This document shows positions 1 through 54,823 of a stretch of 54,823 nt of DNA, piece by piece. Source of the stretch: Patescibacteria group bacterium (GTDB lineage: Bacteria > Patescibacteriota > Minisyncoccia > Phycocordibacterales > UBA1006); assembly GCA_028286885.1 (NCBI GenBank), contig JAQBQS010000005.1, forward strand, positions 1 to 54,823, written 5' to 3'. Numbering within the stretch: the first letter of the stretch is position 1; every line of letters begins with the position of its first letter. A program made the position numbers and the translations under genes. The notes below the pieces were generated by a model. It was given only the letters and a program-made list of their open reading frames with translations, did not search any database and had not been told where the DNA came from.

Positions 1-36
1 GTATAGGATTGGTCAAAAGAGACAAGATCGCTTGCA

Positions 37-351
37 TTAGCAAGTAATTTTGTCTCTGGTGACCAACACGAGATGCGACTTAGGCCTACTTCCTGATGAA
101 AATTCCCCAATGCCCAATAAAAATCCGAAGTCATACCACCCGCCGTTGTTATTCACATCGTAGACGGCTATGTTCGAGTTGAACAGGTGGCCAATGAATG
201 CGAAGGGGGCGATCATTCCATCCCAGAGCCCGCCCCAGAATCCAGACGGAGAGCCGATAACGCATGTATTCACATGCTGGGTTGCTGCACAGCTGGAAAG
301 GAGGCAAAGGGCGATACAAACTGCCGATAAAACTAAGAATTTCTTTTTCAT
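37..351 (-). CDS. Putative small lipoprotein / membrane protein
   Basis: Signal peptide with lipobox-like LLSSC; Gly/Trp-rich segment GFWGGLWDG...WYDFGFLLG; upstream TTGACA promoter. Confidence 0.65.
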   Translation of the reverse strand: MKKKFLVLSAVCIALCLLSSCAATQHVNTCVIGSPSGFWGGLWDGMIAPFAFIGHLFNSNIAVYDVNNNGGWYDFGFLLGIGEFSSGSRPKSHLVLVTRDKITC

Positions 352-454
352 GCTATTTGGTTTTTGATTTACATAAGCTTAGCATTTTAAAGCATTTTTG
401 TCAAGTAAGTCATTTTATTTATAAGAAAACCCCGGCTTAGAAAAATGTGTCAAG

Positions 455-487
455 AAAAAAGCCCTCCTTGATATTTCAAGAAGGGCT
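455..487. terminator. Intrinsic terminator hairpin AGCCCT..AGGGCT with A/T tail
   Basis: Inverted repeat just after the stop of 492..755; on the minus strand it is followed directly by TTGACA. Confidence 0.7.
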
Positions 488-491
488 CAGG

Positions 492-755
492 TTAGAAAGT
501 TTCAGAATGCTCATAACAATAGAAAGGCTGTTCGGCATCATGCGGATTTTGTTCGGGCTTTAGTCCGATCTGGCTCAGACCGATCCTGCAAGGAGTACCG
601 CCCTCGCATCCGCAGGTTGTTGGATATTCGGAGTATAAAACTCCGAACTCATCTTTCCCTTTGCCTGCTTCTTGTTTCTTTTCCTGGTTTGGAACTTCGG
701 TTTTTTGAGTTCCTTTCGGTATGTCTTTCCCTAAGATTTCTGCGATGGTTGGCAT
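492..755 (-). CDS. Hypothetical protein, Cys-rich C-terminus (CGC..C...CYEH)
   Basis: 87-aa ORF lying between a promoter (TTGACC..TATAAT-like, 780-810) and a terminator hairpin. Confidence 0.6.
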   Translation of the reverse strand: MPTIAEILGKDIPKGTQKTEVPNQEKKQEAGKGKDEFGVLYSEYPTTCGCEGGTPCRIGLSQIGLKPEQNPHDAEQPFYCYEHSETF

Positions 756-865
756 GGTTATAATATTTTATTGATTCTATATTAACATATAAATTTAAAA
801 AGGTCAAGTACCTCAAAACCCTTGGATCATGGTACTATTCGCCCATACAAACCAACCTATTTCTC

Positions 866-2929
866 ATGCAAAACGATCCAAAAAACCGATCCGACCTCCC
901 CGGAAAAAACCAGCGCGTATTTCAGACCCACAAGAAAAACGACTTCTTGAAAAAGCCTTTCGAATCTCGACCTCCCCGCCCCGTCGACAATTCATCTGTC
1001 ACCGGCGACGTCCCTGATAATTTTGAGGGAATGTTTAAGGTTGGAAAAAATGGAATCGGCTACGTCACGCACAAGGATTCCGGATTCGCCGTCATGGTCA
1101 ATCCGCAACACTCGATGCACTCCATCAACGGCGACCGCGTTGCAATCAAAATTTTGGACAAGAAGACAGGTACGGGCGAAGTTACACAAATCATCAAGCG
1201 AGGAAAAAATGCCTACGCAGGAATTATCGAGGCGCGAGGAAACGATATTTGGTTTGTTTCCGGCGACGGACGAGAGCCCGAGATGCGCGTAGAGCCCGTG
1301 AACGGACTTGCAAAAGATAACTTGAAGAAAAAAGTCCTGGTGAAACTCGGTGCATGGATCGGAGATATTCCAACATGCGAAGTCATTCAGATTATCGGTA
1401 CGCCCGGCGAGAACGATACCGAGATGAACGCAATCGTCCTTGAAAAGGGATTCGACGGCGCGTTCCCGCAGGCCGTTACTGACGAAGCGAACACGCTGCA
1501 CGGCTCAGGCATTCCAACGGACGAAATTCCAAAGCGCCGCGACATGCGCGACGTGACGACATTCACCATCGACCCGGTGGACGCGAAAGACTACGACGAC
1601 GCGTTGTCGTTTAAAATTTTGGACGATGGAAATTATGAGATCGGCATTCACATCGCGGATGTTTCGTTTTACGTAACGCCGGGTTCTGCACTCGACGACG
1701 AGGCAAAGGAACGAACGACATCGGTCTACTTGGTAGATCGCGTGATTCCGATGCTCCCGGAAGTTCTCTCGAACGAATTATGCTCGATTCGCCAAGACGA
1801 AGACAAACTTGCCTTCTCATGCATTTTTAATATTGAGAAAGAAACAGGAAAAGTGCTGGACACGTGGTACGGCCGAACGATTATCAAGTCGAACAAGCGG
1901 TTTTCATATGAAGCCGCGCAGGAAATCATTACCGCAGGTTCGGGGCTTTTCTATGACGAACTCAAAGAACTGATGCGCATCTCGAAGATTTATACGCAGG
2001 AGCGCTACAACCATGGAGCTATTTCGATGGATACCGACGAGGTACGATTCATCCTTGACGAGAAAGGCACTCCGATCCGCGTAATGATCAAGACGCGCAT
2101 CGTGTCGATGCGCATGATCGAGGAATGGATGCTCATGGCGAACAAATACGTCGCGATGAAGCTCTCCGAGAAGACATCCGCGGGACTTGCCGTGTATCGC
2201 GTCCATGACAAGCCGGCGCCTGACCGCGTCGAGGACTTGCTCGTCTTCTTGAAATCAATCGGCTACACGCACATCAAGACGGAGAAAGGAATCATTCCTC
2301 CGCGCGAGCTGCAAAAAATTCTGGACGAGGCCGCAACGGACGACGCGCGCGACACGATCCAGGGATCGATCGTGCGTTCGATGGCCAAGGCGATTTACTC
2401 GACGACCAACATCGGACACTTCGGACTCGCCTTCTCGTACTACACGCACTTCACGTCCCCTATCCGCCGATACCCTGACGTCATGGTTCACCGCTTGCTC
2501 CAGCTTACGCTCGATCATGAAAAGGTTGCGCCCGAAGACGTCGGCGAATACATGCGCATGTGCGAATACTCGTCAGCCCGGGAAAAAGATGCGCAGGACG
2601 CCGAGCGCGAATCGATCAAGTACAAGCAAGTGGAATACATGTCGACGCGCGTCGGCAACATCTATGACGGAATCATCACGGGGCTCGGCAAGTTCGGCGT
2701 CTATGTCGCCGAGAAGGAATCCAAGTCCGAGGGAATGATCCGCTTGATGGACCTTGGAAACGATTACTTCGCCTATGACGAAAAGCGCGCAGCAATCGTC
2801 GGCAAGGCTTCGAAAAAAGAATTTAGGTTCGGAGATCGAATCAAGATCAAGGTAAAGGAAACGAATTTGGAAAAGAGGACGATTGACTACGTACTCGTAA
2901 CCGAAACGAAGAAAGAAGAATCAAAATAA
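866..2929 (+). CDS. rnr: Ribonuclease R (RNB family 3'-5' exoribonuclease)
   Basis: TFTIDPVDAKDYDDALS catalytic motif, YTHFTSPIRRYPD, N-terminal cold-shock domains and C-terminal S1. Confidence 0.95.
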   Translation: MQNDPKNRSDLPGKNQRVFQTHKKNDFLKKPFESRPPRPVDNSSVTGDVPDNFEGMFKVGKNGIGYVTHKDSGFAVMVNPQHSMHSINGDRVAIKILDKKTGTGEVTQIIKRGKNAYAGIIEARGNDIWFVSGDGREPEMRVEPVNGLAKDNLKKKVLVKLGAWIGDIPTCEVIQIIGTPGENDTEMNAIVLEKGFDGAFPQAVTDEANTLHGSGIPTDEIPKRRDMRDVTTFTIDPVDAKDYDDALSFKILDDGNYEIGIHIADVSFYVTPGSALDDEAKERTTSVYLVDRVIPMLPEVLSNELCSIRQDEDKLAFSCIFNIEKETGKVLDTWYGRTIIKSNKRFSYEAAQEIITAGSGLFYDELKELMRISKIYTQERYNHGAISMDTDEVRFILDEKGTPIRVMIKTRIVSMRMIEEWMLMANKYVAMKLSEKTSAGLAVYRVHDKPAPDRVEDLLVFLKSIGYTHIKTEKGIIPPRELQKILDEAATDDARDTIQGSIVRSMAKAIYSTTNIGHFGLAFSYYTHFTSPIRRYPDVMVHRLLQLTLDHEKVAPEDVGEYMRMCEYSSAREKDAQDAERESIKYKQVEYMSTRVGNIYDGIITGLGKFGVYVAEKESKSEGMIRLMDLGNDYFAYDEKRAAIVGKASKKEFRFGDRIKIKVKETNLEKRTIDYVLVTETKKEESK

Positions 2930-2937
2930 TTCCTCGT

Positions 2938-2967
2938 AAAAAATCCGAACTCCATTCGGATTTTTTT
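2938..2967. terminator. Terminator hairpin AAAAATCCGAA..TTCGGATTTTT
   Basis: Inverted repeat with A/T tails after the rnr stop. Confidence 0.75.
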
Positions 2968-2984
2968 CTGGTAGAATGATTACC

Positions 2985-3890
2985 ATGAACTCCCACTGGA
3001 AAATAATAACCTTCTTCATCATCTGCATCGCAGCCGGACTCGGCATTGGAGTGGGCATTTCGAAGGTGGTAATGAATAAAAAAGAAGTAGTGCAGCCAGT
3101 CTCTCAGACGAAGGTTAAAAAAACTTCGGAGACAACACCACTCGTTTCAGACGATGTGCCTTCCCTTGCTGCGACAGGGACAGACAACGCATCGCAGTCA
3201 GAAACCGTGGCAGTCGCAACGGACAAAGCCGCAGCCGTTCCCAAGCCGGCTTACAAATGCGCCGTAGCGCCCGAGGGCCAGGCCGACCAATGGCTCGCGC
3301 CAGTCGGTCCGGATTACGACTTGGGCAAAACGTATATCCCGAACCATCTCGTCGTTCTTGAAAATTATGTCGTTACCTCATCGTCGACGATGTGTTTGAA
3401 CGCATCTGCCGCCCTGAAATTACAAGTCATGGAATCTGCCATGAAAGCCGCAGGATTGCATGTCGTCGTATCATCCGCATATCGCACGGCAAATTACCAA
3501 GAAGGCCTTCTTGAAAAATCAGAAGCAAAACGCGACAAGATCAAGAATCCCTATCCGCTCGTCGCGCTCGCCGGACACTCGGAACATCAGCTCGGCATGG
3601 CGGTCGACCTCACCGCTGCTCCTGATTACAGTCTCGACAATTTCATCAATACTCCTGAATATGCGTGGCTAGAACTTCATTCGTACGAATACGGATTTAT
3701 CGAAAGCTATCCTTCGGGATCCGAAGCCATCACCGGATATTCAACCGAGTCATGGCATTACCGTTATGTCGGCGTGCCAAATGCACTCGCCATTCATAAT
3801 CAAGGAATCACGACGTATCAGTACTTGAAAAATCTTGCGATCCAAGAATCCATGCAACAAAAAGCTGCCCCGATTGCGGGACAGCAGTAG
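2985..3890 (+). CDS. Membrane-anchored D,D-carboxypeptidase, VanY/M15B family
   Basis: N-terminal TM; SAYR, SEHQLGMAVD and ESWHYRY zinc-peptidase motifs; start moved to 2985 because TAGAAT (-10) overlaps 2976. Confidence 0.88.
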   Translation: MNSHWKIITFFIICIAAGLGIGVGISKVVMNKKEVVQPVSQTKVKKTSETTPLVSDDVPSLAATGTDNASQSETVAVATDKAAAVPKPAYKCAVAPEGQADQWLAPVGPDYDLGKTYIPNHLVVLENYVVTSSSTMCLNASAALKLQVMESAMKAAGLHVVVSSAYRTANYQEGLLEKSEAKRDKIKNPYPLVALAGHSEHQLGMAVDLTAAPDYSLDNFINTPEYAWLELHSYEYGFIESYPSGSEAITGYSTESWHYRYVGVPNALAIHNQGITTYQYLKNLAIQESMQQKAAPIAGQQ

Positions 3891-3891
3891 C

Positions 3892-4059
3892 TTAGCCGAA
3901 GACTTTCTTGATGATGATTGATGTTGGAGGAACCTTTACAGCCACGAGCAGTGCGATTCCAAGAAATGTAAACGCACTAAATGCGACAGCTTGTTTCCAC
4001 AGCGGAACCCCAAGAAAGCCTTTCTTATGACGCGAGACAGAACTGTTCTTCATATGCAT
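3892..4059 (-). CDS. Small single-TM membrane protein (~55 aa), missing from the ORF track
   Basis: Hand translation MHMKNSSVSRHKKGFLGVPLWKQAVAFSAFTFLGIALLVAVKVPPTSIIIKKVFG*; fills the gap between vanY and the smc terminator. Confidence 0.5.
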   Translation of the reverse strand: MHMKNSSVSRHKKGFLGVPLWKQAVAFSAFTFLGIALLVAVKVPPTSIIIKKVFG

Positions 4060-4083
4060 GAATTTTAACAAGTGTACTCCCGT

Positions 4084-4112
4084 AAAAAATCCCGCACAAG
4101 TGCGGGATTTTT
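4084..4112. terminator. Terminator hairpin AAAAATCCCGCAC..GTGCGGGATTTTT
   Basis: Perfect stem at the smc stop. Confidence 0.8.
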
Positions 4113-6342
4113 ATTTCGCCACTTTCACCGCTTCTTCAAATTTAATCGAAAGCAATGTCGATGCATCGTCAGACCCGAGCGTCACGCCGTACAAGATGTT
4201 GGCTCGGCTCATCGTTTCGCGGTTATGCGTAACGACGACGAGCTGCGTCTGGCGAGCCAAGTTTTCGATCATGTCGCCGTACTTCTGGCTGTTCGCCTCA
4301 TCGAGCGCAGCATCCGTCTCGTCGAGCACGAGGAACGGCGGCGGATTTACTTGGGACAACGCGAAGAGAAGCGCGATGGATGTGAGCGATCGTTCTCCAC
4401 CAGAAAGCATCTCAAGATCCTTCACCTTCTTGCGAGGGAGCGAAACATCGATGTCGATTCCCTGCTCTTTTTCCTGCTCGTCCTCCTCGATATCCTCGGC
4501 AACTTCTTCATCCGTTTCATCAGTCGATGCTTTGCGCTTTCGCTTTTCGATATCGACAACGGCGAGTTTCGCCTCGCCTCCGCCGAACATCAGCTTGAAG
4601 AACGTTTCAAATTCCCTGTTGATCTTGACGATTCCTGTCTTAAACTCGCCTTGCAGTTTTTCCTTCAATTCCTTGATCGTAGATTCAAGCGTTGCAATCG
4701 CCGAATACAGATCGTTGATTTCACGCTCCAAGAAGGCATCGCGCGAAACGGTTTCGTCATGCTCGGCCAAAACATCGCCGGATCCTCCTCCGCCCATGTC
4801 TTCGAGCCTAATCTTCATGCGCTCGATTTCGTGATGATTCTGCCGGATTGCGGATTCATTAATCTCAACATCATGATTTACAAATCTTGATTTCAAATCA
4901 AGAATGCCGCTGCCGACAAGCGCTTCGGCTTGGACATATTCGGATTTCAAATTCTCGATTCTCTCGGCAACATGCGATTCCTCGTTTACGAGAATGGCAA
5001 TGCGCGACGCGATTTCGTTTCGCTTCGCGGACAGTTCATATTTGGTGCGTTCCGAATCTTGCGACAATTTACGAGACTCTGCTACTTGGATTTCGATCGT
5101 TTTGATCTGCTGTTCAAGCGCGCCAGTCTTATGGTCGATCTCGGCAATCTGAGTCTCGAGTTCTGACTTTGAAGATTCGAATTCAGACGTGTCTACCTGG
5201 ATCGGTTCCGCAGGGCTTCCTTTCTTGTCTGTTATGTACGCGCGCAGTTTGGCGATCGCCTGATGCAGGTCGAATCCGCCATTCTTTGCGAGAGCTTCAA
5301 ATTCATCGGCGAGATTCTCGATATCAAGAAGCGACACGGTCGAGACGCCGACCTTGCCCGGCTTGGTCGCCATTTTTGCCGCCTCGATCATTCCCTCGAC
5401 GCGTCCGATCTGCCGTCCGATATCATCGCGATTTCGCGCAAGGTTCCGAATCTCGCTTCGGACGCGCGCAATTTCCGTTTCAAGATGCGAAACAGAATCG
5501 ACGGCCGAACTTTCTGCAATGTGCGCCATGCGATCTTCCACCATCAAGAGATCGGTTTCGAGATTTTTCTTTTCTTTCTCGGACGCGAATTGCTTGCGCG
5601 CGATGGCGCTTTGTTCCTCGACCAAATATTTTTCGTATGCGGAAACAAGGGCGATTTCGATCTCGCGCGCCTTCTCGATTTTTTCAACCTGCTTCTTCAA
5701 GAACTTGATATGCGGCGCGAGTTCGCGGCGGATCGATTCGGCTTCGCGGACATGCTCGCGCGTTTTCTCAAGCTTGCGCTCTCCCTCCTTGATTCGATAG
5801 TGATAGAGTTTAAGCCCCAAAGATTCCTCGAGCATCTCGCGGCGCTCCGCAGGTTTCGAGTTAAGAAGCCGGTCGGCCTCGCCCTGCGAAATAATATGAT
5901 GCCCCGATGATCCGATGTTTACGGATGCGATCAGCTCATGAATGTCTTTAAGTCTCACATCGTTTCCATTCAGCGTATATTTGTTCGCACCGTCGGCGAA
6001 CACTTCTCGTGAAATAGTTATTTCATCAAAATCCAAAGACAAGTTTTGATCGTCCACGCTTGGCAAGGAAAAAATGCGCTTTGAATTATCAAAGGTAATG
6101 GCAACCATCGCACGTGACATTTTGCCAATTTGCTTGGATCCTTTGAAGATCAAATCTGCTCCTGTTTTGGATCGCATGGATTTCGTCGACTGCTCGCCGA
6201 GGACGAACCGGATCGCCTCCACAACGTTCGATTTTCCGGAACCGTTCGGTCCCACGATCGACGTTACCGGCGCCGAGAAGTCAAAAACCGCCCGCTTCGC
6301 GAACGACTTGAATCCGTGCATTTCGAGGCGCTTCAGGGTCAT
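4111..6342 (-). CDS. smc: SMC-family ATPase, short form (743 aa)
   Basis: Walker A GPNGSGKSN, Q-loop IISQGE, signature LSGGE, Walker B/D-loop LVLDETDAALD, H-loop VVTHN; coiled coil between the head halves. Confidence 0.9.
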   Translation of the reverse strand: MTLKRLEMHGFKSFAKRAVFDFSAPVTSIVGPNGSGKSNVVEAIRFVLGEQSTKSMRSKTGADLIFKGSKQIGKMSRAMVAITFDNSKRIFSLPSVDDQNLSLDFDEITISREVFADGANKYTLNGNDVRLKDIHELIASVNIGSSGHHIISQGEADRLLNSKPAERREMLEESLGLKLYHYRIKEGERKLEKTREHVREAESIRRELAPHIKFLKKQVEKIEKAREIEIALVSAYEKYLVEEQSAIARKQFASEKEKKNLETDLLMVEDRMAHIAESSAVDSVSHLETEIARVRSEIRNLARNRDDIGRQIGRVEGMIEAAKMATKPGKVGVSTVSLLDIENLADEFEALAKNGGFDLHQAIAKLRAYITDKKGSPAEPIQVDTSEFESSKSELETQIAEIDHKTGALEQQIKTIEIQVAESRKLSQDSERTKYELSAKRNEIASRIAILVNEESHVAERIENLKSEYVQAEALVGSGILDLKSRFVNHDVEINESAIRQNHHEIERMKIRLEDMGGGGSGDVLAEHDETVSRDAFLEREINDLYSAIATLESTIKELKEKLQGEFKTGIVKINREFETFFKLMFGGGEAKLAVVDIEKRKRKASTDETDEEVAEDIEEDEQEKEQGIDIDVSLPRKKVKDLEMLSGGERSLTSIALLFALSQVNPPPFLVLDETDAALDEANSQKYGDMIENLARQTQLVVVTHNRETMSRANILYGVTLGSDDASTLLSIKFEEAVKVAK

Positions 6343-6392
6343 ACGTTATGAAAATTATAACAAAAAAAGGATGCGGGTGCATCCTTTTGAGA

Positions 6393-6737
6393 TCACAGAA
6401 GTTCTTTAAGAAACTTGTTCAAAATGTCTATTTTTTCTTGCTCTGATTTAATCTGGTCTTCCTTTTCGGAAATAGTCTCTTTCAGGGATTTTGAGAATGC
6501 TTTCTTATTCGAATTGAAATACGCGAGATGATCATAGCTCAGAAATTTTTTCAGCTTTGATAATTCAAAATCTTCTTGTATACCTTTGGAGTTCATCGTC
6601 GTAACCATATTTTCTTTAGAAATTCCGATGATGAAGAAGTATTCCGGATTGGAGGGAGTTCCTTGTGGAGAATAGTATATGCAAGCATAGTACTGTTTCT
6701 TTTTAAAAGCTTTTACACTTGTTATTTGTTTTTTCAT
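6393..6737 (-). CDS. Hypothetical protein, C-terminal coiled coil
   Basis: 114-aa AT-rich ORF with its own promoter and terminator. Confidence 0.65.
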   Translation of the reverse strand: MKKQITSVKAFKKKQYYACIYYSPQGTPSNPEYFFIIGISKENMVTTMNSKGIQEDFELSKLKKFLSYDHLAYFNSNKKAFSKSLKETISEKEDQIKSEQEKIDILNKFLKELL

Positions 6738-6825
6738 TTTTTGGTTTTTAATTTACACCACCATATCACATTTATTTTAACAAGTCAAAAATAAAAAGGA
6801 TGCGTTTGCATCCTTTTCTAAAAAG

Positions 6826-7176
6826 TTACGGTTTTGAATGGTACGAGCCGACGAGGTATTTCTGATTTGCATGAACTTCTATTTCAGAGTCTTGGAAATA
6901 ATACTCCCTGTAAAGTTCGCCTATCATCTTGGCAAGCGAATCCATCGCACTTGCTCCCCTAATAACCTTGTCTAAAACCAACGAAACCGACGCCAGGCAT
7001 TTCTTGTCGCCTGTTTCTCCGGCAACATTGCTCGGAATGAAGTTGATGACGACGTCGTTGTCGGTGAGTTCAGCCTGCCAGTCCGTACAGATGCTTCTGA
7101 GGCCTTCCTTAATCTTTCCCTTTTCTTGAACTAACGCAAGAAGTTCTTTGCTTGCGAACGTATTGATGATGATCAT
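6826..7176 (-). CDS. Hypothetical protein (beta-alpha-beta pattern)
   Basis: Start placed at MIIINTF (7176) because the longer frame runs through the promoter and hairpin. Confidence 0.6.
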   Translation of the reverse strand: MIIINTFASKELLALVQEKGKIKEGLRSICTDWQAELTDNDVVINFIPSNVAGETGDKKCLASVSLVLDKVIRGASAMDSLAKMIGELYREYYFQDSEIEVHANQKYLVGSYHSKP

Positions 7177-7249
7177 ATGCTGTTGTTTTCTTGGAATTAT
7201 ATATGAAAAGTTATAAATGTCAAGGTAAAAAGGATGCAAGAGCATCCTT

Positions 7250-7825
7250 TTAGTTCAGTTTTGAATCCAGCGGCGCAAGAAGATCACAAATCTTCTGTAT
7301 CTGAAATGTAGTTTCCGCAAGCTCCCGTTCGAGTCTTTCGTACGATTCTAGACCTTTAGTGTATTGGGACTCGCGATTCGGTATTGCATTTCTCAACAAT
7401 TCAACACGCATCTTGATATCCGCTATCTCCGCAGAAGAAATCGGCGTCTTGGCGAGATCGAATCGGCTAGGACCGACAGCGCCGAGAAGAACTGTCAGCT
7501 CGCTCGAAGCCTTTTCGAGCTCGCCAAATTCCGTACGCAGCTCTTCACCTCGCTTGCCAAGTTCCGCTTGCAGCAGGTCAAAAGATTCCATGCTGGGCGC
7601 GCTCTTTATGCGAAGTCCCGCATCGGACTCCGACACGACAGCTTCCTGCGCGTCTAACCTGTCTGATCTCGCACTTCCTTCGACGATATCCCTCGTCGCA
7701 AGATCCGACTGCATTTCGTCGTCATTTGTGACACCAGGATTCATTATGCCAAGTGCTTTCTCGGCAATCGCCTGATTTTTTAAAATGTCGGTACCCGATT
7801 TGTGCCAGGAAAATTTTTCATTCAT
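7250..7825 (-). CDS. Hypothetical coiled-coil protein
   Basis: 191-aa ORF with heptad-rich C-terminal half. Confidence 0.65.
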   Translation of the reverse strand: MNEKFSWHKSGTDILKNQAIAEKALGIMNPGVTNDDEMQSDLATRDIVEGSARSDRLDAQEAVVSESDAGLRIKSAPSMESFDLLQAELGKRGEELRTEFGELEKASSELTVLLGAVGPSRFDLAKTPISSAEIADIKMRVELLRNAIPNRESQYTKGLESYERLERELAETTFQIQKICDLLAPLDSKLN

Positions 7826-7865
7826 GTGTTTTGTTTTAATTAAGATAGCATTTTTAAGAAAATTC

Positions 7866-10217
7866 CTATTCCCTCAGAGACTTTCTCTTGTACAAGAAGA
7901 ATTTTAAAATTTCATTAGCTACCAAGTAAATCGCCATCAATCCGACTATGATGCCGACCTGGGCACCGGAGAGCGCATACAAATGAAATGCTGCCCCGAC
8001 AACAGGAATGAACGGCAGAGCAATTGCCACAATCGCACATACCAGCATGACACCGCCAAGGATATTCGAGAGTTTTGGAGATTTCCAAATTGAAAGTTCC
8101 GAACGAAGCGAGAAGACGATTGTGAGCTCGGCGAAGACCGAGAAGACGAACCATCCTGTGCGGACGACCGAGATGTCGTACGACTTGAAGAAATAGAAGA
8201 ACGTGAAGTCAAAAAGCGAACTGAGAATCGAGAACGCGATCATAATCGTGAAAAACCTTTTCGCGTTTTCGCGCACTGGCTTTTTCGTCGTCTGAGAAGA
8301 TACCGTATCGGCGATCAGGAAGATAAGCGGAAAATCCGTCAGCAGGTTATTGAGGAGAATTTGAATCGGCAGCATCGGAAGCTCGCGAAGCGAGAGCGTA
8401 ACAACCGTGAGCGAAATAAGCGTTCCGATGTTTCCCGTGATCGTGCACAAAAGGTACGTCCGAATATGCTCGAACGCGTCGCGGCTCATCTTGATCGCGG
8501 CGAGAACCGGCGAAAGGCTTTTTTCAAGAAGAATCACATCCGCGGACTGCCGCGCAATGTCTGACGCATTGTCGACAACGAAACCTACGTCAGCCCGCTT
8601 CAGCGCGAGCGCGTCATTGATTCCATCGCCGATAAATCCAATGACGCCGTGGCCGAGATATTCATCAATGAGTTCCGACTTCTGATCCGGCTTGCAGCGC
8701 GCATAAATTTCATACGTTTCAATATCGGCCGGCGCCTTGCCTGTCCATGCATCCATCGAATACACGCTTCCGGCCCCATCCTTGCCCGGATCAAGAACGC
8801 TTCCGACATAGGCGGCAACAGGAACGCTGTCGCCTGTCAAAATTTTGATATCAACGCCGGAATTTTCAATCTCTCGATAAATATCAATGACGTCTTCTTT
8901 GAGAGGGTCTTCAAACACAGCAGCGCCTTGCAGAATGTACATCTTGTCGTTGATCATTTTTTTCGCATACGCGATCACACGGAATCCCTGGCTCTCAAGC
9001 TCCTTGCACGTGTCAAGAAAGCTGTGCGGCGCAACGGACGCTCCCGCGACGAACGGATACTGGCCCCGGATGATTTCCGTCCCGTCGGAAAACGTGTACG
9101 ACGCATATCCGCGAACAACTTCAAACGGCGAAAAGGTGACGTGCGCCGGCGCTTCCGACGTGCGCAAGAATCGCTTTGACGCCTCGTCAAATACGGCATC
9201 CATCGGAGTACGCTTGTAGTCCGCGTTCGCTACCCGGCTCATCATCGTCTTCACGTCGTCCAAATCGACAACGGTATGTACCGACAAGTTGTTCTGCGTG
9301 ATGGTTCCCGTCTTGTCCGTAAACAAGAAATCCATGCTTCCCAAGTTTTCAAGAACTGAAAGCTTTTTTACGAGCACGTTAGACTTTGCGAGCGCCAACG
9401 CCTCGCGTGTCAGTATCAAGGTAACGATCAACGGAAGAAGTTCCGGAACAACGGATACGAGAATTGAAATTGCATACAGAATATATTGCGAAAAGAGCAT
9501 CGAGTGCGAAATCAAAACATTCCCGACAAACACGATCGACAAACAAAGAACCGTAAAGACAAGAATTGAACGGCTGATGTGGTTTAGGAATCGCTCGAAG
9601 TTGCTGCTTTTCTCCGTCGAGGAAATCTTCTCCGCGTATTTCAAAAGCGAGCTTTCCGCTCCTACTGCCGTAACTTGCGCTTCAACCGTTCCGCCCACCA
9701 GGCTTGATCCCGCAAAAAGCTGTTCCCCGACTTTTATTTCCTGCGGAAGGGTTTCGCCGGTGCGCACGGAATTATCGACAAATGCATCGGTTGCCGTACG
9801 CACGACCATGTCTGAAACGAACACATCTCCCGGCTCGCAGATAATAATGTCGCCAAGCACGACCTCCGTACTTGGAACCTCTGAAATCTTGCCGTCGCGG
9901 CGAACCGTCACCATGTGCGTCACAAGTTTTTCAAGCGCCTCGGTACTTTTCGTCGCGCGGTATTCTTGGAAAAAACCGATCACGGAGTTAAGGAGCGCAA
10001 TGACGATGAATATGCACGCGTCGACATTTTGATGCAGTGCGAACGAAAGCGCCCCGGAGACGATGAGAAGAAAGAAGAAAAACGACAAGACCTGGCTTCG
10101 CGCGACGCTCCAGATCAGTCCGGCTCCCGTATTTTTTATGCGCGAAACATTTCGCGGCGCGCTTTTCGCCTGTTCGCTCGTCAGCCCTGTGGCGAGATTT
10201 GTTTCCGGATGATTCAT
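7866..10217 (-). CDS. P-type cation-transporting ATPase (MgtA/P3B-like)
   Basis: DKTGT phosphorylation site, TGET, TGDS, GDGINDA; TM4 PELLP and LLNNLLTD resemble Mg2+-type pumps. Confidence 0.88.
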   Translation of the reverse strand: MNHPETNLATGLTSEQAKSAPRNVSRIKNTGAGLIWSVARSQVLSFFFFLLIVSGALSFALHQNVDACIFIVIALLNSVIGFFQEYRATKSTEALEKLVTHMVTVRRDGKISEVPSTEVVLGDIIICEPGDVFVSDMVVRTATDAFVDNSVRTGETLPQEIKVGEQLFAGSSLVGGTVEAQVTAVGAESSLLKYAEKISSTEKSSNFERFLNHISRSILVFTVLCLSIVFVGNVLISHSMLFSQYILYAISILVSVVPELLPLIVTLILTREALALAKSNVLVKKLSVLENLGSMDFLFTDKTGTITQNNLSVHTVVDLDDVKTMMSRVANADYKRTPMDAVFDEASKRFLRTSEAPAHVTFSPFEVVRGYASYTFSDGTEIIRGQYPFVAGASVAPHSFLDTCKELESQGFRVIAYAKKMINDKMYILQGAAVFEDPLKEDVIDIYREIENSGVDIKILTGDSVPVAAYVGSVLDPGKDGAGSVYSMDAWTGKAPADIETYEIYARCKPDQKSELIDEYLGHGVIGFIGDGINDALALKRADVGFVVDNASDIARQSADVILLEKSLSPVLAAIKMSRDAFEHIRTYLLCTITGNIGTLISLTVVTLSLRELPMLPIQILLNNLLTDFPLIFLIADTVSSQTTKKPVRENAKRFFTIMIAFSILSSLFDFTFFYFFKSYDISVVRTGWFVFSVFAELTIVFSLRSELSIWKSPKLSNILGGVMLVCAIVAIALPFIPVVGAAFHLYALSGAQVGIIVGLMAIYLVANEILKFFLYKRKSLRE

Positions 10218-10259
10218 AGGTTCAGAATACCAAAAAAGAATGCTCCGTGCATTCTTTCA

Positions 10260-10952
10260 TTAGCTCCACTTCTTGGCTTCGAGGGCTTTTCTCGCAGCTG
10301 CAGTTTCTGCCTCCTGCTTGGAACTTCCCTTTCCTTCTGCGACCTTGTGATCGCGGAAAAAAATGCCGACAGTGAAAACCTTGTCATGATCAGGGCCTGA
10401 TTCCGAGAGAACTTTGTAGATCGGGGTAACACCTTCGTTCTCTTGGGATTTTTCCTGCACGAACGACTTGGCATCGCGCCACAAGTTCTGCTTGATAATG
10501 TTTTCAAGTTCAGGAAACAGGTGCGCCTCAATAAACTTTTGAGCCGCATCGTATCCTTGGTCAAGATACAAAGATCCCGTAAACGCTTCAAACGTGTTTG
10601 CCAAGATGTACGCCCGCGCCTTGCCGGTATCTTTTGATTCCCCTTTTGAAAGGAGAAGATAATCCTCAAATCCCAATCGCTTTGACGCGTCTGAGATCGA
10701 GTTCGTGTTCACGAGCGACGCGCGATACGCGGTGAGTTCGCCCTCGGGCTTCTCGGGAAATTCTTTGTACAAATAGTCCGTTACGACAAGTTCGAGCACG
10801 GCATCTCCCAAGAATTCCAGCCGCTCGTTATGGGCCATCTTGATCCCCGCATTTTCGTTCAAATATGAGCGATGCAAAAACCCCTGCATGAGCAAGTCCT
10901 TATTTTTAAATTCGATATTCAATTTTTTCTCCAGTTCCGAAAAATCCTTCAT
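10260..10952 (-). CDS. rnc: Ribonuclease III
   Basis: HNERLEFLGDAVLEL signature and C-terminal dsRBD; start at MKDF, 6 nt after TATAAC. Confidence 0.97.
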   Translation of the reverse strand: MKDFSELEKKLNIEFKNKDLLMQGFLHRSYLNENAGIKMAHNERLEFLGDAVLELVVTDYLYKEFPEKPEGELTAYRASLVNTNSISDASKRLGFEDYLLLSKGESKDTGKARAYILANTFEAFTGSLYLDQGYDAAQKFIEAHLFPELENIIKQNLWRDAKSFVQEKSQENEGVTPIYKVLSESGPDHDKVFTVGIFFRDHKVAEGKGSSKQEAETAAARKALEAKKWS

Positions 10953-10992
10953 GGCAATGTTATACATTAATTTGGACCTTTTTTCAAGTTAT

Positions 10993-11023
10993 AAAAAATC
11001 CCGAATCATTTCTGATCCGGGAT
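10993..11023 (-). terminator. Terminator hairpin upstream of the rnc promoter
   Basis: ATCCCGGATCA..TGATTCGGGAT followed by TTTTTT on the minus strand. Confidence 0.7.
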
Positions 11024-11186
11024 GGTGTTTTTTTGGATGTAGCTATGCTCACTAAGACTTATCGCTGATAATCAAGTATTTGATTATTCTGGGCTTAAGA
11101 ACAAAACCGTCCGGGAGACTTATCCTGCACTTGCTGCATAAAGCAACAACTTCGGGCTCGCTATGGACAATAATTTATTTCTGTTA
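10993..11186 (-). ncRNA. Candidate structured ncRNA with two tandem copies of RAGCCC(A)GAA-stem-CAG(C)GATAAGTCTY
   Basis: Promoter TTGACT-17-TAAACT, no ATG/GTG-started ORF of useful length, repeated motif with compensating stems, ends at a terminator. Confidence 0.5.
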
Positions 11187-11188
11187 TT

Positions 11189-11217
11189 AGTTTAGCACAC
11201 TTTGTTTAAAAAGTCAA
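11189..11217 (-). promoter_or_regulatory. Sigma70-type promoter TTGACT-N17-TAAACT
   Basis: Near-consensus boxes at 17-nt spacing, just downstream of the nusB terminator (11236-11258). Confidence 0.65.
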
Positions 11218-11256
11218 ATGTTTTTATAACCATGTAAAAAATCCCTCTCGGGAATT

Positions 11257-12162
11257 TTACATCGCTACTATTTTTTCAATGGCCATCGCCATGAGCTGCG
11301 TCACGTCGTCATACATCGTGAGATCCGTTATCTCGGACATCTCGAACCATTTCGTATCCTTGAGTCCTCCTGACGTCGATTCCAAAACGAGCGGAACAAA
11401 CGGGGCGCTCGCAAGGAAGTAAATCACGTGCTTGCGAACCTTGCCGCGCGTCGGATGATTTGCAATGTATTCGTTTTCTCCCAATTTCTCGATGATCGTA
11501 ATGTCGAGTCCGATTTCCTCTTTGAGTTCGCGTATCGTTCCCTGCTCCGGAGTCTCGCCTTCTTCGATCGATCCTTTTGAAAGAGTCCAATATCCGAAGA
11601 CGTCATAAACCATCGCGAAGCGGATTGTTCCCGCCTCGTCTTTCGAGAATACAATCGCACCTCCTTTCATATCAACCGGATACTGGGACGGGTCAAGAGG
11701 CTCGTGAGGATGCTTCTTCTTGGAAACCTGGTCCTTGCCCGGCTCGCCGATTTCCTTGTAAATGGCGCCAAGGACGCCGTTTACGAACGGTCCTGATTTC
11801 TCGCCGCCGAAGGACTTGGCAAGTTCGATCGCCTCGTTGATCGCAACTTTGGGCGGAACCTGCTCGCGATCGCCGAAAAGGAGTTCGTACAATCCGAGGC
11901 GCAAAATGTTCCGGTCGACTGTCGAGATCTTCGCAATCGGCCATTCAGGCGCCGCCTTTTCGATGATCTCATCCAAGATTTTTTGCTTGCGAACGATGTT
12001 CGTAGCGGTTTCGCGAATGAATGTCGGATCATCAATTCCCGCGCCAAATTCCCCCAGACAATGGTCCAGCGCCGCGTCCACGCGCGATTCTTCGAACCCG
12101 TTAAAGTCGAGGTCGAACAGGGTCTGCATGATGATTGATCGGGCGAGATGTCGATGAGCCAT
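11257..12162 (-). CDS. nusB: NusB antitermination factor fused to a C-terminal Nudix hydrolase
   Basis: NusB motifs RHLARSIIMQTLF, DRNILRLGLYEL, VAINEAIELAKSFG, FVNGVLG; intact Nudix box GSIEEGETPEQGTIRELKEEIG. Confidence 0.92.
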   Translation of the reverse strand: MAHRHLARSIIMQTLFDLDFNGFEESRVDAALDHCLGEFGAGIDDPTFIRETATNIVRKQKILDEIIEKAAPEWPIAKISTVDRNILRLGLYELLFGDREQVPPKVAINEAIELAKSFGGEKSGPFVNGVLGAIYKEIGEPGKDQVSKKKHPHEPLDPSQYPVDMKGGAIVFSKDEAGTIRFAMVYDVFGYWTLSKGSIEEGETPEQGTIRELKEEIGLDITIIEKLGENEYIANHPTRGKVRKHVIYFLASAPFVPLVLESTSGGLKDTKWFEMSEITDLTMYDDVTQLMAMAIEKIVAM

Positions 12163-12258
12163 AAAATAAAGGTACTAGGTGAGGTTAAAGAATTGATTGG
12201 GTTACAGGAGACAGTATACACGTATCTGCCGTAACCTTTCAAGCCTCTAATAATAAAG

Positions 12259-12462
12259 TTAAGCTTTCTTCTGCTTTTTAACCGCTTTTGCCGTGACGTC
12301 AATGACCTTCTTGCCCTTGTACATTCCGGTCGCCATGTCGACGCGGTGCCGCAAGTGTGAGCTTCCCGTTTTCGCATCCACCGTAAATTTAGGAGCCGTA
12401 AGCGCGTGGTGGCTTCGGCGGCTCGCTGTCTGGGACTTTGTGTGTCGCATTCGTACTACCAT
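12259..12462 (-). CDS. rpmF: 50S ribosomal protein L32 (Cys-free form)
   Basis: RHTKSQTASRRSHH..HLRHRVD..TGMYKGKKVI. Confidence 0.9.
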   Translation of the reverse strand: MVVRMRHTKSQTASRRSHHALTAPKFTVDAKTGSSHLRHRVDMATGMYKGKKVIDVTAKAVKKQKKA

Positions 12463-12568
12463 AATGGGAATACTTTACACGATTTTGAAAATAATGCAAG
12501 GAAAACCAAAAATATCTTTTCCAATGAAAAAGCGCGCCGAGGGCCACGCTTGGGGTGTGTTTGCAATG

Positions 12569-13240
12569 TTACTTTTTCTTCTTCTTTTTCATTTCTTCCC
12601 GGTACTCGGTCTCGGCATCAATCATTTCTATGACCTCGCGGGCATAGGCCAGATATCTGCCGTCGGCTTCGTCGGGAGTATTTTTCAAGAGAAGACCTGA
12701 ATCGTCATTGATGATTTTTTCCATCAGTATCCTCGATACTTTCAGGTGGTTGTTTGGAAGATACTGGATGATTTCCTTGAACTCAGGATTAATCGGCCTG
12801 CCTTTTTCCGAATCATTCTTATTCTTTCCTGGAAAGCTTATCATTCGAGGTATGAGGCTGACATCGATCCTGTTGCCATAAAACGTCTGGCGGTGGTCAG
12901 GATTGTCCTGGCTTCCGGGAACGTTCCACTCGCAGATATCAAAAAGTTCTTCCGTGTTGATATGGATTCCCGTTTCTTCAAGGGCTTCCCTGAGCAGGAC
13001 TTCCATTCGGCCTTCGTCATCCGGCTTGTCCTCCTGTTTCGCATCATCCCTTTTATAAGGGGTTACGATACTGAGTATTTTGCCGTCGTAAAAGATAGGA
13101 GGAGCCCAGCCGACATACTCGTCGCCGACCTTGTTGCGTCCGCCCGTAAATTTCAGATTCGAGTACCCTTTTGCATTTTTTATAGCGCATTTTTCCAACA
13201 GCTTATGCAGGGGGATTCTTGATGTTGCTGTCATTACCAT
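12569..13240 (-). CDS. Hypothetical protein with a partial Nudix-like motif
   Basis: LLREALEETG matches the second half of the Nudix box; the first half is degenerate. Confidence 0.55.
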   Translation of the reverse strand: MVMTATSRIPLHKLLEKCAIKNAKGYSNLKFTGGRNKVGDEYVGWAPPIFYDGKILSIVTPYKRDDAKQEDKPDDEGRMEVLLREALEETGIHINTEELFDICEWNVPGSQDNPDHRQTFYGNRIDVSLIPRMISFPGKNKNDSEKGRPINPEFKEIIQYLPNNHLKVSRILMEKIINDDSGLLLKNTPDEADGRYLAYAREVIEMIDAETEYREEMKKKKKK

Positions 13241-13328
13241 TATTTATTATGTATTTATTTGAGAATGTGGTTCTGTGGCGTAGTTAACCATTTTCAGGAT
13301 TTATTGTCAACTACTATCCCCAAAACCT

Positions 13329-13940
13329 TTATTTTTCCTTTACTCCTCTGACGTCCTTCAAAAAGGACTTTCTATGGATCCCGCACAAGCCGAATTTGCG
13401 GATCATCTTGTAATGATCCGGCGTTCCGTAACCTTTATGGGCGTAAAATCCATATTCAGGAAATTTCAAATCGTAGCTGTTCATGAGTCCGTCTCGATGA
13501 ACCTTGGCAATGCATGACGCGCAAGAAATCACAGGAACCTTTCCGTCGCCGTGAATGATCGTATGCTGGCGGAAAAATGATTTCGGCGCACGAAGCCCTC
13601 CGTCCAAGTAGACATCGGCATGCTCCGGGTGAATGTTTAGTTTTTTCAAAGCCATCTCGATCGCCATGAAAATGGATTTCGTGAGGCCTTTCTCATCGAC
13701 GATGCTCGAGGAAATTGATGCAACTTGATACACGCATCGGCCGGCCTTTTTCAGTTCTGCGAGTTTTGCAGCAACAACATCCCGTTTTTGCTCCGAGAGG
13801 ACTTTTGAATCCTTGGCGCCGATTCCGTCCAAAAGCTTCAGATCAGTCTCCAAGATGGCAAACGCGCAGATCGTAACAGGCCCCGCGAGCGGCCCGCGCC
13901 CGACTTCGTCGATTCCGATTATGTAGCGAAGTGTCGGCAT
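13329..13940 (-). CDS. rnhB: Ribonuclease HII
   Basis: GIDEVGRGPLAGP, DSKVLS, LDGG, ASCIAKVHRD, HKGYGT, HRKSF. Confidence 0.96.
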   Translation of the reverse strand: MPTLRYIIGIDEVGRGPLAGPVTICAFAILETDLKLLDGIGAKDSKVLSEQKRDVVAAKLAELKKAGRCVYQVASISSSIVDEKGLTKSIFMAIEMALKKLNIHPEHADVYLDGGLRAPKSFFRQHTIIHGDGKVPVISCASCIAKVHRDGLMNSYDLKFPEYGFYAHKGYGTPDHYKMIRKFGLCGIHRKSFLKDVRGVKEK

Positions 13941-13965
13941 AAATGTATGGCAAGTATATCAAAAA

Positions 13966-14808
13966 TCAATTGCAAACAAGGTATGTTTTCAGGGACGTAT
14001 ATTGCAACAGGTTAGCCTTGTCGAGATGGTCAGTATTGATCGTATCAAGGTCGGCGCAGGCTTTTTTGAGATACGAATACTGAAGCTCGTTCATGACATT
14101 GCTTGATCCCGGCTTGGAAAGCTCGTGGTCGGTCGTTGCCAAGTCGACCTTGGTAAAGTCGTCATCAGGAGCCTTGTCCACTACATACGCATAATCATCC
14201 CGGGCGCCTTCGTAGTCTTTCAGGGTAAATTTTTCATAGGCTCGAGCCTTGTAAGCCTGCAGATTGTTGGGATCCTCGACGATAGTTCTCGTATAGGCGT
14301 CAATGGCGAGATAATGATCCCCCGTTAACGAATAGAGCCTCCCCTCGGCTTGCAAAATATTCGCTCTGAAATCCGGCCTCAAATTGTCTGAGTCGAGCGC
14401 GCCATTGTAAAAGATAATCGCCTTTTTGTAGTCACCCTCCCTTTCGTACAGGTTTCCAAGATCGGCCGAGAAGTCCTGGCTTCCTTCGGGAAAAACCGCG
14501 ACCGCCTGCAAAAAGTCGTTTTCAGCGTCTTTCATTTTTCCCAGATGAAGTTCCGACTCGCCTCTCAACCCATAAGCCCAAGAAAGGTCCTTGGTCGGGA
14601 CATTTTTTCCGGCAACCACGACCGACAGCTCTCGGACCGCATCGTCGTATTTCTTGGCGTCAAAATAATCGCTTGCCTGCGAAAAATTTCCACTGTAGCG
14701 AGAACCGGAATTCGCAGACTGAGGGACGCCGATAATGAAAACTCCGGCCACGATGATGACGCTCATGAGGCCGTTGATGAATCTTACTGCGGGTATTGTC
14801 GGATACAT
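13966..14808 (-). CDS. Exported/membrane-anchored TPR protein
   Basis: N-terminal hydrophobic segment followed by several TPR-like repeats (AYGLRGESELHLG, AYKARAYEKF). Confidence 0.8.
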   Translation of the reverse strand: MYPTIPAVRFINGLMSVIIVAGVFIIGVPQSANSGSRYSGNFSQASDYFDAKKYDDAVRELSVVVAGKNVPTKDLSWAYGLRGESELHLGKMKDAENDFLQAVAVFPEGSQDFSADLGNLYEREGDYKKAIIFYNGALDSDNLRPDFRANILQAEGRLYSLTGDHYLAIDAYTRTIVEDPNNLQAYKARAYEKFTLKDYEGARDDYAYVVDKAPDDDFTKVDLATTDHELSKPGSSNVMNELQYSYLKKACADLDTINTDHLDKANLLQYTSLKTYLVCN

Positions 14809-14812
14809 AAAA

Positions 14813-15889
14813 TTACAAGCCGGTTGAGGCGTCCTTGTTATTAATAATGATTTTGCCGACGATTCCGTTGATCAGTTCCGCATTTTTAACGCTTTGGCCG
14901 ACAATGAACGTAGCGCCTCCGCTCGAAGCGTTTTCAACGGAGACGCCGGCGAGACCGAACAATCTGTCGAGAAAATTCTGGCTGATCGTCGTATTTTGGA
15001 TCGTGCGATAAGGAACGTGCGTTTCGCTGCGGGTAAAAACGCCGGTCTTCATGAGAATGTAATCCTCGGTGAATTCAAAATAATAATTCTTTCTCCAGAT
15101 CATCAAGATGGCAATCTTCGAAATCGCCCAGACGAGATAGGTTCCTATCAGGAACGCGAAAATGCCGATACTGTGGAGGCTTATGTTTCTGACCTTCACG
15201 GCAAGAATCAGGGCTACGATAACAAGACTGATCAGCGTTCTGCCCGCGGAGACGACCGATGCGACAAACAACCATTTAGATTCAATGGGATATTCCTTGC
15301 TCGAGATGCCGTCGGCGGATTTCCAAGAAACCTCTTTTTCTGAATGCTTCTTATCGAGTGCGGCGACATGTCCATGCGTTACAGGATTCTGCGGATTTTT
15401 TATCTTTGAAAAAATGTATTCCTTGAGAAGTTCAGCCGTTTTGTAATCGACGCCGTCGATGTGAGCCTCAATCGACGAACTCATCGTCGCACTCGCGATA
15501 TGCACGTCGTAAAGCCCCATGATCCTGTCGACGACATCCTGATCGACATAGACATCCTGAATCTTCGAATACTGCACATGAATCTCAGCCGACGAAAAAA
15601 CACCTTTGCGAATCGTTATGAAATTGTCATTTGCATCATAAAAATAAGACTTGATATATGCTTTCCAATACAAATAAGCGCATGAGAGATAAATAAGAAG
15701 AAGAGCGACAACGGCCCCTATCACAAATCCGTGAATGTGTTCTTCTCGTCCAGCATTAAGAATGATGACGAGTCCTCCTATTGACGCAACGACCGTCAAG
15801 ATAAGTCCGCTGAAAACGGACCCGATCATTTTCTTGATAATTTTAGATGATCTTAACGGGTACTGTTTCTGGAAGGAGGATGTGTTCAT
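14813..15889 (-). CDS. Membrane protein with two bacterial PH domains (YdbS/YdbT-like)
   Basis: Two repeats of 2xTM + 'RKGVF..EIHVQYSKIQDVYVDQDVVDRIMGL'. Confidence 0.82.
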   Translation of the reverse strand: MNTSSFQKQYPLRSSKIIKKMIGSVFSGLILTVVASIGGLVIILNAGREEHIHGFVIGAVVALLLIYLSCAYLYWKAYIKSYFYDANDNFITIRKGVFSSAEIHVQYSKIQDVYVDQDVVDRIMGLYDVHIASATMSSSIEAHIDGVDYKTAELLKEYIFSKIKNPQNPVTHGHVAALDKKHSEKEVSWKSADGISSKEYPIESKWLFVASVVSAGRTLISLVIVALILAVKVRNISLHSIGIFAFLIGTYLVWAISKIAILMIWRKNYYFEFTEDYILMKTGVFTRSETHVPYRTIQNTTISQNFLDRLFGLAGVSVENASSGGATFIVGQSVKNAELINGIVGKIIINNKDASTGL

Positions 15890-15931
15890 AGAAGTTATAT
15901 ATACACGAATTTTCACAAGAAAAAAAGCCCG

Positions 15932-16504
15932 TCATTCGACGGGTTTGAAAATTGAAATAATGCTTCCTTTGGTTATTTCTTGAGGATAATGGCGCTTTTC
16001 GATCGTTTCGAATCGCAAATAACCTTCATCTTGATAAACCAAGCCGACGAGTTCAACGTATTCATCTTGGTCACCGAGCACGAATTCACGCCCTCCTTTA
16101 TAGGAGTTATTGAAATCGAGAGATATAAGAGGAACATTGATGCCCCATATCCTTGCACCTGACAGGTTCTTGGGAGACATTTTATAAGCGAAGAAGAGCC
16201 CTGAAAATCCGAAGGAAAGCGCGTTTCGGGATTTCATGAATTCGATGACTTCCGCTTTGGAGAAATCCTTCTCGGTCTTGAAAAATTCGGCCGCGTACCT
16301 TTTGCCCGGTTCTGGTTTGTCTGTCGAGACCAGCTGGTCAAAGCCAGCCACCTTGATCACTTCACCCGGAACACCTTGCGACAAAGTACCTGAAAGTTTG
16401 AATGTTTTTATAAATTGAAGTTCTTTATAATCTGCTGGAACTTCTATTATGGAATCACCGTTAAGGATGATTTTTTTGAATCCTGCCTTTTGTGCTGTTG
16501 CCAT
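15932..16504 (-). CDS. Hypothetical protein
   Basis: 190-aa ORF divergent from dnaE, A-rich leader, terminator at 15920-15946. Confidence 0.65.
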   Translation of the reverse strand: MATAQKAGFKKIILNGDSIIEVPADYKELQFIKTFKLSGTLSQGVPGEVIKVAGFDQLVSTDKPEPGKRYAAEFFKTEKDFSKAEVIEFMKSRNALSFGFSGLFFAYKMSPKNLSGARIWGINVPLISLDFNNSYKGGREFVLGDQDEYVELVGLVYQDEGYLRFETIEKRHYPQEITKGSIISIFKPVE

Positions 16505-16590
16505 GCTTTTTAGTTTTAATGTTTTGAAAACTTTATCATTTTAAATCAATTTCGTCAACTGTCTTCTTGTCTGCTATAATCACCCGACTT

Positions 16591-19500
16591 ATGTGCGCAA
16601 CCCACGACAATTTCGTACACCTCCATGTGCACTCGCACTATTCGCTTCTTGACGGCTTGTCCAAAGTCGAGGATTTGGTGGACAAGGCAAAGGAGCTCGG
16701 GATGACGTCGCTCGCGCTTACTGACCACGGCGCCATGTACGGCGCGATCGAATTTTACAAGGCGTGCAAGGATGCCGGCATCAAGCCGATTATTGGCGTG
16801 GAAACCTACATTGCAAATCGTACGCGTTTTGACCGCGAGCCTTCTATTGATAACAAGAGGTACCACCTGACGCTCTTGGCGCGAAACGCAACAGGTTACA
16901 AAAACTTGATGAAGGCGGTTTCAAAATCCTTCATGGAAGGCTTTTATTACAAGCCGCGCATGGACAAGGCGCTCCTCAAGGAGCACGGCGACGGAATCAT
17001 CTGCCTCTCCGGTTGCCCCGGTTCCGAGTTCATTTCACTTCTTCGCGAGCATCGCAATCGCGAAGCGCGCGAGCTTTTGGAATATTACGTCGAATGCTTC
17101 GGCAAGGAGCACGTGTTCGTCGAGGTCATGTGCCACACCGAAACGGATTTTTATAATGAGTGGTACAAGGCGCTGATTCCGGAGATGAAAAAAATCTCCG
17201 ATGAACTCGGACTGCCGATGGTTGCGACCTGGGACTCGCATTATTTGTGCGGCGACGACGCGGAGGCTCAGGACACGCTGCTCAAGATCAACACGGGCGG
17301 CGACGGCATGAAAATGACCGGAAACTATTCCTTCATCGACCAGAAAACGGCATGCGAAATGTTCGTCGGACTCGAGGAAGCGGTAGCAAATACGGCAAAA
17401 GTTGCCGACCTTGTGAACATCGAAATCGAACTGTCACCTTGGCGATTCCCCGAGTTTCCCATTCCTGAAGGAAAAACATATGACGAAGTGCTGCGCGACA
17501 ACGTGCTCGAAGGACTGCCCGGCAAGGGATTTACCTATGAAGGCGTGATCAAGGAACGCGTGGACTTTGAACTTGAAATCATCAAGAACAAGGGATTCTC
17601 GTCATACTTCTTGGTAGAGGCCGACCTCGTAAACGCGGCGACGCGCATGAAAATTTATACGAATACCCGAGGCTCCGCTGCCGGATCGCTTGTTTCGTTT
17701 GCAACGGGAATTACGAACGTGGATCCGATCAAATACAAGTTGCCGTTCGAGCGATTCTTGAATCCGCTCCGACCGGGAATTCCGGATATCGATTTGGATA
17801 TCGCCGACGACCGGCGCGACGACTTGATTTCGTATGCGCGTTCGCAGTACGGCGAGCGAGCCGTAGCGCAGATTGGAACGTTCGGAACCATGGCAGCCCG
17901 CGGTGCGGTGCGCGACGTAGCGCGAGCACTTGGTTATCCGTACGGGCTCGGCGACCGCGTTTCCAAAATGATTCCGATGGGATCCCAGGGGTTCCCGATG
18001 ACCATCGACCATGCGCTCAAGATCGAAAAAGATCTCGGCGAATTGTATGAGGCCGACGGACAGGTTCACGAGATTATCGACATGGCGAAAAAAATCGAGG
18101 GCAACGTCCGGCACATTTCCGTGCATGCGGCCGGCGTAATCATCGCGCCGACCGGCGACGTGACGGATTTCACGCCGATCCAGTACGACCCTAAGGGCGA
18201 AGGAAAAATCATCACCCAATATGACATGTACTCCGGCGGCCGCGACGGCGTGGTTAACTTGCCAAAATTCGACTTCTTGGGACTTCGCAACCTGAACTTC
18301 ATCGCTGAAACCGTAGACCGCGTAAAAAAAATCCGCGGCATCGATATCGACATGGAAAATCTGCCGCTCGACGACAAAAAAGTATTCGAGATGCTTTCGC
18401 GAGGAGAGACAATGGGAGTCTTTCAAATGGCCGGAGGCGGCATGACGAAATGGATCAAGGATCTGCAGCCGACAAAAATCGAGGACCTTATGGCCATGGT
18501 GGCCTTGTACCGCCCTGGGCCGATGGAAGTCATTCCCGAATATATCGCACGTTCGCGAAACCCAAAGTTGATAACTTTTCCCGATCCGCGACTTGTCGAC
18601 GATCTCGAAGCGTCGTACGGTCTTCTGGTTTATCAGGATGACGTACTCTTGACCTCGATCCGTTTGGCCGGATACACATGGCTCGATGCCGACAAATTCC
18701 GAAAAGCCATGGGTAAGAAAATTCCCGAGGAAATGGAGAAAGAGAAAGACAAGTTCTACAAAGGATGCAAAGAGTTCGGCGGACTTGGTACCGACAAAAT
18801 CGACGAACTATGGAAGAAGATCGAGCCGTTCGCAGCCTACGGATTCAACAAGGCGCATGCCGCATCCTACGGACAGCTCGCCTATCGAACCGCCTGGCTG
18901 AAAGCTAACTATCCCGCCGAATACATGTCGGCCTGCATGACCGCCGAGTCCGGCGACATCGAGACGGTGAGCGCGTACATCGTCGAAGCGAAGAAAATGG
19001 GATTTTCGGTGTTGGCGCCGGACATCAACGAATCGTTCAATGACTTTACCGTTGTGGTACGTGACGACGGAGAGGTCACAAAAAATATTCGCTTTGGTTT
19101 GAAAAATATCAAAAACTTCGGCGAGGAAATCGGCAAAGCCATCACCGAGGAGCGAAAGAACGGAAAATTTACCAGCATGGAAAACTTTCTGGAGCGCGTG
19201 ATCCATAAAAACGTGAACAAGAAGTCCATGGAGGCATTGATCATGACGGGCGCGTTCGACGCATTCGGCAATCGCGGGCAGTTCCTCGCAAATCTCGATA
19301 CCCTGCTTGATTTCAACAAGGAGCTCGCAAAGGGCGCGGGATCTCAAGGATCGCTCTTCGCGGGACTTGATGACGCGCCGCGCGCCATCTTGCGACTCAA
19401 AGACGTTTCCGACGTTCCCCAGAAGCAGAAGCTCTCGTGGGAGAAAGAGCTCCTCGGCTTGTATGTGACCGGCCATCCGCTCGAACAGTTCTCCGACCGG

Positions 19501-19803
19501 CTCTCGAACGTAAAGCTCAACATCCACACGATCAAGTCGATGGAGCACGCGCCGGGCGAAACCGCGATTGCGGGAATCGTCGAGGAGTGCAAGGAAATTT
19601 ACACCAAGGCGAAGAACGAGAAGATGGCGTTCCTTCGCGTTGCGGATCTGTCAGGATCGATTGAATGTGTTGTCTTCCCTAAAACATTTGAGGAAGTGAA
19701 AAAGTTCTGCGGAACGGATCAACTTGTCTTGATCAAAGGAAAGGTTTCGGAGAGAAACGAGGAGCGAAGTATTATTGTCGACAAGATCCAGGCGCTGGTT
19801 TAA
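16591..19803 (+). CDS. dnaE: DNA polymerase III alpha subunit
   Basis: PHP motifs HLHVHSHYSLLDG and LTDHG, RGSAAGS, PDIDLD, YGFNKAHA, C-terminal OB; start after TATAAT (16576-16581). Confidence 0.97.
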   Translation: MCATHDNFVHLHVHSHYSLLDGLSKVEDLVDKAKELGMTSLALTDHGAMYGAIEFYKACKDAGIKPIIGVETYIANRTRFDREPSIDNKRYHLTLLARNATGYKNLMKAVSKSFMEGFYYKPRMDKALLKEHGDGIICLSGCPGSEFISLLREHRNREARELLEYYVECFGKEHVFVEVMCHTETDFYNEWYKALIPEMKKISDELGLPMVATWDSHYLCGDDAEAQDTLLKINTGGDGMKMTGNYSFIDQKTACEMFVGLEEAVANTAKVADLVNIEIELSPWRFPEFPIPEGKTYDEVLRDNVLEGLPGKGFTYEGVIKERVDFELEIIKNKGFSSYFLVEADLVNAATRMKIYTNTRGSAAGSLVSFATGITNVDPIKYKLPFERFLNPLRPGIPDIDLDIADDRRDDLISYARSQYGERAVAQIGTFGTMAARGAVRDVARALGYPYGLGDRVSKMIPMGSQGFPMTIDHALKIEKDLGELYEADGQVHEIIDMAKKIEGNVRHISVHAAGVIIAPTGDVTDFTPIQYDPKGEGKIITQYDMYSGGRDGVVNLPKFDFLGLRNLNFIAETVDRVKKIRGIDIDMENLPLDDKKVFEMLSRGETMGVFQMAGGGMTKWIKDLQPTKIEDLMAMVALYRPGPMEVIPEYIARSRNPKLITFPDPRLVDDLEASYGLLVYQDDVLLTSIRLAGYTWLDADKFRKAMGKKIPEEMEKEKDKFYKGCKEFGGLGTDKIDELWKKIEPFAAYGFNKAHAASYGQLAYRTAWLKANYPAEYMSACMTAESGDIETVSAYIVEAKKMGFSVLAPDINESFNDFTVVVRDDGEVTKNIRFGLKNIKNFGEEIGKAITEERKNGKFTSMENFLERVIHKNVNKKSMEALIMTGAFDAFGNRGQFLANLDTLLDFNKELAKGAGSQGSLFAGLDDAPRAILRLKDVSDVPQKQKLSWEKELLGLYVTGHPLEQFSDRLSNVKLNIHTIKSMEHAPGETAIAGIVEECKEIYTKAKNEKMAFLRVADLSGSIECVVFPKTFEEVKKFCGTDQLVLIKGKVSERNEERSIIVDKIQALV

Positions 19804-19852
19804 AAAATCGCCATGAAAAAAATCCCAAGATGTATTCTTGGGATTTTGTGTC

Positions 19853-20245
19853 TTACGGATTTCCAGGCATGCGGTTTCTCTTATAGAACTCACGCATATA
19901 CCTTAGGTCGACATTGAAATTGCGCGAAGGACTTCCCTCGAAGCAACTTAACCGAGTAAAATGATCAGGGGATGTGGCGTTTTCAAAGTCTCTCATAAAG
20001 CCCTTGCGCCTCTCCGTCCATGTCGGCTTTTTTGGAGACACTCTTTCCCTTCTACGTATCTCTCGACTATGGTCGTTACCGGAGATCAGAACTGCTATGC
20101 GAAATTCAGGTGAAGCTTTAAGTTCCAGGATAAATAGCCTCCTTGATTCTATGCTCGTCAATTTTTTGAATGCTTCCCATGAGTTTTTCAAAAATTCCCG
20201 TGCATCGTCTATTTCTTTAAAAATAAATGGTACTTTCTTTGGCAT
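19853..20245 (-). CDS. Hypothetical basic protein
   Basis: 130-aa ORF ending at the shared terminator 19816-19847. Confidence 0.55.
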   Translation of the reverse strand: MPKKVPFIFKEIDDAREFLKNSWEAFKKLTSIESRRLFILELKASPEFRIAVLISGNDHSREIRRRERVSPKKPTWTERRKGFMRDFENATSPDHFTRLSCFEGSPSRNFNVDLRYMREFYKRNRMPGNP

Positions 20246-20339
20246 GCTGTTTTATTTAGTTTTAATTACAATAGCATGAAATAGTGAATGAGTCAAAGGA
20301 CTCCCCAATTCCCTCCCGAAATGCTATAGTTCCCAAACT

Positions 20340-22109
20340 ATGGAACAAGAAAAACTCTCGCACATGCGCCACACGCTCGCCCACATCTTGGCGCAGGCGG
20401 TCTTGGAAAAATATCCGAACGCGCGCCTCACGCTCGGTCCTGCCGTTGATAACGGTTTCTACTACGATATTGATTTCGGCTCGGACAAAATTTCCGACGA
20501 GGATATCAAAACGTTCCAAACATCGATGCGAAAAAACTTGAAGAAGTGGACCGCGTTTACGCACCGAGAGGTTTCAAAAGAAGAAGCTCTGAAGGAGTTC
20601 GCGGGAAACCCCTATAAAGAAGAGTTGATTAACGAGATCTCGGATCGCGGCGAGAAGATCACGCTCTATACATGCGGAGAATTTACTGATCTGTGCCGAG
20701 GCGGACATCTTGAAAATCCAGCAGAGGAAATTTCATCTGACGCATTCAAACTCGACCGACAGGCCGGAGCCTATTGGCGAGGAGACGAGAAAAACAAGAT
20801 GCTCACCCGTATCTACGGACTCGCATTTGAAACGAAAGAAAAATTGGACGAGTACATCCATATGCGCGAAGAAGCCGAGAAGCGCGACCACCGAAAGCTC
20901 GGAAAGGAGCTCGACCTCTTCATGTTCTCCGACGTCGTCGGAAAAGGGCTTCCTTTGTGGACGGAAAAAGGCGCAACGATCCGCCGCGAACTTGAACGGT
21001 TCATCGTTGACGAAGAGCTCAGGAGAAACTACAAGCACGTCTATACGCCGGATATCGCCAAGCTCGACTTGTACCGAAAATCCGGACATTATCCGTACTA
21101 CAAGGAATCGATGTACGCGCCGATCGTGATCGATGACGAGGAATTCATGCTCCGTCCGATGACGTGCCCTCATCATTTCGAGCTCTATCTCTCAAAGCCG
21201 CGAAGCTACCGGGAACTCCCGATGCGCATCGGAGAACTTGCGAAGCTCTACAGGTACGAACAGTCAGGCGAACTCTCTGGCTTGCTCCGCGTGCGCGGGT
21301 TCTGCCTTGCTGACGCGCATATCATCTGTAAGGATGCGGCTCAGGCAGGATCAGAAGTGAACGGTGCGCTCGACTTGATCGAGTACGTCTGCAACGTCTT
21401 TGGCCTCGTTCCCGGCAAAGATTTCTGGTATCGCCTCTCGCTTGGCGATCGTGCAAATACTGAAAAGTATTACGATGATCCACAAGCTTGGGACACTGCC
21501 GAGAACGAACTCCGAAAGGTCCTCCAAGGCCGCGGCGTTCATTTTGTCGAAGCCGAGCAAGAAGCCGCATTCTACGGGCCGAAGATCGACATCCAGATGC
21601 GCGATGTCCGCGGCAAGGACAACACGGCGTTCACGGTTCAATACGACTTCGTCATGCCGAAACGATTCAAGCTCAACTACACGGATTCCGACGGATTGGA
21701 GAAAGAAGCAATCGTCGTTCATCGCTCGTCAATCGGAGCCATCGAACGCGTCGTTGCATTCTTGATCGAGCATTGGGGCGGCAACATGCCGACCTGGCTC
21801 TCGCCGACACAGGTTGCCATCGCGCCGGTCAATATGGAAAAGCACGGAGCGTATGCCGAGGAGCTTGCAACAAAGCTGAAAGCCGAGAATATCCGCACCG
21901 ATTACATGGATGACGACGATTCGATGGGCAAGAAAGTCCGCCGCGCCAAGAGCGAACGAATCCCCTACACGATCATCATCGGCGACAAGGATATCGAAGC
22001 CGGAACGATCACGGTTCAGCACAGGTCGCAGGAACAAGGAGAACAAACGACGCTCGACGAATTCATTGCAAAAATTTCAAAGGAAATCAAAGAGCGAACG
22101 CTTGGATAA
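20340..22109 (+). CDS. thrS: Threonyl-tRNA synthetase
   Basis: RHTLAHILA, DLCRGGH, RDHRKLG, LRPMTCPHH, LRVRGF, AFYGPKID, anticodon-binding domain. Confidence 0.97.
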   Translation: MEQEKLSHMRHTLAHILAQAVLEKYPNARLTLGPAVDNGFYYDIDFGSDKISDEDIKTFQTSMRKNLKKWTAFTHREVSKEEALKEFAGNPYKEELINEISDRGEKITLYTCGEFTDLCRGGHLENPAEEISSDAFKLDRQAGAYWRGDEKNKMLTRIYGLAFETKEKLDEYIHMREEAEKRDHRKLGKELDLFMFSDVVGKGLPLWTEKGATIRRELERFIVDEELRRNYKHVYTPDIAKLDLYRKSGHYPYYKESMYAPIVIDDEEFMLRPMTCPHHFELYLSKPRSYRELPMRIGELAKLYRYEQSGELSGLLRVRGFCLADAHIICKDAAQAGSEVNGALDLIEYVCNVFGLVPGKDFWYRLSLGDRANTEKYYDDPQAWDTAENELRKVLQGRGVHFVEAEQEAAFYGPKIDIQMRDVRGKDNTAFTVQYDFVMPKRFKLNYTDSDGLEKEAIVVHRSSIGAIERVVAFLIEHWGGNMPTWLSPTQVAIAPVNMEKHGAYAEELATKLKAENIRTDYMDDDDSMGKKVRRAKSERIPYTIIIGDKDIEAGTITVQHRSQEQGEQTTLDEFIAKISKEIKERTLG

Positions 22110-22157
22110 TAAATTCCGCCACTGGCGGTTTTTTATTTCGTGATATACTTGCTAAGT

Positions 22158-22352
22158 ATGAAAAATAACAACCTGTACAACCTGATGACGCAGCTGACCC
22201 AAGAATCGCGGAGCCTTTGGCGGATCAAGAACGAGTACAAGAAAGACGCCGTGAAGAACAAGGAGCTCGCAGCGTTTTGGAAGGAGCTTGCTGACGAGAA
22301 GGAGGCGCTGATCGAGGATTTGAAGATGGTGATCAAGATCGAAATGGAATAA
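22158..22352 (+). CDS. Small helical protein (ferritin-like helix pair?)
   Basis: 64-aa amphipathic helices; TATACT 8 nt upstream. Confidence 0.65.
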   Translation: MKNNNLYNLMTQLTQESRSLWRIKNEYKKDAVKNKELAAFWKELADEKEALIEDLKMVIKIEME

Positions 22353-22388
22353 ATAAAAAAAATCCCGTTTTCGAACGGGATTTTTGCT

Positions 22389-22637
22389 TCAAGACTCGCC
22401 CCATTTCCCGAAATACGATTTGTACGAAGTCTTCGGATCTCTTCTCAAATCGTAATCATTCAGGCCGGGGAGACGCCTTGCTTGAGACAGGGCTTTTAGC
22501 ATCCTCCCTGCTTCTCCTTCGCGAAATGCCTTAACGCCATCGAGGCTGGATATCTCCAAATCCGAGAAAAATTCCGCGATTTCAGGATCAACCTCGGTCG
22601 AACCTCTTTCTTCTTGATAGTAATCTTGGTTAGTCAT
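22389..22637 (-). CDS. Hypothetical protein
   Basis: 82-aa ORF bracketed by two AATAAAAAAATCCC..GGGATTTT hairpins. Confidence 0.55.
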   Translation of the reverse strand: MTNQDYYQEERGSTEVDPEIAEFFSDLEISSLDGVKAFREGEAGRMLKALSQARRLPGLNDYDLRRDPKTSYKSYFGKWGES

Positions 22638-22691
22638 ATGCTGTTGTTTGTATTAGGAATACCATGAATAAAAAAATCCCACAAGGGGATT

Positions 22692-23195
22692 TTAGTCCAG
22701 ATAAATGATTTCAATTCCGAGCTCCTTGGCGCGATCATGCTCCCAAGATGCACCAGTTGACGATTCCCATCCCGGCACGAAGAAGAATTTCTTGATTTTA
22801 CCCGACTTAAAAAGTGGTAAGTAGAATTCCTCAAGAATCGGCATAGGATAGCCTTCCTTGATGTGCGCCACAAACTCATTCATTTTGGTATCAAATGGCG
22901 CCTGATCGAAAATGATATGACCTTCCGAAACAAGACTTGTGATCGCTTCATCAAGCCTTATAAGATTCGCCTCGCGCGAACCCAGCCCGCCGGTAGAAAT
23001 CGGTCCCGAGACCATAGCGACTTCGCCAGAAATAGCATCAATGACCTCGTGGGCAAGGATTACCATTTCTTCGAATGATTTCAGATCAGGTAGCTTATGG
23101 TGATGATTAGCCCAATAATGCTGCATAAGAATTAAATTTTGATTTACACGAGGATACCACAAACCAAAAAACCCGCAAGGGGTTTTATGGGACAA
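22692..23195 (-). CDS. DUF4406-like / nucleoside 2-deoxyribosyltransferase-fold protein
   Basis: VSGPIS start motif and GWESSTGASWEHDRAKELG C-terminal motif; true start may be downstream. Confidence 0.6.
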   Translation of the reverse strand: MSHKTPCGFFGLWYPRVNQNLILMQHYWANHHHKLPDLKSFEEMVILAHEVIDAISGEVAMVSGPISTGGLGSREANLIRLDEAITSLVSEGHIIFDQAPFDTKMNEFVAHIKEGYPMPILEEFYLPLFKSGKIKKFFFVPGWESSTGASWEHDRAKELGIEIIYLD

Positions 23196-23736
23196 TATCG
23201 CTATCCTCTTGCATCTGTTTTATAAGCATTCTTTTTTGGTGATTTATTTCTTGAAGCTCAACAAAAAGCTTAAGTCTTTTTTGGAGCGAAACGGCATATC
23301 CGCCGAAAATATCAACAACTTCGTTGAGATGATCCATCATTCCACTCTCCGCGAGCGCTTCATCTTCTCGATTGAAAATCTGACTCTTAAGGTCCTTGAA
23401 GAATTCAGTGTTGTCTACGATCTGCTCGAGCATATGTTCTCCTTTGTTGAATTTATCGATTCCTGCAGCAAGAACCTCCACAGGAGTAGCTGCTTCATCC
23501 TCAAGACCTTCGTATCCTTCGTCCAAAAGAGCCTCCGTTTCTGCTTTGAACAAAGTATCTTTCTTAGTAATCATTTCTTCACAAAGAGGAATTATTTCCT
23601 CGAGCATAGCATTAACAAAGGCAGCCTTGCTTGTGACTTGCTGTAGAACCGAAACTCCTTTGTCGAACTTTTCGCTGTAAAATTTCCAATCTTCAGGAAT
23701 TTTTTCCAACGATCTTGTTTCAAATTTATTAGTCAT
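23185..23736 (-). CDS. Hypothetical acidic helical protein
   Basis: 183-aa ORF directly downstream of gyrB. Confidence 0.6.
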   Translation of the reverse strand: MTNKFETRSLEKIPEDWKFYSEKFDKGVSVLQQVTSKAAFVNAMLEEIIPLCEEMITKKDTLFKAETEALLDEGYEGLEDEAATPVEVLAAGIDKFNKGEHMLEQIVDNTEFFKDLKSQIFNREDEALAESGMMDHLNEVVDIFGGYAVSLQKRLKLFVELQEINHQKRMLIKQMQEDSDIVP

Positions 23737-23742
23737 AATTAT

Positions 23743-25806
23743 TTAGATATCCAATTCAACCATCTTCGCATTGTTCTGAATGAACGACTTGCGCAGAGAT
23801 ACGTCAGTACCCATGAGCATGTCAAACGTCTTGTCCGCGTCGAGCGCGTCGTCGATCGTCACCTGCTTCAAGATGCGCCGCGCTGGATCCATGGTCGTTT
23901 CCCACAATTCCTCGGCATTCATCTCTCCAAGTCCCTTGTATCGCTGCGTGAACACCTTGCCGACCTTTTTCGACTTGGCTTTAGTATCTGTTTCTTCAGC
24001 CTCTTCATCACCCTCCTCTGTGGAATCATCCGCCGTCGCCATGACGCCTCCCATCTGCTTGATGATCTGGTCGCGCTCCGTGTCCGAGAACGCGTAACCG
24101 ACTTCCTTTCCTTTTTTCAACTTGTACAAAGGCGGCTGCGCGATATACAAATATCCCGCATCGATCACCTGGCGCAAGTAGCGATAAAACAATGTCAGAA
24201 GAAGTGTCCGAATGTGCGCACCGTCGACGTCGGCATCGGTTGCGATGACGATCTTGTGATAGCGGATTTTCGACAAGTCGAACGTCTCGCCGATCGATGT
24301 ACCGAGAGCGATGACAATCGATTTGATTTCCTCGTTGCCGATCATCTTGTCGAGGCGTGCGCGTTCCGTATTCAACGGCTTACCTTTGAGTGGCAAGATG
24401 GCCTGTGTCTTCTTGTCGCGTCCCTGTTTCGCCGTTCCTCCAGCCGAGTCTCCCTCTACGATGAAGATTTCTGAATCCTCCGAATTCTTGGACTGGCAGT
24501 CTGACAATTTCCCGGGCAATGTAAATCCTTCCAGGGCTCCCTTGCGCAGGATGGAATCTTTTGCGGCTTTCGCTGCCTTTCGCGCGCGCAAAGCAAGCAC
24601 GGCCTTCTGGATGATGGCTTTCGCCTCGTCCGGATTTTCCTCGAGGAACATGCCAAACGCCTCGCCGAAAATTTGCTCTACGGCTCCGCGGGCTTCAGGA
24701 GAACCGAGCTTGGCTTTCGTCTGACCCTCAAACTGAATCTCGGGCATCTTGACGGTAACCACTGCCGTCAAACCTTCGAGCACGTCGGATCCGTCGAACG
24801 TTTCGCCGTCCTTGAGAATTTTCTTCTCCTTGTTGTAGTTGTTGATGAGTCGCGTGAGCGCCGTCTTGAATCCCGTCAAATGCATTCCTCCTTCCATCGT
24901 GTAAATGTGGTTGGCAAACGGCACGATGCGAGAAGACATGTCATCCACATACTGCAACGCGACCTCGACGTTGATGTCGCCCAAGTCCTTGTCGACGTAG
25001 AAAATCTTGTCCTGCACTTTCTTGTACTGCAGGTTCATCGAACGAACCATGGATACTAGTCCTCCCTCGAAATAAAATGTTTCAGACGGAACCTCGTACC
25101 CGAGATCGTACATGTACATCTCGTTGTCCAAATTTATTTTCCCGGCATAATCGCGCGCGTCAATGACAACGACTTTGAGTTTCTTCGCCAAGTAGGCCTG
25201 CTCACGAAGTCGGCTCACAACTCGCTCAAAATTAAACTTGATGTCCTTGAAAATTTCAAGATCGGGCTCAAACGTAATGACAGTTCCGCGGGCTTTGGTC
25301 TTGCCGACGGCTTTGACTTTGAATTTTGGTTTTCCTTGAGAATATTCCTGCGTCCAAACCTGGCCGTCCTGATGGACTTCCGCTTTCATAAAAATAGAAA
25401 GAGCGTTTACTACCGATGACCCTACTCCGTGAAGTCCGCCCGAAACTTTGTATCCAGAATCATCGCCTCCGAATTTTCCTCCGGCGTGGAGCACGGTCAA
25501 AATCGTCTCGAGTGCCGAGACTTTTGTTTTCGAATGGATGCCGACCGGGATTCCTCGCCCGTTGTCGACGACACGAATTTTATTCCCAGGCAAAAGTGCG
25601 ACCTCAATATGGTTGGCATGTCCGCCCATCGCCTCGTCGCGTGAGTTGTCGAAGATTTCCCAAATCAGGTGATGAAGCCCATCCGTTCCGGTCGAACCGA
25701 TGTACATACCCGGTCGTTTTCGGACCGGATCGAGGCCCTCGAGGACCTGAATCGAATCAGCTCCATAGGACTCCTTTTTCGCCTTTTTTTCTAGTTCTTT
25801 GGCCAT
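23743..25806 (-). CDS. gyrB: DNA gyrase subunit B
   Basis: EGLDPVRKRPGMYIG, GGLHGVG, VEGDSAGG, PLKGK, DADVDGAH, YKGLGEM. Confidence 0.97.
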   Translation of the reverse strand: MAKELEKKAKKESYGADSIQVLEGLDPVRKRPGMYIGSTGTDGLHHLIWEIFDNSRDEAMGGHANHIEVALLPGNKIRVVDNGRGIPVGIHSKTKVSALETILTVLHAGGKFGGDDSGYKVSGGLHGVGSSVVNALSIFMKAEVHQDGQVWTQEYSQGKPKFKVKAVGKTKARGTVITFEPDLEIFKDIKFNFERVVSRLREQAYLAKKLKVVVIDARDYAGKINLDNEMYMYDLGYEVPSETFYFEGGLVSMVRSMNLQYKKVQDKIFYVDKDLGDINVEVALQYVDDMSSRIVPFANHIYTMEGGMHLTGFKTALTRLINNYNKEKKILKDGETFDGSDVLEGLTAVVTVKMPEIQFEGQTKAKLGSPEARGAVEQIFGEAFGMFLEENPDEAKAIIQKAVLALRARKAAKAAKDSILRKGALEGFTLPGKLSDCQSKNSEDSEIFIVEGDSAGGTAKQGRDKKTQAILPLKGKPLNTERARLDKMIGNEEIKSIVIALGTSIGETFDLSKIRYHKIVIATDADVDGAHIRTLLLTLFYRYLRQVIDAGYLYIAQPPLYKLKKGKEVGYAFSDTERDQIIKQMGGVMATADDSTEEGDEEAEETDTKAKSKKVGKVFTQRYKGLGEMNAEELWETTMDPARRILKQVTIDDALDADKTFDMLMGTDVSLRKSFIQNNAKMVELDI

Positions 25807-25909
25807 GATTTAGGGGATTAATTAAGTCCTACTATTATATCATAAGGATATTTTGAGTGTACTTGACATAAAATAAATGAATTGCTAATGTAAAAAAGAT
25901 AGTCGACTT

Positions 25910-26311
25910 TTGTTCATCTTAAATCAATACACCATGTTAAGCCTAATGGGTCTTTCACTTAATTTTACCAACGGAAACCAAGACAAGGAAACGGAACGTC
26001 TGGGAATTTTCGGACTTTTGGTCCTAGCCGCAGGATTTCTGGCAGCAGGAATCTTCACCGAACTTTTTCCAAGAGACACTTCTCGCATCGGTCTCTATTG
26101 CGTGATAATCATGCTGACAGCAGGGTGTGTCTCAATGTTATTCTCGGGACGACTTATGAAGTCTACAGGCATCTATCCTGAAGATTCGATACGTTTCAAG
26201 TATGCCGCTCGGAATATAGATTCCGTGAGGACGATTACTTGGATATGTTTCTTGACGATCATCATCTGTTTCCTGATCGCATATGTTGCAAAGATGACCG
26301 GTCTCGCATAA
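25910..26311 (+). CDS. Hypothetical membrane protein (3 TM)
   Basis: Hydrophobic segments; upstream TTGACA promoter. Confidence 0.65.
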   Translation: MFILNQYTMLSLMGLSLNFTNGNQDKETERLGIFGLLVLAAGFLAAGIFTELFPRDTSRIGLYCVIIMLTAGCVSMLFSGRLMKSTGIYPEDSIRFKYAARNIDSVRTITWICFLTIIICFLIAYVAKMTGLA

Positions 26312-26322
26312 CTCTTAGACTC

Positions 26323-26768
26323 AATCAAAATGCCAAGTTTGAACTTGGCATTTTTTATTCCAATCATGGCTTGACAAAATGATTTTATAAGATACTATAA
26401 AATAAAACATTTTAATGAAACACGTTACGAACTGGATCATGGAAAACAAAGAAGAGAATATCGCTCTTCTCCGAATCGACAAGGAAACCGCCGATGCGAT
26501 TCAGTCAACAACCTGTGTCGTAAGATTTTATCGAGAAAGGATCAAGAACTGCCACTCTGGCGCATTCGAACGTTGGAGAGAATTCTTTGACTTGGACATT
26601 CACGACGACGCGATTGAAATCCTGATTGATTCTGGAACGGAACTTCCTGAAGAATGGCACAGGGACTTACAGTGGGGACACCGTTTTATTCGAGACGTCA
26701 AAAAGGTTATTCTCGGAGAAAAATTTTTCTGAAATCAAAATGCCAAGTATCCCTTGGCATTTTTTATT
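26323..26768. repeat. Direct repeat of a terminator hairpin AATCAAAATGCCAAGT-loop-CTTGGCATTTTTTATT (26323-26359, 26733-26768)
   Basis: 16+16 nt identical with loops TTGAA and ATCC; flanks one gene. Confidence 0.9.
26415..26732 (+). CDS. Hypothetical protein
   Basis: 105-aa ORF with its own TTGACA-17-TACTAT promoter. Confidence 0.65.
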   Translation: MKHVTNWIMENKEENIALLRIDKETADAIQSTTCVVRFYRERIKNCHSGAFERWREFFDLDIHDDAIEILIDSGTELPEEWHRDLQWGHRFIRDVKKVILGEKFF

Positions 26769-26772
26769 TCAA

Positions 26773-28443
26773 CTATTTTATATCCTTCTCAATGCGAATA
26801 TGGTCCCGCAGATAATCTCTCGTGTCTCCCACCTTCTTTCCCGGATTGAAAATCGTCTTCGGATCAAACAACGATTTCGTAAATTTGAAGAGTCCGATGA
26901 TGAACGGACCGTACATCTTTTCTAAATACGGCGTGCGGACGATTCCGTCGTTGTGTTCGGCAGTGAGCGAACCGCCATATGACAAGACGAGATCGTATAC
27001 CTTGTCTGAAATATTCAGGATGAGTTCCCTGTTCGCCGGAACGTGCATGTCCATCAGCGGAATGATGTGGAAATTTCCATTTCCAACATGTCCCGCAATC
27101 GTGTAGACGAATCCAGCATTGTCCAAAATCTTTTGGATCTTCGGCATAAATTCAGGAAGCGTCGCAGGCGGAACAATAATGTCGTCGATGAACGGCGCCG
27201 TGCGCTTGCCGTGGACATGCTTGCGCAAGAGATTGAACGACTCGCGTCGGATGCGCCAATACTTATTCGCTTCCGCTGCGTTTCTTGCAATATGAGTTTG
27301 AAATCCAAATTCCTTGATTGAAGATTCTATCTCGACAAGCTTGGCTTTCACTTCTTTTTCAGTGTTTCCTGCGACTTCAACCAAGACAATTAATTTGGGA
27401 ATTCCGCCGCGCAAGATCTTGATTCCGTCAGGAATCATGGCAATGCCAAGCTTGATGAATTCCCACAGTCCCATTTCTCCCAAGAAGTCGAAGAAGAATT
27501 TGAACGCGAGCTTCAGGCTGTAATCGTCGAACGACTCGATGCTTTCAGGATTGAACGTGACAAGCTTCGCGGCAAGGTCGCCGATGCGGTCAATCTTGTC
27601 CATGTAAATTGCCAAGACGTTTGTAACAGGCTCGACATCGACAAGTTTGAATGTCGCCTCGGTAACAATACCAAGTGTTCCCTGTGAACCAACAATCAAC
27701 TTGTTCAAGTCGAACACGCCTGTCTTCTTGTCATAAATATTCCACAAGAAATATCCCGCCGAATTCTTGGAAACCTTCGGCTTGGCATTCTTGATCGCGT
27801 CGTAGTTCTTTTCGATCGTATCGAACAGGCTTTTATACAAGTTTCCCTCGAAATCGTTCTGCGCGATTTTCGCATCAAGCTCTTCTTTTGAAAGCGGCTT
27901 TACAACATATTCATTGCCGTCATTGAAAACGACTTTCGTCGCGATAACATAATCTTCAGCCTTGCCATAGCGCAGGGTTTTTTCACCCGCACCGTTATTG
28001 CCGACGATGCCGCCCATCGCGCAGATTTCTTTGGATGCCGGAAACGCCGGATACATCAGATTTTTTGCAAATGTTGCTTTCTCGAAATCCCGATAGAAAA
28101 CACCGGGCTGAGTGACAACTATTTTTTCATCGGCGTTTACCTCGCCCAAGATATTCATGTAACGTGTGAAATCGCAAATCACCGACTCGTTGATCGCACC
28201 GCCTGACATGCACGTTCCGGCTGACCTTGCCGTGATGGAAATTTTCTTTTCCTCGGGGCGGAGCTTCGCATTCTCCGCATTCGCCCATTTGACAAGTGCG
28301 CACACGTCAGCCGCATCATGCGGAAAAACGACCGCGAGTGGATACAGCTGGAAGAGGCTCGCATCTTGCGAATATTTCTCGAGCACGGACTGGTCGGTTT
28401 CGATGTCGCCTTTGAAGGCGGATTTGAGTGCTTCGAGATTCAT
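26773..28443 (-). CDS. FAD-binding oxidoreductase (GlcD/D-lactate dehydrogenase family, no Fe-S domain)
   Basis: ARSAGTCMSG, GGIVGNNGAG, GSQGTLGIV, GHVGNGNFH, AEHNDG. Confidence 0.9.
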   Translation of the reverse strand: MNLEALKSAFKGDIETDQSVLEKYSQDASLFQLYPLAVVFPHDAADVCALVKWANAENAKLRPEEKKISITARSAGTCMSGGAINESVICDFTRYMNILGEVNADEKIVVTQPGVFYRDFEKATFAKNLMYPAFPASKEICAMGGIVGNNGAGEKTLRYGKAEDYVIATKVVFNDGNEYVVKPLSKEELDAKIAQNDFEGNLYKSLFDTIEKNYDAIKNAKPKVSKNSAGYFLWNIYDKKTGVFDLNKLIVGSQGTLGIVTEATFKLVDVEPVTNVLAIYMDKIDRIGDLAAKLVTFNPESIESFDDYSLKLAFKFFFDFLGEMGLWEFIKLGIAMIPDGIKILRGGIPKLIVLVEVAGNTEKEVKAKLVEIESSIKEFGFQTHIARNAAEANKYWRIRRESFNLLRKHVHGKRTAPFIDDIIVPPATLPEFMPKIQKILDNAGFVYTIAGHVGNGNFHIIPLMDMHVPANRELILNISDKVYDLVLSYGGSLTAEHNDGIVRTPYLEKMYGPFIIGLFKFTKSLFDPKTIFNPGKKVGDTRDYLRDHIRIEKDIK

Positions 28444-28541
28444 GCGACCATCATATCAGATCGGTGAAAAAAGAAACTCTTGACAATTTTTGATAAAAAA
28501 AAGCCCATCTGATGATGGGCTTCGGAGAAGGTCGCGGAAGA

Positions 28542-29195
28542 TCATTGATCATATCTGCGGCCATTTCCTTTTTTAGCTTTTAGCTTAGCTGCCTCGTACT
28601 TCAGTGTTCCGCTACCTGAGATAAGATACTTCTTATCTTCGAGGATGTAGACATACTTACTGTCAGAGACAACGTGGGTCGTTGTAAATTGCTCATCGCC
28701 GGAGATCGTACTGTTTGCTGCACTAGGAGACACAGGCGAGAAAGGTACCAAGATATCAGCACCGTCTTTAGTAGCGAACGAAACCAGAAGGATGCGATAA
28801 TTTCTCGTTCCTACGAGGGTTGAATCGACAACGTTTCCCAGTTCGTCGTAGCTCTTCTTGTAGACCTTGTCACTTTTTGACTCGATCTCCATTACCTTGC
28901 CTTTGGTGCCGTCTTTGTATTTAACTGTCACCATTTCTTTACGTTTTCCTTTGATGTTCTCTGATTTATCAGGAACTTCTTGGATAACGATATCGCCATC
29001 GAGATACATCTGCAAAGTTTGAAGATCTGCATCTTCGTACGTCGTATCTACTTCATGAGTGTAGAACTTGAAGTGATCCACTTTCTTACTGCCGAGCGCA
29101 ACTGCATCGCGGCTTGTTGTAGCTTTGAATGCGATTTGAGCTTGTGCCGAGCAAAGGGATACCAGGACGATTACTGTTAAGGTTAATTTTTTCAT
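28542..29195 (-). CDS. Secreted hypothetical protein
   Basis: Signal peptide MKKLTL..SAQA; beta-rich mature part. Confidence 0.7.
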   Translation of the reverse strand: MKKLTLTVIVLVSLCSAQAQIAFKATTSRDAVALGSKKVDHFKFYTHEVDTTYEDADLQTLQMYLDGDIVIQEVPDKSENIKGKRKEMVTVKYKDGTKGKVMEIESKSDKVYKKSYDELGNVVDSTLVGTRNYRILLVSFATKDGADILVPFSPVSPSAANSTISGDEQFTTTHVVSDSKYVYILEDKKYLISGSGTLKYEAAKLKAKKGNGRRYDQ

Positions 29196-29319
29196 TTCTA
29201 TTTTGGTTTAATGTTTTATGAATATTTGAAAAGGACTTTATCTTTATACCTCTATATTAGCATACATTGTTATAAAAGTCAAGTACCCAGGGAGGGTTTT
29301 CTTGATATACTGAAAACCT

Positions 29320-30243
29320 ATGGAAAATAACGATATTTTGGCAGAATTGGGCTATTGCGGCCGGCTTTGCATCCTTCCCTTCGACCACCGGTCCTTTTTC
29401 GAGGAACTCCTCAAATTCAAGGAACCTCTGACCGAGGAGCAGAAAAACCAGCTCACGGACTATAAAAAAATCATCTACGGCGGCTACGAAAAGGCCTTGA
29501 TCCTCGGCGTTCCTGCGGGCGAATCGGCCATTTTGGTCGACGATGAGTTCGGACTCGACATTTTGACTGATGCCAAGAAAAAAGGATACTTCACCCTCCA
29601 AAGTACAGAAGTTTCCGGCGATACGCATTTTGAATTCGCGCACGGCAATGATTGGCAAGAATGGATCGAGAAAGTCCAGCCGACATTCGTCAAAGCCTTG
29701 GTCAGGTACAACGCCGACGGCGACGATAAGCTTAATGCGAAGAGCTTGGCAGGACTCAAGAAACTTTCGAATTATGCGCACGAGGAAGGATACAAGTTTT
29801 TGATTGAACCTCTGGTTCCGGCAACTGACGAGCAGCTATCATCTGTCGATAACGACAAGAAGCGGTACGATGCGGAACTTCGTCCGATGCTGACGGTGAA
29901 AATGATTTTCGAGATGCAAGAGGCGGGCGTTGAGCCTGACATCTGGAAAATCGAAGGGTTCGCCAAGGAAACCGCATACGAGGAAGTCGTCGCTGCAGCA
30001 CGAGCCGGGGGCCGCGACCATGTCGGCGTAATTTCCCTCGGACGAAATGAAACGGACGAAATTGTCGAAGGCTGGCTGCGAGCAGGATCTCATGTTAAGG
30101 GTGTGATCGGATTTGCGGTTGGCCGCACGATCTTCCTCGATTCCCTTCTGAAATTCCAATCCGGGGAGTTTACTCGAGAGCTCGCGATGGAAACAATTGC
30201 AGAAAGGTTCAAGCATTTCTACGATGTATTTACAAAAAAATAA
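29320..30243 (+). CDS. DUF2090 / IolC C-terminal-like class I aldolase TIM barrel
   Basis: ILPFDHR, ILVDDEFG, VKALVRYN, FLIEPLV, PDIWKIEG, GFAVGRTIF. Confidence 0.8.
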   Translation: MENNDILAELGYCGRLCILPFDHRSFFEELLKFKEPLTEEQKNQLTDYKKIIYGGYEKALILGVPAGESAILVDDEFGLDILTDAKKKGYFTLQSTEVSGDTHFEFAHGNDWQEWIEKVQPTFVKALVRYNADGDDKLNAKSLAGLKKLSNYAHEEGYKFLIEPLVPATDEQLSSVDNDKKRYDAELRPMLTVKMIFEMQEAGVEPDIWKIEGFAKETAYEEVVAAARAGGRDHVGVISLGRNETDEIVEGWLRAGSHVKGVIGFAVGRTIFLDSLLKFQSGEFTRELAMETIAERFKHFYDVFTKK

Positions 30244-30347
30244 AATAACCAAGAAAAATCTCTTTCAATCAGCTCGTTCAAAGTTCTCTCGAACTCAGAA
30301 ACGTGGAACTGTCATTGAAAGAGGTTTTTTCTTGGTTATTTTATTTT
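30237..30347. repeat. Long inverted repeat (33/34-nt arms) spanning both convergent stop codons
   Basis: 30237-30269 versus 30314-30347 with one bulge and one G-U; inner GTTC/GAAC stems. Confidence 0.85.
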
Positions 30348-31198
30348 GCAAACAATCCTTTCCAGTCGGCAACAAATTTCTCGATTCCTTTGTTCGTCAG
30401 TTCGTGATGAATATCATACAAAACCCAATCGCCTTCCGAAATGTCACGGTACGGAATCGGCTTATTATCTGAAATGGCGAACTCATGCTGCGCGGGATCA
30501 TTGTTGAGGCCTTGTGCCTTCCATAGTTCTACGATCGACATCGGAATCGTAATAATGTCGCATCCGGCATTGATGCAGCCGAACAAATGGTCAAGGCTTC
30601 GGATGCTCGCGCCGAGAACCTGGACATGACTGTTCCAGTTTCGGTACATGAGAAGAATATTCTTGATAAGGTCGATTCCATGGAACCCAATGTCATCGAG
30701 CCGTCCGATGAACGGCGACACATAGACCTGGCCCGCAGCGCCGACCGTTGCGCTGTGAACGGCAGCAGCCTGCTCCTGAGAGAAGCAGAGCGTCATGTTC
30801 ACGTTAATTCCCTCCGATGACAGCGCTCGCGCGGCAACGAGCCCCTCGTGCGTCGTCGGAAGTTTCACAAAGATTCCAGGAAACCATCCCGCCAAGTCTT
30901 TGCCTCGATTGATCATCTCCTCGTGCGGCGTTTCAAGATCCGAGAATACCTCGACCGAAATCGAGCCGTGCGGGATGATGTTCCGGATTTCCTCGGCAAC
31001 CAATTTATACTGCGACCAGATCGAATCCTCTGAAAGGCTGCCGGCATTCTTGAGCTCGACAATGCGAGGATTCTTGGCAACCAAACTGGGATTTGTCGTC
31101 TGTCCGTCCAAAAATCCCAAATCAGTTAGCGCTTGCTTGGTCTCGAGAGGATTTCCCGAGTCGAGGAATATTTTTGTAGTGAGATATGATGGTTTCAT
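30341..31198 (-). CDS. tal: Transaldolase (short family)
   Basis: IFLDSG, GQTTNPSL, SVEV, VKLP, NMTLCFS, YVSPFIGRLDD (Glu/Phe pattern of true transaldolases). Confidence 0.9.
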   Translation of the reverse strand: MKPSYLTTKIFLDSGNPLETKQALTDLGFLDGQTTNPSLVAKNPRIVELKNAGSLSEDSIWSQYKLVAEEIRNIIPHGSISVEVFSDLETPHEEMINRGKDLAGWFPGIFVKLPTTHEGLVAARALSSEGINVNMTLCFSQEQAAAVHSATVGAAGQVYVSPFIGRLDDIGFHGIDLIKNILLMYRNWNSHVQVLGASIRSLDHLFGCINAGCDIITIPMSIVELWKAQGLNNDPAQHEFAISDNKPIPYRDISEGDWVLYDIHHELTNKGIEKFVADWKGLFAK

Positions 31199-31228
31199 AA
31201 TCCAATTATAGCATGATATAATTCCCCC

Positions 31229-32230
31229 ATGAATATTTTCGGAACTAAAAAAATCGACTTCTTAGCTATCGGTGATGTGACAACTGATACGTTTATCAGA
31301 CTCAAGAATGCCGCCATAGCGTGCGATGCAAACAATGAATGTACGATATCAATGCCCTGGGGTGCAAAGCTTTCCTATGATTTTGCCATCGATATTTCAG
31401 GTGTTGGAAATGCCGCAAACGCAGCCGTCTCCGCTGCGAGGATTGGACTCAAAACAGCCTTCTTGTCCCATGCTGGAAAGGATCACAATGGCGACACGTC
31501 CGTCTCAGCACTTGATAAGGAAGGCATTTCGACTAAATACATAAAACGTACAGACGGCGCATCGAACCATGATTTCGTACTATGGGAAGGTCCTGAGCGA
31601 ACGATTCTCGTCAAACATGAATCATCTAATTACGAGCTTCCGAGCGACCTCCCTGTTCCGCGATATGTATATCTCTCATCAGTCGGAGATTCGAGCGGAA
31701 CATTCCACGCGAAACTTGCCGATTGGCTCACAGTCCATCCTGAAATCGTATTCGCCTTCCAACCCGGACGCGAACTCGCCGACGGATTTGATGTTCACAA
31801 GCACCTCTACGAGCGTGCAAATATCTGCATCATGAACAAGGAAGAGGCCGAAGGACTTTTGAAACTCGGCGAAACTGATATGAAAGATCTTTTAAAGGAA
31901 CTTCAGTCTAAAACTTCAAAACTTGTCTTTATAACAGACGGTCCAAAAGGCGCGTATTCGTTTGATGGAACCCAGATGCTCTACATTCCAATGTACCCGG
32001 ATCCAAAACCTCCCTACGATCGAACCGGCGCTGGCGACGCATTTGCCTCGACAGTAGTATCAGCACACGCGCTTGGCATTCCTCTTGAAAGTGCAATGAC
32101 GTGGGGACCAATCAATTCAATGTCGGTCGTTCAGGCGGTCGGCGCTCAAAACGGACTGTTGTCACGAGAAAAAATTGAAGAATTTTTGAAGAATGCTCCG
32201 ACTGACTACAAGATTAAAAAAATCCCTTAG
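31229..32230 (+). CDS. PfkB-family carbohydrate kinase
   Basis: GNAANAAVS..RIG, ITDGPKG, DRTGAGDAF. Confidence 0.9.
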   Translation: MNIFGTKKIDFLAIGDVTTDTFIRLKNAAIACDANNECTISMPWGAKLSYDFAIDISGVGNAANAAVSAARIGLKTAFLSHAGKDHNGDTSVSALDKEGISTKYIKRTDGASNHDFVLWEGPERTILVKHESSNYELPSDLPVPRYVYLSSVGDSSGTFHAKLADWLTVHPEIVFAFQPGRELADGFDVHKHLYERANICIMNKEEAEGLLKLGETDMKDLLKELQSKTSKLVFITDGPKGAYSFDGTQMLYIPMYPDPKPPYDRTGAGDAFASTVVSAHALGIPLESAMTWGPINSMSVVQAVGAQNGLLSREKIEEFLKNAPTDYKIKKIP

Positions 32231-32240
32231 TGGGATTTTT

Positions 32241-32666
32241 TTAATTCTTCTTCTCTTCTTTTTTTGCAAAAATAGAAGCAACTATTCCATGGAGCCCGGC
32301 AGCCAATTTGTCGAAGAGGTTGTTTGTTAGATACTTGCCATCCTTCTCGTCTGCTTCGATTTCCGTACTCCACAACCATCCGTAAAATAAAATAAAGAGA
32401 ACGGCTTCAATAATCTTGAACACAAGTCCCGACTTCAGGAATAAGAAGAAAAATCCAAGAATGAATACAATAACCGTGACGGCGAGCTTGAATTGTCTCA
32501 CAGGCCCCATTTTGGTATTCCACCAAAGCCCGAACTGGATCCGCCACTCGTCTTTCAAAGAGTATTGGCTTGGGCTTGGACCGAACGACTTGAAAAACTT
32601 CCGAAAATAATCGATAAAGTCCTCCCAGTCTTTTTTCATGAGATCGTAATCGAAATCCTGTTTCAT
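32241..32666 (-). CDS. Hypothetical membrane protein
   Basis: Two TM segments. Confidence 0.65.
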   Translation of the reverse strand: MKQDFDYDLMKKDWEDFIDYFRKFFKSFGPSPSQYSLKDEWRIQFGLWWNTKMGPVRQFKLAVTVIVFILGFFFLFLKSGLVFKIIEAVLFILFYGWLWSTEIEADEKDGKYLTNNLFDKLAAGLHGIVASIFAKKEEKKN

Positions 32667-32706
32667 AAGTAACGATTATATTACATATTTAATATAAAAT
32701 GTCAAT

Positions 32707-32925
32707 CTATTCGCCGATATATTCAAATCTTGGAACAGTCTTCCCTTCGAATTCCACATTCTCTAAAAACATACCGAGGGGGCGCACCCACAAATCCGAC
32801 AGCTCGTTGGTTCCCATGTGATCATACACGACAAGATCTTCAAGCGTTTCAGAATGCTTGGCGACACCAAGAACCTTAACAGTGTGGCCTTTGTAATGTT
32901 TATAAATTCCTATTTTCAAATCCAT
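32707..32925 (-). CDS. DUF1653 family protein
   Basis: GIYKHYKG..AKHSET.EDLVVY..WVRPLGMFLE..PRF; start MDLK 1 nt after the transketolase stop. Confidence 0.85.
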   Translation of the reverse strand: MDLKIGIYKHYKGHTVKVLGVAKHSETLEDLVVYDHMGTNELSDLWVRPLGMFLENVEFEGKTVPRFEYIGE

Positions 32926-32926
32926 A

Positions 32927-33922
32927 TTATTTCCGCTTGAGCGCATCGCGCACGGCATTCTTAATCGACTCGACGTCGAGCTTGTAATGATTGAAAAGCT
33001 CCGCCATGGTTCCCGATTGTCCGAACTGGTCGCGAACTCCGATGAATTCGATCGGAACAGGATGCTCCTCAGCCAAGACTTCGGCAACCGCGCCTCCAAG
33101 TCCGCCCGCAATCTGATGCTCTTCGCACGTGACAATTGCGCCAGCCGATTTTGCCAAATCCACAAGTCCTTCGCGGTCGATCGGCTTGATCGTTGCCATA
33201 TTCAAAACAACCGCATTGATTCCCTCTCCGGCAAGTTCATTTGCCGCAAGAATTGCATTATGAACAAGCGTTCCGCACGCAACAATTCCGATATCCGCGT
33301 CAGCTAAATCACCAAACATAATTTCTGATTTCCCAATTTCAAACTGCGTCTCATCGGTCGTGAATACGGCCGTTTTTTCACGCCCCAATCGCAAGTATGC
33401 AGGCTTTCCACTTTTTGCAATCGCGAGCGTCGCGCGCTTCGCCTCGTTCATATCGCACGGAACGATCACGGTCATGTTCGGCATCACGCGCATGATCGCG
33501 ACGTCTTCGAGCGCCTGATGCGTCGCACCATCCGGTCCGACGGATACACCCGCGTGGCAACCGATAATTTTCACGGGAACATTATTGAGCGCGATCGTCG
33601 TTCGAATCTGTTCCCAATTTCGCCCAGGCGAAAATGTCGCGTAACTCGTAATGAACGGAATCTTGCCGTAGTTCGCGAGACCCGATGCAACCGTCGCCAA
33701 GTTCTGCTCGGCAACGCCCATCTCGATAAACCGGTTCGGAAACAGTTTCGAGAATTCCTCAACGCGCGTGGACTCTTTGAGGTCCGCCGAAAGAGCGACG
33801 ACATTCTCGTCGAGATTTCCGGCTTCTACCAACCCAATTCCAAAACCGTCCCGCGTCGCCTTCTGGTCGAGCGATTTCGGATCGAGTGTTTTGTCGTTTA
33901 GTTTTGCAATTGGGTTTAACAT
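32927..33922 (-). CDS. tktB: Transketolase, C-terminal (pyrimidine-binding) subunit
   Basis: EMGVAEQN, GPDGATHQ, YLRLGR, VTCEEH. Confidence 0.93.
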   Translation of the reverse strand: MLNPIAKLNDKTLDPKSLDQKATRDGFGIGLVEAGNLDENVVALSADLKESTRVEEFSKLFPNRFIEMGVAEQNLATVASGLANYGKIPFITSYATFSPGRNWEQIRTTIALNNVPVKIIGCHAGVSVGPDGATHQALEDVAIMRVMPNMTVIVPCDMNEAKRATLAIAKSGKPAYLRLGREKTAVFTTDETQFEIGKSEIMFGDLADADIGIVACGTLVHNAILAANELAGEGINAVVLNMATIKPIDREGLVDLAKSAGAIVTCEEHQIAGGLGGAVAEVLAEEHPVPIEFIGVRDQFGQSGTMAELFNHYKLDVESIKNAVRDALKRK

Positions 33923-33931
33923 ATTAAAAAT

Positions 33932-34816
33932 TTAATCCAAATGCCCTCCCTCGATCTTTCCTTGCAGCGTTCGAAGTTCTTTAAGCATCTCATTGCCCTG
34001 TTCCGCCTTCTTCCAAACATCTTCGGGTCCCGCTCCGGGAGGAGCCCCGTGCCAGCGATAGTCGAACTCGATCTCCTTAATTCCCTTTCCAGGAATCGTA
34101 TGCGCGATGATCACTGTCGGTTTCTCGACGATCGTTTTTGCCAAGTTGACCGCGTCGACGATTTCGTTGAAATTATGCCCGTCGATCTCGATCACGTGCC
34201 AGTTGAACGCGCGCCACTTGTCGGCAAGGGGTTCGAGCGGCATGATCGTTTCGGTCGTCCCGTCGATCTGGATATTGTTGCGATCAATGATTGCCGTCAG
34301 GTTGTTCAGCCTGTTGTTGCCCGCGAACATAATTGCCTCCCATGAGTTCCCCTCGTCAAGTTCGCCGTCGGACATGCAGCAGAAAATATGATTCTTCCTG
34401 CCGTCCATACGAAGACCCAAGGCCATGCCGGAAGCTTGCGAAAGTCCTGAGCCAAGAGGACCAGAGGTATTCTCGAGTCCTGGAAGTTTTTCCCGCTCGG
34501 GATGGCCCTGTAAACGGGAACCGAATTTGCGAAGCGTTAAAAGTTCAGGCACCGGAAAATAGCCCGCGTGTGCCATCGTGGCATAGCGGACTGGAACAAT
34601 ATGACCGTTCGACAGAATCAGCCGGTCGCGCTCCGTCCAATCGGGATTCTTGGGATCGTGATTCAAAATATGAAAATACATCGCCGTAAAAATATCAGTC
34701 ATGCCAAGAGGTCCGGCCGTATGTCCGCTTCCTGCAGCAACGAGCATTTCGATAATCGATTCCCGAATCGCGACGGCTTTGAGCTCGAGGTCTTTTATTT
34801 GAGAGTCAGATAACAT
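33932..34816 (-). CDS. tktA: Transketolase, N-terminal (TPP-binding) subunit
   Basis: GSGHTAG, DRLILSNGH, LQGHP, SDGELDEG..IIDRN, HTIPGKG; start MLSD. Confidence 0.93.
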   Translation of the reverse strand: MLSDSQIKDLELKAVAIRESIIEMLVAAGSGHTAGPLGMTDIFTAMYFHILNHDPKNPDWTERDRLILSNGHIVPVRYATMAHAGYFPVPELLTLRKFGSRLQGHPEREKLPGLENTSGPLGSGLSQASGMALGLRMDGRKNHIFCCMSDGELDEGNSWEAIMFAGNNRLNNLTAIIDRNNIQIDGTTETIMPLEPLADKWRAFNWHVIEIDGHNFNEIVDAVNLAKTIVEKPTVIIAHTIPGKGIKEIEFDYRWHGAPPGAGPEDVWKKAEQGNEMLKELRTLQGKIEGGHLD

Positions 34817-34820
34817 GCGT

Positions 34821-35453
34821 TTATTGTACCAAAGATTCCAGCTTTTCAATATTCGATTTCGGATCGCCTGAAAATACGGACGAGCCGCAGACAAACCTCG
34901 TCACACCCACCTTCGAGAGTAAGCCAATGGTATTCTCGTTTACGGAACCGTCCACTGAAACAGTCAGTTCTGGATGCGCGATTTTGAAATATTCAGCTTT
35001 GGCAAGAACCCGCTCGTCAAACGGCTGACCCTGGCTGCCAATCTCGGCAATTCCCATCAGCTGAACAAATGAAATGTCGTCTGTTATGAATTTCATCAAG
35101 AATTCATTTGGTGTATCGTTTGAAATAGATAATCCGATCTCGACCCCCTTTTCTTTCAAATATGAAATACAGTCCACAGGGTCGGCAACGGCCTCAATAT
35201 GCAAAACAATCCTTGCAGGCTTCATTGTAATATATTGATCGAGATCGTTCGGAGATTTTACATCAATCATCAAATCAAGCTCATATGAAATTTCGTCCGC
35301 ATGCGGCAAGCTTGAAAATTCAGTTTTATTCGAAACAAACTTCCCGTCGCAGACATCTACTTGGACAAACTTTACCAAATCCAAAATGCTCGATACTTTC
35401 TCATCGAGTTCGGATTGGGATTTTGGGAGGATGGCTGGAATTATTTGATTCAT
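34821..35453 (-). CDS. rpe: Ribulose-phosphate 3-epimerase
   Basis: IIPAIL, QVDVCDGKFV, LDLM, LHIE, VSVDGSVN; ATGA overlap with the upstream HD gene. Confidence 0.88.
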   Translation of the reverse strand: MNQIIPAILPKSQSELDEKVSSILDLVKFVQVDVCDGKFVSNKTEFSSLPHADEISYELDLMIDVKSPNDLDQYITMKPARIVLHIEAVADPVDCISYLKEKGVEIGLSISNDTPNEFLMKFITDDISFVQLMGIAEIGSQGQPFDERVLAKAEYFKIAHPELTVSVDGSVNENTIGLLSKVGVTRFVCGSSVFSGDPKSNIEKLESLVQ

Positions 35454-36037
35454 AGTTTCGGAAAGAGATGTTCCTGAGGAGTAATTTCCAGGACGAGCTT
35501 GTCGAAGATCTCGAGAATCGTCGGATCGATTTGCAGGCGAGGCCTTTTGTTCGCAATGAATGCGGAAAGAGTCACGCCGTTTCGATGCCATGACCTGCCG
35601 TTGTCAGCGTATATGTTCAAAGGCGCAATCACCTTGTCGAGAGCATAGACAAATCGGCTTTCTGCATTATCTTGGAGTTCGTACTCGTCGATCAGGTCAT
35701 GAAGCGTACCGAACTCAGGAATATTCGTTCTCATGGCATTCTTGGCATGCTCCTCGCGCTCGTGCTTGGTGGACTTGTCCTCTGATCCCGCACCGAAGTT
35801 CGGCGTGTCTCCTGCATATGCCTCGACAAGGTCGTGGGCAAGGCAATATTCAAAAACCTTCTTCATATCCAAATCAAGCTTTTCGGTCTCGACCAAATAC
35901 CACGCGACGAGCGCCATCTGATAGCTGTGCTCGGCGTCGTTTTCAAGGCGGTCCTCGCCGGTCGCGTAGATCGAACGCTTCACCTGCTGAAACAGGTGCG
36001 TAAACTTTATGAAGTTCAGCAGTGGGTCTAAATTCAT
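35450..36037 (-). CDS. HD-domain phosphohydrolase (YfbR/HD_3 5'-nucleotidase-like)
   Basis: ENDAEHSYQ, LAHDLVEAYAGD, FVYALDK. Confidence 0.88.
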   Translation of the reverse strand: MNLDPLLNFIKFTHLFQQVKRSIYATGEDRLENDAEHSYQMALVAWYLVETEKLDLDMKKVFEYCLAHDLVEAYAGDTPNFGAGSEDKSTKHEREEHAKNAMRTNIPEFGTLHDLIDEYELQDNAESRFVYALDKVIAPLNIYADNGRSWHRNGVTLSAFIANKRPRLQIDPTILEIFDKLVLEITPQEHLFPKL

Positions 36038-36038
36038 A

Positions 36039-36473
36039 TTAAAATTTCGAAAGCCTTCTCGCATGCTTCTCGTCTTTCGAGAATTCTGTTTCCAAAAATA
36101 TTTTTACTGCCTCCTTGGCTTCGTCTTCGGGAACAAATCGCGCGCCAAGCGACAGAACATTCGCATCGTTGTGCTCACGCGAAACTTTCACGATTTCAAG
36201 ATTGCCGCCGTAATACGCCGTTGCGCGAACGCCCTTAAAACGATTCGCACACATCGCCTCGCCCTGTCCCGATCCGCCCAAAATAATTCCGCGAGCATTC
36301 GGGTCTTCAACGACGGCGTATGCCGCAAGCGAAATGAAATCAGGATAGTCGTCTTTTTCGTTCAGTTCAAAAGCTCCATGGTCGGTGACTTCATGGCCAA
36401 GTTCTGTCAGATGAGCTTTGAGTTGTTCCTTCAGATCAAATCCGGCGTGATCTGTCGCTATATGAATATTCAT
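36039..36473 (-). CDS. rpiB: Ribose-5-phosphate isomerase B
   Basis: ATDHAGF, DDYPD, GGSGQGEAMCAN, REHNDANVLSLG, HARR. Confidence 0.93.
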   Translation of the reverse strand: MNIHIATDHAGFDLKEQLKAHLTELGHEVTDHGAFELNEKDDYPDFISLAAYAVVEDPNARGIILGGSGQGEAMCANRFKGVRATAYYGGNLEIVKVSREHNDANVLSLGARFVPEDEAKEAVKIFLETEFSKDEKHARRLSKF

Positions 36474-36658
36474 GATTTAAATATTTTATGAAACAAAGTC
36501 TGATGACCGAGTACTTCGCAAGTCGTATTCTTAAAACATCCAAAGTTACTTCCGCATATATCCGTTGTCTTGCAGGATTTAATTGGAATCTGAATGAAAA
36601 ATGTTGCAATGATAATTATTGCGAGGATGATTATTGAAATGAGTTGGAATTTTTTCAT
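36470..36658 (-). CDS. Small membrane-anchored protein with four Cys
   Basis: N-terminal TM then CKTTDICGSNFGCFKNTTC; overlaps the rpiB start. Confidence 0.6.
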   Translation of the reverse strand: MKKFQLISIIILAIIIIATFFIQIPIKSCKTTDICGSNFGCFKNTTCEVLGHQTLFHKIFKS

Positions 36659-36660
36659 AA

Positions 36661-36966
36661 TTACGATTCCTCCAAAATAATCCTCTTGTCGAACGCTCCT
36701 CTGTCTGCCACCTTGGCATTTTTTATTTCAAGGATATCCTCGTCGGAATAATTCTTGTATTTCTTGATCGCATCGATTACTTCCAAGATGTCGGCAAGTT
36801 CGTCGCGCGATTCGTCCTTCTGGAATTCGGCAACTTCTTCGCCGAGTTTTTCCTTCAGCTTCAGCCAATATTCGGCATCCTCGGCAATATGAGTTTTGTG
36901 AGGCACGCCCTTGGAATCCAGATATTCCGGAATCAGGTCGCGAACGAGTTTGTTATAGACTGTCAT
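36661..36966 (-). CDS. MazG-like NTP pyrophosphohydrolase (PRA-PH-like)
   Basis: YNKLVRDLIPE, EKLGEEVAEF, ELADILEV. Confidence 0.85.
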   Translation of the reverse strand: MTVYNKLVRDLIPEYLDSKGVPHKTHIAEDAEYWLKLKEKLGEEVAEFQKDESRDELADILEVIDAIKKYKNYSDEDILEIKNAKVADRGAFDKRIILEES

Positions 36967-37020
36967 ATTCCGAGTATACCAAAAAACCCCTCTTGCGAGA
37001 AGGTTTGGTTGGTGTCTGAA

Positions 37021-38340
37021 TTAAACGAATGTGAGGGCGATTCCCTTATTTGAGCCTCGTCCTGTTCGTCCGATTCGGTGAACATATGTTTCGTATGATG
37101 ACGGAATTTCGTAGTTGATCACGTGCGTGACGCCCGAAATGTCGAGTCCTCGCGCCGCAACATCAGTCGCGATCAAGACCTGTGAAGACCCTGTCGAGAA
37201 TGCTGCAAGCGCAGCCTGGCGCTGTCGGTGCTCGCGGTCACCGTGGATTGATCCGACCTTGAAACCTCGGTCGAACAATTCGTCATGCAATCGGTCTACC
37301 GATCGTTTTGTTTCGACGAAAATCAGAACCCTTGAGAAATCCTTCGTGCGAAGCATTTCAGAAAGAACTTCCAACTTCTTTGTCTTGTCGGTAACTCGAA
37401 CGACGTCCTGGTCAACGTTCTTTGATGTATCTCGCGTCTTGACCGAAATCTTGACGGGATTCTTCAAGAACTGGTGAACAAGAGCTTCGATTTCCTTGGC
37501 CATTGTTGCCGAGAAGAGAAGCATCTGTCGCTCCGTCGGAATTTCCCGGAGGAAATAACGAACGTCGTCGATGAATCCCATGTCGAGCATTCGGTCGGCC
37601 TCATCGAGGATGACTGTTTTTACGTCCGAAATGTCGAGCTTCTTGCGGTCAAGCAAATCTTTCAATCGTCCCGGCGTACCGATGACGATGTGATGCGTGT
37701 GTTCGAGATTTTTCATCTGCGCGCGAATCGGAGCTCCTCCGACGCATGTGACGTTGAAGATACCGAGCATCTTGGTCAAGTCCATGCACTCCTTCTGGAT
37801 CTGGAGAGCCAGCTCGCGGGTTGGAGTGATGATAATCGCCTTGTGCTTCTTGTCCTTCAAAATCTTGTTGATCGTTGGAATCAAGAATGCGGCTGTCTTG
37901 CCGGTTCCCGTGTTCGCAAGTCCGATGATGTCTCGTCCGTCGATAACGTAAGGAATGGTCTGGTCCTGGATCGGGCTCGGAATGACATAGCCTTTCTTGG
38001 CGATGTTATCCTTAAGCTTCGAATCGATTTTAAAGTCGTTGAACGTGTGGTTCGGCGTAAAAACTTCCTCAACGACGGTCTCAGCTCGGTTAATGAACTT
38101 CGAGATGTCGATGCGGTCGCCTGAGAACTTTCGTCCTCCTCGGCCTCCGCCTCCGTTTCCTCCTCGAAATCCTCCTCCGCTTCGCCCATTGCTAGGCTGT
38201 CGTGAAGATCCTCCTCGGGAATCAGAACGAGAATCGTTTCGTCCTCCTCGCGGAGCTGTTCCTCGTGACGGTCCGCCACGTGAAAATCGCGGCTTTCGCC
38301 CGCCAAAATCGCCAATAGGCGCATTGCTAAGTGTATACAT
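37021..38340 (-). CDS. DEAD-box RNA helicase with N-terminal RGG-rich tail
   Basis: Q motif PSPIQ, ANTGTGKT, PTRELA, TPGR, DEAD, SAT, HRIGRTGR. Confidence 0.95.
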   Translation of the reverse strand: MYTLSNAPIGDFGGRKPRFSRGGPSRGTAPRGGRNDSRSDSRGGSSRQPSNGRSGGGFRGGNGGGGRGGRKFSGDRIDISKFINRAETVVEEVFTPNHTFNDFKIDSKLKDNIAKKGYVIPSPIQDQTIPYVIDGRDIIGLANTGTGKTAAFLIPTINKILKDKKHKAIIITPTRELALQIQKECMDLTKMLGIFNVTCVGGAPIRAQMKNLEHTHHIVIGTPGRLKDLLDRKKLDISDVKTVILDEADRMLDMGFIDDVRYFLREIPTERQMLLFSATMAKEIEALVHQFLKNPVKISVKTRDTSKNVDQDVVRVTDKTKKLEVLSEMLRTKDFSRVLIFVETKRSVDRLHDELFDRGFKVGSIHGDREHRQRQAALAAFSTGSSQVLIATDVAARGLDISGVTHVINYEIPSSYETYVHRIGRTGRGSNKGIALTFV

Positions 38341-38505
38341 ATCTAAAATGTGTGTCTCAAAGGGCTTTCGGCCCGTGCCGTTGCTGAGAATGAATTAAAA
38401 CGGCTTCGTCATCTGACCTCTTGAAATCGTGAGGCACATGAGTGGCCTCGGTTCCGCGGTGCTCAATTTCGAGCGAATTGCGGGAAAAATAAAGAGAAAA
38501 TAACG
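38341..38505 (-). promoter_or_regulatory. Long structured 5' leader of the DEAD-box helicase gene
   Basis: Promoter TTTACT-17-TATTTT (~38513-38541) followed by ~165 nt holding four hairpins. Confidence 0.55.
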
Positions 38506-38571
38506 CTGTATTAAAATAGCATACTTTCATTTTAAAGTAAAGCCCTCATGCAAAAAGCCCCTCTTGGGACT

Positions 38572-38808
38572 TTATGCGGCCTCCTTATGCGACTTCCCAA
38601 TATGGTTCAAGTCATCCTCGAGTTCGTTAATTTTCGTTTGCAATTTGTCTCGGGTTTCAAAATCAGAATTCGTTTCATTTCCCATTGCAAACCTTTTAGT
38701 TATCGGATCGAGCTCTTTCTGGCATTTTTCCAGTTCCTTATGAAGCTCAATCGGATCTTTCGGCTCTTCGTCTTTTCTACCCCAAGAAAGTTTTTCCAAA
38801 AGTCCCAT
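38572..38808 (-). CDS. Small coiled-coil hypothetical protein
   Basis: 78-aa ORF abutting the gap stop. Confidence 0.6.
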   Translation of the reverse strand: MGLLEKLSWGRKDEEPKDPIELHKELEKCQKELDPITKRFAMGNETNSDFETRDKLQTKINELEDDLNHIGKSHKEAA

Positions 38809-38809
38809 A

Positions 38810-39847
38810 TTATTTGATGCTCTGCCCTGTCTTGATCACATGTTCGACCAAGCTCGAGGTGTATCCCCACTCGTTATCGTACCAACCGAGAACTTTGACA
38901 AGATTGCCGCCAACCACGCGCGTCATCGCGAGATCCGCAATCGATGCGTGCGAGTTGCCGAGAATGTCCGATGACACAAGCGGCTCGTTCGTAACCGAGA
39001 ATACCTTCTTCCACTGATCTGATGCTGCTGCATCCGTGAGAATCTTGTTCACTTCTTCAGCCGTCGTCGGCCGCTTCGCGATGAACGTCACGTCAACGAT
39101 CGATCCTGCAGGAACCGGAACACGCAAAGAAATTCCATCGAAGAGTCCTTCGAGTGAAGGATACGCTTTCGTAACAGCAATCGCAGCCCCCGTTGAGCTT
39201 GGCACGATGTTCTGGGCAGCAGCGCGCCCTTCTCGCAAATCTTTTTTCGAAGGTCCGTCAACCAATGATTGTGATGCCGTGTATCCATGCGTCGTATTCA
39301 AGATAGCTTTCTCAATTCCGATTGCCGCATCCAAAATTCCGATGAGCGGTGATGCCGCGTTTGTCGTGCACGAAGCGTTCGATGTAATGTCGCACGTTCC
39401 GAACTGCTGTTCGTTCACGCCCATCAGGATCGTCGCACCTTGAACACCGGCATCATCGCCTTCCTTCGCCGGGGCCGTGATGACAACCTTCTTGGCACCG
39501 TCATCGATATGGAACTTGGCCTTATCAAAAGCCGTGAAGAGTCCTGTCGACTCGACAACAACGTCAATGTTCAAGTCCTTCCATGGAAGCTTTGTCGTGT
39601 CTTTCTCAGAAATAAAATTCACCATCTTGCCGTCCAAAATAAAATTCTTCTCGTCGTGCTTTACGTCGTGATGCCACTGCCGATACACGGTGTCGTATTT
39701 GAGCAAGTATGACAGGCTCTCGAGGCTTCCCAGGTCGTTGATGGCTACGATTTCAAGTTCGGGACGATCCCATGCGATTTTGAGGAACGCGCGCCCGATG
39801 CGCCCGAATCCATTAATTGCAACGCGAATTTTTTTGTCTGTATTCAT
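38810..39847 (-). CDS. gap: Glyceraldehyde-3-phosphate dehydrogenase (type I)
   Basis: INGFGRIGR, VVESTG, SNASCTTN, LRVPV, WYDNEWGY. Confidence 0.97.
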   Translation of the reverse strand: MNTDKKIRVAINGFGRIGRAFLKIAWDRPELEIVAINDLGSLESLSYLLKYDTVYRQWHHDVKHDEKNFILDGKMVNFISEKDTTKLPWKDLNIDVVVESTGLFTAFDKAKFHIDDGAKKVVITAPAKEGDDAGVQGATILMGVNEQQFGTCDITSNASCTTNAASPLIGILDAAIGIEKAILNTTHGYTASQSLVDGPSKKDLREGRAAAQNIVPSSTGAAIAVTKAYPSLEGLFDGISLRVPVPAGSIVDVTFIAKRPTTAEEVNKILTDAAASDQWKKVFSVTNEPLVSSDILGNSHASIADLAMTRVVGGNLVKVLGWYDNEWGYTSSLVEHVIKTGQSIK

Positions 39848-39880
39848 GACAAAATTATATCACAAATCAAAAAACCGCAA

Positions 39881-40258
39881 TTACGCGGCTTCTCTGAATA
39901 CGTCTCGAGAAATCAGCGGCTGGCCGTCTATTCCGAGGATATCCTTGCAATACTCGCGCAATCGTTCATCGTCATTTGCGAGCGAGAGCTTGCCGGACTC
40001 TGTCACGGTTGCGCGCGGAAATCCGAGTTCCTTGTTAATGAGGTTCGCCGCTGCTGCGCCTGACCAGTCGCGGTCAGGCGATTCGGGAAGCTTGAATCTC
40101 TCCTTGTAAGGCCTGGTAATCTCGTCCCTGTTTGGATCGTTCAAGTACTCCCACGCTTTGAACTTCTTCCCATAATCCGGCACATCTTCCAGATATTTGG
40201 GTATCTCGAGCTGATTATCCTTGTTTACAATCATTTTTAGTTGGATATTTTCATTCAT
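39881..40258 (-). CDS. Hypothetical protein
   Basis: 125-aa ORF with its own promoter. Confidence 0.55.
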   Translation of the reverse strand: MNENIQLKMIVNKDNQLEIPKYLEDVPDYGKKFKAWEYLNDPNRDEITRPYKERFKLPESPDRDWSGAAAANLINKELGFPRATVTESGKLSLANDDERLREYCKDILGIDGQPLISRDVFREAA

Positions 40259-40361
40259 GGGATAAGTATACAGAACTTATTGCCAAGAAAACAGAATATT
40301 TGACAATAAAAATAAAAAGAGTATTATAAAGAAAATTTTAAAACACTATAAATAACAATTT

Positions 40362-40778
40362 ATGAGATCACACCTGAGAGTTTCCCAGCTCACCCCTCTT
40401 GATACGACTTTTTTCCTAAGGATGTTTTATATCCTGTGGAATGCAGCTCTTACGGCTATCTTGTGCTTATCAACGACTCATGAACGTCTGCCCGTTCCTC
40501 CGCTCGAGCATTACATGATTTATGTATGCGCATGCATAGGAATAACAGCAGTGTCATATCTGCTTGGAATAAAAGTAAAGTTAAGTCCAACCTTGGGATT
40601 CATAGAGCCGTCATCTGAGATAAAAACAAAAACCAATTTTTGGCTTTATCCCTTCTCGCTTCTCGGACAAATGACCCCGGTTTGGATGTTGTTATTCGGA
40701 ACGCCGGTTGCTGTTCTGATACTTATTTCAGCAATTTATCTGAGCGGCAGAACTATCAAGGTAACTATTTTTCAGTAA
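40362..40778 (+). CDS. Hypothetical membrane protein
   Basis: Multiple TM segments; TTGACA promoter at ~40299; terminator at 40783-40812. Confidence 0.65.
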   Translation: MRSHLRVSQLTPLDTTFFLRMFYILWNAALTAILCLSTTHERLPVPPLEHYMIYVCACIGITAVSYLLGIKVKLSPTLGFIEPSSEIKTKTNFWLYPFSLLGQMTPVWMLLFGTPVAVLILISAIYLSGRTIKVTIFQ

Positions 40779-40811
40779 AAATTTAAACCGCCGAATATAT
40801 TCGGCGGTTTT

Positions 40812-43778
40812 TTATTTCCCAAAAATCATTTCCATCCTCTTGCAGTATTCGCACTCGGTATTCCCTCCGTACGATTTCTCATTACACGGTCGGTCGGTCC
40901 ACGAACCGGATTTCAAAGCCTGGTCAAAATCTGAAATATCCTTGATGAGAGATTCGATTTCGTGATCAGTAATGTGCGTTCTGTATATTGCATTCTTGTC
41001 TCCTGATTTCGCTTCGAGAAATATTAATTTTGATTCTGCGACATGCGTTCCCTTCTCGGCTCCATTTAATAAGTAAGAATACATCGCAAGCTGGCGCATG
41101 TAATTGCTCATCCGTCCCTCGTCGGTGATTTTTTCGATCGAAGGTTTTGTTTTCGACGAACCTGTTTTGAAATCGCTGACGATTACGCTGCCGTCGGGAA
41201 ACCGTTCCGTCAGATCGATTTTTCCCGTCATCGAAAGATTTGGAAATTTGAGATCACGGAAAAATACGTTTCGTTCGGTTTCGTAACTTTTGGAAAATTC
41301 AGGAAGAATATTTTTTACCCACGACGAAATCACGGGGATAGCCTGGCGCGTCATAGTGATAACTAAATGCCGATAATTCTTGCATTGGTTATCCGCAACG
41401 CGCGAAATGATTTCCTTGATTGCCTTCTCATCGGGGATAATTCTTGATTTCAAGATTTCCTCGATCACGGAATGCACGATGCTTCCGAAGATGAGCGACT
41501 CGGATTCAGGTTCCGGCATTTGGATGAAATTCCTGAAATACCATTTCCACGGGCATTCGAAAAAGTTATTGAGGTGCGTTACCGAAATGCGCTGTTTCTC
41601 GTATTCTCCTGCAACTAATTTTGCAATATCAGATTTCGTTGCTACGGCAGTTTCACTAATTGAAATTCCGTAGATTTTCGGATCATGCGCAAGAATGATT
41701 GACTCTGCCTGCGTTGTGGTTTCGCGAACGGCATCCATGTCGGCGAAAATCGGCGAGAGAGATTGGTCGCCGCCCGTGTATCCCTTGCGGGCGTATGAGA
41801 TAGTGCAAAATCGTTTCGCGCGCGTAATAGCGACATAAATCTGACGCTTCAAAACTTCCTCGTCGCGATCCTCAATTTTTTCCAAGATCGATTCGGGCAA
41901 TGTGAATCCTGATCGATTTTTTCCGCCAAGCGATTTCTCGTCCATGTGAGCAATGAATACGGCTTCGTATTCCAAACCCTTGGACGCATGGAGCGTCATG
42001 ATGCGCACGCCGGAATCTCCGGCAATAATGGCAAGCGGGATATCAGAGCCGTATTCTTGCAAACGATCGATATATTCCAAGAATTCGATCAAACTTACAT
42101 TTGGATTTCGCTCCAGCTGAGACGTTGCAAGATGGATAAACGAACGAACGATTTCGATCCGCCGGATCAGCGTCGCATGGTCTGTCGCCGTTTTGAACAA
42201 AAGTTCGTCTGCGACTGTCTGGATAATTCTCGTGACATCGGAATTCCCGAGCGAAATAAATGAAGACAGTTTCTCGCCCCATGCGCGCACGGGATCCGTC
42301 TCAGGAAGCAGCGTCGGCTGCTCTTTCCCGACAAGGTCGTCTATCGAAAGATTTCGAGTATTGGCATCGCGCAAAAACCGATGCGCAACAATCGGCGGAA
42401 TCTGTGAAATTTCATCGAGAACTGATTCTGCGATGAGTACAGGAGAAAACGGCGCGGAAATAATTCCGAGCACGCGGCGGAAAGCAACGCTATCCGCCGC
42501 GCTAAAGAGCGACGTGCTCCCGCCTTCGGCAACCGCAATTCCCATCCCTCGAAGCGTAATTGCCGCAGACTTAACATGCTTGTTCTTCGGAACAAGAATA
42601 GCAATATGATTCGGATCGATTCCATCATCGATAAATTTCTTAATCCTGATTCCCGCAAGCAAGATTTCATCGCGCGCGAAATCGCATTCGGAAATGACAA
42701 CCGGCGCATCGCCCGCCACATTGCTTTTAAGTTTTCCATCGGCCATGACGCTCGAGAGAAGCTTGTCGGCGGTATCGAGAATCACTTGAGTCGAACGGTA
42801 ATTCTCGACAAGCGTAATCAGTTTCGTATGCCCGAACATTGTTCTGAAATCTTCAAAATAATCGAGCGATGCTCCGCCGAATCCGTAAATGAGCTGCCTG
42901 TCGTCGCCCACGACAAACACGTTCGGCTGCTCGACGTCACCCCACACCGCGCGCAAGAACTGGTTCTGCACGCCGCTCGAGTCCTGATGTTCGTCAATCA
43001 GGACGTATTGGAAATTGATTTGCAGATCCGCACGGACGTCTTCGGACTCCTCGGCAATCTTAACTGCGTATTCGAGCACGTCGTCGTAGTCCATGAATCC
43101 CCTTTCGCGTTTTGCTTCCTCGTATTTTTCATAAAACGAAACGACTTCTCGCGACCGCTCGAGCCCGTCGATTTTCGACTGGATCTCTTTCTTGATCTGC
43201 CCTTTCGTCTCGCCGCGGCTTGAAATGCTTGCAGGGTCTTCTTGCAAACTTTTTATCTCCGCATCAATTGCAGATCGAAAATCATTCGGCGACAAACGCT
43301 CGCGCTTCATGATTGAAACGAGGGATTTGAGTTCTCGGAAATACATCGCCCCGTTTCCGCGCGGGCGGATATGTTCCCATACGTTTGTTTCAAGAATCTC
43401 GTCAGAAATTGAAATCGAATCCGTCTCGTCCATCAGTTTCGGCGCGGCGAAAAATCCAAGCACCGAAAAATTCTTCTCGACGATGTCGGACGCAAAGCTG
43501 TGGAACGTCGAGACGCGGACCTGTACGGATTGTCCGCCGATGTACCGCGACAATCGCTCGCGCATCGCACGGACGCCGGCATTCGTAAACGTCAGGCACA
43601 GAACCTCGTTTGCCTTGGCGCGGTTTTCCGAAACGATGTTGATGATGCGCAAAGCCAGGACTTCGGTCTTACCCGTTCCCGGCCCTGCCACGACCATGAC
43701 CGGACCTTCCGTCGTGTCCACCGCCAATTTCTGCTCCTTATTGAGTTTTTCATACGCGGTTTTAAAAGCGCTTTGCAT
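40812..43778 (-). CDS. UvrD/REP helicase with C-terminal PD-(D/E)XK (RecB/Cas4-like) nuclease; AdnA/B-like
   Basis: AGPGTGKT, LTFTN, IDEHQD, VGDDRQ, NYRS, TLHASKGLE, YVAITRAK; GKIDL..VSDFKTG, QLAMY; CPW..C..CEYC Fe-S cysteines. Confidence 0.9.
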   Translation of the reverse strand: MQSAFKTAYEKLNKEQKLAVDTTEGPVMVVAGPGTGKTEVLALRIINIVSENRAKANEVLCLTFTNAGVRAMRERLSRYIGGQSVQVRVSTFHSFASDIVEKNFSVLGFFAAPKLMDETDSISISDEILETNVWEHIRPRGNGAMYFRELKSLVSIMKRERLSPNDFRSAIDAEIKSLQEDPASISSRGETKGQIKKEIQSKIDGLERSREVVSFYEKYEEAKRERGFMDYDDVLEYAVKIAEESEDVRADLQINFQYVLIDEHQDSSGVQNQFLRAVWGDVEQPNVFVVGDDRQLIYGFGGASLDYFEDFRTMFGHTKLITLVENYRSTQVILDTADKLLSSVMADGKLKSNVAGDAPVVISECDFARDEILLAGIRIKKFIDDGIDPNHIAILVPKNKHVKSAAITLRGMGIAVAEGGSTSLFSAADSVAFRRVLGIISAPFSPVLIAESVLDEISQIPPIVAHRFLRDANTRNLSIDDLVGKEQPTLLPETDPVRAWGEKLSSFISLGNSDVTRIIQTVADELLFKTATDHATLIRRIEIVRSFIHLATSQLERNPNVSLIEFLEYIDRLQEYGSDIPLAIIAGDSGVRIMTLHASKGLEYEAVFIAHMDEKSLGGKNRSGFTLPESILEKIEDRDEEVLKRQIYVAITRAKRFCTISYARKGYTGGDQSLSPIFADMDAVRETTTQAESIILAHDPKIYGISISETAVATKSDIAKLVAGEYEKQRISVTHLNNFFECPWKWYFRNFIQMPEPESESLIFGSIVHSVIEEILKSRIIPDEKAIKEIISRVADNQCKNYRHLVITMTRQAIPVISSWVKNILPEFSKSYETERNVFFRDLKFPNLSMTGKIDLTERFPDGSVIVSDFKTGSSKTKPSIEKITDEGRMSNYMRQLAMYSYLLNGAEKGTHVAESKLIFLEAKSGDKNAIYRTHITDHEIESLIKDISDFDQALKSGSWTDRPCNEKSYGGNTECEYCKRMEMIFGK

Positions 43779-43872
43779 GCGGAAAGTATAGCATCCGAGG
43801 TTGCTTGACATAAAATTCCTCCTTGGTATAGTATCCTCCAACGATTTTCTTTACCAAACCAAATCAACAGCT

Positions 43873-44169
43873 ATGAGCAGTCAGCAAATGGGAAGCGATG
43901 CCTTCCATGTATCATGCGATGTGAATGTCGCAAAGACGATGATCCGAAGCCTTTATACCGATTTTGTCTCAACAAAAGACGAGGAAGCGAAAACTATCGC
44001 AGCCCTCAGTATGGACAAGATCGCCAAGGACCGAGGGGTTTCCTTATCCGAACTTGGACTGGGAGTGAGCGAAAACATCTCCGTGATCAAAGAAGTGGCG
44101 GAATACGAAGTAATTATTGCCATGAAGAAAATCAACGCGCCCAAGGAAAACCTGGTGGAAGTTAGCTAA
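43873..44169 (+). CDS. Hypothetical protein
   Basis: 98-aa ORF after TTGACA-17-TATAGT promoter. Confidence 0.6.
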   Translation: MSSQQMGSDAFHVSCDVNVAKTMIRSLYTDFVSTKDEEAKTIAALSMDKIAKDRGVSLSELGLGVSENISVIKEVAEYEVIIAMKKINAPKENLVEVS

Positions 44170-44282
44170 AAATCAAGACATGCGGCCCCCATTGGAGGTC
44201 GCATTTTTTCTTGACTTTAAAATTACGCGGTGCTATAAAAGTAAGGAGATTCTTTCATTAATTTAAAAAACCAACCAGAGCT

Positions 44283-44549
44283 ATGTCGTCAGGTACTTCA
44301 ACAGCAACCCCTGCAACAGGGACGGGAACCCAATTACAAATCCGAGTAACCAAAGTCTACGAGTCGACCCGCGAGGGATACGGCAAGAACGTGCACTACC
44401 TCACAAGGGTGGACACGAACAAGGACGGCGAAAGGTATTATGTCCAATCCAATGACAAAGATCCGAAAATCCGAACGGACAGAAGGATCAGCGTAAAGGA
44501 AACCGGACAGGAATTTAATTCCCAACCTATTGTAGAAATAGCAGTATGA
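44283..44549 (+). CDS. Hypothetical small beta-barrel (OB-like?) protein
   Basis: 88-aa beta-rich ORF; terminator-TTGACT promoter module at 44178-44238. Confidence 0.6.
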   Translation: MSSGTSTATPATGTGTQLQIRVTKVYESTREGYGKNVHYLTRVDTNKDGERYYVQSNDKDPKIRTDRRISVKETGQEFNSQPIVEIAV

Positions 44550-44601
44550 CAAATCTCATTTAATTAACCAAAAAAAACTGGCCTCCCGTTCGGAAGGCCT
44601 T

Positions 44602-45456
44602 TTATTTTTTCAGATTAATGCGGCCGTTTTTAACTTCAAGAATTCCCTCGCGTTCCATTTTGGAAATGATCGTTTCCACGCGATCGACGTCGCCGGAAAG
44701 ATCAGAAACGTTTTTCAAGATTCCGGAAAGGGAATCTTTTTTCTTGTCCAAAAGGATGCCGAGAATGCGGCTGCGGATTTCACGGTCGCTTCCCTCGAAC
44801 TTGGACTGCTTGGAATAATGGCGGCTTTTGACATTCGGATTGTATTTCTTGCCTGCACGTTTCAATTCCCTACCAAGATGCGAACCGTAATCCATGAGCG
44901 CCCAATACCATTCCCGGATATTCTTCTCGGGAAGCGTCTGCAAAACTAAATTAAGAATCTCGGAATCATGGATTTTTTCAGCTGAATTCTTGAAAAAGTA
45001 ATTTATAAAAACTCTCCGAATATTCGTTTCAATCATGACGGCTTTTTGGTCATACGCAAACGACATGACCGCGCCGGCCGTGTACGGACCGATGCCGGGA
45101 AGTTCCATGATTTCATCGAGGGTCTTTGGAAATTTCCCGCCGTATTTTTTCACGAGAATTTCCGCCGCGTTTTTCAAGCGGATCGCGCGAGAGTTGTAGC
45201 CGAGCCCTTTCCACATTTTAAGAACGTCGATCGTGGGGGCGGCTGCAAGGTCGTGGGCCGTCGGAAAGCGCGCCATCCAGTTTTCGAAGAAGAGCACGAC
45301 CCGGTCTACTTGCGTCTGCTGCAGCATCACCTCCGAAATCCAGATCCTGTAAGGATTTATCTTTTTGCGCCAAGGAAGCGACGCGCGCTTGTTCGCCTCG
45401 TAGTAGTCCATTATGAGCCTTTGGAAATCAGCTTTTCTTTTCGGCGAAAGTTTCAT
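44602..45456 (-). CDS. mutY: MutY-like A/G-specific adenine glycosylase lacking the Fe-S cysteines
   Basis: LPWR, WISEVMLQQTQV, WKGLGYNSRA, LPGIGPYTAGAV, ETNIRRV; no CxxxxxxCxxC. Confidence 0.85.
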   Translation of the reverse strand: MKLSPKRKADFQRLIMDYYEANKRASLPWRKKINPYRIWISEVMLQQTQVDRVVLFFENWMARFPTAHDLAAAPTIDVLKMWKGLGYNSRAIRLKNAAEILVKKYGGKFPKTLDEIMELPGIGPYTAGAVMSFAYDQKAVMIETNIRRVFINYFFKNSAEKIHDSEILNLVLQTLPEKNIREWYWALMDYGSHLGRELKRAGKKYNPNVKSRHYSKQSKFEGSDREIRSRILGILLDKKKDSLSGILKNVSDLSGDVDRVETIISKMEREGILEVKNGRINLKK

Positions 45457-45494
45457 ATACTGCGCCCATATTAGCAAATTAACGGCAAATTTAC

Positions 45495-45836
45495 ATGGAT
45501 GTATTAGTCAAGAAAACAGGCGGGTTCGTAACGGAATTCAAGGAGTTCGCAATGAAAGGTAACATGATCGACCTCGCGGTCGGCGTCGTAATCGGAACGG
45601 CGTTCAACGCGGTCGTCACATCCCTGGTCAACGACATCATCATGCAGGGCGTAGCGTGGGCGTTCGGCCAGCCGAATTTCAATGCAATCGTGATCGGACC
45701 GATTCATATCGGAAATTTCATTACGGCGCTCGTGAACTTCCTCATCATCGCTCTGTCGGTCTTCGTCACGATTAAAATTATGATGAAATGGATGCCGAAG
45801 AAAAAGGAAGTATTAGTTGTAGAGGAAGCAAAGTAA
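45495..45836 (+). CDS. mscL: Large-conductance mechanosensitive channel
   Basis: EFKEFAMKGNMIDLAVGVVIGTAF, IGNFITALVNFLII. Confidence 0.95.
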   Translation: MDVLVKKTGGFVTEFKEFAMKGNMIDLAVGVVIGTAFNAVVTSLVNDIIMQGVAWAFGQPNFNAIVIGPIHIGNFITALVNFLIIALSVFVTIKIMMKWMPKKKEVLVVEEAK

Positions 45837-45876
45837 TTTGCAAGAAAAAAGCCTTTTTCAAAGGCTTTTAATGTTT

Positions 45877-46143
45877 TTATATGAAGTCTATCTTACGATT
45901 AAGCTCGTCAAGGAGCACTTCGTTCCTCATTGTCCTTTCCACAAGTCTTCCGTATCCGAATATCAAAAGTATCAGCGACAAAGGATTTTTTAAGAGGAAC
46001 TTCCATTTCCTCTTTTGAATTTCTTTGTTCCTTGAATCATTTATCATTTGATTTCTTTTTTTCGCATCTGCGACGCTATCAGGTGTTGCCATATTCTTGA
46101 ATTTTATTTGTTTGAAAATACCATTTAGATGATAAAAAAGCAA
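45877..46143 (-). CDS. Hypothetical protein
   Basis: 88-aa ORF with one hydrophobic segment, downstream of msrB. Confidence 0.5.
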   Translation of the reverse strand: MLFYHLNGIFKQIKFKNMATPDSVADAKKRNQMINDSRNKEIQKRKWKFLLKNPLSLILLIFGYGRLVERTMRNEVLLDELNRKIDFI

Positions 46144-46145
46144 GC

Positions 46146-46595
46146 CTACGCTTGCTTTTTTGGAATAAATTTCATGCTCACCGAGTTTACGCAGAACCGT
46201 TCCCCTGTTGAAATAACACCAGGCTTAAACTGATATCCCTTGATCGGCCCATCAGGAAAAACATGCCCGAGGTGCCCTCCGCATCTACTACATGTTATTT
46301 CAATGCGGTGCATATTTTCCGTATAGTCGTCCGTAAAATCCACACTTCCTGGAATAGCACGATCAAACGCCGGCCACCCGCATCCGGAATCATATTTGTA
46401 GGTCGAGTCAAAAATAGGCTGTTCGCATGCAGCGCAAACGTACGTTCCATCTTTAAACGTGTTCTCGTATTCTCCTGTGCCGGGATATTCCGTTTCTTTT
46501 TGGCGAAGCGCGCGATACTGCTCGGCGGTAAGCTTCTCTTTCCATTCCGAATCGCTTGTATTCTTGTTTAAATTTAAATTATTTTGTATGTCCAT
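46146..46595 (-). CDS. msrB: Peptide-methionine (R)-S-oxide reductase
   Basis: TEYPGTG, CAAC, SGCGWPAF, RIEITCSRCGGHLGHVFPDGP, RFCVNS. Confidence 0.96.
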   Translation of the reverse strand: MDIQNNLNLNKNTSDSEWKEKLTAEQYRALRQKETEYPGTGEYENTFKDGTYVCAACEQPIFDSTYKYDSGCGWPAFDRAIPGSVDFTDDYTENMHRIEITCSRCGGHLGHVFPDGPIKGYQFKPGVISTGERFCVNSVSMKFIPKKQA

Positions 46596-46620
46596 ATTTT
46601 AAAATAATTACTTAAGGGAC

Positions 46621-47253
46621 TTATAATAATCTCAATCCCATTTTGACGAGAATCAAGATTCCCAATATGCCGAGCAATGCGCCCGTAACGTAATTGATCG
46701 CCTGAACGATCGCATGTCTGTTTTTCTTGCGCAGATAATGGATCACATTTCCAACAGCCAACCAGAACAAGAGTGTTCCAATCGGTATCGCGATGATAAA
46801 TACAAGCGTACCCACGAAATTAATTGGTGCGCCATGAAAAATTTTGCCGAGGATTGTGAAGACGAGAGCGAACCCAAACAGCATTACGGGATTCAAAACA
46901 TTGATGATAAATGTCGAGGTAATATCCTGGATCGGATGTTTTTCCGTCTCGTCATCGTCAAGTGAAATCTTTTGCCGCATGGCACGGATGCCGATCCATA
47001 CCAATACAAATCCTGCTCCAAGTTCCGTATAGGTCGAAATGGAAATGAGGAAGGCCTGGATGCGATGCAGGCTGAATCCGACGACAACTGCATAAAATAC
47101 ATCTGAGAGCGCTGCGCCAAGACTTGAAATAAGTCCCGATATCCGGCCAAAAAGGTAGAACCTCCGAATGATGATAAATCCGACCGGACCGTAAGGAAGG
47201 CCGAGTGCGATACCTGCCACAAGTCCTAAAAGAAATAAAATAAGAATATGCAT
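46621..47253 (-). CDS. LysE-family translocator
   Basis: LGLPYGPVGFIIIRR..G..SGL..LGAALSD, INVLNP. Confidence 0.85.
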   Translation of the reverse strand: MHILILFLLGLVAGIALGLPYGPVGFIIIRRFYLFGRISGLISSLGAALSDVFYAVVVGFSLHRIQAFLISISTYTELGAGFVLVWIGIRAMRQKISLDDDETEKHPIQDITSTFIINVLNPVMLFGFALVFTILGKIFHGAPINFVGTLVFIIAIPIGTLLFWLAVGNVIHYLRKKNRHAIVQAINYVTGALLGILGILILVKMGLRLL

Positions 47254-47311
47254 AAGTATGGTCTATTATATCGTATTTTGATACAAGTGTGCTATATTCT
47301 TCGGACAAAAC

Positions 47312-47398
47312 GGAGGCGTCGCATAGCGGTCTAGTGCACCACCTTGGAAAGGTGGCAAGGTGTCAAAACCTTCGAGAGTTCAAATCTCTCCGCCTCCG
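47312..47398 (+). tRNA. tRNA-Ser(GGA); CCA not encoded
   Basis: Acceptor GGAGGCG/CGCCTCC, anticodon stem CCACC-TTGGAAA-GGTGG, long variable arm, GAGAG-TTCAAAT-CTCTC, discriminator G; followed by CCC. Confidence 0.95.
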
Positions 47399-47439
47399 CC
47401 CTAGGTACTTAGTATCGGATGACCCTTAAGGATTAGACT

Positions 47440-48009
47440 TTACTCAATACCAATAAGCTGCCTAAACTCATCTTCAATTTCGACCCTAACTTTTGATGAT
47501 TCATTTTTTGCATGAGCCCATGCCTCATGCCACTTATCAATATCGTGACCATTCCCCGTATATCCCCCCTGCGAAGAAGCCCACTTATTCCATACGAGTT
47601 TAAAATCAGTATTTAGACTATCAATTTTTGATTCAAGTGATTTACTAAAAAATATTTTATTTTCGTCAAAATAGACCAATAGATCATTAGCATTTTTTAC
47701 GAAAACGGCTCTTTTTGCACTAATAGGGTCCTCTCCATTTAACTGTAGCGGAGAAGTCACTGACAGTAGCGAATCGTGCGTTGTAGCTATCTTTTTATAA
47801 ATGTTCTTTATTACATCAGCTCTTTCTGCATGAAGCTTTTCATATGTTATACGAAATTTTTCATTCTCTTTTTCAAGCGATGCCCTATATTGCTCAAGTT
47901 TATTAGAGAAAAAATGATCAGCTATCTTTTTTATTAACCAGACAAAGGCTGGCATTATGACTACCAAAGAACCAATATAAGTTATAAAATTTTGCCAAAA
48001 ATTATCCAT
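47440..48009 (-). CDS. Hypothetical protein, N-terminal TM plus coiled coil (cassette 1 cargo)
   Basis: 189-aa ORF, visibly more AT-rich than the core genes. Confidence 0.7.
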   Translation of the reverse strand: MDNFWQNFITYIGSLVVIMPAFVWLIKKIADHFFSNKLEQYRASLEKENEKFRITYEKLHAERADVIKNIYKKIATTHDSLLSVTSPLQLNGEDPISAKRAVFVKNANDLLVYFDENKIFFSKSLESKIDSLNTDFKLVWNKWASSQGGYTGNGHDIDKWHEAWAHAKNESSKVRVEIEDEFRQLIGIE

Positions 48010-48031
48010 ATGTTTATTGAATCTTAGGGCT

Positions 48032-48637
48032 TTATTTTCTTAGAAAAGATATCACTAGTAGAATGAGTATTAATACTGCCGAAATTCTATTTATCCAAAG
48101 CATCCCATTTTCATCCAGCTTATGCTTAAGCAATCCGACACCGAAGCTGAGAATAAGCCACCAGAATGCTGAACCGACGAATACACCGACAATAATGAGC
48201 GCAGGTGCAAGGTGCCCCGCGGTTGTCGCGATCCCAAGCGCGGCGAATGCCGCGATAAACGAGAATATCGTCATCGGGTTGGTAATTGTGAGGAACACTG
48301 TCGAGAGGTAGGAACCAGCGAGGGTCTTAGTCTGTTTTGAAGAAGCAGATTTTTGCGAAGGCTTAGACAACCAAATCTTTAGCGCAAGATAAAGAAGGAA
48401 AATGCCACCGACGATATGGATAGGCCAACGATATCCAATGAGAAATGATGAGATAGCACTCAATCCAAAAGCTCCAATAAATCCATATATTGAGTCAGCT
48501 GTGGCTGCGCCAAGACCTGAAACAAATCCATGAAGTCGCCCTTCGGAAAGGGTTCGCTGAATACACAAAACGCCGATCGGTCCGACCGGTGCCGCGATAG
48601 AGAATCCCAAGATGATGCCTTTAAGCAGGAAAAACAT
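48032..48637 (-). CDS. LysE-family translocator (cassette 1 cargo)
   Basis: GFSIAAPVGPIGVLCIQRTL..G.GAATAD, TITNPMTI. Confidence 0.92.
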   Translation of the reverse strand: MFFLLKGIILGFSIAAPVGPIGVLCIQRTLSEGRLHGFVSGLGAATADSIYGFIGAFGLSAISSFLIGYRWPIHIVGGIFLLYLALKIWLSKPSQKSASSKQTKTLAGSYLSTVFLTITNPMTIFSFIAAFAALGIATTAGHLAPALIIVGVFVGSAFWWLILSFGVGLLKHKLDENGMLWINRISAVLILILLVISFLRK

Positions 48638-48824
48638 ATAAGTAACCTTATCGTACCATAATCAAGATTTCAGACTAAGACCCGAGTGCCTCAGCTTCCA
48701 TACTAATAATTTCCCGAATAGCCCTTACATGACCTCAATCCCCTGGTACTTAACTCTAGTGGCCCGCCTTAGATACTTAGTATCGGATGACCCTTAGTGG
48801 TTACAATCTGTTACAATACAAAAT

Positions 48825-49253
48825 ATGAGAATAGGATCAACAATTACACCGGAATTGAAAGTTTTCGATTTCCATGAAAGCTTAAACTTCTATACAAATA
48901 TTGCCGGATTCAAAATTCTTTATTCTCGCCCCGAGGAGGATTTTGCCATGCTCGAGATAAGCGGCGCTCGCCTAATGATCGAGGGACTAAGCGATAAGAG
49001 TAGAACCTGGAAGGTTGCCTCGCTTGAAAAACCTCTCGGCCGTGGGATGCATTTCCAGATTCAAGTCGAGGACGTTGATGCTCTGTACAAAAAATTCAAG
49101 GATAATTCATATGCAATTTTTCATGAAATGGAAGACAAGTGGTATCGCAAGAATGATCAGGAGGTCGGCAACCGGCAGTTCCTTGTTCAGGATCCGGATG
49201 GTTATCTGCTTCGATTTTTTGGAGATTTAGGAACTCGTAAAATAGGATTATGA
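48825..49253 (+). CDS. VOC/glyoxalase-bleomycin resistance family protein (cassette 2 cargo)
   Basis: PELKVFDF.ESLNFY, G.R.FLVQDPDGYLLRF. Confidence 0.9.
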   Translation: MRIGSTITPELKVFDFHESLNFYTNIAGFKILYSRPEEDFAMLEISGARLMIEGLSDKSRTWKVASLEKPLGRGMHFQIQVEDVDALYKKFKDNSYAIFHEMEDKWYRKNDQEVGNRQFLVQDPDGYLLRFFGDLGTRKIGL

Positions 49254-49957
49254 AGAATCAATACTTCGGCGACTTCGGAGACTACCAAAAGTTCTCCCTT
49301 CTTAAATACCTGCGCGATGTCGGACAGCTGAACATTACCGTCCACTGGATGAAGACCAGAGACGATTCGAGCAACGATGGCGCGAAAATCAAATACCTTG
49401 CAAACCCGTCTGAATGGAACTCTTTCGATCCCGAGATTTTCACATTCCTCGACAAGCACATCAAGACAAACAAGCGGGATCTCTCGATTTACGAAAAAAG
49501 CTCTCATGCCAAGGATATCAAGTTCATAAATGATCATGTCGAAGATATTACGATTCGTAACAAGTCCATTCAAGGAATAAAGGCTGACAAGAGTTCAGGT
49601 GTTATATTTTTCGACCCTGACAATGGCATCGAGGTGAAATCCACTAATGCGAAAAATCTCCACAAGTACGTGACTTGGAATGATGTTAAATTTGTGTTCG
49701 ATTCAGGCAAAAGTGTTTTAGTTTATCAGCATTTCTCGAGAATGAATCGTGATAAATTTATCAAAGGAAAGCTTGATGAATTCGCCAAGGTCTTCAAATC
49801 TCCTGTTTTCGTAATCCGAGCCAAACATTCGGTATATTTCCTTTTGACCCAGAAGAAACACTCTCTCAAAGTATCAAAATCCCTTAAGATCTACGAAAGC
49901 AACTGGAAAGGTCTGATTACCGTATCCGATCCGAGTGCCTCAGCGAAAGCCAAATAA
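49250..49957 (+). CDS. Conserved hypothetical protein, possible SAM-methyltransferase fold (cassette 2 cargo)
   Basis: MKNQYFGDFGDYQK N-terminus and VIFFDPDNG; ATGA-coupled to the VOC gene; stop lies inside R2. Confidence 0.6.
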   Translation: MKNQYFGDFGDYQKFSLLKYLRDVGQLNITVHWMKTRDDSSNDGAKIKYLANPSEWNSFDPEIFTFLDKHIKTNKRDLSIYEKSSHAKDIKFINDHVEDITIRNKSIQGIKADKSSGVIFFDPDNGIEVKSTNAKNLHKYVTWNDVKFVFDSGKSVLVYQHFSRMNRDKFIKGKLDEFAKVFKSPVFVIRAKHSVYFLLTQKKHSLKVSKSLKIYESNWKGLITVSDPSASAKAK

Positions 49958-50044
49958 AAGTGCCTTATTATCCTTACAAGGCTTCAACCTCCTGATACTT
50001 AAATCCTCATCCCCGCAAACCGAATTTTGATATACTGGACGCAC

Positions 50045-50779
50045 ATGAATCCTGACTTTATTGTTACCTGTCATTCACTCATCGAAGCCTTCAAATCAGG
50101 CAAACTCGGCCAGACGATCATGCCCGAAGATTCGCAACCGGAATTCAAGAACCAAGAAGAACGTCTTGCATATTTTACGTTGCCAATGGCGCTCAACTAT
50201 CAGCGGAACAGCTATACGCTCTGGGAGTCGGCGCTCAAAACCTATCAAGATCCGGAAACGAAAAAGGTTTTCGATCTCGCTTTTTGCGCATCCGCGTCAA
50301 AAGAAGAATTGCAAAAACTTCTAACAAAACACAAGGTCGCGCTCCAGCCAAACAAGCACATCAACACGTGGCAGGTCATCGCCAAGACCGTCGATGAAAA
50401 CTGGGGATCTTTCTCAAAACTTTTTGAAGCGGCGGATAACGACTTTCTGAAACTTCAGGAGATAGTCCAAAAAACTCACAAGAAAGGCTTTCCCTATTTG
50501 TCCGGTCCGAAGATTTTCCATTACTGGAGCTTTATCATTTCGACGTACGGAAAAGTTCCTCTGAAGAATAAGGAATTCATCGATATCGCCCCTGATACGC
50601 ATATTACGAAATGTTCGGTCTTGCTCGGAGTCATTACCGCAGAAGAAGCCGAAACGCTTTCCAAGGAAACAATTTCTGAAAAATGGAGAAGCCTTCTGAA
50701 GGGCTCTGATATCACTCCGATCGACATGCACCCGCCGCTCTGGTTCTGGAGCAGAAACGGATTTATCTATAAACTATGA
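50045..50779 (+). CDS. HhH-GPD / Ogg-like DNA glycosylase-fold protein (putative)
   Basis: YLSGPKIFHYW (HhH-like), IAPDTHI (cf. VDTHV), PIDMHPPLWFWSR. Confidence 0.55.
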   Translation: MNPDFIVTCHSLIEAFKSGKLGQTIMPEDSQPEFKNQEERLAYFTLPMALNYQRNSYTLWESALKTYQDPETKKVFDLAFCASASKEELQKLLTKHKVALQPNKHINTWQVIAKTVDENWGSFSKLFEAADNDFLKLQEIVQKTHKKGFPYLSGPKIFHYWSFIISTYGKVPLKNKEFIDIAPDTHITKCSVLLGVITAEEAETLSKETISEKWRSLLKGSDITPIDMHPPLWFWSRNGFIYKL

Positions 50780-50893
50780 AAAACTCATGGCGATTCTTTT
50801 CGCATATTTAGCAAAAGAAGAAATGCCGACAAAAAGAAAACCCCAAGCGACGTGTGCGCTTGGGGAGTTTAAGATTCTTAATTTAAAGAGCAG

Positions 50894-51664
50894 TTATTTG
50901 AGGCTGAGAGGAGAGTTCGTTTTATTGAACTTCTTCTTCCAATCATCCGTGAACTTGGTGCACATGTGGTGAATAGTGTTGTATTTTTCCAGCATGTCCA
51001 AAGCCTGTCCGATGATGTACCTTGCGAAATTGTCTTCGTCTTCTCCGTTAAAGTCTTTGCCGGTGTTTGCACCCGTTGCAAATCCTTTTTCGTTGAATGT
51101 TTTTACGATTTCTTTTCCGGGGATTTCAACGCCCACTCTGTCGGCAGCGGGCTGCAGCTCACATAGCCAGTTTAGAACAGCTACGTTGTCATTGAAGTTG
51201 AGTGCCGGCAGTTTTTCAAGCAAGCTCTCGGCTTTTTTCGTCAAACTGTTGCGCTCATCAAAATTTTTCTTTGCGTCAGCTTTGCCCGCAGGTGAATTCT
51301 TGTACTCCTCTGACCGTCTCTTGGTTTCCAGTTCGTAGAAGCTGAGAATAGATTCAACGGTAGAAGACCCATCAACTGTTACTGTCACATCATTGAAGTT
51401 CGCGGTTATCTGATCTACTTGTCTCGCTTCTATCGCGGAGATCATAGAATCAGTAAACCTTGTAATCCATTTTGCGTCAGCCTTGCTGAGATTCCTAACC
51501 ATTGCGTCAAAGACAGCAACGGCATCAGAGCGACTCATGTTCGACTGATTAGCTACCAGCTGATTAATTTTGGTAATTCCCGAAAATAACTTGATCATGC
51601 TAGCAGCGAATGAATTAAGATGTTCGCCTGCGAGAGAAACGTTTGTGAAATTGATTGTGTTCAT
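50894..51664 (-). CDS. Hypothetical helical protein
   Basis: 256-aa ORF from MNTINF with A-rich leader; shared terminator at 50836-50868. Confidence 0.65.
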   Translation of the reverse strand: MNTINFTNVSLAGEHLNSFAASMIKLFSGITKINQLVANQSNMSRSDAVAVFDAMVRNLSKADAKWITRFTDSMISAIEARQVDQITANFNDVTVTVDGSSTVESILSFYELETKRRSEEYKNSPAGKADAKKNFDERNSLTKKAESLLEKLPALNFNDNVAVLNWLCELQPAADRVGVEIPGKEIVKTFNEKGFATGANTGKDFNGEDEDNFARYIIGQALDMLEKYNTIHHMCTKFTDDWKKKFNKTNSPLSLK

Positions 51665-51896
51665 GTGATTGTTGTTTTTAGTTTTGAAAATTACCGCATG
51701 AACCAAATCTTGGTTACTGGGGTAATTTTCAAAACGCTTCCAACAAACCCTTGTTACAAAGTACCTATCCATATATATCTTAGCATATTAAGTTTAAAAT
51801 GTCAAGTACCTGAAATAATCCTCTCATTTAGGGCTTTTTTGCATATACTCTTTAACCTTCTTGTTGCAGTTTTGATAGTTCCGTTATACTGTCAGC

Positions 51897-52670
51897 ATGA
51901 AAGACCTCATAACCGCCCTCTGGAGCAAACCGGAGCTTCTCAAAGAAAACCAAGACGAGCATCGAGGATTGTTTCTTGATTTTTTCAAGAAACTAAGCGA
52001 CGGATCAATCCGAACCGCGGAATATAAAGACGGCATTTGGAATGCCCATCCCTGGGTCATCGACGGCATCATTCTCGCCATTCGAGCATTGGAAGTCATT
52101 CCGAATTTTGCACTGCCGGACAATCAGACAAAAGAGTCACTGGGCGTTCGAAACGTGCGGAAACTTTCCGGCTCGGAAGTGAGGCCGGGCTGCTATATCG
52201 GCGAACATGTCGTTCTCATGCCCTCGTTCGTAAACATGGGAGCCTTCGTCGGCGACCATACGATGATCGATACGTGGGCAACCGTCGGTTCCGGCGCCTA
52301 TGTCGGAAGCCATTGCCATATTTCCGGAGGCGTCGGAATCGGAGGCATGCTCGAACCGCGGCAGGAAAAACCCGTGATCATCGAGGACAATTGCTTCATC
52401 GGCTCCCGCTGCATCCTGACCGAAGGAGCCCATATCGGCACCGGCTCGGTCCTTGCGGCCAACACGATCATTACGAGCGGAACGAAAATATTCGATACCA
52501 GATCGGGCACGGCCATCGAATGTCCCCGCCTCGTGATTCCGCCCCGCGTCATGGTCATTCCTGCAACATACCAGACGAAGACCGGGCTTCATCGGCCGTG
52601 CGTTGAAATCGTGAAAGACGTCGACAAGAAAGTTTTGGAGAAAACCGGAATAAATATCGACCTAAGATAA
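51897..52670 (+). CDS. dapD: Tetrahydrodipicolinate N-succinyltransferase-like (hexapeptide LbH)
   Basis: VLMPSFVNMGAFVG..TMIDTWATVGS..HISGGVGIGGMLEP..PVIIEDNCFIGSR. Confidence 0.85.
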   Translation: MKDLITALWSKPELLKENQDEHRGLFLDFFKKLSDGSIRTAEYKDGIWNAHPWVIDGIILAIRALEVIPNFALPDNQTKESLGVRNVRKLSGSEVRPGCYIGEHVVLMPSFVNMGAFVGDHTMIDTWATVGSGAYVGSHCHISGGVGIGGMLEPRQEKPVIIEDNCFIGSRCILTEGAHIGTGSVLAANTIITSGTKIFDTRSGTAIECPRLVIPPRVMVIPATYQTKTGLHRPCVEIVKDVDKKVLEKTGINIDLR

Positions 52671-52751
52671 AACCCCTGCGATATGCAGGGGTGTTTGGCA
52701 TGTGAATCAAATATTAAATTAAAGGACGTTGATCTGATTCGTAATTTGCGG

Positions 52752-54823
52752 TCACGACACGAGCGATAAAGATTCGACGATTATGCCCGAGAGTTTCTCG
52801 TACATTTTTTTAGCAGCGCTCTGTTTTGCAGAAAAATTATTCGGAGCAGTATTTCCTTTCTCTTCATACGCCATACCTTTGAATGCTAATCTGCAAACTG
52901 ACGTGGCCTTGTATCCTTTTGAATAACCGCCGATTAATCTATATGAAACTACTGCAGTGTACTTGTCTGCAAAAAAACGAATTGCTAAAGTATAGTCATC
53001 GTTTTTGACCTCCGGAAGTTCCCATACGTTTTTAGAAACAACTTGCAGGGGCTTTGGCTTTATAGAACCTGCAGGAAGCAAGATTTCATCCTTCATCTCT
53101 GCAAGTTTTTGATACATAACTTTTGCGGCATTCCTTTTTGCAATTTTATGAGTTGATGCAAACTCCCCTTCCAATGCGTATTCTGTTCCGTTTAAAGAAA
53201 CATAACAGGTTGCAAATCTCATGATCTGTTTTCCTATCGGCTTCTCTTGGAAATCAAATCTCATGGTACCGCGTTTCTTAATGACAAAATCGTTTATCAC
53301 CGAAATATAGTTGTCATTTTCGACAGCAGGCAAATCATCAAATTTCCGCACTCCTCTTTCAAGCAGTCCTAATATGAGTCCTCGAATCGAACCTTTGTGA
53401 CGAGAGAGCTCTGAAAGAACCACTGTTTGATAGTCTTCCGTATGCCTTATAAACTCTTTAGCAAAGGCAAAAGTGTCGCCGAGCTTTTTATCGAAGAATT
53501 CTTGCCTGAGCTTCTCTATCCATGAAGTTCTCAAATCGTCCCCCGGCAGAAATGCCCGCGACATGTAGTTAGCCAAGATAACCAGATTTTGTTCTGAATA
53601 CTTGACTGGCGTACTAACGCGCATAATCTCCACTTCGTTGAAGTACGTCACTGTTTCCTGGGTCAGCATGAGCTTCTCATAATTCCAACCTGCCGGATAC
53701 TCGACTGTCTGCATAAGTTCAGGAGCAAGCTCCGAGAGCCATGCAGGATCAATCGCCGTGCAATGGGTAAGTATCGGAATAATAGCAGTTCCCTCCTCGG
53801 ATTTCTTGGGTACCGGAATGTCGTAAGGAATACCTACGATCAATTGCGGATAGTCTCCGCGATTGATCAGGCTCTCCTTCGAGAGGAACCGCACGTCTCT
53901 TCCCACATACTTGTTTTTCTGGCCGCCGTAGCGATACACATGATAGATCATTCCCGCTGCGATGCATTTAAGCACTTCGGAATCATCGTTAGCATATTCG
54001 TTGTATTCGGGACCCGTGTGATATCCCATTTTATGCAAGAGGAAAACGAGCTTCTGCCTGATATCAACAGCTTCCAGATAGGATTTCCTTTCAATTCCAT
54101 GATGCTGAAGAGTTGTAATATCCTGATAGCCAAATTCCCATAAATCATACTCGGCAAGCAGGTCTGAATCGTATTGCTTGTCCGACGGAACGGCTTCGCT
54201 CCATTCTTTGACGAATTCGGGATAATCACGATTTTTTGATCGCGTCAGCTTGATCGATCTTTTAACGGTACTAAGGATAGCGGCAAACGTTAAAACTCTT
54301 GTCAGGCATTTGCGCTTCACGCCTTCCAAGATCATTCTTCCAAGCATTACTGATGTCGGAAAAAGTCTCAATTGGCGTCCAAGCTCGGTAATCGCTCCCT
54401 CCGAATCCAAGGCCCCTATGGTGACAAGCATCTTTTTGGATTCTTGCAACAAGACGGGATCAAGCGGATGGAAGAAATGAAGATTCAAAGATTCAAGACC
54501 AGATGTTGCAATAGCCAAGGTAAGCTTGTCGATGCACTTTTCGTAGATCTCAGGCTCTCCATAATCAGGAAGCTCTTCATAAGGAACGTCGCTGCAAAGG
54601 ACATACGCTCCTTCTTTCGTTCTTCCCGCTTTGCTCGATCGCCTCTGGATGGCGGTTTTTGGTAGATGCTTTTTGACGAGCCTCTCGACGGCGTTTACCA
54701 GCTCCAGCTTCGTTTGAAGGCCGGAATCGATAATGCAATCGACGTTTGGAATTACCAACGACTGTGCTATGTCCGTTGCCAGAATCAGCACGGGCTTGCC
54801 ATACGTTTGAAAAATCTTAACCT
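52752..54823 (-). CDS. HrpA-like DEAH helicase, C-terminal part (5' end beyond the window), with two dsRBD-like domains
   Basis: Frame open to the window edge; ATDIAQSLVIPNVDCIIDSG, KAGRTKEG, HA2 region (LGALD..G.ITELGRQLRLFP), OB, two alpha-beta3-alpha repeats ending AKRNAA/AKQSAA. Confidence 0.85.
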   Translation of the reverse strand, partial: VKIFQTYGKPVLILATDIAQSLVIPNVDCIIDSGLQTKLELVNAVERLVKKHLPKTAIQRRSSKAGRTKEGAYVLCSDVPYEELPDYGEPEIYEKCIDKLTLAIATSGLESLNLHFFHPLDPVLLQESKKMLVTIGALDSEGAITELGRQLRLFPTSVMLGRMILEGVKRKCLTRVLTFAAILSTVKRSIKLTRSKNRDYPEFVKEWSEAVPSDKQYDSDLLAEYDLWEFGYQDITTLQHHGIERKSYLEAVDIRQKLVFLLHKMGYHTGPEYNEYANDDSEVLKCIAAGMIYHVYRYGGQKNKYVGRDVRFLSKESLINRGDYPQLIVGIPYDIPVPKKSEEGTAIIPILTHCTAIDPAWLSELAPELMQTVEYPAGWNYEKLMLTQETVTYFNEVEIMRVSTPVKYSEQNLVILANYMSRAFLPGDDLRTSWIEKLRQEFFDKKLGDTFAFAKEFIRHTEDYQTVVLSELSRHKGSIRGLILGLLERGVRKFDDLPAVENDNYISVINDFVIKKRGTMRFDFQEKPIGKQIMRFATCYVSLNGTEYALEGEFASTHKIAKRNAAKVMYQKLAEMKDEILLPAGSIKPKPLQVVSKNVWELPEVKNDDYTLAIRFFADKYTAVVSYRLIGGYSKGYKATSVCRLAFKGMAYEEKGNTAPNNFSAKQSAAKKMYEKLSGIIVESLSLVS

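Follow-up and report, generated by a model that had tools for sequence, protein, structure and literature searches.

The nusB–rnc spacer and its predicted transcription units

The window, by which we mean the whole 54.8-kb stretch of DNA that was analyzed, carries on its minus strand a 304-nt spacer that separates a nusB-NUDIX fusion gene from rnc. The order of the genes in this region, rnhB, rpmF, nusB-NUDIX and rnc, is conserved in relatives. The features observed in the original prediction were confirmed on the minus strand, and they are listed here together with the flanking genes and with predicted and candidate elements:

11257..12162, minus strand: nusB-NUDIX fusion gene, 301 aa (Pfam NusB, 6.4e-33; NUDIX, 1e-13)
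11236..11255, minus strand: weak terminator-like hairpin, AUUCCC GAGA GGGAU followed by a T-run, directly 3' of the nusB stop codon (from reading the sequence)
11189..11217, minus strand: predicted promoter P1, TTGACT–17 nt–TAAACT with a TG extended -10 (consensus scan, 9 of 12 matches)
10992..11182, minus strand: predicted non-coding transcript of ~190 nt, its start placed ~7 nt past the -10 hexamer and its end at the U-run of T2
10992..11023, minus strand: intrinsic terminator T2, with an 11-bp stem AUCCCGGAUCA/UGAUUCGGGAU, a GAAA loop, a U6 tail and an A-tract before it (scan)
10959..10987, minus strand: candidate promoter P2 for rnc, TTGAAA–17 nt–TATAAC, followed by 6 nt and ATG (comparison with the relative L062)
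10260..10952, minus strand: rnc, encoding RNase III, 230 aa (Pfam Ribonucleas_3_3, Ribonuclease_3 and dsrm)

The NusB-NUDIX relatives retrieved by homologue search are 288–311 aa long and 62–93% identical, and the few named matches to NusB-NUDIX and RNase III belong to Candidatus Pacebacteria or to unclassified MAGs, which places the window in a CPR/Patescibacteria ('Pacebacteria'-like) genome. The weak hairpin that follows the nusB stop codon is homologous, by sequence comparison, to the nusB terminator of L062, the relative with the spacer most similar to that of the window; its stem is below the length accepted by our promoter/terminator scan. The rnc homologues are 230 aa long in most of the at least 120 listed, including nearly all of the closest ones, and those that were fetched have an MKDF, MKEF, MKNF or MTKDF N-terminus, some with a short unrelated N-terminal extension. 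We interpret this shared length and the MKDF-type starts as indicating that rnc probably begins at ATG 10952 (MKDF…) rather than at ATG 10967. The former is devoid of a Shine-Dalgarno sequence, which fits a leaderless mRNA, and a Shine-Dalgarno-like AAAGG is found 9 nt ahead of the latter.

The scan recovered both signals that had been proposed to delimit a transcript at this locus. P1 was found at 11217..11189 and is predicted, from its consensus match, to be of the sigma-70 type. The terminator claimed at 10993-11023 corresponds to T2, whose stem lies at 11023..10998 and is followed by TTTTTT; in the centroid fold of the transcript, no other helix is predicted strongly. On the minus strand, no ORF of at least 20 aa starting with ATG, GTG or TTG was detected across the two hairpin units described below, in agreement with the earlier statement that the transcript holds no useful ATG/GTG ORF and only a 40-codon frame starting with ATT. 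By prediction, the element is intergenic, non-coding and equipped with its own promoter and intrinsic terminator, as is a stand-alone bacterial sRNA gene, and the stand-alone sRNA or protein-binding RNA that had been put forward as one option is a viable reading of the locus.

The one line of support for P2 is the comparison with L062, in which the spacer runs from the nusB stop codon through a terminator, TTGAAA–17 nt–TAAACT and 6 nt to the rnc ATG. Past the terminator of the putative sRNA, the window reads CTTGAAAAAAGG…TATAAC, 6 nt and ATG (10952), with the same -35 context and the same geometry as L062. The -10 hexamer of P2 has a C at its last position instead of the conserved T, and P2 is missing from the list of scanned promoters because the scan rule demands a T there. 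The separate rnc promoter claimed earlier is thus borne out in its arrangement (TTGAAA–17 nt–TATAAC in an L062-like geometry) and falls short at the final base of its -10 hexamer. Judging from this arrangement, rnc very probably retains a leaderless-type promoter of its own, for which P2 is the candidate. The position of P2 after T2, with the geometry seen in L062, suggests that the sRNA is a transcription unit separate from rnc. MAFFT pairs the rnc promoter of L062, including GCTAAACT, with P1 rather than with P2; the promoter looks duplicated, and the identity of the ancestral copy is ambiguous. Taken with the lack of a final T in P2, this match means that P1 could be what drives rnc, with the RNA as its leader.

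Two hairpin units with a common internal loop

The predicted transcript comprises two units that have in common the boxes AGCCC…CAG(N)GATAAGTCT, arranged around unrelated stems of 7 and 8 bp:

11109..11168, minus strand: unit A, with a basal stem GUCC/GGAC, closing pairs GAG(C)/(G)CUC and a conserved internal loop/bulge
11046..11103, minus strand: unit B, with a 10-bp lower stem UGUUCUUAAG/CUUAG(U)GAGCA and the same conserved loop as unit A
11042..11055, minus strand: possible vestige of the start of a third unit, UUAGUGAGCAUAGC, resembling UUAUUGUCCAUAGC (11173..11160) ahead of unit A

The box pattern AGCCC-N-GATAAGTCT occurs at 11158..11116 and 11095..11055 on the minus strand, twice in the window as compared with 0.01 matches expected. 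The two units had been described as lying 61–63 nt apart, and we measure 63 nt between the AGCCC boxes and 61 nt between the copies of GATAAGTCT. In unit A, AGCCC spans 11158..11154, CAGGATAAGTCT spans 11127..11116 and the apical stem, UUGUUGC/GCAGCAA, comprises 7 bp with one G-U pair. In unit B, AGCCC spans 11095..11091, CAGCGATAAGTCT spans 11067..11055 and the apical stem, AUAAUCAA/UUGAUUAU, comprises 8 bp. The 17 box nucleotides are identical between the units (17/17), whereas the apical stems are wholly different in sequence, yet both pair, as had been noted; the basal stems, GUCC/GGAC in unit A and UGUUC/GAGCA in unit B, are likewise present. The closing pairs read GAG/CUC in unit A versus AAG/CUU in unit B. 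The covariation previously drawn from them is real at the level of these letters, and it amounts to one compensatory closing pair plus the different apical stems, in two sequences from one genome; with a single instance of the element in a single genome, phylogenetic covariation cannot support structure or function.

The conserved bases can be drawn as one helix that would run A-U, G-C, a bulged U, C-G, a 4-nt AUAA bulge, C-G and C-G. In this drawing, 5'-AGCCC would pair with 3'-G(N)G-AUAA-G-U-CU in both units, and the extra C of unit B reads as a bulge in the helix. Each unit is an irregular hairpin of ~60 nt and about two helical turns, with ~20–23 stacked positions interrupted by large loops. 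As a null, we used IMG/VR sequences that fit the box pattern by chance: 0 of the 39 distinct ones contain an uninterrupted stem of at least 7 bp between the boxes, which argues that the hairpins present in both units are not due to the boxes alone. The minus strand is favored by the G-U pairs in the stems and by the direction in which the promoter and terminator face. Fold z-scores relative to shuffled sequences are marginal, at -1.65 and -1.15 for the units and -0.79 for the transcript without its terminator.

Tandem Repeats Finder detected no tandem repeat across the units, and MAFFT puts them out of register. The boxes are identical and the remainder is too diverged for either program to align, a pattern suggesting that the conserved loop may be under selection. 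The exact 9-mer GATAAGTCT has no further copy in the 54.8-kb window, in which no target for it was found above chance either. The segment that could be left over from a third unit is 79% identical to its counterpart over 14 nt, at a distance of 118 nt, and constitutes weak evidence for such a unit. On inspection, the conserved loop does not seem to represent a known motif, as the defining nucleotides of the K-turn, loop E/sarcin-ricin, S8-site, 11-nt receptor, group II domain 5, hammerhead core, retron msr, boxA and DnaA-box do not fit it.

The spacer in relatives and the inserted block

We compared the locus with relatives whose rnc is ~90–91% (L001, L002 and L064–L066), 90% (L063), 87% (L062), 84% (L131 and L132), 82% (L003, L004 and L133) or 80% (L005 and L006) identical, as well as with the gene map of a contig in which NusB is 93% identical. 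The element is absent from the nusB–rnc spacer of the nine closest relatives for which this spacer was read or measured (rnc 82–91% and nusB up to 93% identical). The original prediction had named a lack of conservation in relatives as evidence that would speak against it, and this is the outcome we obtain. Relatives' spacers are 43–137 nt long, unrelated, different in every lineage and free of the boxes; those of L005 and L006 accommodate an additional 239-aa ORF. Alignment with relatives reveals ~230–245 extra bases in the window and identifies 11230..10988 as a 243-bp block inserted, specifically in this lineage, into a hypervariable spacer. A repeat search delineated its two ends:

11221..11230, minus strand: left arm GTTATAAAAA of a perfect 10-bp inverted repeat
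10988..10997, minus strand: right arm TTTTTATAAC of the 10-bp inverted repeat, overlapping the terminator tail

The inverted repeat bounds exactly 243 bp and is present in two copies in the window, as compared with 0.12 expected. Perfect 10-bp terminal inverted repeats are as in a MITE; a target-site duplication is lacking, as the flanks ACATG and TTGAA differ, and neither the 54.8-kb window nor the related loci (~430 kb) contain a further copy of the block. The sequence GGGATTTTTTA, which occurs on both sides of the block, is the usual terminator tail in this genome, with 15 matches versus 2.2 expected. Such tails on either side would favor illegitimate recombination as the origin of the block.

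We folded the spacers of eight relatives, and six of these form unusually stable dsRNA, most of them without a U-run. The fold z-scores of the six are the following:

L001: -5.3
L132: -7.0 (22 perfect bp)
L131: -5.0
L133: -7.7 (23 perfect bp)
L006: -5.1 (possibly a terminator)
L003: -2.8

At this position, the window and L062 have a terminator and a leaderless rnc promoter (a candidate one in the window) in place of the dsRNA hairpin. Double-stranded RNA that is unrelated in sequence and conserved in shape ahead of rnc has the look of RNase III autoregulatory sites. A spacer that is hypervariable in sequence yet forms stable dsRNA in most of the folded close relatives is possibly a more useful lead than the element itself.

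The absence of a known family, on which the claim of novelty depended, holds. At the gathering threshold, Rfam 15 returned no match at the element and, over the whole window, a tRNA at 47312 as its sole match; the tRNA/tmRNA scan likewise reported only a tRNA-Ser at 47311. At E ≤ 10, the interval 10900..11320 yielded noise only, with scores of 12.6–17.5 bits against thresholds of 39–100. The motif was sought in related loci with a Python structure descriptor rather than a covariance model. With two box mismatches allowed, this descriptor found only the two units of the window in the ~430 kb of related loci (0–4 matches in shuffled sequences), and neither nhmmer nor blastn found a homologue there. 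A further 48 rnc loci, taken from JGI metagenomes and more distant, lack the motif according to regular expressions, the descriptor (≤2 mismatches), nhmmer and blastn-short. The exact tandem pattern has 0 matches in IMG/VR and 7 in GTDB species genomes, all of which are unrelated tandem repeats or CRISPR arrays. The exact single-unit pattern matches 64 stretches in IMG/VR that are coding or unstructured, and L080, the best look-alike among them, was rejected for lying inside a 625-aa ORF. Searches with blastn of phage and plasmid records returned short AT-rich noise only, and we found nothing relevant in the literature on CPR non-coding RNAs. The element is therefore assigned to no known family and, as an orphan of one genome that sits on a recent insertion, is not a proven new RNA class; this orphan status leaves a family definition and a covariation analysis unsupported.

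Candidate roles of the element

Our preferred reading, to which we assign a probability of roughly 0.45, is that the lineage-specific insertion carries an orphan gene for a stand-alone small RNA, whose two paralogous hairpins are of protein-binding type. The ~190-nt RNA would be made as its own transcript and act in trans, and its two identical bulged-helix modules could let an RNA-binding protein dock bivalently, the simplest case being a homodimer. The likeliest partner would be RNase III, the product of the next gene downstream, for which the RNA would be either a substrate to be processed or a decoy. Taken alone, this link is the weakest step and we consider it doubtful. RNase III is a candidate since stable dsRNA hairpins occupy the same position in most of the folded close relatives and are replaced in the window and in L062; the weak z-scores of the units, far less pronounced than those of the relatives' dsRNA hairpins, argue against classic RNase III substrates. 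More speculatively still, and with little likelihood in our estimate, the AGCCC / CAG(N)GAUAAGUCU bulged helix might be the recognition module of a previously undescribed RNA class with members in further genomes, which would act as a trans-acting bivalent RNase III substrate or decoy in Patescibacteria that have lost the cis dsRNA hairpin or as a sensor of another dimeric protein or ligand.

If expressed and bound by a protein, be it RNase III or another, the RNA would count among very few candidate regulatory sRNAs in CPR/Patescibacteria. To our knowledge, hardly anything has been explored of how these reduced genomes regulate expression post-transcriptionally. A link to RNase III, if true, would exemplify how its control can pass from a hairpin in cis to an RNA of its own. 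The present value of the element is that of a pointer for metatranscriptome checks, not of a discovery.

The same arrangement could instead represent a cis-acting leader or attenuator of rnc, in which a transcript initiated at P1, as the ancestral rnc promoter, would cross both units and the terminator would gate rnc in response to a ligand (as in a tandem riboswitch), a protein, rncO-like cleavage by RNase III or put-like processive antitermination. The succession of promoter, structured RNA, intrinsic terminator, ~40 nt and rnc ATG is a classic attenuator layout, and this reading would also accommodate the MAFFT match of the L062 rnc promoter, with GCTAAACT, to P1, the absence of the conserved final T in the TATAAC of P2, the AAAGG ahead of the alternative ATG 10967 and the dsRNA hairpins at the same place in relatives' spacers. 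We nonetheless consider a leader unlikely, and the tandem riboswitch or attenuator for rnc advanced in the original prediction is not upheld. The element is missing from all close relatives checked, no Rfam aptamer matches it, and rnc, as an RNA-processing gene, suggests no obvious metabolite ligand. No antiterminator pairing was found, as the units fold identically without the 3' arm of the terminator and no partner longer than 4 bp is available to the 5' arm. Downstream of the terminator, P2 reproduces exactly the leaderless geometry of L062, with 6 nt from the -10 hexamer to the ATG, and the MKDF starts of most rnc homologues favor ATG 10952, which has no Shine-Dalgarno sequence.

The block could alternatively be a functionless relic of foreign or rearranged DNA, such as a decayed MITE-like element or the product of recombination between terminator tails, in which promoter-like and hairpin sequences would be present by chance and not maintained by selection. 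This would agree with its occurrence in one genome only, the perfect 10-bp inverted repeat around exactly 243 bp, the common terminator tail GGGATTTTTTA at both flanks, the weak fold z-scores and its location in an indel hot spot whose content differs in every relative and extends to the 239-aa ORF of L005/L006. Neutral decay, however, poorly explains 17 identical box nucleotides of 17 beside diverged stems that pair perfectly, the promoter and terminator show no damage and follow each other in the correct order, and neither a target-site duplication nor a second copy was found in the window or the ~430 kb of related loci; we regard a relic as a serious but somewhat improbable explanation. A signal acting at the DNA level, with the AGACTTATC/GATAAGTCT boxes or the palindromes bound by a protein that controls rnc or nusB, would account for two identical 9-mers 61 bp apart, or about six helical turns, within a promoter-containing spacer. 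It is very unlikely given that the boxes are not palindromic, that the palindromes differ from each other, that the boxes lie downstream of P1 and ~90–170 bp upstream of P2, and that the closing pairs and basal stems form G-U-containing helices sensible only as minus-strand RNA. A small protein is barely credible, even though a 40-codon ATT frame (minus strand), with one CxxC motif, and a 36-aa TTG ORF (plus strand) are open: the ATT frame has neither a canonical start codon nor a Shine-Dalgarno sequence, its two GATAAGTCT boxes fall in different reading frames, the plus-strand ORF has no promoter and is antisense to the promoter–terminator pair, and a Pfam search of the ATT frame and the plus-strand ORFs returned no match.

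The stand-alone RNA that we favor has partial counterparts among known systems. In Escherichia coli, the stem-loops of rncO, located in the leader of rnc-era, reportedly serve the autoregulation of RNase III (Bardwell et al. 1989; Matsunaga et al. 1996). The units resemble it in being imperfect hairpins of about two helical turns directly upstream of rnc, where relatives have dsRNA hairpins; they differ in that their internal loops are large and conserved and their fold z-scores weak, and in the strong terminator and candidate separate rnc promoter that lie between them and rnc, past which some read-through may occur. The RNase III signals of phage T7 (R1.1) comprise a lower stem, an asymmetric conserved internal loop and an upper stem, with copies that differ in their stems. 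This stem-loop-stem architecture, in several copies sharing a loop on different stems, appears similar to the one observed here; the T7 loops are not known to be similar in sequence, and a single chromosomal locus stands against a polycistronic phage transcript.

Tandem-aptamer riboswitches (glycine, RF00504, and the NAD+-I nadA motif) similarly place two similar domains between a promoter and an intrinsic terminator, whereas the element has no Rfam match, no cross-species conservation, no overlap with an expression platform and a non-metabolic downstream gene. With the CsrB/RsmZ sponges it shares the organization of a stand-alone sRNA, with promoter and terminator, in which one short motif is repeated on different hairpins. 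The motif is present here in only two copies and in an internal loop/bulge, not in an apical loop, and the ANGGA sequence of CsrB/RsmZ is not common to the units: CAGGA is found in unit A only, in the internal loop, and unit B reads CAGCGA. We know of no link between the element and CsrA.

Type III toxin-antitoxin loci (ToxI/ToxN) are organized as a promoter, direct RNA repeats, a terminator and an endoribonuclease gene. The order of elements is the same here, with the RNase III gene last. Unlike ToxI, the repeats are not near-identical, as none was detected by Tandem Repeats Finder, and the downstream gene encodes, according to Pfam, a housekeeping RNase III with a candidate promoter of its own, not a ToxN/AbiQ toxin. 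The put antiterminator RNAs form a family found in lambdoid phages that infect enterobacteria. That of HK022 resembles the element in architecture, as two stem-loops that closely follow a promoter and precede a terminator (PMC9378689). It totals ~70 nt with two dissimilar stems (PMC9378689), whereas the transcript described here is composed of two look-alike units of 60 nt each.

Spacers ahead of rnc in close relatives

In six nusB–rnc loci of close relatives, the spacer upstream of rnc was folded at the following positions:
L001, 2383-2437
L003, 2368-2500
L006, 2389-2500
L131, 9864-10000
L132, 6396-6510
L133, 1-123

The sequence of this spacer is not alike in any two close relatives, and its usual fold is a long, highly stable hairpin (z-scores of -5 to -7.7), which comprises 22-23 perfect base pairs in L132 and L133 and lacks a U-run in most cases. 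Judging from these predicted folds, the hairpins resemble sites of RNase III autoregulation or processing whose shape is kept and whose sequence is not.

Terminator tails and the rnc start

The motif GGGATTTTTT(A/T) is strongly over-represented window-wide, with 15 matches versus 2.2 expected, and seems to form the usual 3' arm and tail of this genome's intrinsic terminators. Example sites are:
4083, 10992, 11235, 22356 and 32216

The -10 hexamer lies 6 nt upstream of the rnc ATG both in the window (10950-10987) and in the locus of another close relative, L062 (2960-3003), and the rnc mRNA appears from this spacing to be leaderless in both. The rnc ORF call from 10967 is probably five codons too long, since the majority of homologues have 230 aa.

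Genes and insertions around nusB, rnc and rnhB

The neighbourhood contains the following genes:
11257-12162, minus strand, 301-aa fusion protein, NusB followed by a NUDIX hydrolase domain at the C-terminus
12569-13240, minus strand, 223-aa ORF
L005/L006, 1669-2388, 239-aa ORF between nusB and rnc in a relative at 80% identity
L132, 3989-4375, PemK/MazF-type toxin gene between dnaE and rnhB

The NusB–NUDIX fusion turns up repeatedly among the 120 best homologues listed (62-93% identity). It is an unusual combination: NusB is an antitermination factor, and its NUDIX partner may act as a pyrophosphohydrolase on RNA or nucleotides. The 239-aa ORF has no Pfam domain and is accompanied by a promoter-like sequence of its own and a terminator-like hairpin; its insertion is further evidence that the nusB–rnc spacer is an insertion hot spot. 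The 223-aa ORF matches no Pfam family and has a run of lysines at its C-terminus (…EEMKKKKKK); its place beside rnhB is kept in L001 and it is missing from L062. The toxin gene occurs in one relative, the neighbourhood being otherwise conserved.

Repeats and pattern matches elsewhere

Scanning GTDB species genomes for the tandem pattern returned matches in two MAGs, one from Bacilli and one from Clostridia:
L011, 5026-5100
L013, 4833-5632

Both are CRISPR arrays without kinship to the predicted RNA, and matched because their repeat, GTTTGAGAG…GATAAGTCTNTAAC, contains by chance the 9-mer common to its two hairpin units. A 51-nt sequence, GCCCGGAGAAACAACGGGCACTCTTATCCTGTGCAGTCCCGGAGACAAGTC, recurs without change at these positions:
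L018, 4165-4215 and 6368-6418
L019, 11-61

It probably belongs to a duplicated gene or repeat; two copies lie 2.2 kb apart in a distant relative.

Follow-up and report, generated by a model that had tools for sequence, protein, structure and literature searches.

How do two short units without a recombinase of their own come to lie in tandem at the 3' end of a tRNA gene? CPR bacteria (Patescibacteria) have tiny genomes and no cultured genetics, and how they gain and exchange accessory genes is poorly understood. The locus that raises the question lies in a 54.8-kb stretch of DNA from an ultra-small CPR bacterium, referred to here as the window, in which two such units follow the gene for tRNA-Ser(GGA). 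The initial annotation of this DNA had suggested serial, site-specific integration of non-autonomous cassettes by a recombinase supplied in trans, and had seen in the locus an integron-like array and a candidate for an undescribed system. The first of these suggestions has gained support, from the recurrence of the unit ends elsewhere, the varied content of the loci and the co-occurrence of a recombinase, whereas the other two have not stood up in the form proposed.

Two units at the 3' end of tRNA-Ser(GGA)

According to ARAGORN and the Rfam tRNA model, the tRNA gene at the island end is intact (Table 1). It is followed by two repeats, R1 and R2, which are arranged around three CCGC tetranucleotides. 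The R1 copies (47396-47435 versus 48764-48803) are identical in 35 of 40 positions at a spacing of 1368, or in 31 of 33 over the span originally annotated, and the exact 23-mer TACTTAGTATCGGATGACCCTTA has just two occurrences in the whole window, where 100 shuffles predict 0. The R1 motif reads CCGC(A/C)-N4-(A/G)TAC-N3-GT(A/T)TCGG-N2-GACC and belongs to a module of about 35 bp. R1 also includes a short palindrome, GATACT T AGTATC. The R2 copies (48666-48767 versus 49915-50016) align ungapped at offset 1249 with 63 identities in 102 positions (62%), which is the top score over all offsets between 46.5 and 51 kb, where the per-offset maxima have a median of 38 and a 99.9th percentile of 48.8; two conserved blocks flank a divergent middle. 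Recomputed against shuffles and other offsets, the sequence claims made earlier for R1, R2 and the CCGC at three junctions all hold, and the repeats with their common breakpoint are far above chance. The CCGC positions and the ORFs likewise confirm two units of 1368 and 1249 bp, each of the form R1-[two genes]-R2. The GC content of the units is 0.40-0.41, compared with 0.47 for the window.

The R2 module of about 100 bp ends in a degenerate copy of the tRNA-Ser 3' end, followed by CCGC. R2 copy 1 opens with a degenerate R1-like sequence (..AGACCCGAGTGCC) and, beyond a spacer, has a stretch that resembles a tRNA 3' end (GGTACTTAACTCTAGTGGC). In relatives the latter reads CCCTTAGTCCCCGCA versus CCCTTACTCTCCGCA in the tRNA, and the resemblance is weaker in the window (..TACTTAAATCCTCATCCCCGC versus ..GTTCAAATCTCTCCGCCTCCGC in the tRNA). 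It is confined to the last ~25 nt of R2; that R2 is a decayed full-length tRNA was rejected, because the Rfam tRNA model matches the real tRNA alone between 46 and 51 kb (E<=1). Right-end modules also hold a second R1-like motif, in the same orientation and 45-85 nt from the crossover, which a ~50-bp attP of a large serine recombinase (LSR) leaves unexplained. Dyad symmetry around CCGC, as expected for a serine-recombinase site, does not exceed that of shuffled controls: the best centres near CCGC reach 10-11 of 22 matches, which equals the mean best of shuffles, and the symmetry of the hand-found pair GGTACTTAA/CTTAGTATC is not reliable evidence.

The cargo had been described as accessory (LysE, VOC, orphans), and Pfam identifies a LysE-family and a VOC protein beside the two orphans. 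LysE2 is 27% identical to the chromosomal LysE1, and the VOC protein additionally has weak NCBIfam matches to bleO and glyoxalase I. Searches of Pfam, NCBIfam, PADLOC and PHROGs gave nothing significant for the 189-aa and 235-aa orphans. The one stop codon noted earlier within R2 is that of the 235-aa orphan, whose last 14 codons also lie inside R2 copy 2. Its homologues in two other loci (82% in L040, 65% in L041) are both situated just 3' of tRNA-Ser genes, and the one in L040 likewise reads into an R2 copy. The conserved gene on the distal flank has >3400 homologues, some of which carry PF09171. The hairpin found at other array ends is missing from the right-hand flank in the window.

Table 1. 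Features of the tRNA-Ser(GGA) locus (positions in the window; att assignments are putative).
Feature	Position	Strand	Basis or remark
LysE1, chromosomal	46621-47253		upstream of tRNA-Ser(GGA)
tRNA-Ser(GGA), anchor	47311-47401 / 47312-47398	+	ARAGORN / Rfam tRNA model, 54.4 bits
Junction 1 core CCGC, attL-type (tRNA end / R1)	47396-47399	+	read from sequence
R1 copy 1, left-end (P') module of unit 1, C CTAGG TACTTAGTATCGGATGACCC TTAAGGATTA	47400-47435	+	
189-aa orphan, unit 1	47440-48009	-	ORF list; predicted N-terminal membrane segment
LysE2, LysE-family exporter, unit 1	48032-48637	-	Pfam LysE, E = 2.9e-22
R2 copy 1, right-end (P) module of unit 1	48666-48763	+	
Junction 2 core CCGC, attP-like hybrid (R2 / R1)	48764-48767	+	
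R1 copy 2, left-end module of unit 2	48768-48803	+	
VOC/glyoxalase-bleomycin-resistance-fold protein, unit 2	48825-49253	+	Pfam Glyoxalase, E = 3.8e-9
235-aa orphan, unit 2	49250-49957	+	ORF list
R2 copy 2, right-end module of unit 2	49915-50012	+	
Junction 3 core CCGC, attR-type (R2 / chromosomal DNA AAACCGAATTT...)	50013-50016	+	
Conserved CPR gene (AGOG-like DNA glycosylase family in some homologues), distal flank of insertion site	50045-50779	+	

Recurrence of the ends and cassettes in other CPR genomes

Both repeats were found elsewhere with different cargo. The R1 20-mer TACTTAGTATCGGATGACCC is present at 29 other CPR loci, comprising 4 GTDB genomes (Pacebacteria, 2 Nomurabacteria, and one mis-labelled MAG) and 25 metagenome contigs; a scan of viral contigs for R1 gave no matches. 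At these loci the 20-mer has one orientation and always adjoins the tRNA-Ser 3' end or its copy. Across the R1 loci, >60 R1-type motifs share a uniform direction, each adjoining either the end of a tRNA-Ser gene or a fragment that resembles a tRNA 3' part and terminates in CCGC(A/C), and the targets of the family comprise four tRNA-Ser isoacceptors (ACT, GCT, TGA, GGA). Unoccupied tRNA-Ser genes were detected in L004, L011 (second copy) and L041. They lack R1, which shows that R1 arrives with the insert and does not belong to the host.

Two further genomes contain R2. One of them, the relative L032, has LysE and tRNA-Ser(GGA) in the arrangement seen in the window and a different cassette content, namely an AAA_33 kinase and an APH gene that ends in an R2 homologue followed by CCGCA. 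The cargo of the other, L040 (Taylorbacteria), is partly shared with the window; its gene order is tRNA-Ser(TGA), SduA_C, a 100-aa gene, the homologue of the 235-aa orphan, and R2-CCGCA. Behind the latter lies a hairpin whose flank is complementary to the 3' end of that same tRNA-Ser(TGA), and this represents the original downstream DNA. The four R2 copies of the three genomes can be aligned ungapped as far as CCGC, beyond which their four continuations are unrelated. Their conserved blocks are kept in coding and non-coding settings alike.

The junctions have only CCGC(A/C) in common, and left and right halves reassort exactly there. A cassette with a 201-aa gene has at least three different right partners, with identity ending directly after CCGC, and in L003 three junctions exchange their left and right halves at CCGC, one of them being spanned by the ORF of an LSR. 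A 1.2-kb cassette encoding an LD-carboxypeptidase retains 88-90% nucleotide identity from R1 to CCGC and has three different left and right neighbours among relatives; it occurs first after the tRNA (L011), second in an array (L021), or behind another end type (L027/L030). These comparative data support the view that cassette mobility is real, and suggest strongly that each cassette is a discrete unit able to move. One further assembly of the strain exists (Logan SRR13312974), and it has the same arrangement as the window. L033, a relative at 83% as judged from the 244-aa gene, was set aside as uninformative for this comparison, as its locus is rearranged and its LysE gene has no adjacent tRNA-Ser.

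A large serine recombinase as the putative trans-acting enzyme

The earlier statement that the units encode no recombinase agrees with Pfam, which detected none in the units or the 41 ORFs of the window, and with tblastn searches of the window with five LSRs and XerD, which gave no match. It had also been proposed that a tyrosine or serine recombinase might co-occur with R1. A serine recombinase does: the commonest Pfam architecture among 150 ORFs of R1 loci is an LSR (5-6 members) with the domains Resolvase, Recombinase, and Zn_ribbon_recom. A tyrosine recombinase was found neither in the window, nor in the fetched R1 loci that were checked (L001-L033; XerD search), nor among the 150 ORFs (Pfam). 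Among NCBIfam models the LSRs come closest to CcrB and XisF, and among solved structures to the SPbeta integrase YokA; they are genuine LSRs. Four long contigs were picked by LSR homology alone (L038, L039, L043, L045). In 4/4, a tRNA-Ser gene on the opposite strand lies 3' of the LSR at a distance of 1.5-10 kb and is directly followed by an R1-type motif. The LSR islands have an R1-type left end directly at the tRNA in common with the small cassettes. In a search for their distal end, the sole candidate was CGCTTCGCAA, which L039 and L043 share behind non-homologous genes and for which the chance expectation is ~0.15.

The window probably contains two non-autonomous integrative elements, of the lengths given above, that were inserted serially at the tRNA-Ser(GGA) 3' end by conservative site-specific recombination with an LSR acting in trans. 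Each would consist of an R1 left end, one or two cargo genes, and an R2 right end. Crossover would occur in or beside CCGC, so that junction 1 would represent attL, junction 2 the attP order, and junction 3 attR, and the final bases of the tRNA gene (...CTCCGC(C)) would be the B half of the attachment site. The right end would mimic the tRNA end and each insertion would rebuild an attB-like site distal to itself, which would allow arrays to grow. The enzyme would belong to an LSR family that is abundant in Patescibacteria and is borne on larger defence islands, whose R1-type left end at tRNA-Ser genes resembles that of the cassettes. Such a logic would be that of cis-mobilizable elements or SCC-like cassettes. 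The repeats with their breakpoint, the return of both end modules with other cargo, the cassettes in different contexts and the co-occurrence of the LSR with tRNA-Ser and R1 are observed; an LSR as the catalyst, the exact crossover dinucleotide and continued mobilisability of the two window units are inferred. The units are best read as CIME-like islets that depend on an LSR in trans, no LSR being located within the window, and they belong to a widespread family of tRNA-Ser-targeting islands and mini-cassettes.

Alternatively, the units may be fixed relics, which were once integrated by an LSR-type mechanism and are now immobile, have decayed ends, and are kept as ordinary accessory genes. Since the R2 copies are merely 62% identical, the units may indeed be old and fixed, and the lack of a recombinase in the window, the unchanged arrangement in the sole second assembly of the strain, and the missing hairpin on the right flank would fit this scenario. 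We nevertheless consider it unlikely. Both R1 copies contain the intact 23-mer, and the 20-nt core is identical in distant CPR lineages, which points to recent arrival or continued selection; the retention of the R2 blocks in four copies from three genomes also argues against decay. Local tandem duplication without mobility, be it of promoter or terminator DNA or of a LysE-tRNA segment, can hardly account for the locus. It is true that a LysE gene precedes the tRNA and another precedes R2 copy 1, at similar distances from R1 (143 and 127 nt), and that R2 copy 1 is situated within a divergent promoter region. However, duplication of the LysE-tRNA segment was dismissed in view of the low identity of LysE1 and LysE2, the unrelated cargo of the units, and the return of the ends elsewhere, where the cargo differs or is partly shared and the breakpoints fall at CCGC. 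A function of R2 as promoter DNA was rejected too, because a promoter scan found no promoter-like matches in R2, and the copies in L032 and L040 are inconsistently oriented to neighbouring genes and are not upstream of any gene to drive. Moreover, R1 and R2 are not universal downstream elements of tRNA-Ser genes.

A different enzyme might also act in trans, either a host tyrosine recombinase of the Xer type, like that of IMEX or pdif modules, or a Y1 transposase of the HUH class that uses single-stranded hairpins, in which case the LSR islands would be mere co-lodgers at a hot spot. The absence of a recombinase from the units, the palindrome in R1, the insertion after a fixed tetranucleotide, which recalls IS200/IS605, and the directly repeated R1-like motif of the right end that an LSR does not explain are compatible with this possibility, as are IS200-like Y1 genes close to the arrays of L013 and L021. 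We judge it improbable, however. No XerD-like protein was detected in L001-L033 or the window, and Y1 genes occur at just 2 of about 30 loci, with one copy having no R1 nearby. The three Y1 genes identified by Pfam are RAYT-like and look like bystanders; a search of the locus ORFs with a Y1 transposase query gave no match. The folding of R2, R2+R1, and their complements does not surpass that of shuffled sequences (z +0.2 to +2.2), and the consensus structure of the four R2 copies is a single weak helix of -3.6 kcal/mol. Attachment via attC-like or HUH-type hairpins at the window sites was discarded on these grounds, a related 'Ga'-type junction reaching only z = -1.47. The R1-type left end that LSR islands share with the cassettes, and the LSR reading frame across a CCGC junction in L003, further speak against an enzyme other than an LSR.

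Integration by an LSR in trans could be part of a more elaborate scheme, which we put forward tentatively and hold to be somewhat doubtful. Patescibacteria would then possess an integron-like, LSR-built cassette platform, in which cassettes of 0.7-1.4 kb with a ~35-bp left end and a ~60-100-bp right end mimicking the tRNA-Ser 3' end are captured serially at any tRNA-Ser isoacceptor, regenerate the target, and are exchanged across CPR classes via the recombinases of defence islands. The second R1-like motif and a tRNA-minihelix-like fold of the right end might have an added role, for example in accessory-protein binding or transcript processing. If LSR-mediated integration is the true mechanism, the family would explain a visible part of the flexible gene pool of CPR bacteria, with defence systems travelling on large islands and small detoxification or efflux genes on cassettes. 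A survey of CPR genomic islands mentions neither tRNA targets nor recombinases (PMC12455944). The signature of tRNA-Ser end, CCGC, and R1 would offer a simple handle for metagenome searches, and natural attP/attB pairs with their integrases would be candidate genetic tools for CPR bacteria.

Relation to known integrative systems

The proposal that the system is undescribed has to be qualified, as precedent exists in the tandem islands at the tmRNA gene of Dehalococcoides with their CcrB-like serine recombinase. These ssrA islands (DsiB) and the SCC elements are the closest precedents. The ssrA-GIs lie in tandem downstream of the tmRNA gene, are bounded by copies of its 3' end, and encode, on the strand opposite to that gene, the CcrB-like LSR DsiB; many lack an integration module and were regarded as possible cis-mobilizable elements (McMurdie et al., 2011, PMC3146451). 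These traits have counterparts here: tandem islands past a tRNA-like gene, copies of its 3' end, a reverse-strand CcrB-like LSR, and module-less islands, the likeness of the LSRs being drawn via the CcrB-like type. In contrast, the target here is tRNA-Ser in four isoacceptors instead of tmRNA, a shared core of about 4-5 nt with a degenerate tRNA-like arm takes the place of an exact 20-bp direct repeat, units can be no larger than 0.7-1.4 kb and hold one or two genes, the conserved R1 motif occurs in the ends on both sides, and the hosts are Patescibacteria. SCC elements, including SCCmec and recombinase-less pseudo-SCC, are moved by CcrAB or CcrC at the 3' end of rlmH. CcrB is the best NCBIfam match of the LSRs too, integration likewise takes place at the 3' end of a conserved gene, and composite tandem arrays include cassettes without their own recombinase. 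However, the LSR scores 99 against the CcrB family cutoff of 900 bits, so that these enzymes are not Ccr orthologues, and here the target is a tRNA gene and the cassettes are much smaller. The principle of SCC and ssrA islands would thereby be extended to a true tRNA target and a near-minimal cassette size.

CIMEs, known from accretion-mobilization at ICE attachment sites in Streptococcus, have functional att flanks but no recombination or transfer genes, lie in tandem with autonomous elements, and use the recombinase of their neighbour; the ICEs possess tyrosine or serine integrases and mobilise CIMEs by conjugation (PMC5704250). Similarly, the window units have attL-type and attR-type flanks like those of an autonomous family, with an R1 left end shared with the LSR islands and a conserved right end, and no recombination or transfer gene is recognised among their four genes (two orphans, LysE exporter, VOC protein). 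Conjugation or relaxase genes were not seen here. The comparison with integrons was not borne out for the mechanism, as no folded attC-like site and no adjacent integrase or attI were found and each unit has both its own ends. Integrons and the arrays do share small, mostly promoter-poor accessory cassettes, ORFs that often end in the recombination site, and a cargo pool common to several lineages. An IntI tyrosine recombinase, an attI or Pc platform, and an attC-like single-strand hairpin are absent here, however; units have two distinct ends, and the anchor is a tRNA gene. IS200/IS605-type (HUH Y1) elements insert 3' of a fixed tetra- or pentanucleotide and have subterminal hairpins at both ends; the units here follow a fixed CCGC, Y1 genes occur at only 2 loci, and the window ends lack significant hairpins. 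Unlike Islander-type islands, the locus has no tyrosine integrase beside the tRNA, but as in these an intact tRNA stands at one end and a displaced degenerate 3' copy at the other. Compared with LSR integrative elements (phage-, SCC-, or ssrA-GI-like), the recombinase is found in related R1-bearing islands and is absent from the window, while the att sites, as in those elements, share only few central bases and form attL/attR hybrids.

Two units behind tRNA-Ser(GGA)

Downstream of the tRNA-Ser(GGA) gene, the structure described in the initial annotation was confirmed in every detail by direct reading and repeat statistics. This applies to the left-end module R1, the right-end module R2, the CCGC junctions, the unit sizes, and the cargo (see table). 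A 23-mer shared by the R1 copies occurs exactly twice in the 54.8-kb window and not once in shuffles, and the R2 offset gives the top value among all offsets between 46.5 and 51 kb (median per-offset maximum 38; 99.9th percentile 48.8). Directly after the CCGC of junction 3, where R2 meets the chromosome, the DNA begins AAACCGAATTT. The GC content is 40-41% in both units compared to 47% in the window, whose gene content is that of an ordinary chromosome (RNase R, SMC, RNase III, NusB, RNase HII, DnaE, ThrRS, GyrB, transketolase, GAPDH, MscL, and MsrB). That neither unit encodes a recombinase also held: none was detected among 41 scanned window ORFs, and tblastn of the window with five serine recombinases and XerD gave no match. 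Two Logan contigs of run SRR13312974 represent the same strain with an identical arrangement. These contigs break inside the tRNA-Ser gene with a short overlap, probably an assembly-graph branch at the conserved tRNA.

Features of the window and of loci retrieved from other genomes and metagenomes (L numbers)
Feature	Position	Details
tRNA-Ser(GGA), window	47311-47401; 47312-47398	ARAGORN; Rfam tRNA model
R1 copies, window	47396-47435; 48764-48803	35/40 identical
R2 copies, window	48666-48767; 49915-50016	ungapped, offset 1249, 63/102 identities
CCGC core, window	starts 47396, 48764, 50013	units of 1368 and 1249 bp
Unit 1 cargo		189-aa orphan, LysE-family gene
Unit 2 cargo		VOC protein, 235-aa orphan with stop codon within R2
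AGOG-like gene, window	50045-50779	downstream of junction 3
Logan contig overlap, window	47330-47339	10 nt
tRNA-Ser(ACT)	L001 4098-4185; L004 5784-5871; L008 6537-6624; L011 110-197, 2597-2684; L012 2402-2489; L018 39-126; L021 4134-4221	A34, loop TTACTAA; called by ARAGORN, four also by Rfam tRNA model
Hairpins	L004 5760-5880, 6400-6520; L040 6769-6815; L011 2160-2200; array ends of L022, L013	after unoccupied tRNA-Ser genes and at distal array ends
ORF-less units	L004 5400-6400; L032 3300-3470, 1530-1575	45-170 nt
Right-end pairing	L008 (oriented) 6425-6485	GGACTAA with TTAGTCC (7 bp); equivalents in L001, L004, L009, L011, L013, L014, L022, L027
Long left ends	L011 199-315, 1412-1528; cassette starts of L002, L003, L001	about 115 nt
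Serine recombinase gene and inverted repeats	L003 843-2965, 6088-6301	523 aa; 134-nt repeats (97%)
LSR islands	L034 1-7005; L038 1-9894; L039 1467-9891; L043 910-9907; L045 9604-18100
IS200-like genes	L013 1-678, 10121-10789; L021 138-806	Y1_Tnp, RAYT-sized, 222-225 aa

Cassette ends at other tRNA-Ser genes and the CCGC breakpoint

Beyond the window, where the initial annotation had suggested looking for R1, an exact scan with an R1 20-mer retrieved four loci from GTDB genomes (a Pacebacteria MAG, two Nomurabacteria MAGs, and a contig binned as Acidimicrobiales) and 25 contigs from JGI metagenomes; viral contigs gave no match. In all these loci the 20-mer adjoins the end of a tRNA-Ser gene or a similar fragment, which consists of a T arm or T-arm-like hairpin and the acceptor 3' strand, followed by CCGCA or CCGCC. 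A looser pattern detected more than 60 R1-type motifs in the same loci, in one orientation throughout. Many loci share one layout, in which the tRNA-Ser gene is followed by CCGC(A/C), four variable nucleotides, an R1-type left end, one or few genes, and a right-end module (a second R1-like motif, a tRNA-3'-like stretch, and CCGC) that leads into the next R1. The arrays are anchored at tRNA-Ser(ACT), (GCT), (TGA), and (GGA), and no other tRNA type was found in these loci. Unoccupied tRNA-Ser genes (L004, L041, and the second copy of L011) lack R1, and thus R1 comes with the insert.

The commonest anchor is tRNA-Ser(ACT), which adjoins a normal tRNA-Ser(GCT) in some loci (L001 and L004) and is present in L011 in two copies 2.5 kb apart. 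In the hairpins listed in the table, the 3' flank is complementary to the acceptor 3' end of the respective tRNA, and the tRNA end could thus pair with the trailer in a long stem. At the end of each ORF-less unit stands a copy of the tRNA-Ser 3' end (..ctctccgca or ..gcctccgca), and these units look like empty or scar cassettes.

R2, too, was recovered with other cargo, and a relative with the same tRNA-Ser(GGA) locus holds different cassettes, two comparisons that the initial annotation had proposed. Downstream of junction 3, the window continues with a gene conserved in CPR bacteria (more than 3400 homologues), and its closest homologue (86%) is found in this relative (L032), in the shared context MscL-MsrB-LysE-tRNA-Ser(GGA). 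Behind the tRNA of L032 come two short units that lack ORFs and end in GCCTCCGCA, then an AAA_33 kinase gene and an APH gene, and finally an R2 homologue that terminates with CCGCA (nhmmer E = 4e-26, the profile including this copy; ungapped alignment). In a Taylorbacteria genome (L040), tRNA-Ser(TGA) precedes an SduA_C gene, a 100-aa gene, an 82% homologue of the 235-aa orphan, an R2 copy (nhmmer E = 7e-7 with a profile built without it), CCGCA, and a hairpin. The hairpin flank TGCGGAGGAG is complementary to the 3' end of the tRNA-Ser(TGA) of the same locus, and this region is the original DNA downstream of the tRNA. Since R2 occurs at different tRNA-Ser genes, with different cargo in L032 and partly shared cargo in L040, it is a conserved right end. 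A 65% homologue of the orphan lies in L041 within a run of small accessory genes directly after tRNA-Ser(GGA).

The exchange point can be located to CCGC by four independent lines of evidence. (i) A cassette with a 201-aa gene, together with its right end, has at least three different following partners, and identity ends directly after CCGC (continuations A CTGG..., A GCAA..., and C ACGA...). (ii) In L003, two left and two right halves are combined at CCGC in three junctions; the 3' end of a serine recombinase gene serves as one of the right halves, and the reading frame of this gene runs across the junction. (iii) An LD-carboxypeptidase cassette of 1.2 kb is 88-90% identical from R1 to CCGC and occurs with three different neighbours on each side, those on the left being a tRNA gene, a second cassette, and an end of a third type. 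(iv) An ungapped alignment of four R2 copies extends as far as CCGC, beyond which the four sequences are unrelated. In L003, the serine recombinase gene whose ORF crosses a junction lies between inverted repeats, and the locus has in addition a perfect inverted repeat of 214 nt; all repeats end at CCGC. Either an inversion system or mis-assembly of the MAG may underlie this arrangement.

In L038 and L039, R1 continues directly into GACCCGAGTGCC, the sequence with which the conserved part of R2 opens. R2 is therefore composed of a degenerate R1-like motif, a spacer, and a stretch resembling a tRNA 3' end, with CCGC behind it. A related right end ('Ga' type) is a compact version of this plan: GGACTAAA, R1, a T-arm-like hairpin, and CCCTTAGTCCCCGCA. 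The window sites fold no better than shuffles, and dyad symmetry about CCGC is at chance level. In many right ends a predicted short pairing, which resembles a tRNA minihelix in shape, is kept in the variants GGAGTAA/TTACTCT and GGGACTA/TAGTTCC, and cargo ORFs often terminate at a TAA within this element. Many left ends are long and comprise R1, a perfect hairpin with one arm copying the tRNA T-loop/acceptor (GTTCGAATCCCTTAC...), and TTTTGGTATACT just before the start codon. Judged from sequence, they look like terminator-promoter modules.

Large serine recombinases associated with R1

The commonest Pfam architecture among 150 ORFs from R1 loci is Resolvase + Recombinase + Zn_ribbon_recom (five to six members), whereas a tyrosine recombinase was not found, either by an XerD search of L001-L033 or in the 150-ORF Pfam set. 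The initial annotation had suggested looking for a tyrosine or serine recombinase that co-occurs with R1; those found are large serine recombinases (LSRs). In R1 loci these are encoded 2-6.5 kb downstream of a junction, on the strand opposite the tRNA, as part of large islands that carry defence-type cargo. In Patescibacteria, the family is very large (at least 8000 matches, the best 120 of which are 75-100% identical). As an independent test, four long contigs were selected solely because they encode an LSR homologue. In each of them, a tRNA-Ser gene lies 1.5-10 kb from the LSR gene, on its 3' side and on the opposite strand, and is directly followed by an R1-type motif, as in CTCTCCGCA|CTGTATATTTAGTATCGGATGACCCGAGTGCC from a closed Moraniibacteriota genome. 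Among named families, CcrB and XisF come closest to these LSRs, with scores far below the family cutoffs; the closest protein of solved structure is YokA, the SPbeta integrase.

The anti-phage defence genes of the LSR islands include type I restriction-modification with SduA (Shedu), CBASS (CD-NTase and Cap15) with AbiJ, and an Hsp70-like/AAA/Mrr cluster. IS200-like genes lie near some arrays, and one of the three copies has no R1 motif nearby.

Proposed serial insertion and its precedents

The best reading of the window locus is that two non-autonomous integrative islets were serially inserted at tRNA-Ser(GGA) and depend on an LSR in trans. The LSR would be supplied by a larger island of the same family. 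As the right end imitates a tRNA end, each insertion would leave an attB-like site distally, which would explain the arrays. The need for a directly oriented R1-like motif within the right end is not explained by this mechanism. The repeats, the breakpoint, the reuse of both ends with other cargo, the changing contexts of cassettes, and the LSR association are direct observations. Inferred are the role of the LSR as catalyst, the precise crossover bases, and the current mobility of both window units. That the units are instead fixed relics appears rather unlikely, and the action of another enzyme in trans, in place of the LSR found with R1, is improbable. Local duplication or regulatory DNA is extremely improbable, as the chromosomal LysE1 and the LysE2 of unit 1 are only 27% identical and the cassette ends recur elsewhere. 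The initial interpretation is partly supported: serial integration of non-autonomous cassettes by a recombinase in trans is retained; the recombinase class, the integron analogy, and the lack of precedent are not.

The resemblance to integrons is merely outward, as two defining features were looked for at the window and neither an IntI-type tyrosine recombinase nor attC-like folding was found. SCC elements are cassettes of the same general logic as the tRNA-Ser units, and CcrB is one of the named families nearest to the LSRs; CIMEs share this logic as well. The closest precedent is found in the ssrA islands of Dehalococcoides, which form tandem arrays at the 3' end of the tmRNA gene and have a CcrB-like serine recombinase encoded on the reverse strand; 15 of these islands lack an integration module and were discussed as cis-mobilizable elements (PMC3146451). 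In a survey of patescibacterial genomic islands, neither tRNA targets nor integrases or recombinases are mentioned (PMC12455944). A literature search found no description of this tRNA-Ser cassette system. Given the logic shared with ssrA islands, SCC elements, and CIMEs, it represents a variation on an established principle.

The AGOG-like gene beyond junction 3 shares 83-86% identity with its orthologues in L032 and L033, while the flanking MsrB, LysE1, MscL, and HhH-GPD show 54-65%. In L032 it is inverted and abuts a ..GCCTCCGCA junction, and thus this gene may itself have moved.
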